This document shows positions 1 through 64,000 of a DNA stretch of 64,000 nt, piece by piece. This DNA comes from an uncultured delta proteobacterium (lineage in GTDB: Bacteria; Desulfobacterota; Desulfomonilia; Desulfomonilales; Desulfomonilaceae). The stretch lies in NCBI GenBank assembly GCA_963789265.1, contig CAWBKB010000006.1, positions 1 through 64,000 of the forward strand. Reading direction: 5' to 3'. How positions within the stretch are numbered: position 1 is the stretch's first letter; each line of letters opens with the position of its first letter. A program made the translations under genes and the position numbers. Under the pieces are notes generated by a model. The model saw only the letters and a list, made by a program, of their open reading frames with translations, ran no database searches and was not told where the DNA came from.

Positions 1-1505
1 GGGTGTAGCAAAAGGGGACTGCGTAGCACTTTATCTTCTGAACTGCCCACAGTACGTGATTGCTTATCTGGGGGCACTATCAAGGATTCCGGGGCGGTGA
101 TAACGCCGATAAGTCCCGTTTACACCAGCAGTGAAGTCAAGCACCAACTTACGGACAGCGGGGCAAAAACTTTAGTTTGTGCTCAGGATATATCTACAAT
201 AACGTCGAAAAAAGCGGCGTTAAGCTCGACAACGTAATCCTGACAAATGTCAGCGAGTACCTGCCGTGGTTAGAGAGACTCTTCGGCAAGAGCGCACTTG
301 GAAAGGTCTACCGGGAAATGCAAGTCCAGGTTCCCAAGGCACTCAAGGGAGCGGGGTTCCATCAGTTCCAGGATCTCATCGCGAAATATGCTGCCGATCC
401 TCCCAAGATTCCTATTCAAGCCGACCGGGACGTAGCTGTGCTGCCCTACACCGGCGGAACCACCGGGCTGCCCAAGGCGGCGATTTTGACGCACAGGAAT
501 CTCGTGGCATGTCAGGCTCAGGCCCTCGCGTTCTGGAAGGACGTCTTGGAGCCCGGCAAAGATGTAATTGTCGCGTTTTTGCCATTCTTTCACATATATG
601 GTCAGGTCGTCATCATGTTGTCCTCGCTTCTCCAGGGTTCTACACTCGCCCTGCTAACGACGCCCGACATGGACGACATACTTCAAGCGACTGAATTGTA
701 CAACGCTTCAGTCTTCTTCGGTGTGCCCACCATGTTCGAATACCTCAAGGAATACGAAAAAACCGACCGGGTGAACTGGAAGAAACTCAAAATGATCGGC
801 TGCGGAGCGGACACTCTCCATGAATCCACCATGAAGGACTGGGAACGCAGAACCGGGAGCAAGATCACAGAAGGGTACGGCATGACGGAAACCACCGCTC
901 TCAGCCATGGAAATCCGCTCCACAGAGTTAAAGCCGGCTCGTTCGGTGTGCCCATTCCAAACGTTAACGCCGCGATCATAGATCACAGCGGCCTTGACTT
1001 TATGCCGGTCGGCGAGGTTGGCGAACTTATCGTATGCGGGCCCAATGTCATGCAGGGGTACTGGAACCGACCTGAAGAGACAGCCGATTCATTGATTGAG
1101 ATCGATGGCGAGAAATGGTTGAGAACCGGCGATTTGGTCCGCATGGACGAAGAAGGCTACTTTCATTTCTTCGACAGAAAGCGAGACCTGATCAAGGTAA
1201 AGGGATATGCGGTCTTCGCCAGGCACGTGGAAGAAGTCCTGTATAATCATCCACAAATCAAAGCGGCCGGGGTGGTGGGAGTGCCGGATCCTAAAGCAGG
1301 GGCAATAATAAAGGCATACGTGGTGCTGCAGCCCGAAGCAAGGGGCAAGGTCTCAGAGGAGGACATCATTACCTATTGCCGGGAAAATCTCGCTCACTAC
1401 AAAGTTCCAAAAATAGTCGAATTAAGGGGCGAGCTTCCCAAGACGGATGTAGGCAAGGTATCCCGTCGCGAAGCTCCGAGAAGAGGCCGAGGAGAGCTGA
1501 CATGA
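1..1505 (+). CDS. Long-chain fatty acid/acyl-CoA ligase (AMP-binding), 5'-truncated, with apparent indels near both ends
   Basis: AMP-binding motifs YTGGTTGLPK, EGYGMTE, LRTGD, LPKTDVGK. Upstream frames continue (GDCVALYLLNCPQ; VITPISPVYT). Removing one base near 1470 gives the C-terminus RRELREEAEES*. Confidence 0.9.
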
Positions 1506-2269
1506 TAGAGCCCTTGCTTGAAATCAGGAATCTCGGCAAGAGCTTCGGCGGGCTCCGTGCGGCCAATAATGTCAGCTTGCTTATGGGACGCCGCGAAATG
1601 ATCGGCCTGATTGGGCCCAATGGAGCCGGCAAGACCACTTTGATCCGGTTGATCATGGGGATTCTACGGCCCGATTCCGGGAGCATTCATTTCAAGGGTA
1701 CGAATATCAGCGGACGCAAGACCTGGGACATTGTGAACATGGGGATCGCGTCCACGTTCCAAAATATGCGCCCATTTCGACGGTTGCCCATCATTGCCAA
1801 CGTGATGGTTTCGTGTCTATGCCCGCGCGCCATGAAGAGGGGAGAGTGGGTGAAAAGGATCGAAGCCAAGGCTATGGATGCCCTGGAATTTGCGGGCATA
1901 TCTGACATGGCGCTCGAGAAGGCTTCCACGCTTTCGCAGGGCGATTTGAAACGCCTGGAAGTGGCCCGGGCCATAGCTACCGAGCCTGAATTGCTTCTCC
2001 TGGACGAGCCGTTCGGCGGCTTGAGCCCTGCCGAAACAGAATTAATGGCCAAATCCATAAAAAGGCTGCACAAAGGCGGACGTTTTGGCCGACTACACAG
2101 CGAAGGGCCGGCCATGATCATCGTCGAACACAAACTGCAGCAACTGATGAAGATCGTGGACCGCATTGTGGTGCTAAATTTCGGAATGCTTATTGCCGAT
2201 GGAAGACCGGATGAAGTGATCCGGAAACCGGAAGTTGTTCAAGCCTATTTCGGAGAAGGAGGCATCTGA
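1502..2269 (+). CDS. Branched-chain amino acid-type ABC transporter ATP-binding subunit (LivG-like)
   Basis: Walker [10 protein letters not shown], signature LSQGD, Walker B LLLLDEP, C-terminal PEVVQAYFG. Confidence 0.9.
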
Positions 2270-2270
2270 G

Positions 2271-3021
2271 TTGCTGCTGAGCGTAGCCAATTTGACCGTG
2301 ATTTACGACAGGGCAATGATAATCAACGACCTCTCGATCCACGTGAACCAGGGAGAACTCGTCAGCCTGGTGGGCCCCAATGGAGCCGGCAAGTCCACTC
2401 TCCTCCGCGCGGTAACAGGACTCGTTTCCTGGGAGAAGAAACGTGCTTCGCAAGACCACCGGCGGGGAGATAACCCTGAAGGGAGAGGTGATTTTCGATG
2501 GGCAGCGAATTGATAACATTCCCGCGCACGAGATTGTAAAGAAGGGCCTGATACATTGCCCCGAACGAAGGAGACCGTTCAGGGAGATGACGGTCCTGGA
2601 GAATCTTATGGCCGGGGCGTATCTCGTAAAGAATAGGGCAGAGGTTCGCAACAATCTGGAGAAGGTCTATCAGCTCTTCCCAATTCTTCATACTCGCTCC
2701 GGCCAAGTATCCGGTAAGTTGTCCGGTGGAGAACAGCAGATGCTTGCGATTGGTCGTGCCCTTATGTTTCGTCCGAAGCTGCTGTGCATTGACGAGCCTT
2801 CCACCGGATTGGCGCCGATAATGCGCGAGGAAGTTTTCAATAAGATCGATGAAATTTGTAACCTGGGGATAACTGTGCTCCTGGTCGAACAAGAGGTTAG
2901 TAGGGTCTTTAAGATGGCTACCCGAAACTACGTTCTGTCTTCGGGAAAGATCATAGCTGAAGGGTCAGGGACAGATTTGCTTCAAAATGAGGTCATTCGA
3001 AGGACCTATTTAGGACTTTAG
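2271..3021 (+). CDS. ABC transporter ATP-binding subunit (LivF-like), frameshifted near 2440
   Basis: The N-part in ORF 2235..2513 (GPNGAGKST) joins ORF 2443..3021 ([22 protein letters not shown]) if one A is removed from AAGAAAC. Confidence 0.88.
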
Positions 3022-3135
3022 GCCCACACACAGCGAAAAAGTTTGTCACCGAGAGAAAGCTTTACCTGTTTTGTGCTGAACAACGGCACTTGATTGAAGT
3101 ATCAAACCTATAAACTATAATAAGGAGAGACTCAG

Positions 3136-4338
3136 ATGAGAGAAGTAGTAATAGCAGGATACTTGAGGACAGCTCAATCCCGCTCGCGGCCTAAAGATCC
3201 GGCCAGGGACGTATTCGGCAAGATGCGGGCCGATGAAATGTTGGCCAAGTTGCTCCCTGAAGTTGCCAAGAGAACAGGGATTAACCCCGAGGAAATCGAC
3301 GATTTCATAGTAGGGTGCGCCACCGCGGTCGGTGAGCAATGGGCTTATGGCGGTCGTTTCCCGATCTTTTTGGCCAATTTCCCCAAGACGGTTGCGGCAA
3401 AGTTTGTGGACCAGCAGTGCGGTTCCTCAATGGCCGCGATACACGTGGGTTTTCTTGAGGTTGGCACGGGTAATGCCGATATCGTCATGGTGGGCGGGAT
3501 GGAGCACATGACGAGGATTCCAATGGGGCAATCGACCACGGAAGGTGGGTTGATCGCCCCCAATTTGGCGTTATTCTCTGCTCCGGAGTACCTGCACTGG
3601 GACATGATGACCACTCTGAATATGGGGCTTACAGCCCAGAAGCTGCTCCTTCAGTCCGGCCTGACCAGGGAAGATATGGACAAATGGTCCCTGCGATCTC
3701 ACCACCGCGCCGCTAAGGCACAGGCAGATGGTTTCTTTGATGGAGAGATACTACCCATAGACGCGCCCCAGGCGGACGGTACGACTCTTACCGTGAAGAC
3801 GGATCAGGCTGTACGAGCGGATACGACCCTCGAGGGCTTGGCAAAGCTCTCACCTGCGTACAAGAAGGACCATCAGATAACCGCGGGGAATTCATCTCCG
3901 CTCAATGCGGCCGCTTCATCCATGATCTTGATGTCAAAGGAAGCGGCTCAGGCAAAGGGGATCAAGCCCTTGGCTACTATAAAGTCCATCGGATTCGCGG
4001 GGGTAGATCCCACGATTATGGGCGCGGGGCCGGTGCCTGCCAGCCAAAAAGCACTTCAAAAGGCAGGGCTCCAGGCCAAGGACATTGATTACTGGGAGAT
4101 AAACGAGGCATTTTCCGTTGTGGCTCTGAACTGCATCAAAGAGCTGGGGATCGATCCGGAGAAGGTCAACGTCAATGGCGGCGGAGTCGCCATCGGGCAT
4201 GCTCTGGGTGCCACAGGGATTCGACTGGTAGGAACTCTGGCCCGCACATTGGGGCAGAACAACGGACGGTACGGCTGCGCCAATGCCTGTGTAGGCGGAG
4301 GCCAGGGCGTAGCCACAATCATAGAGCGGGCGGTCTGA
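3136..4338 (+). CDS. Acetyl-CoA C-acyltransferase (thiolase)
   Basis: QQCGSS catalytic Cys, NEAF, GHALGATG and CVGGGQG motifs; AGGAG RBS. Confidence 0.95.
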   Translation: MREVVIAGYLRTAQSRSRPKDPARDVFGKMRADEMLAKLLPEVAKRTGINPEEIDDFIVGCATAVGEQWAYGGRFPIFLANFPKTVAAKFVDQQCGSSMAAIHVGFLEVGTGNADIVMVGGMEHMTRIPMGQSTTEGGLIAPNLALFSAPEYLHWDMMTTLNMGLTAQKLLLQSGLTREDMDKWSLRSHHRAAKAQADGFFDGEILPIDAPQADGTTLTVKTDQAVRADTTLEGLAKLSPAYKKDHQITAGNSSPLNAAASSMILMSKEAAQAKGIKPLATIKSIGFAGVDPTIMGAGPVPASQKALQKAGLQAKDIDYWEINEAFSVVALNCIKELGIDPEKVNVNGGGVAIGHALGATGIRLVGTLARTLGQNNGRYGCANACVGGGQGVATIIERAV

Positions 4339-4372
4339 AGCGTATTGTATTTGCCGCTCGATAGGAGGACCA

Positions 4373-5872
4373 ATGAGAACGAAAGAGGAGTACATTCAGG
4401 GTCTGGCTAAGATGAAACGAAACATTTATTTCAATGGTAGTCTCATCGACCGCACAGACGAACTACAGACTCCATGCCTCGGTACCATCGGCACGACGTA
4501 TGATGAAGCGGCCAGGCCCGAGAATCAGGATGTGCTGACCGCTATCTCTCATCTTACCGGTGAGAGGATCAATCGTTTTACCCATATCCACCAGAACACG
4601 GACGATCTTCACAAGAAGCAGGACATGACCAGGCTGCTTTGCCACAAGGTGGGGGGCTGCATCCAGCGCTGCATGGGGATCGACGCGACTAATGCGATCT
4701 ACAACGTTTCGTACGAGGCGGACAAGATCAACAATGGCGCTACCAACTACCACGAGAATTTCAAAAAGTGGTTGACCCGCTTTCAGACGGAAGATCTGGT
4801 GGGCTGCTGTGCTCAGACAGACGTCAAGGGTGATCGGCTGCTACGGCCCGCGGATCAGCCCGACCCGGATGTTTATGTTCACATCAAGGAGAGGCGTAGC
4901 GACGGCATCGTGGTAAGTGGATGCAAGCTGCACATCTCCGAGGCTTCCGTAGCGGACGAAGTTTTGGTGGTGCCCACAAGGGCCCTGAGGCCGGAAGACA
5001 AAGATTACGCGGTGGCCTTCGCGATCCCGGGGGACTGGGACGGGTTGAAGCAGGTGGTCACCATACACAACCTCAGACCCAGAGAGCATTTCAAGCGAGG
5101 CTTTATGCAGGGGGCCACGGATTCCTACTTGATTTTTGACGACTGCTTTGTTCCCTGGGACAGAGTGTTCCTGGCGGGTGAATGGCAGCACGGCGGGGTC
5201 CTGGCTCTCCTTTTCGCTTTATTTCATCGACATTCCTATTCGGGCTGCAAGCCTGCCATCGGCGATCTTCTCTTGGGAACGGCAGCCCTGGCCGCGGAAA
5301 TGAACAACGTTCATAAAGCATCGCACGTTCGAGAGAAGCTGGCCGAGATCATCATGACCACAGAGTTGGGCTACGCGGCCGGATACACTGCCTCTGACCT
5401 GGGCAAGCCGGAAGTATACATACCCGGAATAGGTTTTGTGCCGTACGGCCCGGGATCGTATATCCCGAATTCCATTTACTGTAACGTGGGGCGCTGTCTC
5501 TCGGGTGAGGCGGTCTACAGGGAAGCGGAGATACTTTGTGACATCGCGGGCGGTGTGGTAGCAACTTTTCCCCACGAAAAGGATTTCATGAACCCCGAGC
5601 TCAAGGATCTGCTAATGAAATATACCCGGCGGAATCCGAAGATCTCGGTAGAGGACCAGGCGCAGTTCTGGCGGTACCTGGGCGACATCCTCTGCTCCGC
5701 TAGTGGTGGCATAACCAAGGTGGGGAACTACCATGGCGGAGGATCACCGGTAATGGAGCAAATCGCCATTACTAGCCAATATGACATCGAATCCAGGAAG
5801 AAACTGGTGCGGCACATCGCTGGTATGAGCGGGGGCGACCGTGACGCGTTGAGTAAAGAGAGGAAAAAGTAA
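4373..5872 (+). CDS. 4-hydroxybutyryl-CoA dehydratase / vinylacetyl-CoA isomerase family (AbfD-like, FAD and 4Fe-4S)
   Basis: CIQRC and HRHSYSGCK match the AbfD cluster-ligand motifs; TDVKGDR; HGGGSP. Confidence 0.8.
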   Translation: MRTKEEYIQGLAKMKRNIYFNGSLIDRTDELQTPCLGTIGTTYDEAARPENQDVLTAISHLTGERINRFTHIHQNTDDLHKKQDMTRLLCHKVGGCIQRCMGIDATNAIYNVSYEADKINNGATNYHENFKKWLTRFQTEDLVGCCAQTDVKGDRLLRPADQPDPDVYVHIKERRSDGIVVSGCKLHISEASVADEVLVVPTRALRPEDKDYAVAFAIPGDWDGLKQVVTIHNLRPREHFKRGFMQGATDSYLIFDDCFVPWDRVFLAGEWQHGGVLALLFALFHRHSYSGCKPAIGDLLLGTAALAAEMNNVHKASHVREKLAEIIMTTELGYAAGYTASDLGKPEVYIPGIGFVPYGPGSYIPNSIYCNVGRCLSGEAVYREAEILCDIAGGVVATFPHEKDFMNPELKDLLMKYTRRNPKISVEDQAQFWRYLGDILCSASGGITKVGNYHGGGSPVMEQIAITSQYDIESRKKLVRHIAGMSGGDRDALSKERKK

Positions 5873-5967
5873 GTCGGACCCCCAAGCGGAGGCTGTCTAT
5901 TACCACATTGGCCTCCGCTTGTCTTTGATATCAATGTGTTTTCAAGCGGGTAACGTCGTCGCTGATC

Positions 5968-6107
5968 TGTAGGGGCCGATCCGTGTGTCGGCCCGGGTTT
6001 CAGGGCACACACGTCGGTGTGCCCCTGCCAGATCTATAGAACTTCCTGGAATGCGAACCGGTAAGAGACATGTACCATCTGTGGCAGGGGCGTGATTCAT
6101 CACGCCC
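5968..6107. repeat. GTAG-type REP palindrome cluster
   Basis: GTAGGGGCCGATCCGTGTGTCGGCCC...GGGCACAC..GTGTGCCCCTGC and GCAGGGGCGTGATTCATCACGCCC hairpins. Related GGGGCGGGTTTCAAACCCGCCCCTAC-type copies lie near 23760, 25070 and 52867. Confidence 0.7.
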
Positions 6108-6153
6108 TTTCTTGCGCGAGCAATGAATTTCACATCTGATTTGGAGTACAAAT

Positions 6154-6957
6154 ATGAAAGCGGATAAGACGGGCCGTTTGAACGGCAAAGTCGCTGTTAT
6201 CACCGGAGCTGCGAGCGGCATTGGGCGGGCTGCTGCGCTTCTTTTTGCCCGGGAAGGGGCCAAGTTGGTTCTTGCCGATTGGCATGAAGAAGGAGTAAAG
6301 GAAACACTCAAGCTCGTGTTGAACGAGGGCGGAGAGGCCGTCGCGCAGAGAACGAATGTGGCGGTTGAAGACGAAGTCAAGGGGCTGATCGATCTGGCGC
6401 TCAAAAGCTACTCCGTCATCGATATTGTCTGTAACAATGCCGGAATTACAGGACAGTTGGTCGGTTTGGAAGAGCAAGATGGAAAAGACTGGCATGAAGT
6501 CTATGGGGTGAATGTCCTGGGTGCGGTCTTTATGACAAAACACGTGGCCCGGCACATGCAAGAACGCAAAAGAGGAGCGATTGTAAATACCTCTTCAGTA
6601 GCCGGTATTCGCTCCGGGGCAGGGGGTAATGCCTACAGCGCAAGCAAGGCGGCCGTTATCAACTTTACCCAGACTTCTGCTTGTGACCTTGGCGCGTACA
6701 ATATTCGAGTCAACACGGTCTGTCCGGGTCTGATCGAGACTGGCATGACCAAACCGGTATTTGATATGGCCCGAGAAAGAGGGAAATTTGACAAGCTGGG
6801 GAGTCGCTGCGAGTTGCGGCGCTATGGCCGGCCCGAAGAAGTCGCCGCGGCCATTCTTTTTCTGGCAAGTGATGAAGCCAGCTATATTACAGGCCAGGCT
6901 ATTCCTGTTGACGGCGGCAATACCGCTTCACTCAACCTGCCGGGCATGAAATTTTGA
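6154..6957 (+). CDS. SDR family NAD(P)-dependent oxidoreductase
   Basis: TGAASGIG, NNAG and YSASK motifs. Confidence 0.93.
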   Translation: MKADKTGRLNGKVAVITGAASGIGRAAALLFAREGAKLVLADWHEEGVKETLKLVLNEGGEAVAQRTNVAVEDEVKGLIDLALKSYSVIDIVCNNAGITGQLVGLEEQDGKDWHEVYGVNVLGAVFMTKHVARHMQERKRGAIVNTSSVAGIRSGAGGNAYSASKAAVINFTQTSACDLGAYNIRVNTVCPGLIETGMTKPVFDMARERGKFDKLGSRCELRRYGRPEEVAAAILFLASDEASYITGQAIPVDGGNTASLNLPGMKF

Positions 6958-6968
6958 GGTAACAACCA

Positions 6969-8519
6969 ATGGGCATGAAAGAGGCTTCTGAGGAATTGAA
7001 GCTACGAAAAGCCAAGGCCATGGCGATGGGCGGTCCCGAGAAGATTGCCGGAAAACACGCTGCGGGGCTCAAAACCGCCAGAGAGCGTATTGAGAGGTTA
7101 CTGGATCCCGGCAGTTTCTTCGAGATGGGGTTGCTAAACCATTCGGACATACCCGGAATGGAAGACAAGACCCCGGCCGACGGCAAGGTCTGCGGTTTCG
7201 GAATAATCGACGGCCGATCTGTTGCGGTTTCCGCGGATGATGCCACTATTCTGGCCGGGACAGGAGGTCGGATCGGCGTCGCAAAGGAGCACCGGCTCAG
7301 CCACTGGGCGACCGAAAAAGGTTATCCCATAATTCATTTGGGCGAAGGCGGAGGCGCTCGCATACCCGACATCATGGGCTCGGAAGGGCTATGCTCGATG
7401 ACCATGAGAAAGGAAATGGCCGTACGATGCCGTCAGGTCCCCTTTGTCGCAAGCATCATGGGGGAATGTTTCGGAGGGCCGTCTTGGCTGGCAGCGCTTG
7501 CGGACTTCGTAGTTCAAGTGAAAGGGACGTGTATGGCTGTCTCGGGCCCGAGAGTGCTTGAAGTGGCTACCAGCGAGAAAGTTGAAAACGAAGATCTGGG
7601 TGGATGGAGGCTCCATGCCGAAATTACAGGCCAGGTGGATCGGGTGGCGGAAGACGAAGATGACTGTTTCCGCATAATTAGAGAATTCCTTTCCTACATG
7701 CCGTCCAACGCGCAGGAGTTGCCGCCGGTTGTTCCGCCGCGAGGAGACGACCAGGACACAAGACAAGAAAAGCTGCTGTCTCTCGTGCCGGACGAACCCC
7801 GCCGTGGATACGACATGAACCGTCTGATCAAGACCATCGTTGACGATGAGCAGATATTTATGCTCAAGCCCGAATTTGACCGCAGCGTAACTACCTGCCT
7901 GGCCAGAATCGATGGCCACACTGTGGGTATCATCGCGAATCAGCCCATGCATACGGCCGGGGCCATGGGGCCAGACGGCTGCGACAAATGCTGCAGCTTT
8001 ATCTGTCTGTGCGATTCCTACAACATTCCGCTCATTTTTCTTCATGATACTCCCGGCTTCCTGGTGGGCAAGGCCGCGGAACTCAAGCGCATGCCGGGCA
8101 AGATCATTAATTTCATCGAGGCAATTGCTCTTTCTACAGTTCCAAAGATCTCCCTCGTGATCCGCAAGTCTTATGGGATGGCCTACTCGAACATGTGCGG
8201 CACAGGCATGGGTGCGGATTTTGTTCTGGCATGGCCTGGCGCGGAGATCAGCTTTATGGCGCCGGAAGTCGCGGCCAATGTTGTTTATCGCAGAAAGATA
8301 GACGAATCTGATGACGTCAAGGCCGCTCGCCATCAGGCCGAACTACAAATGAGGGCAGCCGGCGCACCATGGAAAGCTGCGGGTCTGCAATTGCTTGACG
8401 ACGTGATCGATCCCCGGGACACTCGAAAAGTGCTGACTCATATTTTGAAGTTGGCCGGAGGGAACAATGGCGGCTACCGAAGCAAACGATTATTGGCCAA
8501 TTGGCCTACGACCTTTTGA
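6969..8519 (+). CDS. Acyl-CoA carboxylase/decarboxylase carboxyltransferase (beta) subunit
   Basis: TARERIERLLDPGSF, GGGARI, DTPGFLVG and DDVIDPRDTR motifs. Confidence 0.92.
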   Translation: MGMKEASEELKLRKAKAMAMGGPEKIAGKHAAGLKTARERIERLLDPGSFFEMGLLNHSDIPGMEDKTPADGKVCGFGIIDGRSVAVSADDATILAGTGGRIGVAKEHRLSHWATEKGYPIIHLGEGGGARIPDIMGSEGLCSMTMRKEMAVRCRQVPFVASIMGECFGGPSWLAALADFVVQVKGTCMAVSGPRVLEVATSEKVENEDLGGWRLHAEITGQVDRVAEDEDDCFRIIREFLSYMPSNAQELPPVVPPRGDDQDTRQEKLLSLVPDEPRRGYDMNRLIKTIVDDEQIFMLKPEFDRSVTTCLARIDGHTVGIIANQPMHTAGAMGPDGCDKCCSFICLCDSYNIPLIFLHDTPGFLVGKAAELKRMPGKIINFIEAIALSTVPKISLVIRKSYGMAYSNMCGTGMGADFVLAWPGAEISFMAPEVAANVVYRRKIDESDDVKAARHQAELQMRAAGAPWKAAGLQLLDDVIDPRDTRKVLTHILKLAGGNNGGYRSKRLLANWPTTF

Positions 8520-8682
8520 TGTTGCATTTTCGCGGCGATAATTGCAGTGATAAGCAGCGCAAAGTTCGGAATTGCTGTGGGGGTTCCACCGGGCTGTCGA
8601 TCGCATAATATAAAACCGAATAAAGCTCACAATACCGAGCAAACGGGAGGGTACCAGCAATTTGGCGAGCCCGGCTCGCCCC

Positions 8683-8860
8683 CATAGGCGTTAACTTAAG
8701 GCAATTTCGTTCCTTTTAAGGAGGTCCGTGCAGGCCGAGGGAGATCAGAGTCCCCCTTTTCTAAAGGGGGATTTTCAAGTAGTTATCCCAAAATCCCCCC
8801 TGGCCCCCCTTTACGAAAGGGGGGAACTCCGCGTTTCGCGGGGTTAAGTTAACGCCTATG
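8683..8860. mobile_element. MITE family 1 (TIR CATAGGCGTTAACTTA), copy 1
   Basis: 16-bp terminal inverted repeats. Near-identical copies at 41406-41594 and, inverted, 51660-51846. Near-direct flanks GGCTCGCCCC/GGCTCCCCCC. Confidence 0.85.
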
Positions 8861-9112
8861 GGCTCCCCCCCGGACCGGCAGCAAGGCCCACTTCCCCAGG
8901 CCGCTCCGCCAGATTTCGCCTATAGGCGCTGAGGACAATTCTCGGCGATTTTCTGGTAGAAAGTGGGAATACCGAACGCCGGGATATGTGTGTGGGTCGT
9001 CGGGTAACTGACGGTCCTACCTTGATTGACAAGCCGTTCCGAACCAGCGGTGGCCAGTGGTGCTGAGCGGATCTTCAGTAATCACCTAGCTGGTTCCAAA
9101 TCCGGCTGGGGG

Positions 9113-9817
9113 CTATCTCACAGCAGCCTTTCTTCGGCTAGTGATCTCGATGTTCAGAGTGGCGTCAGGTTCAGGCTTGAAGTCCCTCACGTCAAACCTG
9201 ATCACCCTCTCAGAGCGTAACTTGTGGCTTTGTGGTAAGTTGAGCTTGGCGTCGAAGGTCTTTGTCCCGTCTATTGCCGAACCGTCCACCGTGAAGATGG
9301 CCTTGCCGATGCTGCCCTTCCAAAGGGATCCTGTACCAACGATGTACTCGGCAAAGTCGTCACTGGAAGCATACTTATATGTTTCGGGATATTTGACCTC
9401 ATACGCTACGCGAATAATGGTTGTCGCGTGTCCCGGAAAGGTCACGTGTCCCGCCAGCCACTGCTTGCCTTCTTTAGCGAAGGCGACTCTCTTGCCGTCT
9501 ACCCAGGCATGGAACTGGAGGAAATCCTGATAGCTCACGTCCTCGTGCATCTCATGTCGATTCTTGGGGAAGCCCACCCATTCCGTTGTCGCTTCTCCAG
9601 AATTAACCATGTAATACACTCCTTCCACCGTATAGGTGCCTCTGCCTAGACGGATTGTCACTTCTTCGGCATCCATTCGAATGGTCTCATGAGGCCCCTT
9701 GGCCGAGACTGTCCCACCGGAAATCGGCCACGGCGCAGGGTTCGCTCTTAGCAGACATGGGGTGCAAAGGAGCCCGGCCAAAAGTAAAGTGAGACAGAAT
9801 ATCGAGCTACGTGTCAC
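9113..9817 (-). CDS. Secreted protein, DUF4424-like
   Basis: Signal peptide; IRMDAEEVTI, VGFP and YIVGTGSLWKGSIG resemble DUF4424 proteins. Confidence 0.6.
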   Translation of the reverse strand: MTRSSIFCLTLLLAGLLCTPCLLRANPAPWPISGGTVSAKGPHETIRMDAEEVTIRLGRGTYTVEGVYYMVNSGEATTEWVGFPKNRHEMHEDVSYQDFLQFHAWVDGKRVAFAKEGKQWLAGHVTFPGHATTIIRVAYEVKYPETYKYASSDDFAEYIVGTGSLWKGSIGKAIFTVDGSAIDGTKTFDAKLNLPQSHKLRSERVIRFDVRDFKPEPDATLNIEITSRRKAAVR

Positions 9818-9849
9818 GGGATTTCCTCCTTGATCGATTTATTGGCCGA

Positions 9850-12800
9850 TCATTCGTCCGCTTCCGAAGGCGATCGAGTTTGCTTGGGTTGCTTCAGGGC
9901 ATAAGCCTTGAGCAGTTCAAGGATTTCTTTGTTACTGCTTTTGCGGGCTGCTTCAACGACGCGGTCGGAATTTAGCCCAGCGTTGGGGCTTGCCCCTTTT
10001 TCCAGAAGGACCTTCACTATCTCTACATTCCCATTCTCGATCGCTCCCAAGAGAGGGGCCCCACCTCCCCCTATCGGATCTGCATTAACATCGGCTCCCT
10101 TTTCGAGAAGCATGCGCACCAAGTCTAAATCGCCCGCCCGGGCTGCCCGATGTAGGGCGGTTTCTCTCCAATCGTCTGCCGCATTGGCGTTGGCCCCTTT
10201 TTCCAGGAGGGCTTTTGCGATTCCCACGTGCCCATTCTCGATAGCATGCAAGAGAGCTGTATCGCAGCATGAGTCCTTGATATCAATATCAGAACACCTG
10301 TCCAGGAGGATCTTGACCATGTTTTCGTTGCCGTTCCTTGCGGCAATTAGCAGAGCCAAAGGAGCGTCGGGGATTTGCGCTTTGTATCTTGCCGCTTCCT
10401 CCACAAGCCGCTGCATCTCTTTTTCATCGCCCAGCAAAACAGCAGCCGCGACTGTCATTCTGGCCCCACGTTCACGGAGAAATCTTACCATGTCCCGGTC
10501 CTGCCACTTGGCAGCTGCCATCATTGGGGTCCAAGCATCAGCCTCAGCCGCGTTGATTTCGGCCCCTTTGTCCAAGAGCAGTGCAGCAACATTGTGGTGC
10601 CCCATCTCAACAGCCCTCAATAAAGCTGTCTTGCCGAAGGCATCCTTTGCACGCATATCCGCTCCTCTGGCAATAAGGAGAGTCACTGCATCGAGTTGAC
10701 CTTTCCAGGCAGCCTGGATCAGGGGCGTCCAACCTGAAGCGTCGACAGCGTTAGGGTCCGCTCCCTTGTCCAGCAGCAGAGCGGTTATGTTGAGACTCCC
10801 TTTCCAGAGAGCCTCATTAAGCGCGGTCCAACCCCTCTTGTCCTTGATGTGCACGTCAGCGCCCCTATCCAGAAGCAGCCTAGCCGTCTCCAGATGGCCC
10901 GCCCGCGCTGATTCCATGAGGGCGGTCGTCCCGTGGGCATCTTTGGCGTTCACATCAGCGCCTTTATCGAGCAATCGTTGTACCTCATTGGTGAGGCCGC
11001 TCATTGCGGCGGCCGCAAGCGTACGTCTGCCTCCGTATTCAGTCAGAAGCTTCACCACGTCCGCTCGTTCGTAAAGGGTGGCCCATTGCAGGACTGTTGA
11101 GCCGTCCGTGAGCGTTGCGTTCGGGTCCGCGCCCCTGTCGAGAAGCAGTTTCACCATCTTCGTGTGGCCCAGAATCGAGGCCCAAAATAGCGCAGTGGTG
11201 CCGTCAGGTAGTCTTGCGCTCACGTCGGCTTTGCGGTCCAGGAGGAGCTTCGCCACATCTATTTGTCCCGCATCAAAGGATTGCTCTAAAGCCGAGCCAC
11301 TCTGTTTCCTTGCATTCGCTTCAGACAAGGAGCCGAGCTTCTTGAGAATTTCGAACTTTGATGCCTTTCCCCTTTCCGCATCTCCATTTCCTTCTTGGGG
11401 CAATGCTCCGAGCTTCTTCAGAATTTCGAACCTTAATTCACTTGTTATGGAACAAATGAGAGGAGTTCTGCCGTCCGTCAACCTGGCATCTACCTTCGCT
11501 CCTTTGTCCAGTAGGAGTTTCGCCAGCTCGGCGTCCCCAAGAAACGCAGCCCAGTGGAGCGCGGTGGAGCCGTCGGCTTTTAGCTTTGCATTCACGTCAA
11601 TGCCGTGCATCACGAGCAGTTTCGCGGTTTTGGACCGGCGATCGCTCGGAACTGCCTGAGAATACCTGCTCCAATCGTGTTTCTTTTGGCGCTTCAAGCC
11701 CTGAATACCGCTAAGGGGATAATTAAAACAGTAATCGCGTCCCCACATTGCGCAGAAGAGGGCATTGGAACCATCATTGAGGGTTGCGTTCACCTCCGCT
11801 CCTTTTTCCAAAAGCAGCTTGACCGCTTCAGGGAAACCTTCGGCGGAGAAACGCAGGAGTGCTGTACGGTTCCCCATTTCTTTTATTCTTTGGTACGCGA
11901 CCTTCACATTGACGTCCGCGCCTCTCTCTAGAAGTAATTTCACCACCTCAAGACAATTACTGAGACGATCGGGGGACGGTACATTCCCAGGATATTCGAT
12001 GCCGGCGACAGTCTCCGTAAGGGGAGTCTCCCCTTTGTCATTCTTTGCGTTAACATCCGCGCCGCTGTCGAGAAGCAGCCTCGTCGCCTCCACCCTGCCA
12101 TAAAACGCGGCAGACATGAGGGCCGTCCCTCCGTAAACGCCCTTCCCATTGACCTTCGCGCCCTTTTCAAGAAGCGTTTTCACAAAATCCGGGGAGCAGT
12201 TCACTGCACATTGAAGCGGTGTGATCTGCTTCGTGTCGACCGCGGTGACATTGGCACCCATATCGAGGAAGTATCGAGCGATTTCTTCGTGGCCGCCAAG
12301 CATGGCTGCTTTGAATGCGGCCTCCAGGGCAGGGACACCCAACCGGTTCTTGATCTTCAGGTCAGCCCCGCTGTCTATGAGGCGCTTGACCAATGCTAGA
12401 TCTCCTTTTTCGGCCGCTGCTTCAAGCGGTAGGCGACCGCGCCAATCGCAGACATTCAGATTTGCGCCTTTTGTCGGGTGAGTCTTCGCCTTATCGGAAT
12501 GCGTCCGCGCTAATGACTGAGAGATCTGTTCAATAAGACCCTCTTTTTCCGCCTGCTTGTCCAGGGCTTGTTTCAATCGCTTCAGTTGCTCGTTTCCAGG
12601 ATCGATTTTCACCCATGCTCGGTACGTCTTGCCAAGAGTCTCTTGAAGCTCTGTTGCATCGGTCTCGCGGTAGAGCGTAGTTTTCGATTGAAGTGCATTC
12701 AAGCCATGCTCGGCCGCTTTGGCATAATTACCCTCTCCATAATAGAGCGTCGCCAGCTTACGTGAAAGTTGAGCCTGCGCGTCCACGTCCTTTCGCCCTC

Positions 12801-13806
12801 CTGCTATCTCCAGGGATCCTTCGTACGCCCCGATTGCCTCGGGTCTTTGCCCCAAATGCTCGCACGCTTTTCCCAGGCCACGCAGGCTATGTTGTTGCAG
12901 TTTCCGATCGCTTACCTTTTTTGCGGACTCCGAAGACTCTTCAAAATACTTCTTGGCAGTAGAATACTCGCCCCGCTGGACATAATAGGTCCCCAAACGG
13001 CCCGATGCCTCCGCCTCGATCTTTGGGGCCTTACACTGTTTGGATATTTCGACAGCTTTCTCAATATATGCTATACCCTTGGGATTCAGATCAAAAGTAA
13101 AGTACTCTATATCCGCGGGAATCAGACCAAAAGAAAGAAAAGTTCCCAAGTTAGCCAGCGCTTGGGCTTCGATCATGGGGTTCTTGTGTTGCCTGGCTGT
13201 TTCAACCCATTTCTCGAGGCATTCGATTGCCTTGGGTCTCTGATTGAGGATCTCGTAAGCATTCACCAAGCGATTCACAGTTTCGCCAACCGATTTGAGG
13301 TCTCCTGCTTTCATGTACGCGGTTATGGCCTGTTCGTAGTACTCGGCTTCCTTCGGATACTGCCGCTGTTGCCCGTAAAGGTACCCCAAACCGACCAAAC
13401 TGTTTCCTTCAGCCCACGACCATCCGATTCTACGTTTGATCACCAGTGCCTTCTCATAGTACTCCGCGGCCTTCGCATACTCACGCTGACTGGAATAGAG
13501 AATTCCCAGATCATTCAGAACCTCTGCCTCACCCCTTTCGTGCTTTAGTCCTCTGAATATAGCCAACGACTCCTGGTATTTTTCTTCGGCTTTCTTAATG
13601 TCCTCAGCGGGGTGACCGCGCTCGGCCAGTTTGCGCCCTTTCCGGTCAATCTGGTACGCCTTAGCCGCCGTCGCAGCTTTGCTGTCAATTTTGGGTCCCA
13701 CAACTGGTGTTTCTTCGCCCTTCTCCATCCATGCTACTACAGCAATGAAACAGGCCGCTGAAACGGCCACTGTCACGACCAGACAGACTGCGATTCGCTT
13801 GAACAT
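9850..13806 (-). CDS. Membrane-anchored/exported TPR plus ankyrin repeat protein (1318 aa)
   Basis: N-terminal hydrophobic segment, TPR repeats (EAEVLNDLGILY..A..YYEKAL), then many GxTaLxxAa..G...vvklLL..GAdvn ankyrin repeats. Confidence 0.92.
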   Translation of the reverse strand: MFKRIAVCLVVTVAVSAACFIAVVAWMEKGEETPVVGPKIDSKAATAAKAYQIDRKGRKLAERGHPAEDIKKAEEKYQESLAIFRGLKHERGEAEVLNDLGILYSSQREYAKAAEYYEKALVIKRRIGWSWAEGNSLVGLGYLYGQQRQYPKEAEYYEQAITAYMKAGDLKSVGETVNRLVNAYEILNQRPKAIECLEKWVETARQHKNPMIEAQALANLGTFLSFGLIPADIEYFTFDLNPKGIAYIEKAVEISKQCKAPKIEAEASGRLGTYYVQRGEYSTAKKYFEESSESAKKVSDRKLQQHSLRGLGKACEHLGQRPEAIGAYEGSLEIAGGRKDVDAQAQLSRKLATLYYGEGNYAKAAEHGLNALQSKTTLYRETDATELQETLGKTYRAWVKIDPGNEQLKRLKQALDKQAEKEGLIEQISQSLARTHSDKAKTHPTKGANLNVCDWRGRLPLEAAAEKGDLALVKRLIDSGADLKIKNRLGVPALEAAFKAAMLGGHEEIARYFLDMGANVTAVDTKQITPLQCAVNCSPDFVKTLLEKGAKVNGKGVYGGTALMSAAFYGRVEATRLLLDSGADVNAKNDKGETPLTETVAGIEYPGNVPSPDRLSNCLEVVKLLLERGADVNVKVAYQRIKEMGNRTALLRFSAEGFPEAVKLLLEKGAEVNATLNDGSNALFCAMWGRDYCFNYPLSGIQGLKRQKKHDWSRYSQAVPSDRRSKTAKLLVMHGIDVNAKLKADGSTALHWAAFLGDAELAKLLLDKGAKVDARLTDGRTPLICSITSELRFEILKKLGALPQEGNGDAERGKASKFEILKKLGSLSEANARKQSGSALEQSFDAGQIDVAKLLLDRKADVSARLPDGTTALFWASILGHTKMVKLLLDRGADPNATLTDGSTVLQWATLYERADVVKLLTEYGGRRTLAAAAMSGLTNEVQRLLDKGADVNAKDAHGTTALMESARAGHLETARLLLDRGADVHIKDKRGWTALNEALWKGSLNITALLLDKGADPNAVDASGWTPLIQAAWKGQLDAVTLLIARGADMRAKDAFGKTALLRAVEMGHHNVAALLLDKGAEINAAEADAWTPMMAAAKWQDRDMVRFLRERGARMTVAAAVLLGDEKEMQRLVEEAARYKAQIPDAPLALLIAARNGNENMVKILLDRCSDIDIKDSCCDTALLHAIENGHVGIAKALLEKGANANAADDWRETALHRAARAGDLDLVRMLLEKGADVNADPIGGGGAPLLGAIENGNVEIVKVLLEKGASPNAGLNSDRVVEAARKSSNKEILELLKAYALKQPKQTRSPSEADE

Positions 13807-14591
13807 GGCTTCTCCAATCGAATTAGATCGATGTCAATGCGAACTTCAATTCTGGACCCTTGGGTGGCGGAAATGTCGGTTAGTGCCTTTGGATGCTGGC
13901 AAAAAAAATCCCGACTTCAGGTTTTTCCGGGAATTATGCGGCGGTCCTCCCGATCCCGGGTTCCTTATCCCAGAATTCTGTCACGCTACAATTTTCCCGA
14001 CTCCGAAAAGAACCCGGATGGTGTATTGCGCGCCGGGAGGACGGCAAAACCGTCTTAACGTTGCTGAAGAAAGGTGATTCTTCCTGTTTTTCAAGCGTAT
14101 CCGACTGTATGTCCCTCGGTCAACCAAAATATCCTTGTCGCCCCCACCCGAAAACGGGTTTGGTAGTATCGGGACAAGAGATACGCGGACGCCACATGAA
14201 CTTGCCACCTCTGCCGTGATATGCGACCTTCACTCCAACTTTCAGTTCGCTCTCGATTGGCCCCGGAATGCCGAAACGCTCATCTATCACCCTCGGCAAG
14301 AGGAAAACCGTTTCCGACGTGATCTTGGCACTCCGAAAATCGATCATGATTGCAGGATTGAATTCAGGTCGAATTGTCTCTTTTCACTCCTCACCAATCC
14401 CGGTCCTCTGATTTCCAGCGATAGCGGCATATTTTCCCCACTATGTCATGGAGTTGATAGGAAGAACATACTTTTCTTTGTTTACTTGCCGAATAATTCG
14501 GGATAAAACCAGTTCAGAGCAGCAGCGGACAAGTCTGGCAACTGCTCCAGCTTGTCTCAAGGCATGATTAACAACCGATTGGAGACGGCCT

Positions 14592-14852
14592 ATGACGATG
14601 AAAAAATTGCGCAATGTATTCATGTGGTGTGCAATAATCAACTGGTGTGTTCTGTTGATCTGGTTTCTGTTTACGGTGCTGGGACCAGGTTGGAGATATC
14701 AGTGGGCGAGTCACTGGAAACATCTCTCGCCAAATGAGATAGATCTGATTAACTTTGGGGCGATGGCTCTGTACAAGGTCGGCATTTTGCTGTTCAATCT
14801 TGTTCCGGCCATTGCGCTGCACATTGTCGGATCACGGTCCTCAAAGGAATAA
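14592..14852 (+). CDS. Small two-TM membrane protein (DUF6868-like)
   Basis: FMWCAIINWCVLLIWF...YKVGILLFNLVPAIAL pattern; GGAGA RBS. Confidence 0.65.
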   Translation: MTMKKLRNVFMWCAIINWCVLLIWFLFTVLGPGWRYQWASHWKHLSPNEIDLINFGAMALYKVGILLFNLVPAIALHIVGSRSSKE

Positions 14853-14878
14853 TTCAAGAGAATCGGGCCTTGCCTGCG

Positions 14879-15121
14879 CTATCCTGATTCTCTCATCTGC
14901 CAGTAATCCTCATGTTCATGATAGCGGAGAACATACACGCGGCGATCATCCGTTTCCACTTTAAAATAAATGAAATCCGGTTCACGCCAGGATTCCAGGA
15001 TGCTGCGTACCTTGATCTCTCGCTCGTTCGCCACAAACGCTGTGGGTCGTTCTTCGGCCTTGTAGCTTGCCAGGCACCGGACTTTGGTCCGATTCCATGA
15101 TTTCGACCCGGTCTCAGACAT
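14879..15121 (-). CDS. Small conserved hypothetical protein
   Basis: SYKAEERPTAF...ESWREPD..YFKV..DD..Y.L pattern, recalled from deltaproteobacterial hypotheticals. Confidence 0.6.
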   Translation of the reverse strand: MSETGSKSWNRTKVRCLASYKAEERPTAFVANEREIKVRSILESWREPDFIYFKVETDDRRVYVLRYHEHEDYWQMRESG

Positions 15122-15163
15122 TGGTTCGGCTGTTCGCGTTTGGTAGCGAGTCATGAGGGACTT

Positions 15164-15218
15164 GGTGGGACAGGCTTCCAGCCTGTCGCCGATGGACGGG
15201 CAAGATGCCCATCCCCAC
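15164..15218. repeat. REP doublet family B (GGGACAGGCTTCCAGCCTGTC...GACGGGCAAGATGCCC)
   Basis: Related copies at ~17163-17218, ~26750-26806, ~59392-59447 and, interrupted, ~42602-42875. Confidence 0.8.
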
Positions 15219-15322
15219 TAGATCATTTTCCGCGATCAAGTTGGGGAATCCTTACAAGATCCAGTAAACCTATTTCTCGGTACACTATTGCCTCACCTGA
15301 ATCGACCTCAGCGCCGGTCCCC

Positions 15323-17080
15323 CTATCTTCTCCCCATTTTCCTACGAATCTCGCTGAACGGGTATCTCACAGCCAGCGGTCTCCCGTGCGGACACACTTC
15401 AGGTGAACCGCTCCGATCCAAATCGTTCAACAGGGATCGTATTTCTTCAGTTTGCATGGCCATTGTCTCCTTTACCGAGGCTCGGCAGGCCATGCTCTTT
15501 AAGACTTCCTCCTTGAACCTGGTTGGATCGCCCCTTACCCCAGTATTCAGCATCACATCGAGCAGTTCGCCAAACAACTCTTCCAGGTCGGCATTTCCGA
15601 GCCACTCCGGCACCCCTTTGACCACAAACTCCCGTTCGCCGAATTCCTCGACGCGAAAGCCCGCGTCTTGCAGCACATCCAAATGCGCGGCCAAGGCTCG
15701 AGCCTCCAAAGCCGAGTACTGTAGAATCTTGGGGATCAGAAGGTCTTGGCACACAGGTTTCATGTGTTTATCCGCTCTCATCAGCTCATCGAAAATAAGC
15801 CTCTCGTGCGCGGCATGATGGTCCAAAATCACAAGCTCATCGTCGCTATGGAGCACTAGGAATGAATTCGGCAGCCTGCCGACTATGCCGAGTGAGGAAA
15901 ACTTGCCTGCCCGTTCGCGGAGAGTTGGGGTGACGCTGACCGGCGAAGGCTCAACCGGCGGTTGTTCAGGGACTTGAGGGCCAACGGAAGCATCTGACGG
16001 TGCTCTTTCGCCCTGAACATGACGGCCCACCGGGGTTAACGGGGGCCGCGGGAAGATAGGTTCGAACGGAGCACGCGGGGGATTGAATGGAGCCCCCATC
16101 AATGCCTGATGGATACCATCGAGGATCAGTTGTGAGATCTGAGCCGGGCTGACAAACCGAACTTCAGCCTTTTGCGGATGAACATTGACATCCACCTGGT
16201 TGGAAGGAAGTTCAATAAACAAGATCGCCAGCGGATACCGCCCACGTTCCATGAGGTTGGAAAAGGCACGTGTTACCGACGCGTTGACCAGTCGGTCGCG
16301 AACCGATCGACCATTTACGAAAGTCAGGACGGACCTCATGCTCGAACGTGCGTACGGAGGGCGGGCAACATAGCCGTGAAGACGAGCCTCCCCAACAAAA
16401 TGATCCACCGCGATAAAGTTTTCACGCACATCCTTTGAGTACAGGGTGTGGATGCGTTCGAATGTCGAGCGAACGGCAGGCGCGTCCATCTTGGACCGGC
16501 CGTCTTCCGAAAAAGTGAACCCGACCGACGGAAAAGCCAGAGCGAGTTTGATGATAAGCTCTTGAATGTGCGCTGCTTCGATCCCGGATCCCTTCAAAAA
16601 CTTCCTGCGAACAGGCACATTAAAAAAGAGATTGCGGACCTCGATGGCAGTTCCAGTTCCCATGCCCACCCGTTCGGATTTACGAAGTACCCCGCCTTCA
16701 ATGAGGATCTCAGTGCCTGCTGTGTCCGGTTCAGCGCGTGTCAAAAGCTTCAATCTGGAAATCGAGGCAATGCTCGCCAGAGCTTCCCCTCGGAATCCCA
16801 TGGTGGCAATGCCCACAAGCTCTGTTTCCGATTTCAATTTGGATGTGGCATGTCGTTCCAGTGCGAGGAACGCATCGTCGTGGCTCATTCCGGTTCCGTT
16901 ATCCCTGACCCGAATGAGTTTCCTACCCCCGTTTTCGATCTCCACGTTAATGGACGATGCCTCCGCATCAATGCTGTTCTCCACCAACTCTTTGACGACG
17001 GAAACCGGACGCTCAATCACCTCGCCGGCGGCTATCCGGTTGATGACACTTTCCGAGAGTATTCTGATACGCCCCGACAT
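15323..17080 (-). CDS. mutL: DNA mismatch repair endonuclease MutL
   Basis: IAAGEVIERP, GFRGEALASI, DVNVHPQK, DHHAAHER, ACR and CPHGRP motifs. Confidence 0.98.
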   Translation of the reverse strand: MSGRIRILSESVINRIAAGEVIERPVSVVKELVENSIDAEASSINVEIENGGRKLIRVRDNGTGMSHDDAFLALERHATSKLKSETELVGIATMGFRGEALASIASISRLKLLTRAEPDTAGTEILIEGGVLRKSERVGMGTGTAIEVRNLFFNVPVRRKFLKGSGIEAAHIQELIIKLALAFPSVGFTFSEDGRSKMDAPAVRSTFERIHTLYSKDVRENFIAVDHFVGEARLHGYVARPPYARSSMRSVLTFVNGRSVRDRLVNASVTRAFSNLMERGRYPLAILFIELPSNQVDVNVHPQKAEVRFVSPAQISQLILDGIHQALMGAPFNPPRAPFEPIFPRPPLTPVGRHVQGERAPSDASVGPQVPEQPPVEPSPVSVTPTLRERAGKFSSLGIVGRLPNSFLVLHSDDELVILDHHAAHERLIFDELMRADKHMKPVCQDLLIPKILQYSALEARALAAHLDVLQDAGFRVEEFGEREFVVKGVPEWLGNADLEELFGELLDVMLNTGVRGDPTRFKEEVLKSMACRASVKETMAMQTEEIRSLLNDLDRSGSPEVCPHGRPLAVRYPFSEIRRKMGRR

Positions 17081-17304
17081 TAGTTTCCTTGAATAGCCCG
17101 GAACGCAACGTTACACTGTTCGCAGGGGTTCTGAAAGGTGATGCCGACGTGGCTGATGACTTGGTGGGACAGGCTTCCAGCCTGTCGCCGACGGACGGGC
17201 AGGATGCCCGTCCCCACCAGTCTAAGACCGGTCCCGCGTCTAGTGGGGTTGCACACGCGGGAATCCGTCAAGGCCGTTGAGACCATCTGTAGAATTCCGT
17301 CATT

Positions 17305-18339
17305 TTATCTGCTTGAATCGAACAGGCCTTCCTGGCCTCCCTCGAACCCAAGAGCCTTGAAGTGCTCGTAAGCCTTCCGTGTGGCCATGCGTCCCCTTGG
17401 TGTCCTGTCAACGAACCCTTCTTTCACCAGGTATGGTTCGTAAACGTCTTCCAGCGTATCCCTCTCTTCTCCCACCGACGCGGCCAACGTCTCGATTCCC
17501 ACAGGCCCTCCACCGAATTTGAACATTATAGTCTCGAGGAACTTTCGATCCATACGGTCTAGGCCGGAAGCGTCAACGTCCAGCATTTCCAAAGCGCTCA
17601 TAGCGCTGGCCTTGTCGATTTTGCCTTTGCCTCTGACCTGCGCGAAGTCCCTTACTCGTCTCGTGAGGCGGTTTGCAACTCTCGGTGTGGCCCTGGAACG
17701 GCTTGCTATCTCCGCCGCGCCATCTTCGTCAATCTCGACCTTGAGAATCGCCGCGGATCTTTTCACAATGGTTTTCAGTTCATCCGGAGAATAAAACTCC
17801 AGATGGAATATTATTCCAAATCTATCTCTCAGCGGATTCGTCAGCAGGCCGCTGCGGGTGGTAGCCCCCACGAGGGTGAACGGCGCGAGGTCCAACTTTA
17901 TGGTCCGGGCGCTTGGACCCTGGCCGATTATGAGATCGAGCTTAAAGTCTTCCATAGCAGGATAGAGGATCTCTTCTACTACGGGTGAAAGCCTGTGAAT
18001 TTCGTCGATGAACAGGACGTCTTTGGTCTCGAGGTTCGTTAGAATCGCGGCAAGATCCCCGGGTTTTTCCACCACAGGTCCGGAGGTCGACCGGATTTGA
18101 ACCCCCATTTCCCTAGCTATTATGTGGGCCAGTGTGGTCTTGCCCAGCCCGGGCGGGCCGTGGAAGAGAATGTGGTCTAAGGCTTCGCCTCTGCCGGACG
18201 CTGCTTCGATGAAGACAGCGAGATTCTCCTTTATTCTCGCCTGACCGACATAGTCCACCAGATTGCGGGGCCGCAGGGTGCGATCCGTATCGTCATCGCT
18301 TGGCGTGGGGCAGGCTGTAATTATGCGTTCCACGGTCAT
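17305..18339 (-). CDS. ruvB: Holliday junction branch migration helicase RuvB
   Basis: [31 protein letters not shown] and RTPRGR motifs. Confidence 0.98.
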
Positions 18340-18643
18340 GCAACTGATCCTTTTGGTTCATTGGTGTCTTCGACTTAGTGGATTACCTCTGTATTCGGAT
18401 GTAAACGCCGGGCGGAGCTTACCCCCAATACACAATCCCCGTCAAACAAGAGACGCGGGCACCTTACCACAGGAATGTCGATTTTGGTTGAAAGTTCTGA
18501 TCCGGGGCCAAAATCCTGGAAACTGGCCGGGGGCCGCTGGCGTTCCTCGCTGCGAACTATTACAATTTATAGAACCATTGCTCAGAGGCAAACAAAACCT
18601 CGCTCAGGGCATGGGTATCACAATTAGTGAAGGGGGAGCGACC

Positions 18644-19240
18644 GTGAGAACGAAAGAAGTGATATGGCTGGTTCTGCTTATTGTTGCGGTTTTACTCACA
18701 ATTTGCCTCAAGTACTTTCCGTTTCTTCCCGGGGATGTAAGTAGTACCCGATTGATACAGTCTTTGCTGCCCGAATCCAAACATTGGGCTCAGGTGCTGT
18801 CATCCACCGCGGAAATGCCTTGGGTATTGGTTTTGATCGCGGTGACGTTCATTTTGTCCTGGATTATGGCAGGATGGCGTGCCGCTTTCTTATCTATTGC
18901 CGCGTTCGTAGGTTTGTGGTTGTTAGGAAGATGGCTCGGTCCGGCCATTGCTCAACCGCGGCCTTCTGCCGAACTGGTTCAGGTTGCGAAACCGCTCCAC
19001 GGTTCGGCATTCCCGTCCATTTTCGCTTTTAATTACGTATCGACGGTCGGGTTCCTGGCTGTCGCGGCAGCAGTTAAAGCATCGGGAAATGCCCGCTGGG
19101 TTCTGTTCATCGTCTGCTGTTTGCTTCTTATTGTCGGCTGGATAGCTCGAGTTGATCTGGCGGCTCACTGGCCCAGTGATGTAGGCATATCGTATCTTAT
19201 AGGGATTCTGTGGGTTACCTTGCTTATTCGATTCGCCTGA
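18644..19240 (+). CDS. PAP2-family membrane phosphatase-like protein
   Basis: Multiple TM helices with PRP, AFPS and ARVDLAAHWPSDV motifs; GTG start after GGGGGAG. Confidence 0.75.
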   Translation: MRTKEVIWLVLLIVAVLLTICLKYFPFLPGDVSSTRLIQSLLPESKHWAQVLSSTAEMPWVLVLIAVTFILSWIMAGWRAAFLSIAAFVGLWLLGRWLGPAIAQPRPSAELVQVAKPLHGSAFPSIFAFNYVSTVGFLAVAAAVKASGNARWVLFIVCCLLLIVGWIARVDLAAHWPSDVGISYLIGILWVTLLIRFA

Positions 19241-19381
19241 CGAAAATGGCGGAATATTGCGGGCCGATAATGAATGGATGCTGTTGAGCAGTGAATTGAC
19301 GCAATGCCCCAGCGGATGAATTGCTACGATTGGCAAGGCAAGAGCGGTTTAAGACGAAAGAAAATAATCCAATTCAATATT

Positions 19382-19433
19382 ATAAGGTTGACAAAGTCCA
19401 TGATAAGGTTGATAATCTGAACAGATAAGGTTG
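19382..19433 (+). promoter_or_regulatory. Sigma70-like promoter overlapped by three ATAAGGTTG direct repeats
   Basis: TTGACA (19388) -17 bp- GATAAT (19411); ATAAGGTTG at 19382, 19403 and 19425. Confidence 0.6.
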
Positions 19434-19449
19434 TCAATGTCTTGCCGGG

Positions 19450-20487
19450 GTGATGACAGTGCCAGGATCGCGCAAGCGAGGAGTGAGTGTTCGGCAGTTT
19501 ATAATTGAGAATGTCGAACAGCATCCCGCGGATATTGTAACGTTTGCATCGAATGCCCTTGGAATTTCTCGGCAGGCAGTCAGCAAACATATTCAGCACC
19601 TGATCGGCCAAGATCTCATGGCCGCAGTAGGCACGACCCGCAATCGTCATTATATTCTTCTTCCCATTGCCAGCAAGCAATTCACCCACTCTTTGAAAGA
19701 TCTTCGGGAAGACGTCGTGTGGCGAAACGACATTTCCTCGATGTTTTCGGAACTGCCGGACAATGTCAGAGGTATTTGGCAGTACGGATTCACGGAGATG
19801 CTAAATAATGCCATTGACCATTCTTCCGGTACTCTGGTGGAAGTGACAGTCATCAAAAAGGCAATGTCGTTTGAAATTGTCATCTATGACAATGGGGAAG
19901 GGATTTTCAAGAAGATCCAAAGGGAACTAAGTCTCGATGATGAACGCCACGCGGTCCTGGAGCTTGCCAAGGGCAAGCTGACCACCGATCCTGCCCATCA
20001 CACAGGCGAGGGAATCTTCTTTTCATCAAGAATGTTTGATGATTTCGGCATCGTATCTGGCAACACCGCCTTTTCTCATCACCATGTAGATCCCGATGAC
20101 TGGATTCACGAAGCCTCTCGATTTCAGCCGGGAACTACTGTGTATATGAAGTTGAAGAATAACACCGCACGAACTGAAAAGGAGATTTTTGATAGCTTTA
20201 CCTCTGACGATGACTACGGATTCACGAAGACCATGGTGCCGGTTGAGTTGGCACAGTATGGAAACGAAAAGCTCATTTCGCGATCGCAGGCCAAACGACT
20301 GTTGGCACGATTCGATAGGTTCAAGACAGTCGTGCTGGATTTCATGGGCGTTGAATCAATCGGACAAGCTTTTGCAGACGAAGTGTTCCGAGTCTTTCCT
20401 CAAGAGCATCCAAGCGTTGCGATAGTGCCGACGAATGCAAACCCCAGCGTGCAACGGATGATTACGCGTGCAATTCGAAGAGATTAG
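19450..20487 (+). CDS. HTH / HATPase / STAS-like (DUF4325) protein
   Basis: N-terminal HTH (LGISRQAVSKHI), EMLNNAIDHS, DNGEGI, HTGEGIFF; C-terminal SRSQAKRL..VVLDF.GVESIGQAFADEVF. Confidence 0.85.
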   Translation: MMTVPGSRKRGVSVRQFIIENVEQHPADIVTFASNALGISRQAVSKHIQHLIGQDLMAAVGTTRNRHYILLPIASKQFTHSLKDLREDVVWRNDISSMFSELPDNVRGIWQYGFTEMLNNAIDHSSGTLVEVTVIKKAMSFEIVIYDNGEGIFKKIQRELSLDDERHAVLELAKGKLTTDPAHHTGEGIFFSSRMFDDFGIVSGNTAFSHHHVDPDDWIHEASRFQPGTTVYMKLKNNTARTEKEIFDSFTSDDDYGFTKTMVPVELAQYGNEKLISRSQAKRLLARFDRFKTVVLDFMGVESIGQAFADEVFRVFPQEHPSVAIVPTNANPSVQRMITRAIRRD

Positions 20488-20651
20488 GAACAGGCCATAG
20501 GGTGCCTTCAGCCTGGAGGCTTGAATCAGCATTTAGTTCTATGCCTGCGAAACAAGCCCATAGTCAAGAGAATCACTCTGCGGGCCGAAGGACTGTCAGA
20601 ATCTATCAAAGACATCTGTCATTTGTCTTGGTTGTGATAAGCTCCCGCCCC

Positions 20652-21068
20652 ATGTACAAATGTAAGGTCTTTCCCTATCCTATCACCTCGAAAAGGCCCG
20701 AAAAAGTGATGCCCGCAGCCTATGAGTACATCAAAAACTGGCAGGCGGAATGCCCCGGGCCGCATCCGTACATACTTGTTAAATGCTTTGGTGAGCCCTT
20801 GAGTAAAGTCTACATCATCTCGGGATTCAGACATGTCGATACAAAACGATATGTGCCCAACATAGCTACGCGCTACCGTCTTTTGCCATGTGTCAAGGAA
20901 CTGCTCGCGGAGTCTGAAGAAACTCCTATCCCCACTAGGGATGGGAACTATCTTCTGGAAGGCAAGGCTCCCACCAATGAGCGATTCAGGGTCATTCTAG
21001 GAATGGGGCACATTGAGGCAGGACGTCAAACTTACAAGCTTGTAACATTCTACCCTGTCACAAAATGA
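20652..21068 (+). CDS. Hypothetical protein, possible BECR/RelE-like nuclease fold
   Basis: Open frame with RH, RYRLLP.V.ELL and C-terminal KLVTFYP; fold call is a visual resemblance only. Confidence 0.4.
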   Translation: MYKCKVFPYPITSKRPEKVMPAAYEYIKNWQAECPGPHPYILVKCFGEPLSKVYIISGFRHVDTKRYVPNIATRYRLLPCVKELLAESEETPIPTRDGNYLLEGKAPTNERFRVILGMGHIEAGRQTYKLVTFYPVTK

Positions 21069-21324
21069 GAAAAGTCCGAAGCGCTCTCAAAGTCCCGAAG
21101 GACTCGGTTTGCGGCTCATGCGTCCGCGCGCTTTGGACTCTCTTGTTTCTTATTTTATTCAGACACCTTCTCACTGTCAACAGTTCATTCGTTACGCCAT
21201 TTGCGAATCGAGTCCTCACGCCTGCGAATGAAAGTCCGGGTCTGTGGATGTCTTTTCGGGCTGTTGGCAATTTCGGCGAGTCTGAAAATTAAGAACAAAA
21301 TGAGCGCTTTTTTAGGGTAGTAAC

Positions 21325-22338
21325 CTATCGATGCGACACCTTCATTTGCTCACGCGCTCTCTTGCACTCTTCCCGCCACATTCTAACCGAGCCGTATATT
21401 TTTTTTCGTGACCGACTCCGAAAAGCGGCTATGAGATAAAGGGAAGCTCTGCCGTAGTGATCTACCACCTCCGGGTCTGTTCCCGGCGTCACCTTAAGCT
21501 CCGATAGTCGATCCAGAAATTCACCAAACCTCGCTTTTAGCACTGGAAGGGCGCTCAAAACATCGCCGCCGAGCAGGCTGATGGACATGTCTCTAGTGAG
21601 CCTAAGCATTTTTAAATATGCCCAGGTTACCCGCAGTCTCGCATGTTTTTCTTTGGCGGCTCGTTGCGACTTCTGCTCTTGCTGTTTCCCTTGTTCCTTC
21701 TGGACTTGAGCCGCTTCTTGACTCCTCCACGCCTCAGTGTCTTTCTCTTGTTGGCGTTGCCATTCATTCTCTAGACGTTCGGCCTCGCTCTGCCTATGGA
21801 TTTCTTCTTGTTGAAGTGCATATTCTTTGGCTCTTTCGTTGGCTTCGGCCTGGAGGCTCTTCTGCTCCTCTATTCTTTCAAGTTGTTGGAGACGTGCCGC
21901 CTCAATTCGACTTTCTTCAGCAACCTTGGTCCTATAATGCCAGCCCGCCCACACGAGCCCCAAAAGCAAAAGAAACGCTACAACCCACAAGCCCTTGGTT
22001 CTTCCGGACATCACGCCTGCATTATCACTTCCTCTTGTCGGAGCCGCATCGGAGTTGTACTTGCGAACAATAACCCCACAGAGTGGACATTCTTCGAATT
22101 CTTTCGGCTGCCTCTTCCCACAGGCTGGGCATTTCCAGCCGAGGTCCGCGGTAGATTCAGGGGATGGCGAGCGCTCGTCCAGTTCAGTCTGTTTCAGCAC
22201 GCCGGCTGCGACGAGTTTGGCGAATGCACTCTGAAGACCCTGCGCGGACAGGCCATATTTCTCCATTAGCGCAGCGTCATCCATTCCGGCGTTGATGTCA
22301 GTCAGAATGTCTTTGGCGCTGAGCTGGCGTTTAGGCAT
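21325..22338 (-). CDS. Hypothetical membrane protein: N-terminal helical repeat, Zn ribbon, TM helix, coiled coil
   Basis: LSAKDILTDINAGMDDAALMEKYGLS..GLQS, CPACG..CPLCG, one TM segment, E/Q-rich coil. Confidence 0.7.
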   Translation of the reverse strand: MPKRQLSAKDILTDINAGMDDAALMEKYGLSAQGLQSAFAKLVAAGVLKQTELDERSPSPESTADLGWKCPACGKRQPKEFEECPLCGVIVRKYNSDAAPTRGSDNAGVMSGRTKGLWVVAFLLLLGLVWAGWHYRTKVAEESRIEAARLQQLERIEEQKSLQAEANERAKEYALQQEEIHRQSEAERLENEWQRQQEKDTEAWRSQEAAQVQKEQGKQQEQKSQRAAKEKHARLRVTWAYLKMLRLTRDMSISLLGGDVLSALPVLKARFGEFLDRLSELKVTPGTDPEVVDHYGRASLYLIAAFRSRSRKKIYGSVRMWREECKRAREQMKVSHR

Positions 22339-22681
22339 GACGAGCCCCCACAATACCTAAAATCGTCTCGATCTTAAGCAGATGGGTTTGATATTGGCAT
22401 CGGGTAAGGGCTTTTGACAAGCGAAAATTCGCGGGCAGCCTCCTTCCTGATCCAATAGTGAGAATCATCCCTTCCTCCTAAACAATTCGACGCATTCCAA
22501 ATCATAAGAACTTGAGCCTGACCGAAAGATATATTAAGAAAATCAATGAGGACCTTGGAGCTACCGTTAACCTTCCTTCAACATAAGGGTACCACGACGG
22601 GCTTTCAAAGGACCGGGAAGATGCAGTACAATAGCGATAACCATTTAACTTACTAAGCATAAATCGGGAGGACGAGGCAAA

Positions 22682-23431
22682 ATGTCCGGTCACAATAAGT
22701 GGAGCACGATAAAGCACAAGAAGGGCGCGGCGGATGCCAAGCGCGGAAAGATGTTTTCCAAGCTCATCAAGGAGATCACCATCGCTGCTCGCATGGGCGG
22801 CGGGGATGTGGATGGCAACCCCCGTCTGAGGACCGCGGTCTACACGGCGCGTACTGCCAATATGCCCAAAGAGAACATCGACAGAGCCATAAAGAGGGGC
22901 ACCGGCGAACTTGAAGGGGTGACCTACGAAGAGATTACCTACGAAGGCTATGGCCCCGGAGGTGTTGCCGTGCTGGTGGAAGCTCTGACGGACAACAGGA
23001 ATCGGACCGTGGCCGAAGTCCGGCATATTTTCGACAAGTACAACGGGAACCTGGGAGAGTCCGGCTGTGTTGCCTGGATGTTCGATAAGAAGGGGGTCAT
23101 TGTAGTTACTGCCGAAGGTCTGACTGAAGACGAGGTCATGGAACTGGCATTGGAAGCCGGCGCGCAGGACGTGAGCAGCGACGGCCAGACGTTTGAGATA
23201 ACGACCGAACCCGCAGATTTTGAGACGGTACGCAAGGCAGTCGAGGACAAGCAATGGAAAGTTGAGTTGGCGGAGACAAGCATGATTCCCCAGACCACGG
23301 TTAAGCTGGAAGGGAAGAAGGCAGAACAGATGCTCAAAATGATGGACGCGCTGGATGACAACGACGACATGCAAAAAGTCTTCGCGAATTTTGATATTTC
23401 CGAAGATGAAATGATGAGGCTCTCTGCATGA
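22682..23431 (+). CDS. yebC: YebC/PmpR family protein
   Basis: [22 protein letters not shown] and TDNRNRT motifs. Confidence 0.97.
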
Positions 23432-23909
23432 CCTTTCGAGGCAGTAACCGGATACTGAATTGCATTGAGCGCCACAAGATGAAAGACCAAGTATTATAAC
23501 TACTTAACTCGACGTGCCCCTCTATATGCTACACTCGCCTGATCCGGGCCGATCCTCGGTCCCCAAAACAAAATCCTGGAAAGAAACGGCCAATCAATAG
23601 TATAGAGATCACCGTTTATCCGTGGGCTACGGTAAGCATGGCTTACAAACACGGGTGGCCGCGGTTTTGCTCGTGTAATCTATGGCTATAGTCGCAGGCA
23701 TTGAGAATCGCGTCGAAGATCACCGTTTCCTAACCCGTGCCCTCAAGGGAAGAGAACCTGTAGGGGTGGGTTTCAAACTCGCCCCTACCTCCCCGGCGGG
23801 AGAGGGAAGGGTCATGTGGACTTCATCACCAGTGATAACGCGCAATCCTCACGTTAGACCGGCATAGGTTTGGCAAAACCGCAGGCAAACTCGGCGGGCA
23901 AGTGAGAAA

Positions 23910-24395
23910 ATGTTGATCATCGGAGTGGACCCGGGAAGCACAGCAACAGGATACGGCATCATCCGAAAAAACGGTGTTCGGCCATCGCACGTGGCGAGCG
24001 GGGTCATACGGGTTTCTGCCAATCTTGGCCAATCCAAGCGAATACGGGAAATTTACAGAAGACTGGATGCGGTTGTTCGAGAACATAGGCCCTCGGTTAT
24101 GGTGGTAGAGTCCTTGTTTCATTCCAACAACAGCCAGAGCCTAATGAAATTAAGCCAGGTCCGTGGAGTCATTCTGCTTCTGGGTGAGACCTATTCCATG
24201 GACATATTCGAATACAGTCCGATGGAGATCAAGAAAGGGCTTACCGGGTACGGTAAAGCCGAAAAAGTTCAAATGATGTTTATGGTGGGGAAAGTGCTGG
24301 CCTTGCCGACTCTAAAGTCTCCCGATCAGGCGGATGCTCTGGCAATGGCCATTTACCATTCACATATTTCCCTGCCTGATAGGGTTGCCGGATGA
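23910..24395 (+). CDS. ruvC: Crossover junction endodeoxyribonuclease RuvC
   Basis: IIGVDPG, VESLF, KKGLTGYGKAEK and DQADALA motifs. Confidence 0.97.
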   Translation: MLIIGVDPGSTATGYGIIRKNGVRPSHVASGVIRVSANLGQSKRIREIYRRLDAVVREHRPSVMVVESLFHSNNSQSLMKLSQVRGVILLLGETYSMDIFEYSPMEIKKGLTGYGKAEKVQMMFMVGKVLALPTLKSPDQADALAMAIYHSHISLPDRVAG

Positions 24396-24988
24396 TCGCT
24401 TCTTTACGTGGAAAAATTGCCTTCAAGGGGTTGAATCGGGTCATTGTAGACGTCCAGGGCGTCGGTTACGAAGTGGCGGTTTCGTTGTCAACCATCGAAG
24501 CCCTCCCTCAGGACACGGAAGCCTTTCTGAACATCCACACCGCACTCCGGGAAAATGCCCTGGAATTATACGGCTTCGTGACGCAAGAGGAAAAGGCGCT
24601 CTTTGAGATGCTGCTGACCGTGGCAGGAATCGGCCCGCGAATGTCTCTGAACATCCTCTCCGGCACGACGCCTGAGGGCTTTCGACGAGCTGTGCTCGAG
24701 GGAAATTTGCACCGGTTGACATCCATTCCGGGTATCGGAAAGAAATCCGCGGAACGGATTGTCCTGGAACTTAAAGAAAAAATTCACAAGATGCCTATGT
24801 TCGGAGATTCTGCTTCGGGCAATGGCTCATCCTCTTGTCTTCAAGACGATCTTGTCTCTTCTCTTACCAACCTCGGGTATAAGGACCGCATGGCTGAAAT
24901 GGTCGCCAAGAAGGTATTGAAAGATGCGGGCCCGGACGTGTCGCTACCTTACGCTGTCAAGACTGCCCTCAAGGAATTGATGAAATAA
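24392..24988 (+). CDS. ruvA: Holliday junction branch migration protein RuvA
   Basis: MIASLRG, GVGYEV, LYGF, GIGPR and IPGIGKKSAERI motifs; overlaps the ruvC stop. Confidence 0.97.
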   Translation: MIASLRGKIAFKGLNRVIVDVQGVGYEVAVSLSTIEALPQDTEAFLNIHTALRENALELYGFVTQEEKALFEMLLTVAGIGPRMSLNILSGTTPEGFRRAVLEGNLHRLTSIPGIGKKSAERIVLELKEKIHKMPMFGDSASGNGSSSCLQDDLVSSLTNLGYKDRMAEMVAKKVLKDAGPDVSLPYAVKTALKELMK

Positions 24989-25322
24989 GGCACCTGTGCC
25001 GTAGGCGTTAACTTAAAGGGGCGTTCCGGCCCGAAAAAAACCATTCTATCCCCAGGTGCGATACAGAAGGGTCGGGGCGGGTTTCAAACCCGCCGCTACG
25101 GGTCCGCGCTCTTGACGGGAAGGGGGAGGGTGATAGCGTATTGAAATTATCAGGCACCGCCACAACAAGTTAGCGGCTGTGTTCCACAGTCCGGTACATC
25201 CTTGAGGCTGTCCGTAATCAATTTATAAGTCTATAATGAATTGTGAGCGAGGGCGTCCTATTGCGAAGCCTTCAGAGATACTTGCATTGCTTGGCTGTCG
25301 ATTCTCTTCTAGGGGCTCATCC

Positions 25323-26663
25323 ATGAAATTCGTAATTATCGGTGGGGACGCGGCGGGTATGAGCGCTGCATCGAAGGCAAAACGCAACGATCCCTCCATA
25401 GGTGTAGTGGTCCTGGAGCAGACTACCGATGTATCTTATTCGGCTTGCGGACTGCCGTACAACATAGCGGAGCCGGAACGTGACATGAACGATCTCGTTG
25501 TTCGGCCGGCCCATGTCTTCAGAGATAAGCAAGGAATAGACTTAAAATTGGGGCACAGAGCGGAACGGATCGATCGGGACCGTAGGACCGTGTCCGGCCG
25601 AACCGCGGACGGGGATCCGTTTGAGGTGTATTACGACAAACTTCTAATTGCGACCGGTGCTCGACCACGGATGCTCAAAATCCCCGGTGAGAATTTGCCC
25701 AGTGTCAAGGTGCTCAGATCCTTGGAAGACGGGCGCATTATCAAGCAGTACATGGCGGTAAACCCTGTTAAAAGGGCTCTGATTGTTGGCGCCGGATACA
25801 TCGGCCTGGAGATGGCTGAGGCTTTTCACGAGCGCGGAGTCCAAGTTGAGATATCCGACATTTTGCCAGAATTGCTCCCCTGGCTGCCGAGTGAGATGAG
25901 CGGGATAATCAGGAAAGAACTCGAAGACAAAGGAGCGAGGCTACATCTGGGGACGGGAATATCCAAAATCGAAGAATCCGGCGGTCGGTTACGGGTGACT
26001 CTGGACGACACAATGCTGGAAGTGGATCTTGCGCTCATTGGAGTAGGAGTGGTTCCGAATTCCGAGATAGCCTCCGAAGCCGGGCTTGCCGTGGGGCCTC
26101 AGAATTCCATTGCGGTGGACAAGACCTTTCGCACGTCGGACCCGGAGATCTTTTCCGCGGGAGATTGCGCAGACGCCTTTCACGTAGTGACGGGGCAGCG
26201 AGTCTGGATACCACTTGCGCTCAGGGCTAATCGCGGCGGTTGGGCTGTGGCGGACAATGTTACGGGCCGCCAGGTCGAACTGCCCGGCATTGTGGGAAGT
26301 GCAGTCTTCAAAGTCCTGGACATGGAGGTAGCTCACACCGGTTTGAGTTCGAGCGAAGCCAACCGCGCCGGGTTCGATGTGGTCGAGGATGTGATCAAAA
26401 GCCGTTCCAGGGCCCACGCACATCCGGGAAATCAGGACATTTACGTACATCTGACCGCGGATAGAAAAAACGGGCGGTTGCTTGGAGGTGACTTGGTTGG
26501 AAAAGAGGGTGCGGCTCACCGAGTCGACGCTTTGGCAGTGGCGCTGCACGCGGGAATGAGAGTCGAGGAATTCTCTCAGTGTGACTTGGCCTATGCTCCG
26601 CCCTTTTCACCGGTATGGGACCCGCTACTTACTGCGGCTAATCAGTTGTTGAAGAAGATGTGA
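25323..26663 (+). CDS. CoA-disulfide reductase / NADH oxidase family flavoprotein
   Basis: IGGDAAGMSAA, SYSACGLP redox Cys, GAGYIGLE and DLAYAPPFS motifs. Confidence 0.9.
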   Translation: MKFVIIGGDAAGMSAASKAKRNDPSIGVVVLEQTTDVSYSACGLPYNIAEPERDMNDLVVRPAHVFRDKQGIDLKLGHRAERIDRDRRTVSGRTADGDPFEVYYDKLLIATGARPRMLKIPGENLPSVKVLRSLEDGRIIKQYMAVNPVKRALIVGAGYIGLEMAEAFHERGVQVEISDILPELLPWLPSEMSGIIRKELEDKGARLHLGTGISKIEESGGRLRVTLDDTMLEVDLALIGVGVVPNSEIASEAGLAVGPQNSIAVDKTFRTSDPEIFSAGDCADAFHVVTGQRVWIPLALRANRGGWAVADNVTGRQVELPGIVGSAVFKVLDMEVAHTGLSSSEANRAGFDVVEDVIKSRSRAHAHPGNQDIYVHLTADRKNGRLLGGDLVGKEGAAHRVDALAVALHAGMRVEEFSQCDLAYAPPFSPVWDPLLTAANQLLKKM

Positions 26664-26698
26664 CCTTTGCATGCTAGAGCGTTACGCTCAATGGAAAC

Positions 26699-26887
26699 CA
26701 ATCACTTATGCGAGGGATCTTCTGCATCTTGTCATTGCGAGGAGTGCATGGTGGGACAGGCTTCCAGCCTGTCTATTAGGGATGACGGGCAAGATGCCCG
26801 TCCCACCGGCAATCTAAGCGGCGTTTAAAGGAAAAGATTGCTTCGCTTCGCTCGCAATGACAATCTCGTCCCACGCGTAAGTAAATG
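26699..26887. mobile_element. MITE-like family 2 (ends ~CATTCACTTA / TAAGTGAATG) carrying a GTCATTGCGAG...CTCGCAATGAC REP, here with a nested family-B REP
   Basis: Related copies at 41355-41659 and 56268-56404; partial copies near 29264-29380 and 51244-51502. Confidence 0.7.
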
Positions 26888-26912
26888 CTGACGCTAACTG
26901 ACGTGTCTACCA

Positions 26913-27692
26913 ATGACCAAGACCTGTTGCCACGCTTCCGGCCCGGATGAGATAAGATGGATAGATTCCCCTTTGTACGGGATTGTGTCTCTGGATTTCC
27001 TCGAGAGAGGTGAGTTGCACCCCTGCCCGTACCTCCCGGGCAATACTGCCCGAGAAGAAGCGTTTAGCGCGCTTGAATTCCCGCCGGAGCTTTACCGCGA
27101 TTTTATGAATTATGGGTTTCGCAGGTCGGGCATGCATTTTTACCGGCCCATCTGTCCGGCGTGCAGCGAGTGTCGGCCCATAAGGATACTGGCAGACAAG
27201 TACCGCCCCACCAGGTCGGATAGGCGCGTCATCAGGAAGAATCAGGACGTCGAGATTAGAATAGGCTCGCCGAGGTTCACGCAGGACAAATTCAGCATCT
27301 ATTCCGACTACCTGGCTTCGCAACACTCCAGCGGCTCCGATCTATCTCCAAGCAGTCTAGAGAATTTCCTTTACACATCGCCGGTTCGCACGGCTGAGTT
27401 CGAGTACCGCCTGGGTGGCCGTCTTTTGGCTGTAGGAATAGTAGACTTATGCTCCAGATCGCTGTCCAGCGTGTACGCGTTTTACGATCCCGACTATTCT
27501 TCAAGGAGTTTGGGGACCTTTTCCGCCATCCAAGAGATCGCGTTTTGTCGCGCGCAGCACATCCCGCATTACTACATCGGTTATTTAGTGAAGGAATGCG
27601 CCTCTATGAAGTACAAGGCTCGCTTCAAGCCCCACGAAATTCTCAACGAGTCGCATCAGTGGATTAGCGGCGACCTTTTGCAAGCGGAGTAG
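26913..27692 (+). CDS. Arginyl-tRNA-protein transferase family (ATE/Bpt, N-degron pathway)
   Basis: CPYLP, GFRRSG..YRP.C..C..C..IR, LSSVY.FYDP, SLGT and MKYK motifs. Confidence 0.9.
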   Translation: MTKTCCHASGPDEIRWIDSPLYGIVSLDFLERGELHPCPYLPGNTAREEAFSALEFPPELYRDFMNYGFRRSGMHFYRPICPACSECRPIRILADKYRPTRSDRRVIRKNQDVEIRIGSPRFTQDKFSIYSDYLASQHSSGSDLSPSSLENFLYTSPVRTAEFEYRLGGRLLAVGIVDLCSRSLSSVYAFYDPDYSSRSLGTFSAIQEIAFCRAQHIPHYYIGYLVKECASMKYKARFKPHEILNESHQWISGDLLQAE

Positions 27693-27821
27693 CCATTCGT
27701 ATCGTTAGGCAATCGTTAACCGGGAAATCTCGAACCGGGTGCCGATCCCTTCGGCATTACAAATAAAAAAAGCCCCTGAATCAGAGGCCTGAAGCAATCT
27801 TCAGAGCGTTTATGTCGTGCG

Positions 27822-28106
27822 CTAGGATGCTTCCCGGTGCAGCTCTTCAATTTGATTTCGTTCCACCTGCCATTTGACCAGATCACCGCACGATCCTCTG
27901 CGGAAACATCGATATCTTACGAAACAGAGCAGTCGTGTGGATTCTTCTTCTAATACCAGAACTCCTCTGTCCAGTTCGTGATCGAATTGTGCACTCAATA
28001 CGACTCCTCGGATCTCTTTGCCGTGAATGTTACTGAATTTAACCAATTTTCCGGTGCTGACACTCTGTCGAATCTCTTCAATAGTTGGACCTTGATCGAT
28101 TCTCAT
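27822..28106 (-). CDS. Hypothetical protein
   Basis: ATG after an AGGAG RBS; co-oriented with the upstream small gene; followed by a hairpin and T-run on the minus strand. Confidence 0.5.
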   Translation of the reverse strand: MRIDQGPTIEEIRQSVSTGKLVKFSNIHGKEIRGVVLSAQFDHELDRGVLVLEEESTRLLCFVRYRCFRRGSCGDLVKWQVERNQIEELHREAS

Positions 28107-28187
28107 GGTGACTTCTCCTGTCTCATGGGGCGCTGCTGCGCCTGTCGGTGGCAATAAGCTCTCCAGGGGCTAGCCTGCCGGCCTCAT

Positions 28188-28493
28188 TCATAGGAAGGGG
28201 ACGGCATCTCTTACGCGTCCGCGTACAGCCGCAACCCAAATCCCCATTCGGCGGTCACGCGGCACTATCAGAGCGATGACACCTAACAGCAACCAGACGG
28301 CTCCAAGCAAAGCCGGCACCGCCGCTGCAAGTGCGCAGGCGAGCCCAAGTGGAGGCTCGTCTAAGACGAAAGCGCACCATGTGCCAAGAAGAAGTAGTGC
28401 CCCCAGCGGTCCCAGGAAGAGGACCCAACATATCGTTGTCACGGTCCCCACTACCTCCATTAACCTCGACATGCTGTTCTCTCGGATTTGCAT
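28188..28493 (-). CDS. Small hypothetical membrane protein
   Basis: Strong AAGGAGG RBS; two long hydrophobic segments. Confidence 0.55.
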   Translation of the reverse strand: MQIRENSMSRLMEVVGTVTTICWVLFLGPLGALLLLGTWCAFVLDEPPLGLACALAAAVPALLGAVWLLLGVIALIVPRDRRMGIWVAAVRGRVRDAVPFL

Positions 28494-28804
28494 GATGTTC
28501 CTCCTTTGTTCCTAAGTCGGGAATAGATTATTTGCCGGGTATTCCCGGATCGAAAGCATCATTCGCGTTTGTTCGCAAGGTCGATCTCGGCACCCGGCGT
28601 CATCGCGGCTCTGGGAACCTTCCAAAATTCTCCTGTAAACACAGGGGCTCCCCCGCGGGCCTGACTAAATCACACGAATGTTAGCATCATGATAAGCGCA
28701 AGCTTTTTTTTTATTCGGGATACCGGACGATGTGCTCGACGGTTGGTTTGGTAGAGGTCACGCCTTATGGTATAATACTTATCTAAATATATAGGGGGTG
28801 AATT

Positions 28805-29227
28805 ATGACTTCTTCGACTATCGATGATAGTACTTTGAAACAATTGCTAACAGATTCTCATACGGTTGCAGTCGTGGGCCTTTCCACGAATCCACAAAAA
28901 GACAGCCACATGGTTGCCGGTTATTTGAAGAGACACGGTTACCGAGTAATTCCGGTGAACCCCGCGGCAGGTGAAATCCTGGGTGAAAAGAGCTACTCGG
29001 ATCTAAGGTCTATACCTGAATCCGTAGACATAGTGGACGTGTTCCGTCGCTCGGAATTTCTGCCTGAAATAGCGAAGCAGGCTGTGGAAATCCACGCCAA
29101 GGCGCTCTGGATGCAGATGGGAACAAGGAACGAAGAGGCTGTGAATATAGCCCGCCGAGCCGGCATAACAGTGATAGAAGATCGCTGACTGATGCAGGAG
29201 CACGCCCGGCTGGTAGCCGGAAAGTAA
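28805..29227 (+). CDS. CoA-binding protein (YccU-like), candidate selenoprotein with TGA at 29186-29188 read as Sec
   Basis: AVVGLS, GYRVIPVNP, VDIVDVFR, ALWMQ.G motifs. Read-through gives DR-U-LMQEHARLVAGK*, matching the family's DRC...EH.RL end. Hairpin CCGGCT-GGT-AGCCGG follows. Confidence 0.85.
29206..29220 (+). promoter_or_regulatory. Putative bacterial SECIS hairpin
   Basis: 6-bp stem CCGGCT/AGCCGG with a G-initiated loop starting 24 nt after the in-frame TGA. Confidence 0.65.
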
Positions 29228-29449
29228 AATCAAGTGAGCGCTTAATGACGTGGGGATCTAGATTGTCATTGCGAGCGGAGCGAAGCAATCTTTCTGTTGC
29301 AGCGGCAAAGCTCAGATTGCTTCGTCGATTCTCTCCTCGCAATGACAAAAGACGCGATTCACTGGATAAGTAAGTGATTACAAAATCAATCGAAATTGAC
29401 CTGACAGCACCTTGACCATTATTGGCAATGATGAAAGGAGTTGCTGCCG

Positions 29450-30157
29450 ATGGCTGTTGATTCGGAGTTTAGAGGTTTCCCCAAGGAATCCGTCAGCTTT
29501 TACGTTGACCTTGCGCAAAACAACAGTAAGGCTTGGTTTGACTCGCATAAAAATGTTTTCGAGACTTACGTCATGTTGCCCGCGCGCGAATTCGTATCTG
29601 AAATGGGGAACCTTCTTTCGCATCTATCTCCGCGAATCCACGCGGATCCTCGTGTAAACAGATCGATTTTTCGTCCCTACCGCGACACCCGCTTTAGCAA
29701 AGACAAAACTCCATACAAGACTCATTTTGGGATCTTCTTTTGGGAGGGCTCCCGCGCGAAGATGGAATGTTCCGGATACTACTTTCATCTTGAACCTCCA
29801 ACACTGTTCCTCGCGGCGGGTATACATTGCTTTTCGCCGTTGCTTCTTGGGACTTATCGCGATTCGGTTGTAGACCCTAAACACGGACCGGCGCTCGTGA
29901 AGGCGATAAAGCAAATCTCCAAGGCCGGGTCTTATTCTTTCGGAGGCAAGCACTACAAGAAGACACCCCGAGGTTATGACTCGAATCACGAAAACGCGGC
30001 CCTGCTTCTGCACAACGGCCTCTATGTGTGGACCGAAGATGAGATTCCGCCCGAGTTTTATTCGTCAAAAATACTGGACTATTGTTTCGAAAGGTTTAAG
30101 AAGATGTCCCCTTTGCACAAATGGCTGGTAGGAATGACAGAGCGGGCCGGCACGTAA
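29450..30157 (+). CDS. DUF2461 (TIGR02453) family protein
   Basis: L..NNSKAWF, IFRPYRDTRFSKDKTPYK, GYYFHL and PRGY motifs. Confidence 0.9.
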   Translation: MAVDSEFRGFPKESVSFYVDLAQNNSKAWFDSHKNVFETYVMLPAREFVSEMGNLLSHLSPRIHADPRVNRSIFRPYRDTRFSKDKTPYKTHFGIFFWEGSRAKMECSGYYFHLEPPTLFLAAGIHCFSPLLLGTYRDSVVDPKHGPALVKAIKQISKAGSYSFGGKHYKKTPRGYDSNHENAALLLHNGLYVWTEDEIPPEFYSSKILDYCFERFKKMSPLHKWLVGMTERAGT

Positions 30158-30330
30158 GGTGCAAGCTTCTCTTTCCGTTCGGCCGGGTTCTTAAGGGGAC
30201 CTGATCGACTAAACAGCCCTGTGCTCGCATTGCAAACGGCGTGAAGAATCGGCGAAGCCGAGACCTCGCGTTTCCCAATCCTTTGCTACCACCGATTGAC
30301 AGTTTTTGACCTCTGCGCTAAGAAACAGAT

Positions 30331-32158
30331 ATGACTAAGCACCATGTTCCTGATGTCAGGTTCCTCATGGGGAACGAGGCCATCGGACGAGGCATCATCG
30401 AGGCAGGATGCACCGTCGCGGCAGCGTATCCCGGTACCCCCTCGTCTGAAGTCCTCGAATCCCTCGTACGGTGGAAAAAGGAACTCGGCCATCCCATCTA
30501 CCTGGAGTGGTCCATAAACGAAAAAGTCGCCTTTGAAGTGGCTTATGGAGCTTCGCTCGCGGGTGCGCGTTCTATCGCGGCCATGAAAATGGTCGGGCTG
30601 AACGTGGCATCGGATCCCGTCATGAGCGCGGCTTACCTGGGGGTTAGAGGCGGGCTGGTTGTGGTTGTGGCGGACGATCCCGGGCCGCATTCCAGTCAGA
30701 CCGAACAAGACAGCCGCTTCTTCGGCTGGTTCGCCAAGGTGCCGGTTCTGGACCCGGGCACGCCGGCAGAAGCCTTGGAAATGACTGTGAGAGCCTTCGA
30801 CCTTTCCGAAAAGTACCAGGTGCCGGTCCTTCTGAGACCCTGCTTGAGAGTTTGCCATGCCCGCCAAAACGTGTCGTTAGGTCCTCCTCGGCCTCCCGCG
30901 GACGTGGGGCCGTTCAAGAAGAACTGGACCAGATGGGCTGCCATACCACGCTACCGCCTTGTCCTTCACGGTGAGCTGAATGAAAAGCTTGAGACAATAA
31001 GGCATGAAGTTCCCGAAGCTCGGCCTGTGCTTATATCCCAGGGTTCAGGCAATGCAACGGCATTGATAACCTCGGGTTCGGTCTCGTCCCACGTGAGGGA
31101 TATTGTGGCTTCCGATCCCCGGCTGGACGACGTGGCAGTCTACAAGGTTGACCTTCCTTTTCCCACTGATCTTCACGCTATGCAACAAATCGTGGACACG
31201 CACCACCGTACGCTTATAGTGGAAGAGACTTATCCGGTGCTGGAACTTCAAATTCAGGACAGGCGCAACGTCATGGGCAGACTTTCCGGTCATGTTCCGC
31301 CGCAAGGTGAACTCACGCCTGAAGTTGTGGAGGAGATAATACTGAAGGCAATAGGGGAACAGCCGGCTGCGCTGGAACCTCCCAAAACCAAACCTCGCCG
31401 TCCCTCTTTGTGTCCAGGGTGTCCCCATCGGCCTGCGTTCTACATGATCAAACAGGTCTTCGATCAGGCGGTCTTCACGGGTGACATAGGCTGTTATACC
31501 TTAGGGATCAATATGGGAGCAGTGGATACATGTCTGTGCATGGGGGCCTCCATAGGAATGGCGGGCGGTCTTGCCCGTACACCTGTGCGCGACGGTGAGA
31601 CCAAAGTCGTTGCCACCATTGGTGATTCCACATTTTATCATGCAGGAGTTCCCGCCCTCATCAATGCAGTCCACACCAGAGCTGCATTTGTCCTGATGAT
31701 TATGGATAATAACATTACGGCCATGACTGGAGGCCAACCGACTCCTGCGCATGATTTCCTTGCCGATGGCTCTCCGGGAGTTCCGATCAGCCTCGAAAGG
31801 CTTGTGAAAGGATGCGGCGTCGACTTTCTCGAGGTAATCGATCCCTACGACGGGACGAACATGCACGATGCTCTGCAAAGGGCAAAGGATTACACCTTTC
31901 AAGAAAACAAGGGGGTTTCGGTGATCATCGCCAGACGCCCCTGCGTCCGCCGCGCCGAACGTGGAACTTTCATCGGCAAAATTCCGAGTAACGGATGATT
32001 GCGATTTGTGCATGAGCTGCATAAAGGATCTGGAGTGCCCGGCCTTTCACTTTGTAAAGGAAGAGAAAAAGATGAGGATTGACGCGGATCTCTGCGCGGG
32101 CTGCGGCTTCTGCGTTCAGATCTGCCCATCCCGAGCCGTAAGGCCTGAAGGTCATTGA
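30331..32158 (+). CDS. iorA: Indolepyruvate:ferredoxin oxidoreductase alpha subunit; frameshift before the C-terminal ferredoxin domain
   Basis: GNEAIGRG, YPGTPSSE, NEKVAFE, SSQTEQD, LCPGCPHR, GDIGC, GDSTFYH. The 4Fe-4S tail (CDLCMSC..CP; CAGCGFCVQICP) lies in ORF 31961..32158. Confidence 0.92.
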
Positions 32159-32160
32159 TC

Positions 32161-32667
32161 ATGGTTGAACTGGTTCTCTGCGGTAGAGGCGGCCAGGGAA
32201 TTGTTTTTCTGACACGCCAAATAGGTCAAATAGCCACAGCCAAAGGGCTAAACGTCATCTCCTCCGAGACTCACGGCATGGCGGTCCGGGGAGGCTCCAT
32301 CAACTCTCATCTGAGAATAGGGCCGTTCTTCTCATCGCTTATTCGGGCCGGACATGCGGACTTCCTGCTTTCTTTGGATCCTTCTGAAACGGCCAACAAC
32401 AGTCATTACCTTAAACCCAAGGGCCTAACAGTGGAAAATTCCATCGCAGAGGACAGCCCTAACGTCAGACGCGTTGATGCGGCGGCCATCGCACGAAACC
32501 TCGGGCGCGTTCAATTAGAAAACGTAGTTCTCCTCGGATTTGTGGCCACACTCGAGAGTTTTCCAGTCACTGTTGCAGAAGTCCGCGCACATCTTGAACA
32601 GGAGCCCAGGGAAAACGTGAGGGCTATGAACCTCGCTGCCCTGGAAGCCGGAATCGGGGCCGCGTAA
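32161..32667 (+). CDS. iorB: Indolepyruvate oxidoreductase beta subunit (POR gamma family)
   Basis: GRGGQG, SETHGMAVRGGS and NVVLLG motifs; directly follows iorA. Confidence 0.88.
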   Translation: MVELVLCGRGGQGIVFLTRQIGQIATAKGLNVISSETHGMAVRGGSINSHLRIGPFFSSLIRAGHADFLLSLDPSETANNSHYLKPKGLTVENSIAEDSPNVRRVDAAAIARNLGRVQLENVVLLGFVATLESFPVTVAEVRAHLEQEPRENVRAMNLAALEAGIGAA

Positions 32668-33001
32668 GAGGACTCTGCCGGGCGACGGAATAATCCTGTT
32701 CATGCCTAAGGGAACCGGGGGCAGCGGAACGCCATCTTGTTGACGGCTATTGTCTATGTAGACCGATGGAGGGAATCTATTCACTGGTTCGGGGGCAACG
32801 AGCCGCTCCAGCCGGCGTCATTTCGAGTCGCCGGACGAAGCAATCTGTTTCGTTGAATGGGAGAGAATTAAGATTGTTTCGTGGCGTTGCTCCACGCTTT
32901 GACGGGCCCTCGCAGAAGTGATTGCTCTAAAAAGAGGCGACATGCTGCTTGACCTGGATCTTCAAAAGCCTTACCCTGTGTGAAAGTGATGAGGAGACAC
33001 C

Positions 33002-33262
33002 GTGGGGATTGAGGAAGTACTGCTGGGGCTAGCGGATCGTGTACTGGATTTCGATGAGGCTTCGCTCGCTCAGCTTCAGGAAAAATACTTGAAGAAGGTT
33101 TCCGAGTTCTCGCCGACTCGGGATTGGGAACGATCCATTGTAGTGTACTTCCTGATCAATTCCGTGCGTGTGAAGAACAAGATTTTCAACGAAAAGGTAA
33201 AGGGGGCCGATCCGCCCGATCCCCCAAAATCTACTAAAAATACTCTTAAAATCGTAAAATAG
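33002..33262 (+). CDS. Conserved hypothetical protein
   Basis: FDEASL..L..KY...V..FSPTRDWE...INSVRVKN motif; GAGGAG RBS. Confidence 0.75.
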   Translation: MGIEEVLLGLADRVLDFDEASLAQLQEKYLKKVSEFSPTRDWERSIVVYFLINSVRVKNKIFNEKVKGADPPDPPKSTKNTLKIVK

Positions 33263-33499
33263 GTGGAATGAATCAACTATTGAAGTAGGAAGTTATCGCA
33301 TCTGGTTGAGATCAAACCAGCTTCAAAAATTCAAAAATCCTTTTTTCGCCTTGATTTTCTTACGAGAAAAAGTATAATATAGACGGTGATATCTGTGGGT
33401 AGTTCGAGCGACAACTAAGGATTGATTCGGCACAGCCGAGCCCTTGCTGGATAAAAAGGAGCTTCATGCCGAACTGCTCTTCTCCAAAGGAGAATCGCT

Positions 33500-34999
33500 A
33501 TGCGACGAAGATGGATAACCCTTATAAGCGCTGCGGTAGTGTTGGTGCTCATGGTCGCCCCGGCATTCGGGCAGGGGGCCGCCGGTAATCAGACCAACTC
33601 GTACGGTTATGGGCGCTCTACTCTGATGCAAACCCCTTCCGGGAGCTTCAATGGCAACCAACCGCCTGTTTATTATCCGTACTGGTCAAACTACCTGGAT
33701 AGAATGCAGCAAGAGGGAGGGTATTTAGCGGTGACCGGCAACTACCCGGGGTCGGCACCGATCACCAGCTACTATCCGGCATCCGAGAACAGCCAGGCAA
33801 CTTCGCCGCCGCAGAATGCAAGTCGATCCGACATATATTATAATCCTTCCGAATATTACGCCAACCAGGGCGGAGCGGCGTATCAGGCCCCTGTTGCGAC
33901 CGGACAAGCTGTTTCGGGAAGCCGGCAGAGCGCCGGGACATCGGGCAAGAAACGGCGATTGAGCATGAAAAAGCACCATAAGCATGCTCAGCAACAGGCC
34001 TATCAGCCGCAACAGGCCTATCAGCAGCAACAGGCATATCAGCCGCAACAGGCTTATCAGCAGCAACAGGCTTATCAGCAGCAACAGGCTTATCAGCAGC
34101 AACAGGCTTATCAGCAGCAACAGCAAGCCTATCAGCAACAGCCACAGAATAGTTACCAACAGCAGCAGCCTTATCAGCAACAACCCGGAGCATATCCTGC
34201 CGGCCAGGAAGCTTCTTATCAGCAGCAGGGCTACGGGCAGGCGGCACAGCCTCAGGCGGCACAGCCACAGGCTGGAGAGGCACAGGGGACATACTATAGT
34301 TCGGATCCCGCGGTGCGGGCTGCTCAACAAAAATCCTACGAGCGCGCGGTTGCCCGACAACGTGCGGCTGAACTGGCGGCTCAGCAACAGGCGGCCACCC
34401 AAGAGCTGACCCAGGCGCAACAGCAGTATCAAGTGGCTCAGCAAAAAGTTAGGGAACAACAGGCAAAGCAGCAGGCCCTACAGGCTGAATATCACAAGAA
34501 GGCGGTGGCCAATGCCTACGAGAGCTTGCGGTCTGCGCAGCAGAGGTACTACGACCTGATGGGGGTTTCCGGTGAAACCGGCAGACCTGCTCGACCAGGC
34601 AACCAAGCACAGGCAGGTGCTACTCAGATGCCGACGCAGCAGCCGACCCTTCAGTACCCGCAAATGGCGGCGAATCAGCAACAGCAACAGTACGGTCAGT
34701 CGGCCCAGCGCTATCAAAGAGGGCAGCCCCAGTATCCTTCGCAGGCCCCTACTGCACCTACTGCAGGCGGCCCTACGCCTGTCCAGCAGGGCATAACCCC
34801 ATATCAGGCCCCGCCGCCCGGACGGGCGACTCCCCTGCGCGTTCAGGGTCAACAGCAACAGCAGGCTGAGAGCGGAGGCGGGTTGTGGGCTACTCTCAAG
34901 GAGATTTTTGCCGCGCCGACTACCATTGGGGGCCAGCCGCAAGGCAACATGTTCGGCGCACGAGGTAGGGGGCCGGCCGGCCCTGGCCCGAATATGTGA
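33500..34999 (+). CDS. Secreted Gln/Ala/Tyr-rich low-complexity protein
   Basis: Signal peptide (APAFG), (QQQAY)n repeats, coiled coil, AAGGAG RBS, upstream TTGATT/TATAAT, downstream terminator. Confidence 0.8.
   Translation: MRRRWITLISAAVVLVLMVAPAFGQGAAGNQTNSYGYGRSTLMQTPSGSFNGNQPPVYYPYWSNYLDRMQQEGGYLAVTGNYPGSAPITSYYPASENSQATSPPQNASRSDIYYNPSEYYANQGGAAYQAPVATGQAVSGSRQSAGTSGKKRRLSMKKHHKHAQQQAYQPQQAYQQQQAYQPQQAYQQQQAYQQQQAYQQQQAYQQQQQAYQQQPQNSYQQQQPYQQQPGAYPAGQEASYQQQGYGQAAQPQAAQPQAGEAQGTYYSSDPAVRAAQQKSYERAVARQRAAELAAQQQAATQELTQAQQQYQVAQQKVREQQAKQQALQAEYHKKAVANAYESLRSAQQRYYDLMGVSGETGRPARPGNQAQAGATQMPTQQPTLQYPQMAANQQQQQYGQSAQRYQRGQPQYPSQAPTAPTAGGPTPVQQGITPYQAPPPGRATPLRVQGQQQQQAESGGGLWATLKEIFAAPTTIGGQPQGNMFGARGRGPAGPGPNM
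33988..34140 (+). repeat. 15-bp coding tandem repeat (CAGCAACAGGCTTAT-like)
   Basis: About nine imperfect units encoding QQQAY/QPQQAY. Confidence 0.9.
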
Positions 35000-35023
35000 C
35001 AAGATCAGCCTGAACAGTTTGGC

Positions 35024-35054
35024 AAGTCCGGTCGAAAGATCGGACTTTTTTTTT
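35024..35054 (+). terminator. Rho-independent terminator
   Basis: AAGTCCGGTC-GAAA-GATCGGACTT followed by a T-run. Confidence 0.85.
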
Positions 35055-35111
35055 CCGGATTGTCGATGCTTAAACGGAAGGCCCCCCCAACGGCCGGGAC
35101 GACATTGGACT

Positions 35112-36910
35112 CTATTGGCTCCCGACTACTTCGTGTTGCTGATGATAAGTCCTCTGTATCATGTCATTTAGAAAGCGCTCAGGGTTTTGAACAGCTTCCC
35201 GCGGTATGACGAATTCGTGCTCCTTGGTTCGTTCCATGACGAGCTTTAGGCCGTGATGGTAATTCTGGAAAATTTTACGACACACTATCAAAGCTTCTTC
35301 CGAACCGTTCAGCACCAATCCTATCAATTCTTGAAGAGCGTCCTGGGAGAATCGGATCTTAAGTTCGTAGAGGCCCTCAAACTCTTTCTCAAACGCGTGG
35401 ATCTCCGCCTCCACTTTGACAAAACGCTTATAGACCGTTTCCGGAGTGAGACCTTGCTTCATGGAAGCATCTACAATCGCTTCCAGTGCCCAATCATTGG
35501 CCGATTTACCACAGGCCCTTTCGAATTCCGCGCACCTGGATTGCAATTCCTCAAGTAGTTCTGCCCTCTCCTGGGCATCAATCTGTTCGAAAATTTCGCA
35601 TCTGGAAGGATGGGACTCGTCTTCAAGAAACTCTTGCAGAAGCTTTCTTGGATCCTCGACCAACTCTTCGGTGACGGCCAGACGCGTGATATCTGTTGAG
35701 GGCGGTACCTCTTTCAAAGCTTACGAGGATCTTCTCCATCGCGCTTATTAGAGCCCGCGCCCCGGTTTTTTGGTGGTGCGCAAGCTCGGCTACCTTCCTC
35801 AATGCCTCGTCTTTGAACCGGATGTCTATTCCGTAAGCCTTGAAATCCTGTTTCTTGGCCGTCACAACCGAGGAATAGCGGTTCTTCAAGATCTTGTACA
35901 AATCTTCTTCTTCAAGATCGTCTAGCACCGCGACGACAGGCAGGCGTCCGACAAATTCCGACTCGAAACCATATTCGATCAGGTCTTCCGCTCTGACCTC
36001 CCGCAAAAGGTCGGTCCTGCTTTCTTTTGATTTGAGGCTTGCTCCGAAGCCTAGTCCCTTCACGCGACAGTCGCTTGGAAATGATTTCATCCAGCCCGTT
36101 GAACGCTCCGGAAACTATGAAAAGAATATCCCGAGTGTTTATTGTCCGCTTCAGCCGCTTCCCTGTTTTTTGAAAATGAGCCGCAGCCTCCATAAGGGAT
36201 ACCGGATCATGAGCCACCTTAAGATCGACCTCGGTTTCCTCCATCGGCTTGAGCAGATTCCTCTGAACGCCGGTTCGCGACACATCAATCCCTATTATAT
36301 TTCCTGAAGAAGCAATTTTGTCGATTTCATCTACATATATGATTCCGTACCGGGCCTTTTCGATGTCACCGTCCGCTTCTTGCACCAGATCGCGGACAAG
36401 ATCCTCCACATCGCCTCCAACATAGCCTGTTTCGCTGAACTTTGTTGCGTCGCCTTTTACGAAAGGCACGCCTATTTTGCGGGCGATGAGCTTGATCAGA
36501 TAGGTCTTGCCCACGCCGGTCGGGCCGATAAGGATCATATTATTCTTTATTCTTCCTATTCCTTCGCGATCCTCATCCTCTCCTTTCTGTTGAAAATAAC
36601 GAATCCGGTTAAAATGGGTGCATATCTTGGTGGAAAGGATTTCTTTCGCTGAGTCCTGACGTATAACAAAACGGTCCAGATACTCATGGAGTTCCGCGGG
36701 CTTCATATCGAAGCGGATGTGGGATGGCTCTACATCCTGTTTAACCGTTGCCCCGCCGCCGGTCTCTTCTGCACCGGGCCACGGACCGATCTGAGTTCCC
36801 ATAACACGTATGCGATTACCGTACTTGTTAGCCAGAAACTCATTTATTTCTTTTTCGATCTCTTTCGGATCAGGCAAATTCGATCCCCTGGTTTCATCTT
36901 TATCATTCAT
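35112..36910 (-). CDS. ClpX-like AAA+ ATPase lacking the Zn-binding domain, with C-terminal extension; two apparent frameshifts
   Basis: IGPTGVGKT, GDATKFSETGYVGGDVE, DEIDK, DVSRTGVQRNLLK, LGF loop, EFVGRLP and TGARAL spread over ORFs 35912..36910, 35623..36090 and 35112..35717. Confidence 0.85.
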
Positions 36911-37155
36911 GATTTCGACCCTTCCGAAGTCCTGAACCTCGTAATCGTCAATTCCATTGTAGTTTTTAATATATGTACTAGGCCCCCAAAGGTCAATCCT
37001 CTCACAACACTCTCGGGAATCCCATTACTATGGTTGACTTTCCGGGCTGAGCTGACATAAGTACTTGGATCGGCATTGCCTAATATAGTCATTACAGGCG
37101 GTTGTCAAAACGGCCACCTAACGCCACTTCTTGAGTTTTTAAATTGTGGGGTACC

Positions 37156-38106
37156 ATGAAGATTGTGTTTTGCGGCGAAACGTTTCCCAGAGCACCCCGG
37201 ATGCTTAAAGCCCTCCTCCCTGACGATGAGATCGTCGCGTCTCCCACCGGTCGGGTCGTCAAACAAGGGTTGACTGCCGATGTGATTGTTCCCCTTATGC
37301 ACCGCCTGGAGCCCGAGTTGATCCAAAATACGGCGGCCCGACTGATACATCAATGGGGCGTGGGGCTCGAAGGGGTGGATATCCCGGCCGCTACGGCGCG
37401 GGGGATACTTGTGTGCAATGTGCCGGGAGACGCGACAGCCAATGCCGATTCCACCGCCGAGCACGCGATCTTTCTCATGATGGGCCTGGCAAGGCGTATA
37501 CACGAATGTTTCACGGCTTTTCACGAAGGGATCTGGGGCGCCCCTATCGGCGAGGCTCTCTTTGGCAACACAGTGCTGATTGTGGGTCTGGGAAGGGTGG
37601 GTATGGCCCTCGCTCGCAAGCTGACGGCCCTAGGCATGACCGTTGAGGCGATCACTCGCACCTTCGACCCTGAGATGGAGAGGGCGCTAGGCGTCAAGAG
37701 AACCGCGAATCTTTCAGGCATGCGCGAGATGGCATCAAGAGCAGACTTTGTAGTATCTACCATCGCTCTAACCGAAGAGACGAGAAATCTTTTCGATCGC
37801 GAATTATTCCAATCAATGAAGAAGACCGCGTTCGTAGTCAACGTGTCAAGAGGCCCCGTAGTGAATGAACATGATTTACTCCGTGCGCTCGATCAAAGAA
37901 CAATAGCCGGTGCGGGGTTGGATGTTTACTCACGCGAGCCGCTGGATCCTACGAGCCCGCTTCTGTCGAGAAAGGATCTCCTCGTCACGCCGCACATCGC
38001 CGGCGCAACAAGGCAGAACTACGAGGGCATAGCGCGTATTGTCGCGGACAACATGCGGCTCTTCAAAAAAGGAGAAACTCCCTGCCACTGCGTAAATGCG
38101 CGATGA
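37156..38106 (+). CDS. D-isomer-specific 2-hydroxyacid dehydrogenase
   Basis: STAEHA, VGLGRVG, NVSRG, GAGLDV..EP and TPHIAG motifs. Confidence 0.92.
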   Translation: MKIVFCGETFPRAPRMLKALLPDDEIVASPTGRVVKQGLTADVIVPLMHRLEPELIQNTAARLIHQWGVGLEGVDIPAATARGILVCNVPGDATANADSTAEHAIFLMMGLARRIHECFTAFHEGIWGAPIGEALFGNTVLIVGLGRVGMALARKLTALGMTVEAITRTFDPEMERALGVKRTANLSGMREMASRADFVVSTIALTEETRNLFDRELFQSMKKTAFVVNVSRGPVVNEHDLLRALDQRTIAGAGLDVYSREPLDPTSPLLSRKDLLVTPHIAGATRQNYEGIARIVADNMRLFKKGETPCHCVNAR

Positions 38107-38190
38107 AACGACATCCGACCGACATCTGTAGTGAACTGCATTGAAAACCGGGCTTAGCAACTGAGCACCGCGTGGCGTGCCCCCATGTTA

Positions 38191-38353
38191 TAGCCATTGC
38201 CAAAAGCAATGACCCGTTCACCGCCCGTCACCCCGGCGAAAGCCGGGGTCCAGTCCCGCGAGGAACGCGGGATTGAAAGAACTGGATTCCGGCTTCCGCC
38301 GGAATGACGGTGTGAGGCTAACTTCAATCGGATAAAACTTTTGGCAATGGGTA
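38191..38353. mobile_element. MITE with TA flanks (IS630-like) carrying a REP doublet
   Basis: TIRs TAGCCATTGCCAAAAG / CTTTTGGCAATGGGTA (15/16 match) flanked by TA; internal GTCACCCCGGCGAAAGCCGGGG...CCGGAATGAC. Confidence 0.7.
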
Positions 38354-38450
38354 TACATGCAGCACGGCCGTATCGAAGTACAAAAGCCCGGCATGCTACC
38401 TGCGTTCCCAAAATCAGGTATGATGCGATTCTCAGTGCCGCCGCCATAGG

Positions 38451-39560
38451 TTACGAGGTTTCCTCGGGCGCGGCTTGCTCCGTCAATGTACGAGGATGAG
38501 ACCCGTCCCTGTCAAGCATCTTCAGGAACTTGCCTATAAGCTTTCCCGTCAGATCCTTTTTTTCCGATTCAGTCATGCCTGCAACCGGAATCTGGCCGCC
38601 GGCCATCTCCTTGTGGCCCCCAGCAGATCCCGCCTTGCCCACCAGTCTGCGAATGGCCGCGCCGGCCCTGTGAATTCTCGACGTTGATCTCATTGAAAGG
38701 ATCAGCGCGTTCTTGTGCTCACCCAAGCACAAGGACCAGCTCACACCTTCAAGACGCAAAAGGAGATCGGCCAACTCGGGGATAATGGCCGCAGAATTAA
38801 TCTTCCCCAAACATGAAATCGCGACGTCCCGGTAAACAGTTGTTCGAGCCAGTCCTCTCTCGTAGTCTACAAAGTACTCGGCGGAAAGGGCCGGGCGCTC
38901 GATACCTGCGACCACGCGAGGGTTGGTCAGAGGCGACAGGTAGCTGAATGCATTAAAATCTGCCTTCGAGGTCGCCCTAAGCAGGGAACTGGTGTCCGTC
39001 TTAATACCATACAGTAGGGCATTGGCAAGTGACCGTGTGGGAGGTACGTCCGCGGCCACGAGATACTCCGTTATTATAGTGGATGTGGCACCGTATGTGG
39101 TACGAATATCGTGAAACGCTGCCTTGAAAGAATGCTTGCGCACGGGATGATGATCGATCACGATCAAAGGGGCTTCGCTCCGAGAGTCCAAAAGGTTGTT
39201 TCCGGTCCCCGGCTGAGCATCGACAAGAGCGACTCCAAAGTACTTGGACGCGTCGGCGCGTGACAGTTGCGTTGTCTTGATCCGCAGCCTCAGGATCATT
39301 GCCTTGTTCTCTGAGCGTGTGACCATGCCGCCATAGCCTATGACGGACCGGATCCCGAACTTTTTCAAAACCAGAAACTGGAAACCGTAAGCACTTGCTA
39401 TTGTATCGGGATCAGGATTGTTGTGGCATAATATCAACAGGCGCTTGCGCCCCGCCCCTTCAAGGACGGCTGCCAGATCGTTGAGTTTGCACGAGGATCT
39501 GCCGACGTCCCACTTTAGGGAATTCAGAACTCCGAAAGTTTGCCCTGATATTTTGGTCAA
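38451..39560 (-). CDS. DHH family phosphoesterase
   Basis: H.NPDPD, VD, IDHH, GATSTI, GIKTDT and GGH..AGG motifs. Confidence 0.92.
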   Translation of the reverse strand: MTKISGQTFGVLNSLKWDVGRSSCKLNDLAAVLEGAGRKRLLILCHNNPDPDTIASAYGFQFLVLKKFGIRSVIGYGGMVTRSENKAMILRLRIKTTQLSRADASKYFGVALVDAQPGTGNNLLDSRSEAPLIVIDHHPVRKHSFKAAFHDIRTTYGATSTIITEYLVAADVPPTRSLANALLYGIKTDTSSLLRATSKADFNAFSYLSPLTNPRVVAGIERPALSAEYFVDYERGLARTTVYRDVAISCLGKINSAAIIPELADLLLRLEGVSWSLCLGEHKNALILSMRSTSRIHRAGAAIRRLVGKAGSAGGHKEMAGGQIPVAGMTESEKKDLTGKLIGKFLKMLDRDGSHPRTLTEQAAPEETS

Positions 39561-39618
39561 GATTCTTCCGGGTTGAATGGTTTCGAGTTCGAGTTGCGTT
39601 GTTCTTCGCCTTCTAGAG

Positions 39619-41193
39619 TCACTCCTCTGGGTTCTCGTCGTTAAACGATGCCATCATCTTGCGGACGAGACGTTCATTGAGCACCATACCTCGAATTACC
39701 CCCCTGGAGCGTGCATAGCGATTTTCAATAAAAGCTTCGAGCTTGAGGTTTCTCTTCTCAGGGACTGTCATTATTCCCATCATGGTCAGCGTTTCCCCCG
39801 GAGGAGCCATAGTGTTCAAATCGGGAAACTCAGTACCCGTGAGTATCGGCATGAGCCTCTGTCCTTTGAGGAGCTTCAAGACCATGAATGCAGCGAACTG
39901 GGCCACCGCTTCCATTTGGAGGTGTCCCCCGAAAAGCGGCATACCTACGAAATGGTCCTTCAGTATAGGATTTTCGTCGGGTGTAGGGACCGTGAACCTG
40001 GCGAATCCCAGGAAGCCGTCATATATGTCACCTTGCTCCATTATGACTCGATCAAGAAAGAGGAAGTTCTCCCCGTACATGCTCAGTGTGCGCCGTATCT
40101 CATCTCTTTCATAGCACGTCCACTTGCGGTTGACCGGGGCCTTGCGAGGTGTTTCTTCACGCTGCTTTGCAGTGCCGATAGAGGTACATCCGGTGAGGTC
40201 TCCATAGTGGACCTGACGTACGTCCCCCGGCTGATAACGCCCACCTGAAATGAATTCTCTCACAACAATGATACCGGAGGCTTCCAGCACAAACTCGGAA
40301 ATCGTCCTCACTCCCTCCCTGAGAACTGAGAAAGACCCGTCTTTTCTCAGCCTGGAGAAGAACTTCTCCACAGTTTGGGAAAGCCTTCCGAGGTCCGAAG
40401 AACTCGCAATCGAACGCCATTCTTCCTCGAGAAATCTCTTCGAATCCTCCAGGAGCCGATTCCAGCCGCGAAGTCCGGCAAGCGATCGCTCCATCCTGGA
40501 GAATGCAGGCGCCAGGTCTTCGGAGATTCCCGACGTCTGCTGAAGATCTTGAAGATAGTTGTGGATGACCGCGATCTCAATGCCCGTGAAGAACTGAGAT
40601 GACTGGGTCCAGGCTTCGGGCAGCGCAGCAACCAGGGTTCGTTTTCCTTGACGGGCTAAACGCACGGCCAGATCTTCAAGGTGCTTTTTGGTATGAGAAA
40701 TGAAGTAGGGCAAGTCCCCGCGGTAAGTGAGGGCCATGAACTGCGTGTCTTCGTTAGTGAGGCCCGACAAGCCGCTTACCGTGTCGGAAAAGGAGTCGGC
40801 ATTGACATAGTAGACATTTCTTTTCACTGTCGTGGCCAGGTCAAAGAAGGTCTGCTTCCCCTTGAAGATGTCACCCACTGCCTTCATGACCGATGGCTGC
40901 CTGGGGAATCCACCGGCGACCGTATGTATGACGGCGTCGAGCCGCATTACACCCCTGTCCCTTAGTCGACCTTCGATCAGCGCTAAGTCGTCGAAAACCC
41001 GGCACCTCTTGTCAAAACTGTACCGGAGAGGTACGTCTATAAGCGTTGTACCCAGTTCCGTGAAGACAGCCCGTTCGCGTGGATCTTCGGGGTTCAGAGA
41101 AGTGCCGAAGACTTCAGCGCCCGCTGACACAGCGGCTTTAGCAATTCCCGCCCCATAGCCGCCTTCACGAGCGCCGATAATAAGAATATTCAT
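39619..41193 (-). CDS. Fusion of FabV/TER-like enoyl reductase and FabZ-like 3-hydroxyacyl-ACP dehydratase
   Basis: N-part: ILIIGAREGGYG, LDAVIHTVA, ALTYRG..Y..KKHLE, TQSS. C-part: FLFLDRV, DHFVGMPLFGG, MEAVAQ, PGETL. Confidence 0.7.
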   Translation of the reverse strand: MNILIIGAREGGYGAGIAKAAVSAGAEVFGTSLNPEDPRERAVFTELGTTLIDVPLRYSFDKRCRVFDDLALIEGRLRDRGVMRLDAVIHTVAGGFPRQPSVMKAVGDIFKGKQTFFDLATTVKRNVYYVNADSFSDTVSGLSGLTNEDTQFMALTYRGDLPYFISHTKKHLEDLAVRLARQGKRTLVAALPEAWTQSSQFFTGIEIAVIHNYLQDLQQTSGISEDLAPAFSRMERSLAGLRGWNRLLEDSKRFLEEEWRSIASSSDLGRLSQTVEKFFSRLRKDGSFSVLREGVRTISEFVLEASGIIVVREFISGGRYQPGDVRQVHYGDLTGCTSIGTAKQREETPRKAPVNRKWTCYERDEIRRTLSMYGENFLFLDRVIMEQGDIYDGFLGFARFTVPTPDENPILKDHFVGMPLFGGHLQMEAVAQFAAFMVLKLLKGQRLMPILTGTEFPDLNTMAPPGETLTMMGIMTVPEKRNLKLEAFIENRYARSRGVIRGMVLNERLVRKMMASFNDENPEE

Positions 41194-41354
41194 TCCGTTG
41201 AGCATGGAATTAAACCTTGGTTTACATGTGTCGTGCGCGTTCGACCTATGAAAATACAATACGCACTTAATGCAGTCAATGCGAGGGCGCCACGCAAAAT
41301 TAGCTTTTGGTTGGATGCACGAAGGACAAGATCCCCGGAAGATCTTGTCGTAAG

Positions 41355-41659
41355 CATTCACTAAGCCGCGGAAAGAGATTGTCATTGCGAGTCCCGCTTC
41401 CCGCGCATAGGCGTTAAGTTAAGGCAATTTCGTTCCTTTTCAGGAGGTCCATGCAGGCGGAGGGCGATCAAAGTCCCCCTGTTCTAAAGGGGGATTTAGG
41501 GGTATTTTCAAATAGTTATCCCAAAATCCCCCCTGGCCCCCCTTTACGAAAGGGGGGAACCCCGCGTTTCGCGGGGGTTAAGTTAACGCCAATGCGCGGG
41601 ACGCGGGATTTCACTCCTCGCAATGACAAGCTGCAGAAGATCCCCCGCGTAAGTGAACG
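41355..41659. mobile_element. MITE family 2 copy with MITE family 1 (41406-41594) inserted at the centre of an internal palindrome
   Basis: Outer ends CATTCACTAAG / TAAGTGAACG; the inner element is flanked by inverted TCCCGCTTCCCGCG / CGCGGGACGCGGGA. Confidence 0.8.
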
Positions 41660-41765
41660 GGTACGTCTTGTCGGTTTTTTGCTCGCTGGAGATACAACCT
41701 CCGAGCTATAATTGTGGGGGATTGATTCCAGTTTCCGGGCTTCACCCGGCCATGAGGAGTTACAA

Positions 41766-42518
41766 ATGTCATGGGCTAAAGAAAAAGAAGAGGCCGCGCT
41801 CGAAATCCTCGGACTCCTGTATGAACACCGGATGATTAGGACGTTCTATCGTGATAAACCGGAAGGGTGGACTCTTGTATCCGGCCTGTACAGTCCCTTG
41901 TACATACAGCTTCGGCCTCTTATGTCATATCCATCCGTCTTTGAAAAAGTTTGCAAGGCCATGGCCCGAATGGCTCGCGAAGAAGCGCCGGAGATTAACA
42001 GAGTGATCGGCATTGCCATGGCAGGGGTTCCAATTGCCGCCGGAATGTCCCTGGCCGGCGGTATTCCGGCGGGATTCACCAGAAAGATTGACAACGTCAA
42101 GTCTCTGGCACAATTCAGGGAAGCCATTGCCTTGTATGGTGAACATTCGATGCTGGAAGGGGAACTAGCTCCCGGGGACCATGTAGCATTGGTAGACGAT
42201 CTGGTAACCAGATTCGACAGCAAGCTCATCGCTCTCGAACAGGTAAAGTATGAAGTGGCCAGGCAGGGGCTCCAGCGAATTGAATGCCGGACAGTCCTCG
42301 TGGTGTTGGATCGGGAGCAAGGGGGCCGGGAAACTGCAGAAAAGGAGAGCGTGAAATTGTTGAGTCTAGTTCCGTTCAAAACTATGGGCCTTGCCCTGCT
42401 GGAAGGGATAATGGAGAAAACGGAATGGGAAACAATTCGCCATTACCTCGAGGACCCCGGCTATTTTCAGAAAAAGGCGGTTCAAGAGCGTCTTGCCGGT
42501 CTTGCCTGTGGAGGGTGA
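41766..42518 (+). CDS. pyrE: Orotate phosphoribosyltransferase-like protein
   Basis: LVSGLYSPLYIQLR, RK, PRPP-binding VALVDDLVT and DREQGG motifs. Confidence 0.7.
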   Translation: MSWAKEKEEAALEILGLLYEHRMIRTFYRDKPEGWTLVSGLYSPLYIQLRPLMSYPSVFEKVCKAMARMAREEAPEINRVIGIAMAGVPIAAGMSLAGGIPAGFTRKIDNVKSLAQFREAIALYGEHSMLEGELAPGDHVALVDDLVTRFDSKLIALEQVKYEVARQGLQRIECRTVLVVLDREQGGRETAEKESVKLLSLVPFKTMGLALLEGIMEKTEWETIRHYLEDPGYFQKKAVQERLAGLACGG

Positions 42519-42583
42519 CAAATCCGGGTGAATAGCAAATCTAGTGCATTTTCGCACTCCCCGGAGTCTGTCTGCACGGGAGG

Positions 42584-43089
42584 GTAACCATTCAGTCTTA
42601 TGGGGCAGGCTTTCCGAAAGTGTCTCAAAACTATTTTGATGTCAAGAATCGTGGCACGATGTCAGCCCAGCACTAAAGTACCGGTCTACTCTCGATCGCC
42701 CCGATGGGGCTCAAATGCTGGCGTCCCGTAGGGACAGAGGACAGTAGCCCGGTAATTCATTGCCGGGAAAAGGGGCATCGTGCTACGGATTTCGTACGCG
42801 CCTCGATTTTGAGACACTTTCTTCCAGCCTGCCGAGGAAACCCCGTTCAATGGCGGCCTATAAAGCCGACCCCACGAAGCTACAGGCAAATTCCGGCTGT
42901 AACTGAATGCTGACACGAGGGAGTAAGCATTCAGTTCCGGAGGGAGAATTCTGTTAACGGTGTCATTGCGAAGAGTGAAACGACGAAGCAATCTCCTCTT
43001 GGACAGGCTGGGAGATTGCTTCGCTGCGCTCGCGATGACATGGCCGGATGGAGCATCCGCCGCATATAACTGAATGCTGACACGAGGGA
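42584..43089. mobile_element. Tandem and nested MITE array
   Basis: Element 42923-43081: TIRs GTAAGCATTCAGTT/AACTGAATGCTGAC, 8-bp TSD ACGAGGGA. The adjacent related element 42584-42914 contains a 206-bp element (42616-42821) with TIR GAAAGTGTCTCAAAA and TSD TTCC. Confidence 0.85.
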
Positions 43090-43490
43090 TGAAATTTCTG
43101 TTGACGCGGCCATTATTCTGCCTTACTTATATGTGATGAAATAGGGCTATGCCTTTGACGTGCTTTTTCGATGCCGCGGAGGCTCTGCCATGTGGATTGT
43201 CAAGGGCGTCTTCAGTTTTACAAAAGACTATGAAGTCAGGAGACGTCCGGTAGAAGGGATCTGATACTTCCAGCCAAGAAACCCAGTCGAAAAGAAACCG
43301 CACAGGTGTTTCTCTCCTTAAGGGAGAGGGCCGCGATAGATCGCAACTAAGAAATAATGGTCCGCACGCGTGGAACCTCAAAAGGCCGGACGGGGGAAGA
43401 GCGCTGTTTCGTTTCTCTAATTTTGTGTTCGCTCTGAGAAGAGAGTGCCGGCCGGCCCAAACAAAACTTTTCAGAAAGGAGAGATTCTGA

Positions 43491-43691
43491 ATGCCGGGTA
43501 TTTACCTTAAGGAAGACGAACCCTTTGAAAATGCACTGAGGCGATTCAAGAAACAGGTCCAAAAATCAGGTGTCCTAACGGAAACGAAAAAGCGGCGAGC
43601 CTACGAAAAACCGAGTGTTAAGAGAAAAAGGAAGGCCATGGCCGCGCGAAAAAGACTATTGAAGAAGCTTCGAAGAATGCGGACAAGATAG
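43491..43691 (+). CDS. rpsU: 30S ribosomal protein S21
   Basis: [22 protein letters not shown]...ARKR. Confidence 0.97.
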
Positions 43692-43843
43692 GGCGGCAAC
43701 GGCTTCGTTGAAGCGAAGCGCAAGGTTCCGAAAAGGAGATCGGTTCACTTGCCTCTTGAAGCGTGAGAGTTTTCAGGGTACTGTAGTGTATAAAAAAAGA
43801 GGGAGGCGAGCCCAATTCAGATACGACTAATTGCTCCTCAGCG

Positions 43844-45161
43844 ATGGCTCGAGTGGTTTGCAGAGAGTTCCTGCCTTATTGCCGCATCGTATATTGTTGC
43901 GTTCTTGGTCCTTCTCGTAAATGTCCTCGGTACGGGATTCTCAGGCGTAGAGATCAGCCCGTACAGGATGGTTCTCGTCTTAGCGGCGGCTATCCCTGCG
44001 GGGTTTTTATTCGTCTTTTCAACCTTCGGGCTGATATCGTACTTCATCTTCATGCCTTCGATTACCCATGACGGCCACCTGTTTTCGCGCGTTCATGGGA
44101 CTCACCTGATTCATCCGGTGACCACGTCGATTTTGCTGGGCCTCGCGGCTCTTTGCATTTACACGGGCAGCATGCTCGCCTGGGCGACTTGGGCTGTCTT
44201 CCTGGCAATCTACCTGCTTCAGACCACCCTCATTCTAAAACGAGTCAGTGAAGAAAATCGTGTAAACAGCTTGGAAGGACCGAGTGCCGGCAAATCGCTG
44301 TTGTTGCTCAACCTGATCCTTGGAGGCGAACTCGTCACTGTGGCGGCCGGTGCCAAACCCTTGCCGCCCTGGCGGCTGGACACCCTTCCCCAAGACACAT
44401 GGATCGTGGATGTTCGCACAAAGCCCGAATTCTATTGGAACCGGCTGCAGGCCGCGGAGAATTATCCGTGGGGATCGGGTGTGATAGAAGCGGCAAAAGA
44501 CAAGTCGAAAGAACGTCCGGTGCTCGTCGCCTGCTTTTCGGGCCACCGATCCCCTGCAGTTGCGGTAATGCTTCGAAAACTGGGCTTTAGGACCGTTTAT
44601 AATTTGAATTGGGGGATTCTCTATTTGATTCTATTGGAACGCGGTAAGAAGAATACAGGACCGTTCAGCCTCACCCGGCCTCATCGAGATCCTCAACGGC
44701 GGGGTGAGGATTTCAGGGGAATATCAGTTGGATATATCACCTTTGCTCTACTGACGCTGATCGTCGCTCCATTGGAACATGTCTTTGAGCCGACAGTAGT
44801 TTCCGCATTGCAACAGATCATCGGGGCATTACTCGGGCTCGGAGGACTTTTGCTGGGCCTCTTGAGCTTCAGAGCACTAGGGAGGAATTTTCGCGTATTT
44901 GCGGCGCCCAGGAGAAGCGGGACCCTCATTACCTCGGGCGTGTACGCCAAGGTTCGTCACCCCATGTACACCGGGGTCATCATGAGTCTGGGGGGGTATA
45001 CGCTTTATTTTGGGAGCTTGTGGGCATTTCCTTTCTGGCTGGGGTGCACAATCTTTTATCTGATCAAGGTCGTGAAAGAAGAAAGGCTGCTCGTGGAGCA
45101 TTATCCCGAATACGAGAACTATCGTAAGCGTTCATGGCGCCTCGTCCCCTTCATTTTTTGA
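43844..45161 (+). CDS. Membrane protein: TM domain, rhodanese, then ICMT/PEMT-like methyltransferase (probable +1 indel just after the ATG)
   Basis: IVDVRT..EF, ACFSGHRS rhodanese loop, LGF..VYNL..G; C-terminal LITSGVYAKVRHPMY, EERLL, Y..Y...RLVPFIF. Confidence 0.8.
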
Positions 45162-45324
45162 AACGGCACTTTTCGCTTGGCAAAGAAACTTAACTGTTAT
45201 TGCGCGTTTCGTGGGGCGGACTTTCTAGTCTGCCATTTCCGGGTCTCCCTGAGTAGTTGTCCAAAATGATGTCCGTTTGAAACGAGGAGGCGGGGAACCA
45301 GGCAATCCACTCGAAGGGCCTCTC

Positions 45325-45447
45325 GTTCGTCATTCCGGCCAGCTCCGGACTGGTGTCCGGGGCAGGAGCCGGAATCCAGGAACTGGACCCCGGATCGGAG
45401 TCCGGGGTGACCCCGCGAGAAGCGGGATTCTATTCCTGGCAATGACA
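45325..45447. repeat. REP doublet (GTCATTCCGGC...GGCAATGAC type)
   Basis: Nested palindromes related to the cargo at 38225-38310; lies between convergent genes. Confidence 0.6.
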
Positions 45448-45525
45448 TTACTCTCATAACCCGGCTCTTTGGCAACAGCGCAATTCTGTTCACCAATTGC
45501 CATAGATTTCCTGAAACCGCTCTCA

Positions 45526-46527
45526 CTACCCTAGACTACCGATCTTTTCCGTCCTGACCGTTTTTCGGACTTTGCAACTCAAGCTGGAAATGCGTTCCAT
45601 GGTTTCCTGCGTGATCTCGCTCATTGTCAGATCTTTGAAGCCACGAGCTCCCTGGTTCACGAAGAGCATGGCCAGCCAGCCGATAGGCAGGGCAGTTCTT
45701 GAGGTGACAGCGAATGAAGCCTCTTTGACGGCCCAGTCATTGCCATTGAAGGAGAGAGCCATACCGCCCGCTGTCTTCACGAGCCGAAACGCGTCCACAT
45801 CGGTTATGCTGTCTCCCACGTAAAAGACGTCGCGCAACTCCGCGTCTTCAATTTCAGCGATTCTTTCGATGGCCCTTGCCTTTTCTTTGCCTCCCACGGG
45901 ATTCACTTCATCGATTATCCTGTAGACTTCCATTCCTGGGAGCAAACTCCAAAAGATCGCGTTCAACTCTTGGACCGTCTTTCTGCCGTCATCTGAAAGA
46001 TCTTCAGCCGAGGTGGCACCGGAAGGAATCGTGAAATCGGGCAGATCCAGTATGCGCTGATGGATCTCTCTGAGTGTTGTTTTCTCGCTCTGCGACAGCG
46101 AGTAGTGGTCCAGGTTTACAGGGGTGGAATAGGTGTTCGGGAAGGGAAAACCGACCGCGTCGCAGACGGCCAATATGTAGGCCGAATAACTCGTGCTCAC
46201 GATATACGCGGGCATGATATCGAGAACGTCCCTTAGCATGCAGTCGGCCTGAGGAATCATCTCTATGTTGTGGCGGGAGAACTTGATCATGCTCCTGTTA
46301 TCAAGGCCGAAGGCTTTGAAAAAGGGGAGGATCAGTCGCAGGGTGTCGCCTGCCTTGTACCCGGGCTTGTGAACCACTTCAGCCAAATAGTCGTCATACA
46401 GGCTGATCTTGCTGAAAAAACGGCTGCCTTTAGGTATGAAAGCCTCTGAAAGCTCGGCCGCATTGTCATTCTTGGTAATGGGGCCTTCGCAGTCGCTAAT
46501 GAAAATCCTTTTGGGGCCTCTTTCCAT
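45526..46527 (-). CDS. HAD-superfamily phosphohydrolase, EhaR/COG4030-like
   Basis: FISDCEGPITKNDNA, LYDDYL, YKAGDTLRLILPF, STSY, YVGDSITD and SFNGN motifs. Confidence 0.75.
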   Translation of the reverse strand: MERGPKRIFISDCEGPITKNDNAAELSEAFIPKGSRFFSKISLYDDYLAEVVHKPGYKAGDTLRLILPFFKAFGLDNRSMIKFSRHNIEMIPQADCMLRDVLDIMPAYIVSTSYSAYILAVCDAVGFPFPNTYSTPVNLDHYSLSQSEKTTLREIHQRILDLPDFTIPSGATSAEDLSDDGRKTVQELNAIFWSLLPGMEVYRIIDEVNPVGGKEKARAIERIAEIEDAELRDVFYVGDSITDVDAFRLVKTAGGMALSFNGNDWAVKEASFAVTSRTALPIGWLAMLFVNQGARGFKDLTMSEITQETMERISSLSCKVRKTVRTEKIGSLG

Positions 46528-46538
46528 GTCGATTCTCC

Positions 46539-47525
46539 CTAAAGCGAAGAAATGGCGCTATCCAAGAAAGCTTTATCCGGGTAGCTCCTCCGGCCGTAGT
46601 CCTCGAGACTCATCGATGCGGCCCTTGCGGCCAGTTGCAGGCTCGCTTCAAGATCCAGCGATTCGAGCATACCGGCCAAAAAGCCTGCGGCCGCCACGTC
46701 GCCTGCGCCCGTGCGGTCCTTTATCTCTCGCGGAACTATAGCAGCTTGATAAATAGACCGTCCAGGCTCGCAAGCCATCATCCCTTCCGGACCCAGCTTC
46801 ACGATAACTATCTTGACGCCGATTTCAAACAGAAAAGTGACTCCAGTTTCAATTCCTGAATGAGAAGTCAGCGTCGCCAATTCCTCTCTCGTGATGAAAA
46901 GTAGATCCGTCCTTCGGAGGACAGGTAGGAGAATATTCAATCCTTTGGCAACATACACTGCTCCAGGATCAAAGCTCACCCGCGTCGAATCGCCGAGACG
47001 ATCCACAAGCCCGGCCTGAACTACCAAAGGTTCTGGCGAGACAAAAGATGTTAGGTGCACCCATCGGGCCCGTTGAAAATACCCGATATCGGGCTCTTCC
47101 GAGCCCGCCAGATCATTGGCATTGGGAAGGACCACAAGGGCCCTGTCTCTCTTTGGGTCGTCCCGATCGATAAGTGCCAAGCACCTTCCCGCAGGCAGCG
47201 CTACTCTCCTTATCCTCAAATTTTCCGGCCGACCGAGGGAGTCCAGGGCCAGATGCTCTTCTCCGTCGCTCCCTGTCACGCCATAGAATCCGGTTGCAAA
47301 ACCCATTTTGAACAGTGCAGCAATCATGTTAGCCGCAGATCCGCCCGGGTCAACACCCTTCAGGACCCCTTCGGCCTCCAGTGCCGGATAGACTGTACGG
47401 AACCATGCAAGGTCCCGCACGTATTCTTCTCCGGGTCGAAGTCCAAGCTGGGATAGAAATTCTCCCCTCACTTCCCAGAACTCGTCCAAATTCAACGACC
47501 CGAAGCCGATAGCGTGCAAATTCAA
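46539..47525 (-). CDS. PfkB family carbohydrate/nucleoside kinase
   Basis: GSLNLD, PGGSAAN, SFDPG, VKLGPEG and DRTGAGD motifs. Confidence 0.92.
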   Translation of the reverse strand: MNLHAIGFGSLNLDEFWEVRGEFLSQLGLRPGEEYVRDLAWFRTVYPALEAEGVLKGVDPGGSAANMIAALFKMGFATGFYGVTGSDGEEHLALDSLGRPENLRIRRVALPAGRCLALIDRDDPKRDRALVVLPNANDLAGSEEPDIGYFQRARWVHLTSFVSPEPLVVQAGLVDRLGDSTRVSFDPGAVYVAKGLNILLPVLRRTDLLFITREELATLTSHSGIETGVTFLFEIGVKIVIVKLGPEGMMACEPGRSIYQAAIVPREIKDRTGAGDVAAAGFLAGMLESLDLEASLQLAARAASMSLEDYGRRSYPDKAFLDSAISSL

Positions 47526-47572
47526 CAGATCACCCTTTCTCGGTTCAAGATCCTATAGTACGCTCGCACAAG

Positions 47573-47758
47573 TTCAACGCGGAGATCGCAGAGAACGCCG
47601 AGAATTCTATTTTGCTGTGTGTCCATCCGCTGGAGCACGGCAAGTCTTGGTCTGCGACAATGAGAGCCATTCCGGCCTGACTGTAGGCTCGGACGACTCA
47701 GTGGCGTTGAACAAGCTAATCTCTTTTACTCTGCGTTCTCGGCGCTCTCTGCGGTTAA
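47573..47758. repeat. REP-like pair (CGCAGAGAACGCCGAG / CTCTGCGTTCTCGGCG)
   Basis: Inverted arms; partial relatives near 55250 and 56885. Confidence 0.55.
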
Positions 47759-48513
47759 TCTTGATTATAGGGTGAACGGTCACGTTCCCACTGCATATTC
47801 TTTCTTAGGGCCACGATGTAGTTCGAAGCAAACATCCTCTTCAGGTGGAATGTACTGTCAATGATTCTTGCCAACGTGAGCCACGCGAGGGTGGTAGGGC
47901 GAATCAACCCCCTGAGACCTAGAGTCTCCCAGACGGTGGAAGACGTAACCGACGGGAGGTTCAACGCCAGGTGGGCCAAGCCGCCGTTCGCCACCATTTC
48001 GGCCACCTGAAAGCCCGCTCTGGTTGCAAGATGCTCAATTCCGTATCGGGTGAAACGATAATAGTCGTGCGGCTCGTCATGCAAATGGAGCAAGAACGGG
48101 AATGAGACAATGGCAATTCCGCCCGGAACCAGGACCCGATACATTTGGGAAAGAGCGCCCCACGGTTCGGGCGCATGTTCCAGCACAGAGCAACAAAAGA
48201 TAGTATCAAAAGACTCATCCGGAAAAGGTAGCCCGTGAGTCACATCCAGAATAACATCGAGGTCCGGGTGGTCCTTTGTCACGTCACAGCTAATGTAACT
48301 CGCTGCATGTCGCATCAACAGGTTGCGCCACGCCAATCTCCCCGCTCCTATGTCCAAGACTCGACCTTTCGTGAATTCTGGAATTAACGGCGCCATGTCC
48401 CTATAAAAAGCCGCATTTTGGAGAGCGATCCACCAGTATGTGTCCGTGCCGATGGTCCGAGTGTTCAAACGTCGCCACGCCTGTGCGAACCATCGGGTCT
48501 TCACGGTACTCAT
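47755..48513 (-). CDS. Class I SAM-dependent methyltransferase (Methyltransf_11-like)
   Basis: VLDIGAG, LPFPDESFD, VLEH, RVLVPGG and HDEPHDYYRFT motifs. Confidence 0.88.
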   Translation of the reverse strand: MSTVKTRWFAQAWRRLNTRTIGTDTYWWIALQNAAFYRDMAPLIPEFTKGRVLDIGAGRLAWRNLLMRHAASYISCDVTKDHPDLDVILDVTHGLPFPDESFDTIFCCSVLEHAPEPWGALSQMYRVLVPGGIAIVSFPFLLHLHDEPHDYYRFTRYGIEHLATRAGFQVAEMVANGGLAHLALNLPSVTSSTVWETLGLRGLIRPTTLAWLTLARIIDSTFHLKRMFASNYIVALRKNMQWERDRSPYNQD

Positions 48514-48570
48514 TGAGGGTATCCTGAAGTCGGAACTCGATCAAAAATAGATCAGCCGTGAGGCACCGTA

Positions 48571-50277
48571 TCATGGTGCGGGACGTGTGGGCAAGGTCCC
48601 CGCAGCGGGTTGAATCGTGCAACCCTGGCGGTTTCTCGGGCGCATCCCGGAGACAATAGCGCGGCTAAGAGACGACAGCGGGAAGTAATCCTGTGCCACA
48701 GAGCGACCCGACTTCACCGGTCCGCTCTTTCTCACAATCGCACTCCATGAATGAGGTGCCACGCACTTTACGAAGGTGGGTTTTTCGGCCGCGAGGGGGC
48801 TTATTCGGAAACTGATCGCTTTGGACAATACCTGGGCAACCACTTTATGCCCGAACATGGTGTAGTGGTCTCCGAAGACATATCTGCCTGTCTCTTTTTG
48901 CGCATCAATAAGCGGCTCCAATAGTGAAATAAAGGGAATATTATTCTCACTGCAAAAACGAGTCACACGTCTAATAGATTTGCTCATGTCCCAAGTGATA
49001 GCCTTATGAGGTCCCCCCATAGCTTTGAGTCGCGAAATTGTCCCCACCGGGTCCAGAGCATACTTGACTTCAAGGTCTGAGCCCACGTAGACGAGCACAA
49101 AATTGATGCCGCGGGCACGACAGAAGTCCCTGGAGGCTACAACCTGATTCAAAGTGCGGGACCACGCGGCTTCTACCCTGGGAATGTCCTCGGCCGACCA
49201 CTGGAGCAAATCAGGCGATATGGCTATCCTATTCCTACGAATGTCATCAATTCGGCGCAAGGCAAAAGCCAGTGCCAAGTAGCCGTGACTGGCCAGTCGG
49301 CGGAATTCCGGTGTGATGCCGCCGGCAGCCAGTATCAATTCGGTCTTCAATTCGGGGTCGTCGCGACAAAAGTCGCTGGTGTATAGCGTTAGGACCACTG
49401 TGTCAGGGGTATAGAGCATGGCTTCGTCTCGTATAACCTTGAAATGTTCAATTTGTCCCGTGCCTGAATTGCCAAGCGCTATAACCTGGAACCTGCGGCG
49501 CGGTCCTGCAAAAGAAGGGTCATTCAAAGCGGCCTCCCACAGCTTATGAAAGCTTCGGGAGAGCGGGACCTGGACCGCCTCAACGTAGGAATCACCGACA
49601 ATGACAATGCGGTGAACGCCCGGAGGCTTTGGCAGAGCATAATCATCATCGAAATATCCCTTGGAGTTCCAATGAAATTCGTTGACGTATTTGAGCCTGG
49701 AGTTCGGATCGTACCCGTAGTAAATGAATTCCTCGTCCGGAGCGTGCCAAACTTTGAATCGGCTTTTTCGGTGATTGGATGAATCCGACGCATACCATCG
49801 CTTCTGATCCCCATTCCGGAACACAACGGAGCCAACCTGGCCTTTTCCCAGAGGCGAATTCACAAAAGATTTGGCCAGTTCCTTGGTTTGGGCATAGTCG
49901 GCCGGGAGGACCCACGGAAATGCGATCTCTAGAGCCAAGAGCGCTATCAATGCAAAATTCAAGCACAAGGAAGACGCCTTAGCCCAGGATAAGACCGCAC
50001 CGGCGCGCAACTTTCCCGCCAGTAGGACCGGCATCCTGCCGGTCCTCGAAAGGGATAAGGCTGCGCCCGCGTGCAACTTTGCCGCGGGGAGTAACAGAAT
50101 CAGGAGATTCGAGAGTATCAAAACGAGATAGATGAGCCATCCGCAATAAAGGTTATTATAAAGTACTGCAAAGAGGGCGATTGTCCCGCATAATGGAAGC
50201 AATCCACCCGCAGCCCCCACGATCACCGCACTCCGTCTCCATCCAAAGGACACCGCGACCATTGAAATTTCCCTCAA
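48571..50277 (-). CDS. Membrane-anchored SGNH hydrolase-like protein (AlgJ/AlgX-like)
   Basis: N-terminal TMs, NSKG..D, RIVIVGDSYVEA, C-terminal DHYT..GH. Confidence 0.75.
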   Translation of the reverse strand: MREISMVAVSFGWRRSAVIVGAAGGLLPLCGTIALFAVLYNNLYCGWLIYLVLILSNLLILLLPAAKLHAGAALSLSRTGRMPVLLAGKLRAGAVLSWAKASSLCLNFALIALLALEIAFPWVLPADYAQTKELAKSFVNSPLGKGQVGSVVFRNGDQKRWYASDSSNHRKSRFKVWHAPDEEFIYYGYDPNSRLKYVNEFHWNSKGYFDDDYALPKPPGVHRIVIVGDSYVEAVQVPLSRSFHKLWEAALNDPSFAGPRRRFQVIALGNSGTGQIEHFKVIRDEAMLYTPDTVVLTLYTSDFCRDDPELKTELILAAGGITPEFRRLASHGYLALAFALRRIDDIRRNRIAISPDLLQWSAEDIPRVEAAWSRTLNQVVASRDFCRARGINFVLVYVGSDLEVKYALDPVGTISRLKAMGGPHKAITWDMSKSIRRVTRFCSENNIPFISLLEPLIDAQKETGRYVFGDHYTMFGHKVVAQVLSKAISFRISPLAAEKPTFVKCVAPHSWSAIVRKSGPVKSGRSVAQDYFPLSSLSRAIVSGMRPRNRQGCTIQPAAGTLPTRPAP

Positions 50278-50872
50278 TTAGCAATATGTGCAAAAGCAAC
50301 GGGTGCCTTTTTGCTCACTACTTGATCCTTGTCAAGAAAAAAAAGCTTCCTTTTAGAGAGAAAATTCCCGGACGTTATGGCCATAATCTCTACCAGAGGC
50401 TCTAACGGATTTGACAGGCCCAAAAATAGTTCCGATCTTTTCGCTCTAATAGCTCTCGCAAGCTAAGACACAGCACGCGCAAACTTCTGCAATTTCATCC
50501 GGCTTCACAATCAATAACGCAAAAATTTTGGCCATTTCATGCCGCGCTTCCAAGCTTGTAAAATTGTCAATCACCGGTTCCGGCCGTCCCCCGCCGAGCA
50601 GCCGGCCACGCCACAGCCGTGGCGCTAACCTTACAGGCCCAAAAGTTGCCTCGATCAAGTACTAATCGCTCAGAAGCACACCAAATATCATCGAACCCTT
50701 TACCACCGATGTCAAGCAAATCGATGCCGCCAAAGCCGGCGAATCCCGAGAAAATTTAAAGATACAAGTTAGGTTTACATGATACTTGTTCTAGCAAAAT
50801 TAGTCAACTATTTAAAACTGGCGAAAAAAAACTTGACAAATCTTTGAGAGTGCTATTTAAGTCGTAACCGGA

Positions 50873-51132
50873 GGTTGGGTATGGGGTAGGTAATACAAGC
50901 GGTTGACAGTAAGGGGGGAGCTGCTCCTTTGACATCAACCGCGCGGATGAGAAGCAACTTGTGAGATGAGGGGGCACTAAATAAGGCTCTATAAACACGA
51001 AAACGGCATCTAAATGGCCGTTTTGCGTGTGTTCCACTGGGATGGAAAAGTATGTTGAGAAGTGCCCACCTCTTATCACACAAGATCCGGGTGTCAATCA
51101 AAAAATCTCCGATTGACCCCAAATATCCAGTT
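50873..51132 (+). ncRNA. Candidate structured non-coding RNA (~260 nt, unassigned)
   Basis: Ends pair with several G-U pairs on the + strand, plus five further helices. Upstream TTGACA/TGnTATTTA; no credible ORF. Confidence 0.5.
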
Positions 51133-51659
51133 CTTTATACCAGCCTGATATGATACACGAAACCGGCGAAGGCCCGCAGCGGCTCGATCCAGAGTATCCT
51201 ATCAACCTGTTTCTTTGCAAGAAAAAGACTCCTTAATTGTGATCATTCACTTACGAGCGGCGAAAGATTGTGATTGCGCCGTGGGGCGGACTTTCCAGTC
51301 CGCCAAATATGAGATGAGAAACCGCAGACTGGAAAATCTGCGCCACGAGCCAGTTAGCAAGGAGTTCAATTCAATCCGTTGGACGGGCCTCTTTCCCAGT
51401 TGGGATGCCTCGCGCCGAACGCGGGGTTGCCCGCCATCCACAATGGACAGGGTGTCTCGCGCCTCGCGGGACCTTCCCACCATTCATTCCTCGCGATGAC
51501 AAGGACCGTGCAACTTCCGGGCATTACTGAATGCCTACCCGGGGGCACAATACTTATCTCGCGAGTGCGGTCGGTAGGATGTGGTGAAACCCGCGGAACG
51601 CGCGAGAAAGCGCTTCGCTCACGCTAAAACGCCATAGATACGGTTCCCCGCTGCCAGCG

Positions 51660-51846
51660 CATAGGCGTTAACTTACCCCGCGAAACGCGGAGTTCCCCCC
51701 TTTCGTAAAAGGGGGCCAGGGGGGATTTTGGGATAACTACTTGAAAATCCCCCTCAATCCCCCTTTAGAAAAGGGGGACTTTGATCTCCCTCGGCCTGCA
51801 CGGACCTCCTGAAAAGGAACGAAATTGCCTTAAGTTAACGCCTATG
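51660..51846. mobile_element. MITE family 1, copy 3 (inverted)
   Basis: CATAGGCGTTAACTTA ... TAAGTTAACGCCTATG; the interior is the reverse complement of 8683-8860. Confidence 0.85.
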
Positions 51847-51950
51847 CGCTGCTCGCTGGATAACCAGATACTACGAGAGCTGCTTTCGCCAAGGCATCAT
51901 CCCGCCCCGTGAAAATTAAGTGTGGTGTCCCCAGAATTCGCCGGGTCTTG

Positions 51951-52475
51951 TCAAAAATCAAGGATTTCCGAAAGCTCTATTCCGAATCGTCGCCTCAGGT
52001 AGAGGTTTATGAATTCCATGATGGTGGGCTTGAACGGTTTGCGCACGAGGTACATGCTTGCTTGTCTGGGGGTGCGGCCCCCCTTCCTGATGTTACAAGC
52101 ACGGCAACAGGCCACTACATTGGTCCATTCGTTAGCTCCCCCTTGGACCTTCGGAATGATGTGGTCGATGGTGAGATCGCCCGAAGTGAACTCACGTCCG
52201 CAATATTGGCACAGATGAGAATCGCGGACGAGGATGTTCTTCCTGGAAAAAGGGACTTCGCGTCTATAGATCTGCCGGATGAACTTGATGAGGCGGATTA
52301 CCGCGGGAATCCGAAAGGTCCGGGTCACGGTTCGGACAATCCTGTCGGATTCCTTCACCACTTCCACTTTCCCGTTGAACAGAAGCAGCATAGCGCGTTG
52401 CCATGAAACCAACCCTATAAATTCATAGCCCGCATTCAGGACTATGACCGCCTCCATGGATGACATCTGGTACAT
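51951..52475 (-). CDS. HNH endonuclease (standalone, McrA-like)
   Basis: VLNAGYE, PAVIRL, RD..CQYCG, TIDHIIP..GG..WTNVVACC..CN.RK. Confidence 0.93.
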   Translation of the reverse strand: MYQMSSMEAVIVLNAGYEFIGLVSWQRAMLLLFNGKVEVVKESDRIVRTVTRTFRIPAVIRLIKFIRQIYRREVPFSRKNILVRDSHLCQYCGREFTSGDLTIDHIIPKVQGGANEWTNVVACCRACNIRKGGRTPRQASMYLVRKPFKPTIMEFINLYLRRRFGIELSEILDF

Positions 52476-52606
52476 GCCTCTCTACCTGGGAAATCATAAG
52501 ATTTATCCATTCGGCAATATCTATCGTTTAACAAAGCTCCGGAAGCTGTGTCAAGCGGAAAGGACAGCCCCGCGCAGGGGAAAACCCGTACCGGCCGCAG
52601 CCGGGC

Positions 52607-52795
52607 TCAAGAGGATTCCAGAATAATACGATGGCCGGTGAGGTCCATTTCACGAAGGCGGGCCTCCAGCACGGTTTGCTCCCCGAAAATGCTCCTGAGC
52701 AGTATCTTGCCGCCCTGTGGCTGCACGAAATCGACACTTTCCATCACTAGCTGCTCTTCGCCGTCCTTTATCAGGTACGCGTTGGATTCACACAT
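52607..52795 (-). CDS. CooT family nickel-binding protein
   Basis: MCESNAY..., L.SIFGEQ and H.IIL pattern. Confidence 0.85.
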   Translation of the reverse strand: MCESNAYLIKDGEEQLVMESVDFVQPQGGKILLRSIFGEQTVLEARLREMDLTGHRIILESS

Positions 52796-53297
52796 TGATT
52801 TGACCTCGACAAAACTAGCGTCTCACACCATTTCGCTTTCAAGCAAGTGACACCGCGTTTTCAATGGGGGCGGGTCTCAAACCCGCCCCTACTTGTCTTC
52901 ACGCCCGCGTACACGGAACCTGCAATCACCGGCGGAGATGTCGGCGCTACCGGACCCGTCATGCCCGCCTACCGTGGATGTGAAGGGGCGAATGGCATTC
53001 GCCCGAGGCGATCTCGCGTCTCACGGGATGCCCCTGCCCCCCCTTACGAATGGGGGGAATCCAGCGTCCCGGGGCTAAGTTAGCGTCTATGCGGTCGGGG
53101 TCCAAGGTGACGACATGCAAATCCGCCCGCGCGGGATGTCCCGCCGGAAATGCCGTGTCACTTGTCTGACGCGGATCGGTCTCAACTATCTTCTTTTTTA
53201 AGCATCCCGGAAGAAAAGCCAAGCTCCGGTGCTGTCAGGCGCGCAGTCTTTTTTCCTCGGAGCACTTCAGATATAATAATAACCAAAGTCACGCCTA

Positions 53298-54673
53298 ATG
53301 AAAATCAGTGCCGTGGAAAGATTCAACGAAACGCTCCCCAAAACCGTAAGAGAGCCCAAGTGTGTTCTCGCTATCGGCAGATACGAGATTCTAACCACCT
53401 TGGGCCGTGGAAACATGGGAGAGGTCTTCCGAGCCAAGATTCCCATGATCGGCCGTTTAGTCGCGCTGAAGACCCGCCGCTTCGATCTGGTCTACGAAGA
53501 GAAGGACCTCAAGTACAGTTACCGACAAGTTTTTCGAGGAAGCACGGATCGCGGGGAATTTGGTTCACCCGAACATTGTCACCATTTATGACGTAGGCCG
53601 CGACGGAGACTATTGCTTCATTGCGATGGAACTCCTGGAGGGGGAGAACCTCACCCTGTTCAACAAGGAAGACATGCTGCTCCCACCCGCCAAAGTGGTG
53701 GACCTGGTGAAGAAAATTTGTATTGCCCTAGATTTTGCACATTCCAATAACGTAATCCATCGGGACATCAAACCGGCCAATCTCATGTTCACCCGCGACG
53801 GAAGAATCAAGATAACAGACTTCGGCATTGCAATGGCGGTCCGGACAGACCATTCCAGTGACTTTCAAGTCATGGGTACACCCAGCTACATGTCCCCGGA
53901 ACAGACCAAAGGCCTGAATCTCACCAAACAGACGGATTTTTTTTCCCTGGGAATAGTGCTCTTCGAATTGTTAGCCGGCAGGCGACCGTTTCACGGGCGA
54001 ACACTCTACGAACTCATGGACAACATCCGGTACGCTCCTGCGCCATCCATCCTGAGCTTCAACTCCAAACTGCCCGCGGGCCTCGATCAGGTAATTCAGA
54101 GGTCCCTGGAGAAGGAACCCGAACTCAGGTACAGAACGGGGCAGGAATTCGCAGAGGAACTCGACAGGGCTATGAAAGGTATGCAAATTCCCGTGAGAGA
54201 CCTCAAGGCTACCAAGAAAGCGTACCTTCTCAAAGCTATTGATTTCTTCAGGTCTTTCAGTCGGGTGGAAATAGAGGATGTGGTGCAGTTCGGGACCTTC
54301 ATCCGTTACGAATCGGGCCAGGTGGTTGTCAGAGAGGGGGATGTGGACACCACTTTTTTCGTTCTTCTCCGAGGCTCTGTGCGTGTCATCGAGAAACAAT
54401 AGAAAAATTGCCGACTTGCCGAAAGGTTCCTGCTTTGGCGAGATGGGCACGTTCACCAAGACTCCGCGCACTGCACACGTTATTGCTCGAGAATCTTGCA
54501 TCGTGCTGAAACTCGATCTCAAGGTCCTTGAACGAGAAAGCCCGGATCTCAAATTAAAGTTTTATCAGGTCTTCATTGAAACTCTTATATCTCGGCTCGA
54601 AGCCACCACGAAGCGCCTCAGCGGCGAAAGCAAGGGCTCCGGCGCTCAGAGCGAACCAATCGTACCTGCTTGA
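53298..54673 (+). CDS. Ser/Thr protein kinase with C-terminal cyclic-nucleotide-binding domain; two apparent frameshifts
   Basis: [38 protein letters not shown]; cNMP motifs VVREGD, CFGEM, PRTA across ORFs 53298, 53560 and 54278. Confidence 0.88.
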
Positions 54674-54890
54674 TTTTCCCTACACGCGTAATCCCCCGTT
54701 CCCCGCGGCAAAAATTGTCATTGCTGCAGGAAGTTGGATAAGCGAAAATTCTCCCGCGTAATCGAATGGTTACAACCACGCGGATTTCGGCCTTGCCTCC
54801 GGGGGGATGGCGTGCTATATATCAAAGGTTAATTGACCGCTATCCTGCCGAATGCCTCGGCCTAGTATTCTTAGTAAGGGAGATGCCCGC

Positions 54891-55073
54891 ATGACGATCC
54901 AATACTTCAAGAATATACGTGATCTCAATAGGTTTTTGAAGACAGCCTCCGTGGATCTTCCCCCGTCCCGCCTGAATGAAATAAAAACCAGAGCAAAGAA
55001 GAAGAAACCTTCCAGCTTCATGGTTTGGATCAACCCGTCCGGCCACGTCATCGATCTGTCCCTGAGGGTTTAA
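54891..55073 (+). CDS. Small basic hypothetical protein
   Basis: ATG after AAGGGAG; 60-aa frame. Confidence 0.4.
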   Translation: MTIQYFKNIRDLNRFLKTASVDLPPSRLNEIKTRAKKKKPSSFMVWINPSGHVIDLSLRV

Positions 55074-55451
55074 AGATTTTTCCCGCTCTGCTCGCGCTGC
55101 GCGTGCGGGGCAGGGCAGCTTCATCAGAAGCTCGCGAAATCGCAACCAACAGACGTAGCGAGCGCGCGAAACGCGGCTAATCGTGTCATTCGCATTCTTC
55201 TCGAGCGATACGCTTGCGCGCTGACCGCACGGGATCACTCCGCGGGGCGAGCGGTGCCGAGAACGCGGAGAAACGGAATCGGAATTAGGGGTTTTCGCGT
55301 AATCTTATGTCTAGGGCATCACGCTTAATTGGACTATCTTCAGCGGTTGCTTGGATGACATGAGACACATGTCAACCGTTTCGCGCGCATCAAGTCTTGG
55401 CAGTACGCCAGCAATCCTGCTTCATTTCCTTGAGGAGCTCAAATCCATCGT

Positions 55452-55787
55452 TCATGTACAAGTTCGCTTCAAATAATCGTTACACGTATGGCTATTCTGG
55501 TCCTCGAAAGAGGATGGTTCGCCTTCCGACCAGTTTGCTAGTTTTTCACATACCCAGTCCAGTATTTCGTTTGGAGATTCCTCAAAATCTGCACCTTCAA
55601 GACTTTCAATTTCTTCACGACTGACACCTAGAATCCCTGCCAGCGCTTCTTCTGACAAATCGTAGTGTTGCCTCAATTCGAATATCTTCAAACCAACGTC
55701 AATCCTTTTGCTTGCGTCGTCGAACCTTGCCTTCTTTTCGGGACTGTCGATTCTTTTCTTGATGGACTCCTCTAATGTCATGCTCAT
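55452..55787 (-). CDS. Xre-HTH antitoxin (HigA-like)
   Basis: IFELRQ..LSEEALAGILGVSREEIESLE helix-turn-helix; directly downstream of a RelE-like toxin. Confidence 0.75.
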   Translation of the reverse strand: MSMTLEESIKKRIDSPEKKARFDDASKRIDVGLKIFELRQHYDLSEEALAGILGVSREEIESLEGADFEESPNEILDWVCEKLANWSEGEPSSFEDQNSHTCNDYLKRTCT

Positions 55788-55817
55788 ATCGTTTTCCTTT
55801 TCCTATTTGCGTCCGGC

Positions 55818-56183
55818 CTAGGTTTCCATCCGTCTAAGAAAGTCGCGCATCCTTTTGCGGGCTAGCCTTTTTTCGTGATCTGGAACCTTATTGTCCTTCT
55901 TTTTGAACCCGTGACACACGACGGCTCGCCTTTCATAGTAAAAGAATATCAGTCTGTACCAAATTTTTCCATGTTCTATTCTCACATCGTACAGATCGTC
56001 TCCAAGGGAGCCAAAGAACTTGGTTCTGATCACCGTCGGGTCTTGTTCCAGTCGCTTAAGCAAATTTTCCAGTTTGTCAGCGGCTTTTGGGTCAATATCT
56101 TCCTCCAGCCATTCTCGTGCCGGGTGATTCCCCTGCTCAGTTTCATAGTATATGACTTCCAGGTCTCGGCGCTGTTGCATCAT
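55818..56183 (-). CDS. RelE/ParE (Gp49/HigB-like) toxin
   Basis: YYET..G.HP..EWL, LYDVR, YRLIFF and HGFKKK..K.P..E..A..R pattern. Confidence 0.88.
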   Translation of the reverse strand: MMQQRRDLEVIYYETEQGNHPAREWLEEDIDPKAADKLENLLKRLEQDPTVIRTKFFGSLGDDLYDVRIEHGKIWYRLIFFYYERRAVVCHGFKKKDNKVPDHEKRLARKRMRDFLRRMET

Positions 56184-56267
56184 GAATAGACTTTCTAAGA
56201 AGAATGGGATCTTAGCGTATCATGGCGTAAATTCTTGAATCAAGGGAAACCAGTCGAGGATTGTAAT

Positions 56268-56404
56268 CATTCACTTACGAGCGGTAAAGGACTGTCATTG
56301 CGAGCAAAGCGAAGCAATATCTTCCTTTAAACCCCACTTAGATTGCTTCGTCGTTTCACTCCTCGCAATGACAAGTTGCAGAAAATCCCCCGCATAAGTG
56401 AATG
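56268..56404. mobile_element. MITE-like family 2 copy with REP cargo
   Basis: CATTCACTTACG ... CATAAGTGAATG ends around GTCATTGCGAGC...CTCGCAATGAC. Confidence 0.7.
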
Positions 56405-56662
56405 GTTTCCGAGGATTCACGCTACAATCAGGACATACATCCTCGATGACCTCACCTGAAATAGCCAGACAGGTTTGGACTCCGCTTAACATGAATTGAT
56501 TATTCAAGGGAATAATTCCGCACAGAACTCCCTGGAACTTGTTTCGTAGAGGTTTATCTATTAAAAACAGAATATAATCTATGAAACAAATAAATTAGTT
56601 AATGGTCTACACACAGTAGCCGATGATAATAGGCAGTTAGTCGCTCCAACTTGGAGGTTGTC

Positions 56663-56851
56663 ATGGCTTCTGTATTTAAAGAATTTTCAGATACCTATAA
56701 AGAATTCCAAGTCAGGTTTCCACGTCACCCGCTAAACGAAGAGCTGCGCAGCCGCATATCGCGAGGCAAATTCCCTGGGGAGGATTGGCTGAAAATTCAT
56801 ATAAATAAGATGAAGGAACTCATGGCCCCGGTCTGGTTGAGACATAATTGA
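56663..56851 (+). CDS. Small hypothetical protein
   Basis: TTGGAGG RBS, ATG, AT-rich promoter-like region upstream. Confidence 0.55.
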   Translation: MASVFKEFSDTYKEFQVRFPRHPLNEELRSRISRGKFPGEDWLKIHINKMKELMAPVWLRHN

Positions 56852-56962
56852 CGGTGGCTACGCACGACGCAGCCGAACAGAATTCTCTGCGATCTCAGCG
56901 GTCAACTCTTACCTGAACGCGTGGAAACTTCATCAAGCTTCGAACAGGCCGATCCGGCTTGT

Positions 56963-58213
56963 CTATCCAATGACCATTCCCACAGCATACCGTGACACTT
57001 CTCCGGCAAGAGCAAGGCACGCACTCACCAGCCCAATCAAATCATTAAAAACGCGGGGCTTTGCACGCCGCGCGGCGGGAAGTGTCTCGCAGATTTTGTA
57101 GCTTGCATCATTTGCCAGGGAATAGCTTGAGTCGCTCATTCTGCGGTCCTTCATCAGGGCCATTAGGGTTCGATCAATCCGTGGAGCCAAACCCACGGGT
57201 ACTCGCGCCAATTCCTTCATAAGTGGCTTCATGTCGATCTGAGGCGCGGTCTGCCGGTGGGCCTCATCTTCGGACCCGGTATCGCCGCTCGGAATCGAAA
57301 GGGCCTGGAGGAAAGCATGATTCTCTCCCTTTTTAACCGCTTCATTGAGAATAAAGTGGACCACGGATTCGAAGAGCCAGTGCCGATTCTTCAGGTAATT
57401 TTCACTTTTCGCTGTAAATCGTCCGGGATTCGGATTCAAGAAGAAACGGACGAGAAGCGGCATTACGGGAGTCGGAAGGGCACGAGCGTGATATGGCTGC
57501 GTAAGGTCCTGCAAATAGTGCATGGCCCAAGAACCAAATCGCCATCCCCAGTAATCCGCGCCGTTCTCGAAAGCAAGCTCGGCCAAGGCGAAGAAGAGTT
57601 GGATTCTCTCCGCCATAAAGTTCCGACCCAGACGCGGCCAGATGGCCATTATAAGGCGGTTTTCATGCAAGAAGGCCATGTGAAACGCGGCCTGAGAACT
57701 TGGACCATGCTCTGAACCGAAGGGGCAAACACCGTAACCGTATCCCGCATTAGAGAAGAGGTCCTGATCCATGCCCCAGTCCGGCTCGTCGGAAAAGGTG
57801 GATAGGACCTCCCTTGCCTGGATGGCCTCTCCCTGTTCGGTCTTTACGTACATCCCGCCCGGTGGCCCGGCTCGAGACGGATCGTGCGGTGCGTCCGGCA
57901 ATATCTCTTCAGGTCTCAAAACTCTCACGTAGTGAACAGGCTGGTTTACATTCAGTTTAAAGGCGGTCAGGAAGTCGCGGGGCGTGAGGATCTCGCCCGG
58001 AATCCTGGGGCGCACGACCGTTTTTATAGCTGTTCCACGGACCTTGCGATCCAGCAGTCTGTTATGCCATTTGACCACTTCCTGCAGACGGTCCTTGGAC
58101 AGTGAGAGGAAAGTTTCCAGGGCCATGACCGGGACCGGCTCATTGAGCCGCGGCAGGTCAGAGGCACTCAACGCCGCGCGTGTTATAAGAGCATGGGTAT
58201 TCCAGGAGAGCAT
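56963..58213 (-). CDS. Zn-dependent phospholipase C / P1 nuclease fold protein with no signal peptide
   Basis: N-terminal WNTH, DEPDWGMD, FHM, HYLQDLTQPYH and H..FE motifs. Confidence 0.7.
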   Translation of the reverse strand: MLSWNTHALITRAALSASDLPRLNEPVPVMALETFLSLSKDRLQEVVKWHNRLLDRKVRGTAIKTVVRPRIPGEILTPRDFLTAFKLNVNQPVHYVRVLRPEEILPDAPHDPSRAGPPGGMYVKTEQGEAIQAREVLSTFSDEPDWGMDQDLFSNAGYGYGVCPFGSEHGPSSQAAFHMAFLHENRLIMAIWPRLGRNFMAERIQLFFALAELAFENGADYWGWRFGSWAMHYLQDLTQPYHARALPTPVMPLLVRFFLNPNPGRFTAKSENYLKNRHWLFESVVHFILNEAVKKGENHAFLQALSIPSGDTGSEDEAHRQTAPQIDMKPLMKELARVPVGLAPRIDRTLMALMKDRRMSDSSYSLANDASYKICETLPAARRAKPRVFNDLIGLVSACLALAGEVSRYAVGMVIG

Positions 58214-58217
58214 GTCG

Positions 58218-59309
58218 TTACGAAACTGCGGCATCAAGATAAGCCGCCAAATCTTGATCTGTTTCCATTCTCAGGCCCAGAGATTCTTGCCACACATGAG
58301 GAGATTCCATGCAGAGGTAAATCCTTGCATCCGGACAGTGCCTCCGTATGCTGCCCGCGAGGTGCCGGTAAATCTTGATGCGGCGATCCGAGTGCAAACG
58401 GCTTTTGCCATCCAAGCCCCTCAAAAAGCCATCATGAAAATAGGGGATTCGGCCGAAGCGTGCTCCGGCGATTTCCTTCAACTCCGGGACGAACCGCAGC
58501 ACTCCCATTGATATCCAGGCGATGGCTGACGGCCTCACGAGTTCAAAAATCTTCTCAATTGTCCGAGGATAGTCTTCTTCCCAGCCTGTAAGCGGGATTA
58601 TGGGATCGAAATGAAATCCGATCCTGTAGCCGCAGTCCTGAGCCCTCACGGCTGAAGCCAACCGCCTTTCCAACGGCGCGGCCCGTTTCTCTTCCCATTC
58701 GCTGACTGCCTTGGAGTTCACCGAGAAGCTGAGCACTACTCGGCCTTTGGGATCCACGTCAAGAAGGGGTTCGATGGAATCGGTTTTGGTCTTTATTTCC
58801 AAGCATGCACTCTTGCGCTCCGAAAAGAAATTCACCAGGGCCTGTGCCAGTCCTGTTGCGGGCTCGAGCGCGAGGGAATCGGTAAACTCTCCGGTGCAGA
58901 TACGGTGAAAGCGTTGTGGGCTGGACTCCAGATGCTTGCGCAGCGCCGTCAGCAGATCGTCCGTATTGACAAAAGCCTCCAGGACAGGCCGGTTGAAGTA
59001 TACCTGAAGCGCGCAATATCGGCATTCCATGGGGCATCCCTGGCCGATGTGGAGGATTTCCAGGCCGCAACATACATATTGTGGAGTGCCGGGACAGGGC
59101 TTCACAAAAGCCCCTTTATGCTTCATCAATCTCAGTATACGTTTGCCGCGCATCATCGGATCGGGTTCCAGATCCAGCGTACGCCTGGCAGCGGAGATCT
59201 CATCGCCGACGCAGACCTTGGCTTCCGGTAGCCGCCGCACGATCTCACTGGTCAAGGGGTAGCTTTGAGCGTCCTCGTCAATCCATATTTGTTCGATGCG
59301 AAATTTCAT
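58218..59309 (-). CDS. Spore photoproduct lyase (SplB)-like radical SAM protein
   Basis: CPMECRYC.LQ, GEFTDSLALE, EIKTK, RLASA, GFHFDPII and YLCME motifs. Confidence 0.88.
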   Translation of the reverse strand: MKFRIEQIWIDEDAQSYPLTSEIVRRLPEAKVCVGDEISAARRTLDLEPDPMMRGKRILRLMKHKGAFVKPCPGTPQYVCCGLEILHIGQGCPMECRYCALQVYFNRPVLEAFVNTDDLLTALRKHLESSPQRFHRICTGEFTDSLALEPATGLAQALVNFFSERKSACLEIKTKTDSIEPLLDVDPKGRVVLSFSVNSKAVSEWEEKRAAPLERRLASAVRAQDCGYRIGFHFDPIIPLTGWEEDYPRTIEKIFELVRPSAIAWISMGVLRFVPELKEIAGARFGRIPYFHDGFLRGLDGKSRLHSDRRIKIYRHLAGSIRRHCPDARIYLCMESPHVWQESLGLRMETDQDLAAYLDAAVS

Positions 59310-59491
59310 GGGTGCGTTTCATGGGATTTAAGACACGGTAATGTGATTGTAAAGATTCTCAGAAGCTGTGACTGGTATCGCATGGGATTTAGTGGGGATG
59401 GGCATCTTGCCCGTCCATCAATGACAGGCAGGATGCCCGTCCTACTGGGCTGAGGCCTCCCGAGAAGCGGGGTTCCGAGACCTGCAATCCC

Positions 59492-60466
59492 TCAAGACTT
59501 TGAGAGCCGCGATAACTTCAGCTCCGGATTTCCGTCTTGTCTCAGTGCGTTCAATATCCTCTGCGCTTCTTCTCTGGAATTTGTGCGGATCTCCACAGTG
59601 CATTCGCGACTCTCGAATCCCGGCACGGGTCGCACAAAAACCCCATCGGATTGAGGTAGCGTACTAAGCCACTGTCGAAATTCTTGTTCGCTCTTTGTCA
59701 GTTCAGGAAACTTCCAGGATCGGATCAGGCGCCGCAGGCGTGCAGCACGCTCCGGAACGGGAACATGTTTGTCTCGCACCATGGATTGAACCTCATCCTC
59801 CTTCAAAAACTCCAGGATGGGCCTGTTTTGAAAAACCGAGAGGTCGAAAAGGTGGCTAATCACCTCAGCGCTTTTGTTGGCATTCATCCCAAGCGCCTCT
59901 GTCAGTTCCGAGAGCGCTTTTTGCTCTCCTGGTGACAGTGAGGACAGAATGAAAGCGGTTTTCTCCTGGATGCGGCCCGTTGAAAGAGCTTTTAGAGAGG
60001 GATCATCCAACCCACCGATTGCTCTCAGCCTTTCCAAACGAGGCCCTTGGGCTGGAATCCCCAGCAATGGCAGAAAATCATCAGCAACAGCTTCCCTTGG
60101 AAATAAATCGAGAAGGCGCTTCACAACCACAGCGGTGGCAGCCACGTCAAATTTACGGTGACCGAGGTTGTCCCACAGAGCCAGGACATAGCCCTCGGCT
60201 TCAGACATTGGGCCCGCAACAACTCTCACTTCTATTTCCGGGAGATTCAATTGCCGTGCAGCTTGCAAACGACGCCTACCCAACATCGGGACCATTCGAC
60301 CGGATGCTCTTTCCTGTAATAGCGGAGGATTCAATACTCCCACATTTTCAACGGATTTTACCAGCGGGGCCAAGTCGGCAAAACAGGGGATGTAGTAGGT
60401 CCTGTCTCGGAGGTCAGCTTGGGCAGGGTCAAAAAGAGTGGTTTTGGTATCGAAGAGCCGTTTCAA
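59492..60466 (-). CDS. ParB/Srx N-terminal domain protein with helical C-terminus
   Basis: LVKSVENVGVLNPPLL, GRRRLQAA..L and N..R motifs. Confidence 0.75.
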   Translation of the reverse strand: MKRLFDTKTTLFDPAQADLRDRTYYIPCFADLAPLVKSVENVGVLNPPLLQERASGRMVPMLGRRRLQAARQLNLPEIEVRVVAGPMSEAEGYVLALWDNLGHRKFDVAATAVVVKRLLDLFPREAVADDFLPLLGIPAQGPRLERLRAIGGLDDPSLKALSTGRIQEKTAFILSSLSPGEQKALSELTEALGMNANKSAEVISHLFDLSVFQNRPILEFLKEDEVQSMVRDKHVPVPERAARLRRLIRSWKFPELTKSEQEFRQWLSTLPQSDGVFVRPVPGFESRECTVEIRTNSREEAQRILNALRQDGNPELKLSRLSKS

Positions 60467-61262
60467 TATACGTTTCTGCCTCCTCTTTCTTGCCTCTTTT
60501 CATACATCCCGAAGCGACGACATGGCACTTCCGGATAAGTTCCCGGATGGCTGCTTCCCGGTAAACATCACATAGTGACGGGTTCTCGAGGATCTTGAGT
60601 ATGGCAGAAATCCTGAACCGATCAATAGCCGGGGTCAAGTGAGACAGTTGGTCCTCTCGCCCCCCATGCTTGATCACCAGCCTATCCGGCACGAAGCCCA
60701 CGTCATGAAACGCCGTTACCCGGAGCCACAGATCGTAATCCTCCGCGGCAGGCAAGCCCTCGTCGAACCATCCTACACGATCCAGGAGGATTCGCGAGAC
60801 CATCACGGAAGACGGGCTTATGAGGCATCTTTCCAGGGCTCTGGGGAAAAATCGGCCCCCTTGTTTGCAATGAATCCCCTTTTGTGGAACCTCAATACCG
60901 TTTCTTAACCATAACTCATCGGTATGACATATAAAGTCAGGATTAGCCGCGTCAATAAGGTCAGTCTGCCGGGCAAGCTTCTCCGGCAGCCATTCGTCGT
61001 CGGAATCGAGGAATGCCAGAAAAGGTCCGGTTGAGCATTTGATGCCAAGATTGCGGGCCGCTGCGACTCCTCTGTTTTCCTGAAACAAGGGCTTGAGCTT
61101 GCCCTCGAATGTCTCCAGGATGTCAGCGGTGGAATCATCCGAGCCGTCATCCACAACAAGCAGCTCAAAATCGCTGAACGTCTGCCCGAGCACGGATTTG
61201 ATCGCCCGCGGCAACACTGAAGCTCTGTTGTACGTTGGAATGATTACGCTGACCAGAGGCAT
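60429..61262 (-). CDS. Glycosyltransferase family 2
   Basis: VSVIIPTYNR, VVDDGSDD, AARN.G, FLDSDD and EDYDLWLR motifs. Confidence 0.93.
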   Translation of the reverse strand: MPLVSVIIPTYNRASVLPRAIKSVLGQTFSDFELLVVDDGSDDSTADILETFEGKLKPLFQENRGVAAARNLGIKCSTGPFLAFLDSDDEWLPEKLARQTDLIDAANPDFICHTDELWLRNGIEVPQKGIHCKQGGRFFPRALERCLISPSSVMVSRILLDRVGWFDEGLPAAEDYDLWLRVTAFHDVGFVPDRLVIKHGGREDQLSHLTPAIDRFRISAILKILENPSLCDVYREAAIRELIRKCHVVASGCMKRGKKEEAETYIETALRYQNHSF

Positions 61263-61498
61263 CGCAGCCCGTCCCGAAAAAGCGCCGGATTCGCTAAAGG
61301 TATCATAGCCGGGCGTATTACTAACAGCGAAGAGCCGTAATTGACGTCATTGCACAAATGTAGTTGACGTCGAGCAGCAGTTGACAACGCACTGTCCATA
61401 AACATCTGGATGAAATGTGGGGCACGTCGTGATGCACTTCCGTGCCATACTGTATCGACATGGCATACGATGCCCGGTTAATGCGAGAGAAAGCTGTG

Positions 61499-62917
61499 TC
61501 AAAGTTCCTTCTCTCGGAAGTACGCAGACACCGGGCCATCGGCACTGACTGCGATTGCCAATCCGAACTTCGAAGCAAATCGTGCTGCTGTCGTACGAGC
61601 GCCCTCATCCTCTTTAGCCGCTCGGCGCCCTTGAACTCGCAATATGGTACCGAACGTAATCAATTTGCCCGTGCGGTCGACAATCAGTGCTCCGTCCACG
61701 GCGGCCAAAGCAGTCAGTATATCAACACCGATGTCACTGACACAGCGATTCCGAAACTGCTCGAGGAGAAAGTCTTTTGGCCGAAGCATCAGGTCGCTCA
61801 CAATGGGTTTTGTAAGCGTCGGAATGCCTTTCTTACCGAGACGCCTTTCCTCGTTCTCAATTCTGGTCGGTCCAGGGAGATTAAGAGCGGAAGCCACGCA
61901 GAGATCCTTTTCGATCAATTTTTGTGGGTCTTCAACGATCAAAAGCAATCCACCTTGCCCGGTCTCATGCAACTGCCTGGCGACTTCCCAAATGATTTGA
62001 TTCGAGCCGATCAGTGACGGCTCTCGATCGTGCACAAGGCTTTTCTTAGTTTCGATATCGATGTAACTCCATCTTCCATCGCTGTAAAGAAGACGAAGAG
62101 CACTGCCGACTCGAAACTCGAGTAGCCCACGCCTCGCGATACGCCAGCTACATGTGGGTTCCACCATATTGTATAAGGACTCCACCGAAAACAGTCCCAG
62201 GAATTCGCCACAGCCGCCAAAGACGAAGACGGTTCTCTTCCCGTCACTTAACTTGCGGCTGAACCTAGGTTGGGTGCGGAGATCAAGCCCATTGTGAATA
62301 TAAGGCAACCAGCGAAGTCGATTTGTGTCACTAGATTTGATGAAGACGATTCCCGCCGTGGCATGCTGGCCTTCATACTCCTGGACGAGAAGATTCTGCA
62401 AAGCGCCCAAGATTTCCCGGTGTAGGTAACTTGCCGGATGACTCCAGGCGTCCCAGAAGCCCTCATCGGACCACATATCATGATTTGCTACAAGCATTGC
62501 AAAGCGGCTGACCGCCTGGTCGGTCAAGGCAAAGGATGCGAGGTGAGCCAGTTCGTCGGAAGGTTTACTGAACGAACGCAGGAGGGCAAATAGGAGACGC
62601 TGGTATTCGATTAGAAGAAGCCTTTGATGAGGATGCATGGAACTGTTTTCCTTGCCTCGCACGCGACGTCTTATCAGAGGGCCTGCGTCAGCGCCCCAGG
62701 CCGGAGTGACAATCTCAGGGCCTCGAGATCCGTATGGATTTTTCTGGGCGACTCTCTCTTTAGTGGCTTCAAGCCCCATAGCAGAGAGGAATTCATCTGC
62801 AGCGAAGCCCACTCTAGCTGCAGCCCCCCAGTAGCGCGAATCTCGAAGCGCGCGAAAGCGCCGCATAGCATCGGTCATGGTCGGAATTATTCGGGTCTCA
62901 TACGCGGTTAAGTCCAA
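61499..62917 (-). CDS. DisA_N/DAC (diadenylate cyclase-like) domain protein with uncharacterised N-terminal region
   Basis: C-terminal LAAVDGALIVD..G..FGTIL, GARTTAA and IAVSADG motifs; N-terminal EYEG motif. Confidence 0.75.
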   Translation of the reverse strand: MDLTAYETRIIPTMTDAMRRFRALRDSRYWGAAARVGFAADEFLSAMGLEATKERVAQKNPYGSRGPEIVTPAWGADAGPLIRRRVRGKENSSMHPHQRLLLIEYQRLLFALLRSFSKPSDELAHLASFALTDQAVSRFAMLVANHDMWSDEGFWDAWSHPASYLHREILGALQNLLVQEYEGQHATAGIVFIKSSDTNRLRWLPYIHNGLDLRTQPRFSRKLSDGKRTVFVFGGCGEFLGLFSVESLYNMVEPTCSWRIARRGLLEFRVGSALRLLYSDGRWSYIDIETKKSLVHDREPSLIGSNQIIWEVARQLHETGQGGLLLIVEDPQKLIEKDLCVASALNLPGPTRIENEERRLGKKGIPTLTKPIVSDLMLRPKDFLLEQFRNRCVSDIGVDILTALAAVDGALIVDRTGKLITFGTILRVQGRRAAKEDEGARTTAARFASKFGLAIAVSADGPVSAYFREKEL

Positions 62918-63158
62918 TGACTTTCCTTGTAGATTTCCTCGTCAGGATATCGGGTAGTTAGAACCAAGTCTCTTCCACAAATACGCCCCGGATGGTCCGA
63001 AGGAAGGACGTCCCCGGGAAGATGACAGATCGGTCTTTGAATGTATCCTCCGGATACTGAGCACAGGGCTCGCCGGAAAGATCTTCCTAAGAAGGTATCC
63101 GCCTCCTTTAACTTGTTGACAGCGTCTCCATGAACGGTAGGGGAGTGCTCCCGTGTGC

Positions 63159-64000
63159 TTATTCCTCATCCTCAGGATCGCCGAGACTCACCGGAATGGG
63201 ACTCACCTTCCAGATTTCATCGCAATACTGTCGAATCGTGCGATCTGATGAGAATTTACCCATTCGAGCTGCATTGAGGATCGACATTCGTGTCCAGCTA
63301 TCGCTATCCCGGTAAGTCTGACTGACACGATCCTGACAGTCCACGTACGATTGATAATCGGCGAACAGAAGGTATTCGTCATGATAGAGCAGCGAATCAA
63401 CAAGAGGCTTGAAAAGTTGAGAATCCCCAGCAGAATAATGTCCTGATGCGATGAGGTCAATGACGCCTTTCAATTGATCATTCCCTTCGTAAAAAGCACG
63501 TGCATGATAACCTCGAGATTTAAGATCGTATACCTCCTTGGCCGTGAGACCGAAAAGGAAGAAATTCTCAGGTCCTACTTCTTCTCTGATCTCGACATTG
63601 GCGCCGTCCAAAGTGCCGATTGTGAGCGCTCCATTCATCGAGAACTTCATGTTTCCGGTTCCTGAAGCCTCCTCTCCGGCTGTGGAGATCTGTTCGGAGA
63701 GGTCAGCAGCAGGGTAAATCAATTGCGAGTTTTTTACGTTGAAGTTGGGGAAGAAGACCACTTTGATGCGATCTCGCACGTCCGGATCGTTGTTCACGAC
63801 GTTGGCTACAGCGTTGATCAGTCTAATGATCATCTTCGCCATAAAATAACCTGGTGCGGCTTTTCCTCCGAAAACAAAGGTTCGTGGCACAATCTCCACG
63901 TTGGGGTTCTGCTTTATCCGATTGTACAATGTCAGAATGTGCAGCACGTTGAGGTGTTGCCGCTTGTATTCGTGAAAACGTTTTACCTGGATATCGAAAA
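63159..64000 (-). CDS. glgP: Glycogen/starch phosphorylase, C-terminal part (5' end lies outside the window)
   Basis: [39 protein letters not shown] and FSSDRTI motifs. Confidence 0.95.

Follow-up and report, generated by a model that had tools for sequence, protein, structure and literature searches.

The window analysed here is the whole 64,000-nucleotide stretch of contig CAWBKB010000006.1, and the gene of interest lies at 28805-29227 on its forward strand. The open reading frame begins with an ATG at 28805 and, read conventionally, runs for 127 amino acids to a TGA at 29186-29188, following ...VIEDR. Past the TGA the same frame reads LMQEHARLVAGK, a further 12 codons (29189-29224), and ends at a TAA (29225-29227). 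If the TGA is decoded as selenocysteine (Sec), the product would be a CoA_binding_2 (YccU-like) protein of 140 residues, the 128th being Sec, and the 12 downstream codons would make up its C-terminal helix. A Shine-Dalgarno-like AGGGGG is found at 28793-28798 (+), with the ATG 6 nt further on. A promoter-like site, TTGGTA-17-TATAAT with a TG ahead of the -10 hexamer, is present at 28748-28776 (+), 29 nt before the start codon; it is a match to the consensus and no more, at 10 of 12 positions, and shuffled sequence yields 0.8 sites of such quality in the same region. Within the last seven codons of the coding sequence is a hairpin (29206-29220, +) with a perfect 6-bp stem, formed by the arms CCGGCT (29206-29211) and AGCCGG (29215-29220), and the loop GGT (29212-29214). 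If the U of the UGA is numbered 1, the loop occupies nt 27-29. A preliminary description of this DNA had reported the stop after VIEDR, the frame open to the TAA, the perfect hairpin and a G-initiated loop 24 nt past the TGA, and translation and reading of the sequence bear it out: the first G of the loop is the 24th base after the A of the TGA, with 23 nt between.

Several other features surround the gene. At 25236-26663 (+), 2.1 kb upstream, is a gene for a pyridine-nucleotide disulfide oxidoreductase that has no TGA. It is the genome's best match to TIGR03385, the model for CoA-disulfide reductase (CoADR), but at 397.3 bits it stays under the 578.8-bit cut-off, and its product is a related pyridine-nucleotide disulfide oxidoreductase. 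Directly downstream, at 29441-30157 (+), is a DUF2461 gene; the two genes stay paired at 5 of the 14 loci from relatives, and two genera whose homologues have Cys at the position of the TGA are among these. The intergenic DNA carries a palindromic repeat, with arms TTGTCATTGCGAGCGGAG and CTCTCCTCGCAATGACAA and an inner 11-bp palindrome, at 29263-29348, and further copies lie at 26836-26861, 43014-43039 and 56294-56319, making four in the window where 0 are expected. Metagenome contigs stack on this repeat to summed depths of 114-477, so the repeat must be common to many organisms or be present in many copies. Finally, some genes are in pieces in the assemblies of relatives, namely DUF2461 and IorA at locus L144 and selA in genomes G002 and G004, which suggests that those assemblies contain frameshift errors.

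To what family does the protein belong? The read-through protein matches the Pfam profile PF13380 (CoA_binding_2) with an E-value of 1.2e-43 and a score of 148.7 bits, the gathering cut-off being 22.8. Residues 20-133 align with positions 2-115 of the 116-position profile, so that the match crosses the TGA. The NCBIfam search of the read-through protein returned no selenoprotein model, and gave weak acyl-CoA ligase matches far under their cut-offs. Three homologues in the PDB, 2DUW from Klebsiella, 2D59 (PH1109, also 2D5A) and 1IUK (TT1466), are matched with E-values of 4.6e-31 to 1.6e-26 in alignments that run to residues 136-139. These single-domain PF13380 proteins share the family, the fold and the length of the window protein. 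They also share its C-terminal motif, D-R-C-x-M-x-E-H-x-R-L, save for the Cys: the three have DRC where the window gene has DR-TGA followed by a SECIS-type hairpin. The earlier claim that the TGA sits exactly on the conserved Cys thus holds. Membership in PF13380 suggests that the 140-residue protein binds CoA. Escherichia coli YccU presumably belongs here as well, and we place it by its name; we know of no function for the single-domain CoA-binding proteins of this family.

An AlphaFold model made with 28 sequences (pLDDT 95.6) has the Rossmann-like fold of the solved PF13380 members. It superimposes on 2D59 with Z 25.7 and an rmsd of 1.1 over 138 aligned residues, and on 1IUK with Z 23.4. 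In the predicted model a strand at 122-124, the last of the CoA-binding sheet, precedes residue 128, and residue 128 stands directly before a helix at 129-136.

The preliminary description proposed looking among homologues for alternation between TGA and Cys, and such alternation is found, at a single column. A match to the protein is present in 28 of 61 related genomes. In the window's own genus all 7 genomes have one TGA at the same place, a frame open to 140-141 codons, and the hairpin. The 16 orthologues read from other genera have Cys at the column, and the nearest genus carries Cys forms that are 61-67% identical. For the whole order, a match occurs in 33 of 70 genomes and TGA is confined to the window's genus. 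The best 120 database homologues of the window protein divide into 80 with Cys and 40 that end just before the column; the 40 are 72-100% identical to the window protein. Among the loci that were fetched, Cys is found in 79 of 80 from metagenomes and in 78 of 80 from species genomes, and TGA in one (L042) and two (L158 and L183), respectively. An even sample of 401 Desulfobacterota genomes contains 206 with a match, and among the 150 matches listed the Sec form occurs once. Besides the window genome's own, three of the listed matches have a TGA inside, and these were rejected, as in each the TGA is an ordinary stop about 10 codons after the Cys. In short, an in-frame UGA in one genus aligns with a Cys in its homologues.

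Cys is not universal at the column, because a paralogue (L041, at G020:C32; 39% identical) has Ala there, as read by eye, and a database protein of the Dehalococcoidia clade (P0231) has Leu.

One of the TGA forms from species genomes, L183, comes from a quite different source, a metagenome-assembled genome (G480) titled Dehalococcoidia bacterium. Its gene reads ...VIMNN-TGA-TMREHRRRFGG..., and its hairpin, GCCGCCG-GUU-CGGCGGC, is of another sequence than the window's, with the loop again at nt 27-29. The G480 genome has selA, selB and a tRNA-Sec (70.8 bits). When 151 genomes of the same order were sampled, 66 had a match; 32 of these were read, and the column holds TGA in 26 and Cys in the remaining 6, so that at least 26 of the 151 carry the TGA, a count that leaves aside the other 34 matches and a partial match in G534. 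The best 120 database matches of the Dehalococcoidia form comprise 35 that end just before the column, 84 with Cys and one with Leu. In an even sample of 401 Chloroflexota genomes a match is present in 115 and the Sec form is found once, in G480, the tally including one genome flagged as unpublished (G668) with no stop inside its match. Seven further Chloroflexota matches with a TGA inside were examined and set aside: all have Cys, and then an ordinary stop.

How many times has the Sec form arisen? We made a quick maximum-likelihood tree of 83 rows, with the Cys/Sec column masked by X and the tails trimmed to 12 residues, leaving out the paralogue L041, 15 of the Dehalococcoidia TGA forms and unselected database proteins. 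The 8 TGA forms of the Desulfomonilaceae make one clade (support 99) placed among the Cys forms of their own family, and the Dehalococcoidia forms make a separate clade (support 99) in which Sec and Cys forms are mixed. At least two changes of label are forced by well-supported branches, and six occur on the tree as drawn, which is a quick one. On this tree, the second TGA lineage, in the Dehalococcoidia, is independent of the Desulfomonilaceae genus. The distribution of the Sec form is phylogenetically narrow, comprising the window's genus and one Dehalococcoidia order.

The hairpin raises the question of whether it is suited to act as a bacterial SECIS element. The published bSECIS model describes a stem of 4-16 bp and a loop of 3-9 nt with G in its first two positions, 16-37 nt from the UGA, with a minimum free energy at or below -7.5 kcal/mol (PMC13188914). 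The window hairpin fits on each count: its stem has 6 bp, its loop, GGU, has 3 nt and lies 23 nt past the UGA, and its folding energy is -10.1 kcal/mol. It is also conserved in relatives, so that the SECIS-like hairpin of the preliminary description has stood up well. Folded in isolation, the hairpin has a z-score of -2.58, and 5 of 200 shuffles are as stable; in wider contexts the folding energy is unremarkable (z -1.01, -0.64 and -1.40). The Rfam search of 28700-29400 detected no SECIS family, giving three chance-level matches only. As a measure of background, the genome has 2478 long frames ended by TGA, and only 2 of them are followed by a perfect stem of at least 6 bp with a GGN triloop starting at nt 22-32. 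Those two frames, on the forward strand near C1 2421883 and C7 342353, may be further selenoprotein candidates or may be due to chance.

Hairpins of like build follow the UGA of other selenoprotein genes in the same genome: the loop is GGG at nt 27-29 in fdhA, GGA at nt 27-29 in flpD and GGA at nt 24-26 in selD, and a second fdhA has a hairpin with the loop GGUCU at nt 22-26. Like the window gene, fdhA, selD and FlpD/MvhD of this genome have an in-frame UGA at a Cys position and a G-initiated triloop 21-24 nt past the UGA, and they need the same machinery. The window gene differs from them in that its SECIS would lie in the last seven codons and its Sec would be the only Cys-type residue. A known element for comparison is the SECIS of E. 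coli fdhF, which has a SelB-binding GU loop. The window hairpin is like that element in having a short apical loop that starts with G-G/U at a fixed distance from the UGA, and differs from it in sequence, stem length and spacing; here recruitment of SelB is a prediction.

Is the stem preserved as a structure? All 8 sequences of the window's clade retain the five core pairs. L042 shows a compensatory C-G to U-A change and an extra pair, and L018 has gained a C-G pair. Within this clade alone, the covariation comes from a single compensatory pair, in L042, and its score is reached by 61 of 500 shuffles. The signal is stronger when the 34 TGA forms (29 distinct) of both lineages are taken together. 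An 8-pair helix is then paired in 86.2% of cells as against 75.1% when shuffled (0/500), and the covariation score of 0.274, compared with 0.108 in shuffles, is likewise reached by none of the 500. Changes on both sides are seen in 4 of the 8 pairs, and controls in which the helix was slid along the alignment are at most 60% paired. One pair, 21-35, is CG in 22 sequences, UA in 6 and UG in 1, the UA being found in both lineages. Thus the stem covaries over the two lineages and does so weakly in the window's clade alone; because the signal is largely between two clades, it represents few events, and conserved amino acids also hold several bases of the stem constant.

The placement of the hairpin separates the two kinds of gene cleanly. 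We scanned for perfect stems, 5 bp or longer, that close a loop of 3-5 nt with G in its first two positions, among forms recovered by a motif search that missed L042, L070, L075 and L112. All 33 TGA forms are followed by such a hairpin whose loop starts at nt 26-28, and none of the 93 Cys forms is; 7 of the latter have some hairpin at another position. A small second stem, UGC-NNNN-GCA, is predicted just past the UGA in both Sec lineages (29193-29202; alignment columns 8-10 with 15-17). It overlaps the conserved M-x-E-H codons, and the protein sequence alone may account for it.

The preliminary description suggested looking elsewhere in the genome for the genes of Sec synthesis and insertion, and selA (507 bits), selB (386 bits, with a cut-off of 242), selD (360 bits) and a tRNA-Sec with anticodon tca are all there. 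The selD gene itself has a TGA. Of 6 congeners, all 6 have SelA; the gene is split in two in G002 and G004, and part of it is found in G005. Among 55 genomes tested in the Dehalococcoidia order, SelA is present in 26 of 26 with TGA forms and 24 of 29 with Cys forms. The stops of 4736 long frames in the window's genome are TGA in 2478, TAA in 1143 and TAG in 1115; TGA is the commonest stop, and therefore the code is standard and not reassigned. Selenoprotein genes are plentiful in this genome: selD, two of the fdhA type and three of the FlpD/MvhD type, each with one in-frame TGA and then a hairpin (C7:193442-194362, C4:138837-141863, C1:2104183-2104902, C3:727630-727998, C3:722868-723236 and C3:1001699-1002070).

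These comparisons establish, at the level of sequence, that the UGA stands in a setting for recoding, that this setting is conserved and that the genome has the machinery. From them we think it very probable that 28805-29227 is a PF13380 selenoprotein gene, in which the UGA is read as Sec by means of the hairpin; the lone Sec would probably act on an external thiol. The insertion of Sec proposed in the preliminary description thus finds support in the TGA/Cys alternation, the conserved hairpin and the Sec machinery; the incorporation of selenium itself, and the redox or catalytic role that the same description gave the residue, we infer. On this proposal, a ribosome arriving at the UGA (29186-29188) would meet the hairpin at 29206-29220, whose GGU triloop, 23 nt past the UGA, would recruit SelB with Sec-tRNA(Sec). 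Sec would be inserted, and the 12 further codons would be translated to the TAA. The Sec would take the place of the conserved Cys, at the N-terminal end of the C-terminal helix and after the last strand of the Rossmann-like sheet.

Might the UGA be read through with some other amino acid, by near-cognate decoding as Trp or Cys, or by Cys carried on tRNA-Sec? The comparative data speak to translation past the UGA rather than to the identity of the inserted residue, and in that respect they suit such decoding as well. Against it, SelA is present in every genome with a TGA form that was tested (the window's own, 6 of 6 congeners and 26 of 26 in the Dehalococcoidia order), and Cys codons stand at the column in each of the 5 genomes where the search detected no SelA. 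The hairpin, moreover, fits a SelB-type model and resembles the hairpins of known selenoprotein genes of the genome. We consider insertion of a residue other than Sec to be very improbable.

If instead the TGA were a true stop, the product would be a 127-residue protein lacking the C-terminal helix, and the conserved stretch beyond it would have to be a regulatory or terminator hairpin. Every public gene call does end at the TGA, including those of the short database matches of both lineages counted above, and TGA is the commonest stop of the genome. The codons past the TGA tell against termination. Among the 8 TGA-form genes of the window's clade, codons 1, 3, 4, 5, 6, 9 and 11 of the 12 vary synonymously. 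Most of the variation is at third positions; the non-synonymous variants number four, and three of these fall within the final two codons. The TAA is at the identical position in 8 of 8, and the sequences diverge immediately beyond it. The 12 codons keep the family motif L/M-M-x-E-H-x-R-L, and the tail is also kept in the 26 Dehalococcoidia genes. Together with the Pfam match that spans the TGA, these observations indicate that the frame beyond the UGA is under protein-level constraint. The C-terminal helix is needed by the Pfam profile and by the solved structures alike. The stem has no T-run on its 3' side, and an intrinsic terminator is thereby excluded. The hairpins of the two lineages differ in sequence and keep the same distance between loop and TGA. 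Termination at the TGA is, in our judgement, very improbable.

The TGA is also present in a separate metagenome contig, possibly from the source sample, that covers 28881-29214 with 0 differences. That the TGA is an error of sequencing or assembly, or that the gene is a decaying pseudogene, is scarcely credible: the preliminary description did mention other errors in the window, and genes are fragmented in some relatives' assemblies (DUF2461 and IorA in L144; selA in G002 and G004), but the TGA is shared by 7 congeneric genomes, the metagenome locus L042 and 26 Dehalococcoidia genomes, and the remainder of the gene is intact, with a ribosome-binding site.

Returning to Sec as the residue inserted, what might it do at this position? 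Neither the window protein nor the Dehalococcoidia form has any Cys besides the Sec, which leaves both without a resolving Cys and without a UxxC or CxxU motif. A parallel is the alpha subunit of succinyl-CoA synthetase (SCS), in which, in E. coli, a conserved Cys123 follows the equivalent strand and is near the CoA thiol. The N-terminal CoA-binding domain of SCS alpha shares the fold of the window protein, and the model matches E. coli SCS alpha with Z 13-13.9 and an rmsd of about 2.5 over 124-125 residues, residues 12-140 corresponding to 1-142 of the chain; the entries matched include some titled C123a mutants. We take it that in both proteins the domain's last strand precedes the Cys-type residue. 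The window protein consists of the CoA-binding domain alone; SCS is a ligase of several domains.

We considered whether U128 is the counterpart of Cys123 residue for residue, and did not retain that equivalence. The fold search relates the two by ranges and not residue by residue; hhalign of the family alignment against the genome's own SucD gives a probability of 0.45%; and in an hmmsearch with the family profile the ACD-like proteins align only as far as about profile position 104. The genome's SucD (L273, C1:309316-310173) has GPNTPG, with a Thr that presumably occupies the place of E. coli Cys123.

A precedent for selenium in CoA-thiol redox chemistry is provided by the Sec-containing CoA-disulfide reductase-like flavoproteins, although their fold is unrelated to that of the window protein. 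The table of a 2026 review has a row for TIGR03385, Sec-containing, with the motif UGxP (PMC13188914).

Do the neighbouring genes point to a partner? A functional link to the CoADR-like gene upstream was rejected, as the order PyrRedox-ATE-CoA-binding is found in only 1 of 14 relatives' loci (L144), and among those 14 loci no conserved redox partner adjoins the gene. The neighbours of two Dehalococcoidia copies are unrelated, MFS and NHL genes in one and radical SAM and cupin genes in the other. Since neighbour orders are poorly kept and the Dehalococcoidia neighbours are unrelated, gene context identifies no functional partner.

From the lone Cys-type residue at the start of a helix and from the SCS parallel, with gene context uninformative, we propose with moderate confidence that the Sec is a single centre, redox or nucleophilic, whose target is an external thiol. 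The Sec would form a selenosulfide with that thiol, the likeliest being the thiol of bound CoA, as in CoA disulfide exchange or the removal of CoA from CoAlated proteins. Alternatively, an acyl-selenoester intermediate might be formed. A bolder proposal is that this is an uncatalogued family in which Cys has been replaced by Sec at least twice, that the Sec forms a selenosulfide with CoA, and that the YccU/PH1109 family as a whole consists of CoA-dependent thiol-redox proteins and not passive binders. We regard this larger proposal as tentative, and on balance doubtful.

The literature has little to say on either the selenoprotein or the family. PF13380, YccU and the CoA-binding family are absent from both the text and the 119-family Table 1 of the 2026 review (PMC13188914). 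Two 2026 selenoprotein catalogues, the review's own of 119 families and another of 111, do not list the PF13380 family; it is not mentioned in the accessible parts of the deep-Sep text and its 4 supplementary files, or in those of the BSepDB text and supplement. The GOS, Olavius and ISME J 2016 papers are silent on it in their main texts. A full-text literature search combining selenoprotein and CoA-binding gave nothing relevant, and a search for the function of PH1109, TT1466, YccU or YneT turned up nothing usable. We read the Sec form of PF13380 as a probable uncatalogued selenoprotein family that would use the ordinary bacterial recoding mechanism. The protein has neither a thioredoxin fold nor a UxxC or CxxU motif.

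Some practical consequences follow for annotation. Public gene calls truncate the Sec-form genes at the TGA, as seen in 40 of the best 120 matches of the window protein and 35 of the best 120 of the Dehalococcoidia form. Where the truncated genes are named, they are called only 'CoA-binding protein', and annotation pipelines could be corrected. If the reading is true, the selenoprotein catalogues gain a family without the thioredoxin fold or the UxxC/CxxU motif.

The natural replacement of Cys by Sec is one of the few signs, recognizable from sequence only, of a chemically active cysteine. A Sec at the conserved Cys of PF13380 would therefore point to chemical activity of the residue throughout a widespread family, which is found in bacteria and archaea, includes E. 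coli YccU, and has solved structures but no function that we know of. It raises the hypothesis that residue 128 is a nucleophile or a redox centre beside the thiol of CoA.

Follow-up and report, generated by a model that had tools for sequence, protein, structure and literature searches.

The window (the whole 64,000-nt stretch of DNA that was analysed) carries a structured RNA locus on its + strand. An earlier note on this DNA had pointed to the locus, and our analysis confirmed it. The predicted RNA, called type 1 here, is a single-copy stretch in the genome and lies in a gene-free interval. That interval is 1.7 kb long because local repeats occupy 51230-51500 (up to 27 genomic matches) and 51650-51860 (up to 66 genomic matches). 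The repeats lie further 3' and are distinct from the RNA, which, as had been claimed, belongs to none of the local REP/MITE families. No + strand gene follows the RNA in the window, again as claimed; the next conserved gene is convergent and encodes an HNH endonuclease. The features of the locus are these:

50789-50794, + strand: TTCTAG upstream promoter element, followed by AAAATTAGT; the same element occurs at a similar distance upstream of the promoter of an outer-membrane-protein (OMP) gene.
50833-50861, + strand: promoter, with the -35 hexamer TTGACA at 50833-50838, a 17-nt spacer and TTTAAG at 50856-50861; an A tract (50824-50831) comes before it.
50866-51135, + strand: predicted type-1 RNA, about 270 nt, with inferred ends; fold z-score -4.6; single copy.
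50868-50886, + strand: 5' motif CCGGAGGUUGGGUAUGGGG, resembling a Shine-Dalgarno sequence plus AUG; it overlaps the 5' strand of helix P1.
50899-50942, + strand: P2 hairpin with its cap, in a lineage-variable 5' domain; two compensatory pairs within the genus.
50959-50977, + strand: 5' strand of P3, whose partner is 51062-51083.
50990-51107, + strand: ultra-conserved core, matching models R1 and R2 (136.8 bits).
50995-51030, + strand: P4 hairpin, which shows covariation, with the invariant loop AUCUAAAUG at 51008-51016 (predicted unpaired probability 0.76).
51032-51047, + strand: P5 hairpin, UUCCA-CUGGGA-UGGAA; CG in type 1 versus UA in type 2.
51048-51064, + strand: translation-start-like motif AAGUAUGUUGAGAAGUG, with AUG at 51052-51054; its 14-mer GUAUGUUGAGAAGU is shared by types 1 to 3.
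51065-51080, + strand: variable pairing segment, then the conserved CCUC-UUAUCACA, from cross-genus comparison.
51091-51106, + strand: GUGUCAAUCAAAAAAU box, whose A tract is the far terminator arm in other genera.
51093-51130, + strand: P6 hairpin (51093-51117) and 3' strand of P1 (51117-51130), kept within the genus only.
51951-52475, - strand: convergent gene for an HNH endonuclease of 171-174 aa (Pfam HNH_5 and HNH).

The MFE fold of 50865-51140 on the + strand reached -97.3 kcal/mol, compared with -75 ± 4.85 kcal/mol for shuffled sequences (z = -4.60), and none of 200 shuffles equalled it. All six helices named in the earlier note were present in this fold. The - strand of the same stretch folded better still relative to its own shuffles (z = -6.53), so the strand is not decided by folding energy. 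Many of the G-U pairs, which the earlier note took to favour a + strand RNA, would be C-A on the - strand.

Homologues were found throughout one bacterial family, some of them in records titled Desulfomonilaceae or Desulfomonile. Matches to type 1 scored 110-141 bits and occurred in 67 of 70 genomes of the family, which represent at least 23 genera. No type-1 RNA was found in the 52 genomes searched from the sister family or in 148 other sampled genomes of the phylum. Judged by sequence, this is a new RNA family, restricted to one bacterial family as far as searched. The conserved part is the branched 3' core of about 117 nt, which is nearly invariant: BLAST identities between genera are 81-96%, and an alignment of 24 sequences from 19 genera has 58 columns without variation. 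The 5' half varies in both sequence and length.

The helices differ in how far their support extends. P4 and P5 covary: in 84 sequences, 95.7% of their cells were paired, five pairs showed double-sided changes, and none of 500 shuffles scored as high. The closing pair of P4 is AU, GC or GU, with AU versus CG between paralogues. Within the genus (an alignment of seven sequences), P2 had its two compensatory pairs, the core of P3 was kept with G-U changes, P1 was 88.9% paired with one-sided changes only, and P6 was 77% paired. Outside the genus, P1, P2 and P6 had no alignable counterpart. For P3, we used 21 genus representatives to compare each RNA's own 5' domain with the partner segments of other genera. 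Own pairings were stronger (-17.75 versus -15.63 kcal/mol, with 0 of 5000 permutations as low), and the complementarity is lineage-specific. A local hairpin replaces P3 in some genera; the same comparison of own and other-genus segments gave -8.91 versus -8.10 kcal/mol (permutation p = 0.053), which is suggestive only. The compensatory changes anticipated in homologues were thus seen in P4, P5 and P2, P3 is supported by its complementarity, and P1 and P6 hold only within the genus. A MAFFT alignment of full-length RNAs from 24 genomes, folded with RNAalifold, retained P4, P5 and a 3-bp GAG/CUC helix and no others, since the 5' domains could not be aligned. A pairing of the 5' motif with CCUC(A/U)UAUC was the best predicted partner in 6 of the 21 genus representatives. 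We rejected it, since by eye the A/U difference is uncompensated.

The promoter-like TTGACA site reported ahead of the RNA is present, and its conservation is informative. In all 67 copies the core is preceded by TTGAC(A/T) at a distance of 94-166 nt, which points to a + strand RNA with its own promoter. The second hexamer, TTTAAG, falls within TATTTAAG at 50854-50861 and is atypical. A sigma-70 consensus scan did not include 50833-50861 among its predictions, because this hexamer is not TATAAT-like. At the other end, 24 of 67 copies have a terminator-like hairpin with a U run 3' of the RNA. The seven genomes of the window's own genus showed no canonical terminator, nor did 51100-51200 of the window. 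In other genera (e.g., g28, g5 and G023), the A tract of GUGUCAAUCAAAAAAU is the far arm of a two-way terminator that also serves the HNH gene. Contigs of 153-264 nt from RNA libraries of four studies cover the equivalent of 50983-51143 in close relatives; these are weak evidence of a transcript, since they are contigs, come from relatives, give no strand or end information and could include DNA carry-over. In the four sequencing runs compared, the flanks of the core were not covered; the runs contained just 5-10% of the words sampled. Type 1 has its own promoter and no same-strand gene downstream, as expected of a trans-acting sRNA. The proposal of an independently transcribed + strand ncRNA agrees with these results, and we are highly confident that type 1 is a real conserved ncRNA gene.

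Comparison with known families left the RNA unnamed. Rfam models gave no match at the RNA when the whole window was searched at gathering scores. At E ≤ 10, the region 50200-52000 yielded only chance-level miRNA-type matches, outside or marginal to the RNA. At E ≤ 1, three type-2 loci yielded tmRNA as the sole match (L057 2316-2641). The absence of tmRNA, RNase P and SRP signatures was borne out, as no such model matched at the locus, while RNase P RNA (G000:C1:1989630-1989993) and tmRNA were found elsewhere. The novelty suggested earlier stands, and the RNA, with its own promoter and family-wide homologues, is well described as an unnamed class. A literature search on Desulfomonile small RNAs yielded nothing but tRNA work.

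Type 1 has two paralogous RNAs in the genome: type 2, within the 3' region of an OMP gene, and type 3, a short unit upstream of the same gene. All three contain GUAUGUUGAGAAG in a hairpin or linker, and the paralogous OMP genes of the family carry this sequence as their Shine-Dalgarno and start-codon region. The 14-mer GUAUGUUGAGAAGU has exactly three genomic occurrences, namely types 1, 2 and 3. An exact 14-mer scan of a collection of genome contigs returned at least 123 stretches, and 80 loci were then searched with R1; three matches were real, two more type-3 units were recognized by eye, and the rest were due to chance. GGAAGGGUAUGUUGAGAAG serves as the genuine start region of a 363-aa OMP paralogue (MLRRIPSTPLVC... 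to ...FGFIF), and GGAAGGGUUCAAUGAGAAG is the start of a 373-aa OMP. The type-1 motif agrees letter for letter with the 363-aa OMP start region, and the 373-aa OMP has a similar one.

The likeness extends beyond the start codon. P5 is homologous to CUGGGAGGAA in the OMP leader, and the 5' motif, which is kept in most genera and absent or altered in g3, g9, g11, g17 and g28, resembles CUGGGAGGAAGGGUUCAAUG of that leader. The OMP leader is itself nearly invariant across genera, and its hairpin has changed in a compensatory manner (AAGGG/CCCUU versus CAGGGC/G(C/U)GCUG). Type 1 and the OMP paralogues also have a promoter cassette in common, which reads TTCT(A/C)G, AAAATTAGT, an A/T tract and TTGACA. 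In two genera the RNA and the gene have changed alike: the OMP start region reads AAUGAUAAGAAGC in g28 and AAUGAAAAGAAGC in g11, and the type-1 motif reads AAUGAUAAGAAGCG and AAUGAAAAAGAAGCG, respectively. Type 2 is unchanged in both. This parallel change represents one or two events and could be due to gene conversion. The OMP Shine-Dalgarno GGAGG is degraded to GGGAUGGAA in type 1, where it is partly paired in P5. The start-like motif is moderately open in predicted ensembles, with a mean unpaired probability of 0.55. As far as sequence can tell, it is the paralogous RNAs, the OMP start-region likeness and the shared promoter cassette that are new here beyond the structure. Antisense action on the OMP leader was considered and rejected: RNAduplex energies for types 1, 2 and 3 were -52.0, -52.7 and -33.6 kcal/mol versus means of -52.0, -50.8 and -35.6 kcal/mol for shuffled sequences.

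Part of the RNA copies the ribosome-binding start region of OMP genes, so it probably helps to control those genes. Our preferred reading, a tentative one, is that type 1 regulates by imitating the OMP start region. Type 1 would be made together with the OMP mRNAs, from a copy of their promoter cassette, and would act post-transcriptionally in the OMP circuit. A non-translated copy of the start region would be presented on the conserved P4/P5 scaffold, where it could compete for a start-region factor such as a repressor protein, an antisense RNA or the 30S subunit. We consider the odds even that type 1 is part of an OMP circuit; that it acts as a decoy is possible, if somewhat doubtful. The likeness to the OMP start region could also reflect common descent alone, with an unrelated present function. 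Mimicry leaves the invariant P4 loop, UAUCACA and GUCAAU unexplained.

Several other readings have to be weighed against mimicry of the OMP start region. Type 1 might be a trans-acting base-pairing sRNA whose seed is the P4 loop, UAUCACA or the 5' motif, whose targets are unrelated to OMP and whose OMP-like motif is an evolutionary leftover. Several features fit such an RNA: its own promoter, 3' ends that look like terminators in 24 of 67 copies, A-rich linkers such as chaperones bind, and invariant loops with high predicted accessibility (0.76 for P4, 0.64 for P5). However, no target stands out: for 10-mers taken from six conserved segments, the genome contains 2-27 complements each, which is near the chance level of about 12 per 10-mer by our own arithmetic. 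One 12-mer complement of the P4 loop was found at C6:391481. Some 90 invariant bases are far beyond the needs of a seed, and the retention of the start-region motif in three paralogues would be left unexplained. We regard this reading as rather unlikely. A relic is a good deal less probable than that, whether as the decayed 5' remnant of an OMP gene duplicate whose 33-codon frame is still translated or as a functionless transcript. In its favour, the OMP paralogues do use the motif as their start region; other truncated OMP-related copies exist at C4:117774 and C8:11585, and the open frame from AUG 51052 (33 codons in the window) is kept at 33-34 codons in all seven genomes of the genus. Across the 67 copies, however, that frame ranges from 1 to 68 codons, at least 20 frames have 10 codons or fewer, and the AUG is absent in 12. 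Indels of one and two bases occur in P4 and before CCUC, and one-base length changes shift the UAUCACA and GUCAAU boxes between frames across genera; UAUCACA is in frame 0, 1 and 2 relative to the AUG in 21, 23 and 23 genomes. A small protein-coding gene was rejected because neither start codon nor frame is conserved and the conserved boxes fall in three frames. The strong Shine-Dalgarno has been lost, and the degree of identity and invariance of the core is far above that of neutral decay.

The HNH gene offers a different partner. It is the convergent downstream neighbour in 63 of 67 genomes and, counted by genus, in 22 of 23 (median gap 109 nt), while the upstream neighbour of the RNA differs between genera. 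An orthologue is present in 69 of 69 other family genomes, and Desulfomonile tiedjei is among the names attached to the orthologues; in 52 sister-family genomes nothing matched at orthologue level, the best being 42% identity over a partial stretch. The RNA might be a scaffold, guide or substrate of the 171-aa nuclease, with the two genes co-retained through joint work. The HNH domain scored best against Cas9d (48 bits) and IscB (46 bits), but these scores fall well short of the cut-offs (375 and 175, respectively), which limits the likeness to the domain level. An AlphaFold2 model of the protein, from a shallow alignment, was poor (mean pLDDT 57.7, pTM 0.44). The RNA and the HNH gene converge and often share a two-way terminator, and that by itself could keep them adjacent. 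In g17 (three genomes) the RNA and the gene are on different contigs and both are kept, types 2 and 3 lack an HNH neighbour, the protein contains an HNH domain only, and the RNA has no variable guide-like end beside a constant scaffold. We find such a partnership very improbable, and would put little weight on its more specific form, in which the RNA and the co-inherited protein make up a minimal non-mobile RNA-protein nuclease, with the core as scaffold and the OMP-locus paralogues directing or tethering the same protein to OMP transcripts or genes. On sequence grounds the HNH gene is a syntenic neighbour of the RNA. The earlier note's suggestion of a long 6S-like RNA, which here would be a second 6S RNA and would bind RNA polymerase, is scarcely credible. 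Some bacteria have two 6S RNAs, and like 6S RNA (RF00013), type 1 looks stable, is 200-300 nt long, has its own promoter and, in this genus, joins its 5' and 3' ends through the closing helix P1. However, a canonical 6S RNA (124 bits) lies elsewhere, at G000:C1:1162120-1162300, and RF00013 had no match at the locus even at E ≤ 10. The fold is multi-branched rather than a rod with a central bubble, P1 is limited to the genus, and conservation is confined to the 3' core, with P4, P5 and their flanks. We give equally little credence to a cis-regulatory leader (a riboswitch or attenuator) of a neighbouring gene. The complex conserved fold directly 3' of a promoter, and the start-like motif following the P4/P5 scaffold, would suit a leader, but no same-strand gene comes next, here or in other genera, the next gene being convergent in 63 of 67 genomes; only a short, non-conserved frame follows the motif, and no Rfam riboswitch matched.

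Mimicry of the OMP start region would have partial precedents. GlmY and GlmZ are a homologous sRNA pair, one of which is a decoy by mimicry. As with that pair, we have paralogous RNAs of about 150-300 nt, a shared structured module and a proposed competition for a common factor; type 1 shows the same sequence element as its supposed competitor, the OMP start region. Unlike that pair, the mimicked element is an mRNA translation-start region and not an sRNA, there is no sequence or Rfam relation, and type 1 occurs in a single family of the phylum searched. CsrB/RsmZ-type sRNAs sequester a protein by means of many short GGA loops, and as proposed for type 1, these are ncRNAs with a regulator site from the Shine-Dalgarno region of targets. 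In the present case each RNA carries a single long site, and Rfam gave no match. Assignment to this type was rejected on reading the sequence, as type 1 has few GGA and none repeated in loops; the GGA of the P5 loop CUGGGA is replaced in type 2 by CUGAGA or other non-GGA variants. MicA, MicF and RybB, which control OMP genes, are antisense to the mRNA start region. Type 1 resembles them as a small RNA with its own promoter that is tied to major OMP start regions, but it has the same sense as the start region and is far longer and more structured. Finally, HEARO/IscB omega-RNA is likewise a structured RNA of about 200-300 nt adjoining an HNH-domain gene, and the HNH domain here is nearest to the IscB and Cas9d models. 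We rejected this class for lack of an Rfam match, because the neighbour has 171-174 aa with HNH only and no RuvC, and because the genes are convergent; unlike omega-RNA, type 1 is not mobile and has one copy in a fixed place within the family.

To our knowledge, almost no regulatory RNAs have been described in this phylum, to which a well-supported, unnamed structured RNA family is now added. The three paralogous RNAs and at least two major OMP genes share one promoter cassette and one start-region hairpin, as a circuit might. Their sequences give the impression that the 5' ends of duplicated genes were turned into sRNAs, which would exert control through sense-strand mimicry and not through antisense pairing. 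Across the family the RNA also keeps close company with a small HNH gene. If mimicry is true, type 1 would be a clear example, beyond the Csr/Rsm systems, of a decoy for an mRNA start region.

Folding of window positions 50865-51140 reproduced the multi-branched + strand structure drawn in the earlier note, at -97.3 kcal/mol. Dinucleotide shuffling gave -75 ± 4.85 kcal/mol (z -4.60), and not one of the 200 shuffles folded as well. Because the reverse strand likewise folds well (z -6.53), the strand of this predicted ~270-nt RNA (type 1, 50866..51135) is not given by energy alone. Its helices contain many G-U pairs, positions that on the opposite strand would read C-A, and it is preceded by a promoter-like site (TTGACA at 50833-50838, a 17-nt spacer and TTTAAG at 50856-50861). 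The earlier note described G-U pairs in P1 as well as the promoter-like site; the pairs and the promoter together place the RNA on the + strand. A scan for sigma-70 consensus sites did not include this promoter, because its second hexamer is atypical. In all 67 type-1 copies, TTGAC(A/T) lies 94-166 nt 5' of the core (50990..51107), followed in most by a 16-17-nt spacer and TTTA(A/G). A hairpin and U run were found 3' of the core in 24 of the 67 copies and in 0/7 genomes of the window's own genus.

The type-1 stretch occurs once in the 6.06-Mb assembly. Rfam 15 gave no match at gathering scores across the whole window and nothing relevant to this RNA at E ≤ 10. The earlier proposal of a 6S-like RNA fails, as the canonical 6S RNA (124 bits) sits elsewhere in the genome; RNase P RNA and tmRNA also sit elsewhere. 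A cis leader fails as well, since no same-strand gene follows. The 1.7-kb gene-free interval of the earlier note is made up of the type-1 gene and two dispersed-repeat blocks:

51230-51500, dispersed repeat block, 11-27 genomic matches
51650-51860, dispersed repeat block, 32-66 genomic matches

Both repeat families are inserted between the type-1 gene and a gene for an HNH-only protein of 171-174 aa (51951-52475, - strand). The distance from core end to HNH stop is 842 nt here and 165-169 nt in five of six other genomes of the genus; in G001, of the same genus, the HNH gene is ~2.2 kb off.

We take type 1 to be a genuine ncRNA gene that is confined to one family among the genomes searched. BLAST found homologues in 23/24 genomes of the same family and in none of 16 sister-family genomes; beyond the genus the match was limited to query ~190-307 (window ~50989-51106), at 81-96% identity. 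A covariance model of 117 core positions, covering helices P4 and P5 only (R1), matched 67/70 family genomes at 110-141 bits and 0/52 in the sister family, and a broader model (R2) matched 0/148 genomes drawn from another 75 families of the phylum. R1 gave no type-1 match in three genomes of the family, which have 73-94% completeness and are split into 320 to 1100 contigs. Metatranscriptomes from four runs in four studies each gave one 153-264-nt contig over the core of close relatives, weak support for expression because these are contigs only, with possible DNA carry-over.

Homologues bore out the core helices. Across 84 cores (67 type 1, 17 type 2), P4 and P5 were 95.7% paired, with both partners altered in five pairs and 0/500 shuffles reaching the observed values; several of these double changes split the two paralogues and count as single events. 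The 5' domain could not be aligned between genera. Within the genus (seven sequences), two pairs of P2 show compensation and the core of P3 persists; P1 is 88.9% paired, every change in it being one-sided, and P6 is 77% paired. The segment that follows the start-like motif (51062-51072 here) has two alternative partners, one local and before GUCAAU, the other the P3 strand, which is G-rich, specific to each lineage and located 9-19 nt 5' of the core. In 21 genus representatives, the 5' domain paired more strongly with the segment of the same genome than with segments from other genera (-17.75 vs -15.63 kcal/mol; 0/5000 permutations as low). Overall, the local pairing is the weaker one (p 0.053), but in some genera it is strong.

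In at least 47 of the 70 genomes of the family, R1 also gave a second, weaker full-length match (type 2, 32-55 bits). Types 1 and 2 have in common P4, P5, GGGUAUGUUGAGAAGU and UAUCACA. In this genome (G000) the features are:

G000:C5:679321-679441, R1 match to type 2
L057:1862-2145 (G000:C5:679161-679444), type-2 unit outside the window, after the stop of the 373-aa outer-membrane-protein (OMP)-like gene

Directly 5' of type 2 is the stop codon of a gene for a 373-aa protein that has a signal peptide, ends ...GGFVEAGLIF and weakly matches a family of outer-membrane beta-barrels; complete or almost complete homologues of this protein precede type 2 in 15 of the 16 loci compared. Type 2 has an extra conserved 5' module of ~165 nt, closed by a 12-bp helix (GAAUGGCGCCGG/CCGGCGCCAUUC; two compensatory changes in 16 sequences) and holding UGAAUGUCC twice; behind it come the core (P4, P5 and motif) and a U run. 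Rfam gave no match to type-2 RNA, which here is convergent with the tmRNA gene (L057 2316-2641). A second copy of the module stands at G000:C8:11705-11822 without a P4/P5 core behind it, so the module can exist by itself. In one genome (G072), two tandem type-2 copies lie behind the OMP gene (L060:1860-2266), and another (locus L070) has a motif fragment upstream of its type-2 copy.

Type 1, its paralogues and two OMP genes are related in sequence. The exact 14-mer GUAUGUUGAGAAGU has three sites in the genome, in type 1, type 2 and type 3, a short unit that lies upstream of the OMP gene and has a TTGACA promoter of its own. The order type 3, OMP gene, type 2 is repeated in two other assemblies (loci L113 and L119). 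The type-3 units are:

L057:227-350 (G000:C5:677526-677650), type-3 unit
G000:C8:11524-11650, type-3 unit
G000:C4:117700-117840, - strand, type-3 unit

All carry a TTGAC(A/T) promoter plus a hairpin AAGGGUAU/AUACCUUU with loop GUUGAGAAGU, and resemble OMP paralogues cut down to their 5' ends. If one mismatch is allowed, the motif marks the true start region of a 363-aa OMP paralogue (GGAGGAAGGGUAUGUUGAGAAGA, reading MLRRIPSTPLVC...) and also two truncated copies. The type-1 and OMP promoters have the same architecture, TTCT(A/C)G..AAAATTAGT..A/T tract..TTGACA-N17-TTTAAG. In genera g28 and g11 the type-1 motif has altered in the same manner as the start region of the OMP gene; this parallel represents one or two events and fits co-evolution or gene conversion.

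The promoter and leader of the 373-aa OMP gene (L057:690-830 and 42 matches) are nearly invariant across genera and look more conserved than the protein itself (42-72% identical). The hairpins in this region include CCCAG/CUGGG and one at the start codon; at the leader's end, AUGAGAAG lies within the loop of a hairpin that compensatory changes maintain. This leader is probably acted on in a sequence-specific way.

From these relationships we infer that type 1 most likely acts in post-transcriptional OMP control as a start-region decoy. A duplicated cassette of OMP promoter and leader would be the origin of its gene, which would be co-expressed with the OMP genes; the RNA would display a decoy of their start region. 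A conventional base-pairing sRNA is a rival explanation, as is a translated relic. A coding reading was rejected: the frame from AUG 51052 runs for 1-68 codons, and 12/67 copies have no AUG. The conserved UAUCACA box falls in frame 0, 1 and 2 in 21, 23 and 23 genomes, owing to one-base length differences.

A further rival makes type 1 the partner of the HNH protein, whose gene is convergent and downstream in 63/67 genomes and 22/23 genera (median gap 109 nt). However, in several genera the two genes have a common two-way terminator, its A tract being the conserved A6 after GUCAAU, which by itself could maintain the adjacency. In genus g17 they lie on different contigs. An HNH orthologue is present in 69/69 other family genomes, highly conserved at 67-93% identity across genera, and within the class in this family only; the best match among 52 sister-family genomes covered part of the protein at 42% identity, below orthologue level. 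Identity is 75% or more for each of the best 120 relatives in the database; those with organism names are Desulfomonile or relatives. No family match covers the first ~80 residues, and AlphaFold2 modelled the protein poorly (pLDDT 57.7). The upstream neighbour of type 1, unlike the HNH gene, is conserved within genus only. A 568-aa open frame (48571-50277, - strand), with no Pfam or NCBIfam match, is divergent from the type-1 gene and keeps its adjacency within the genus only.
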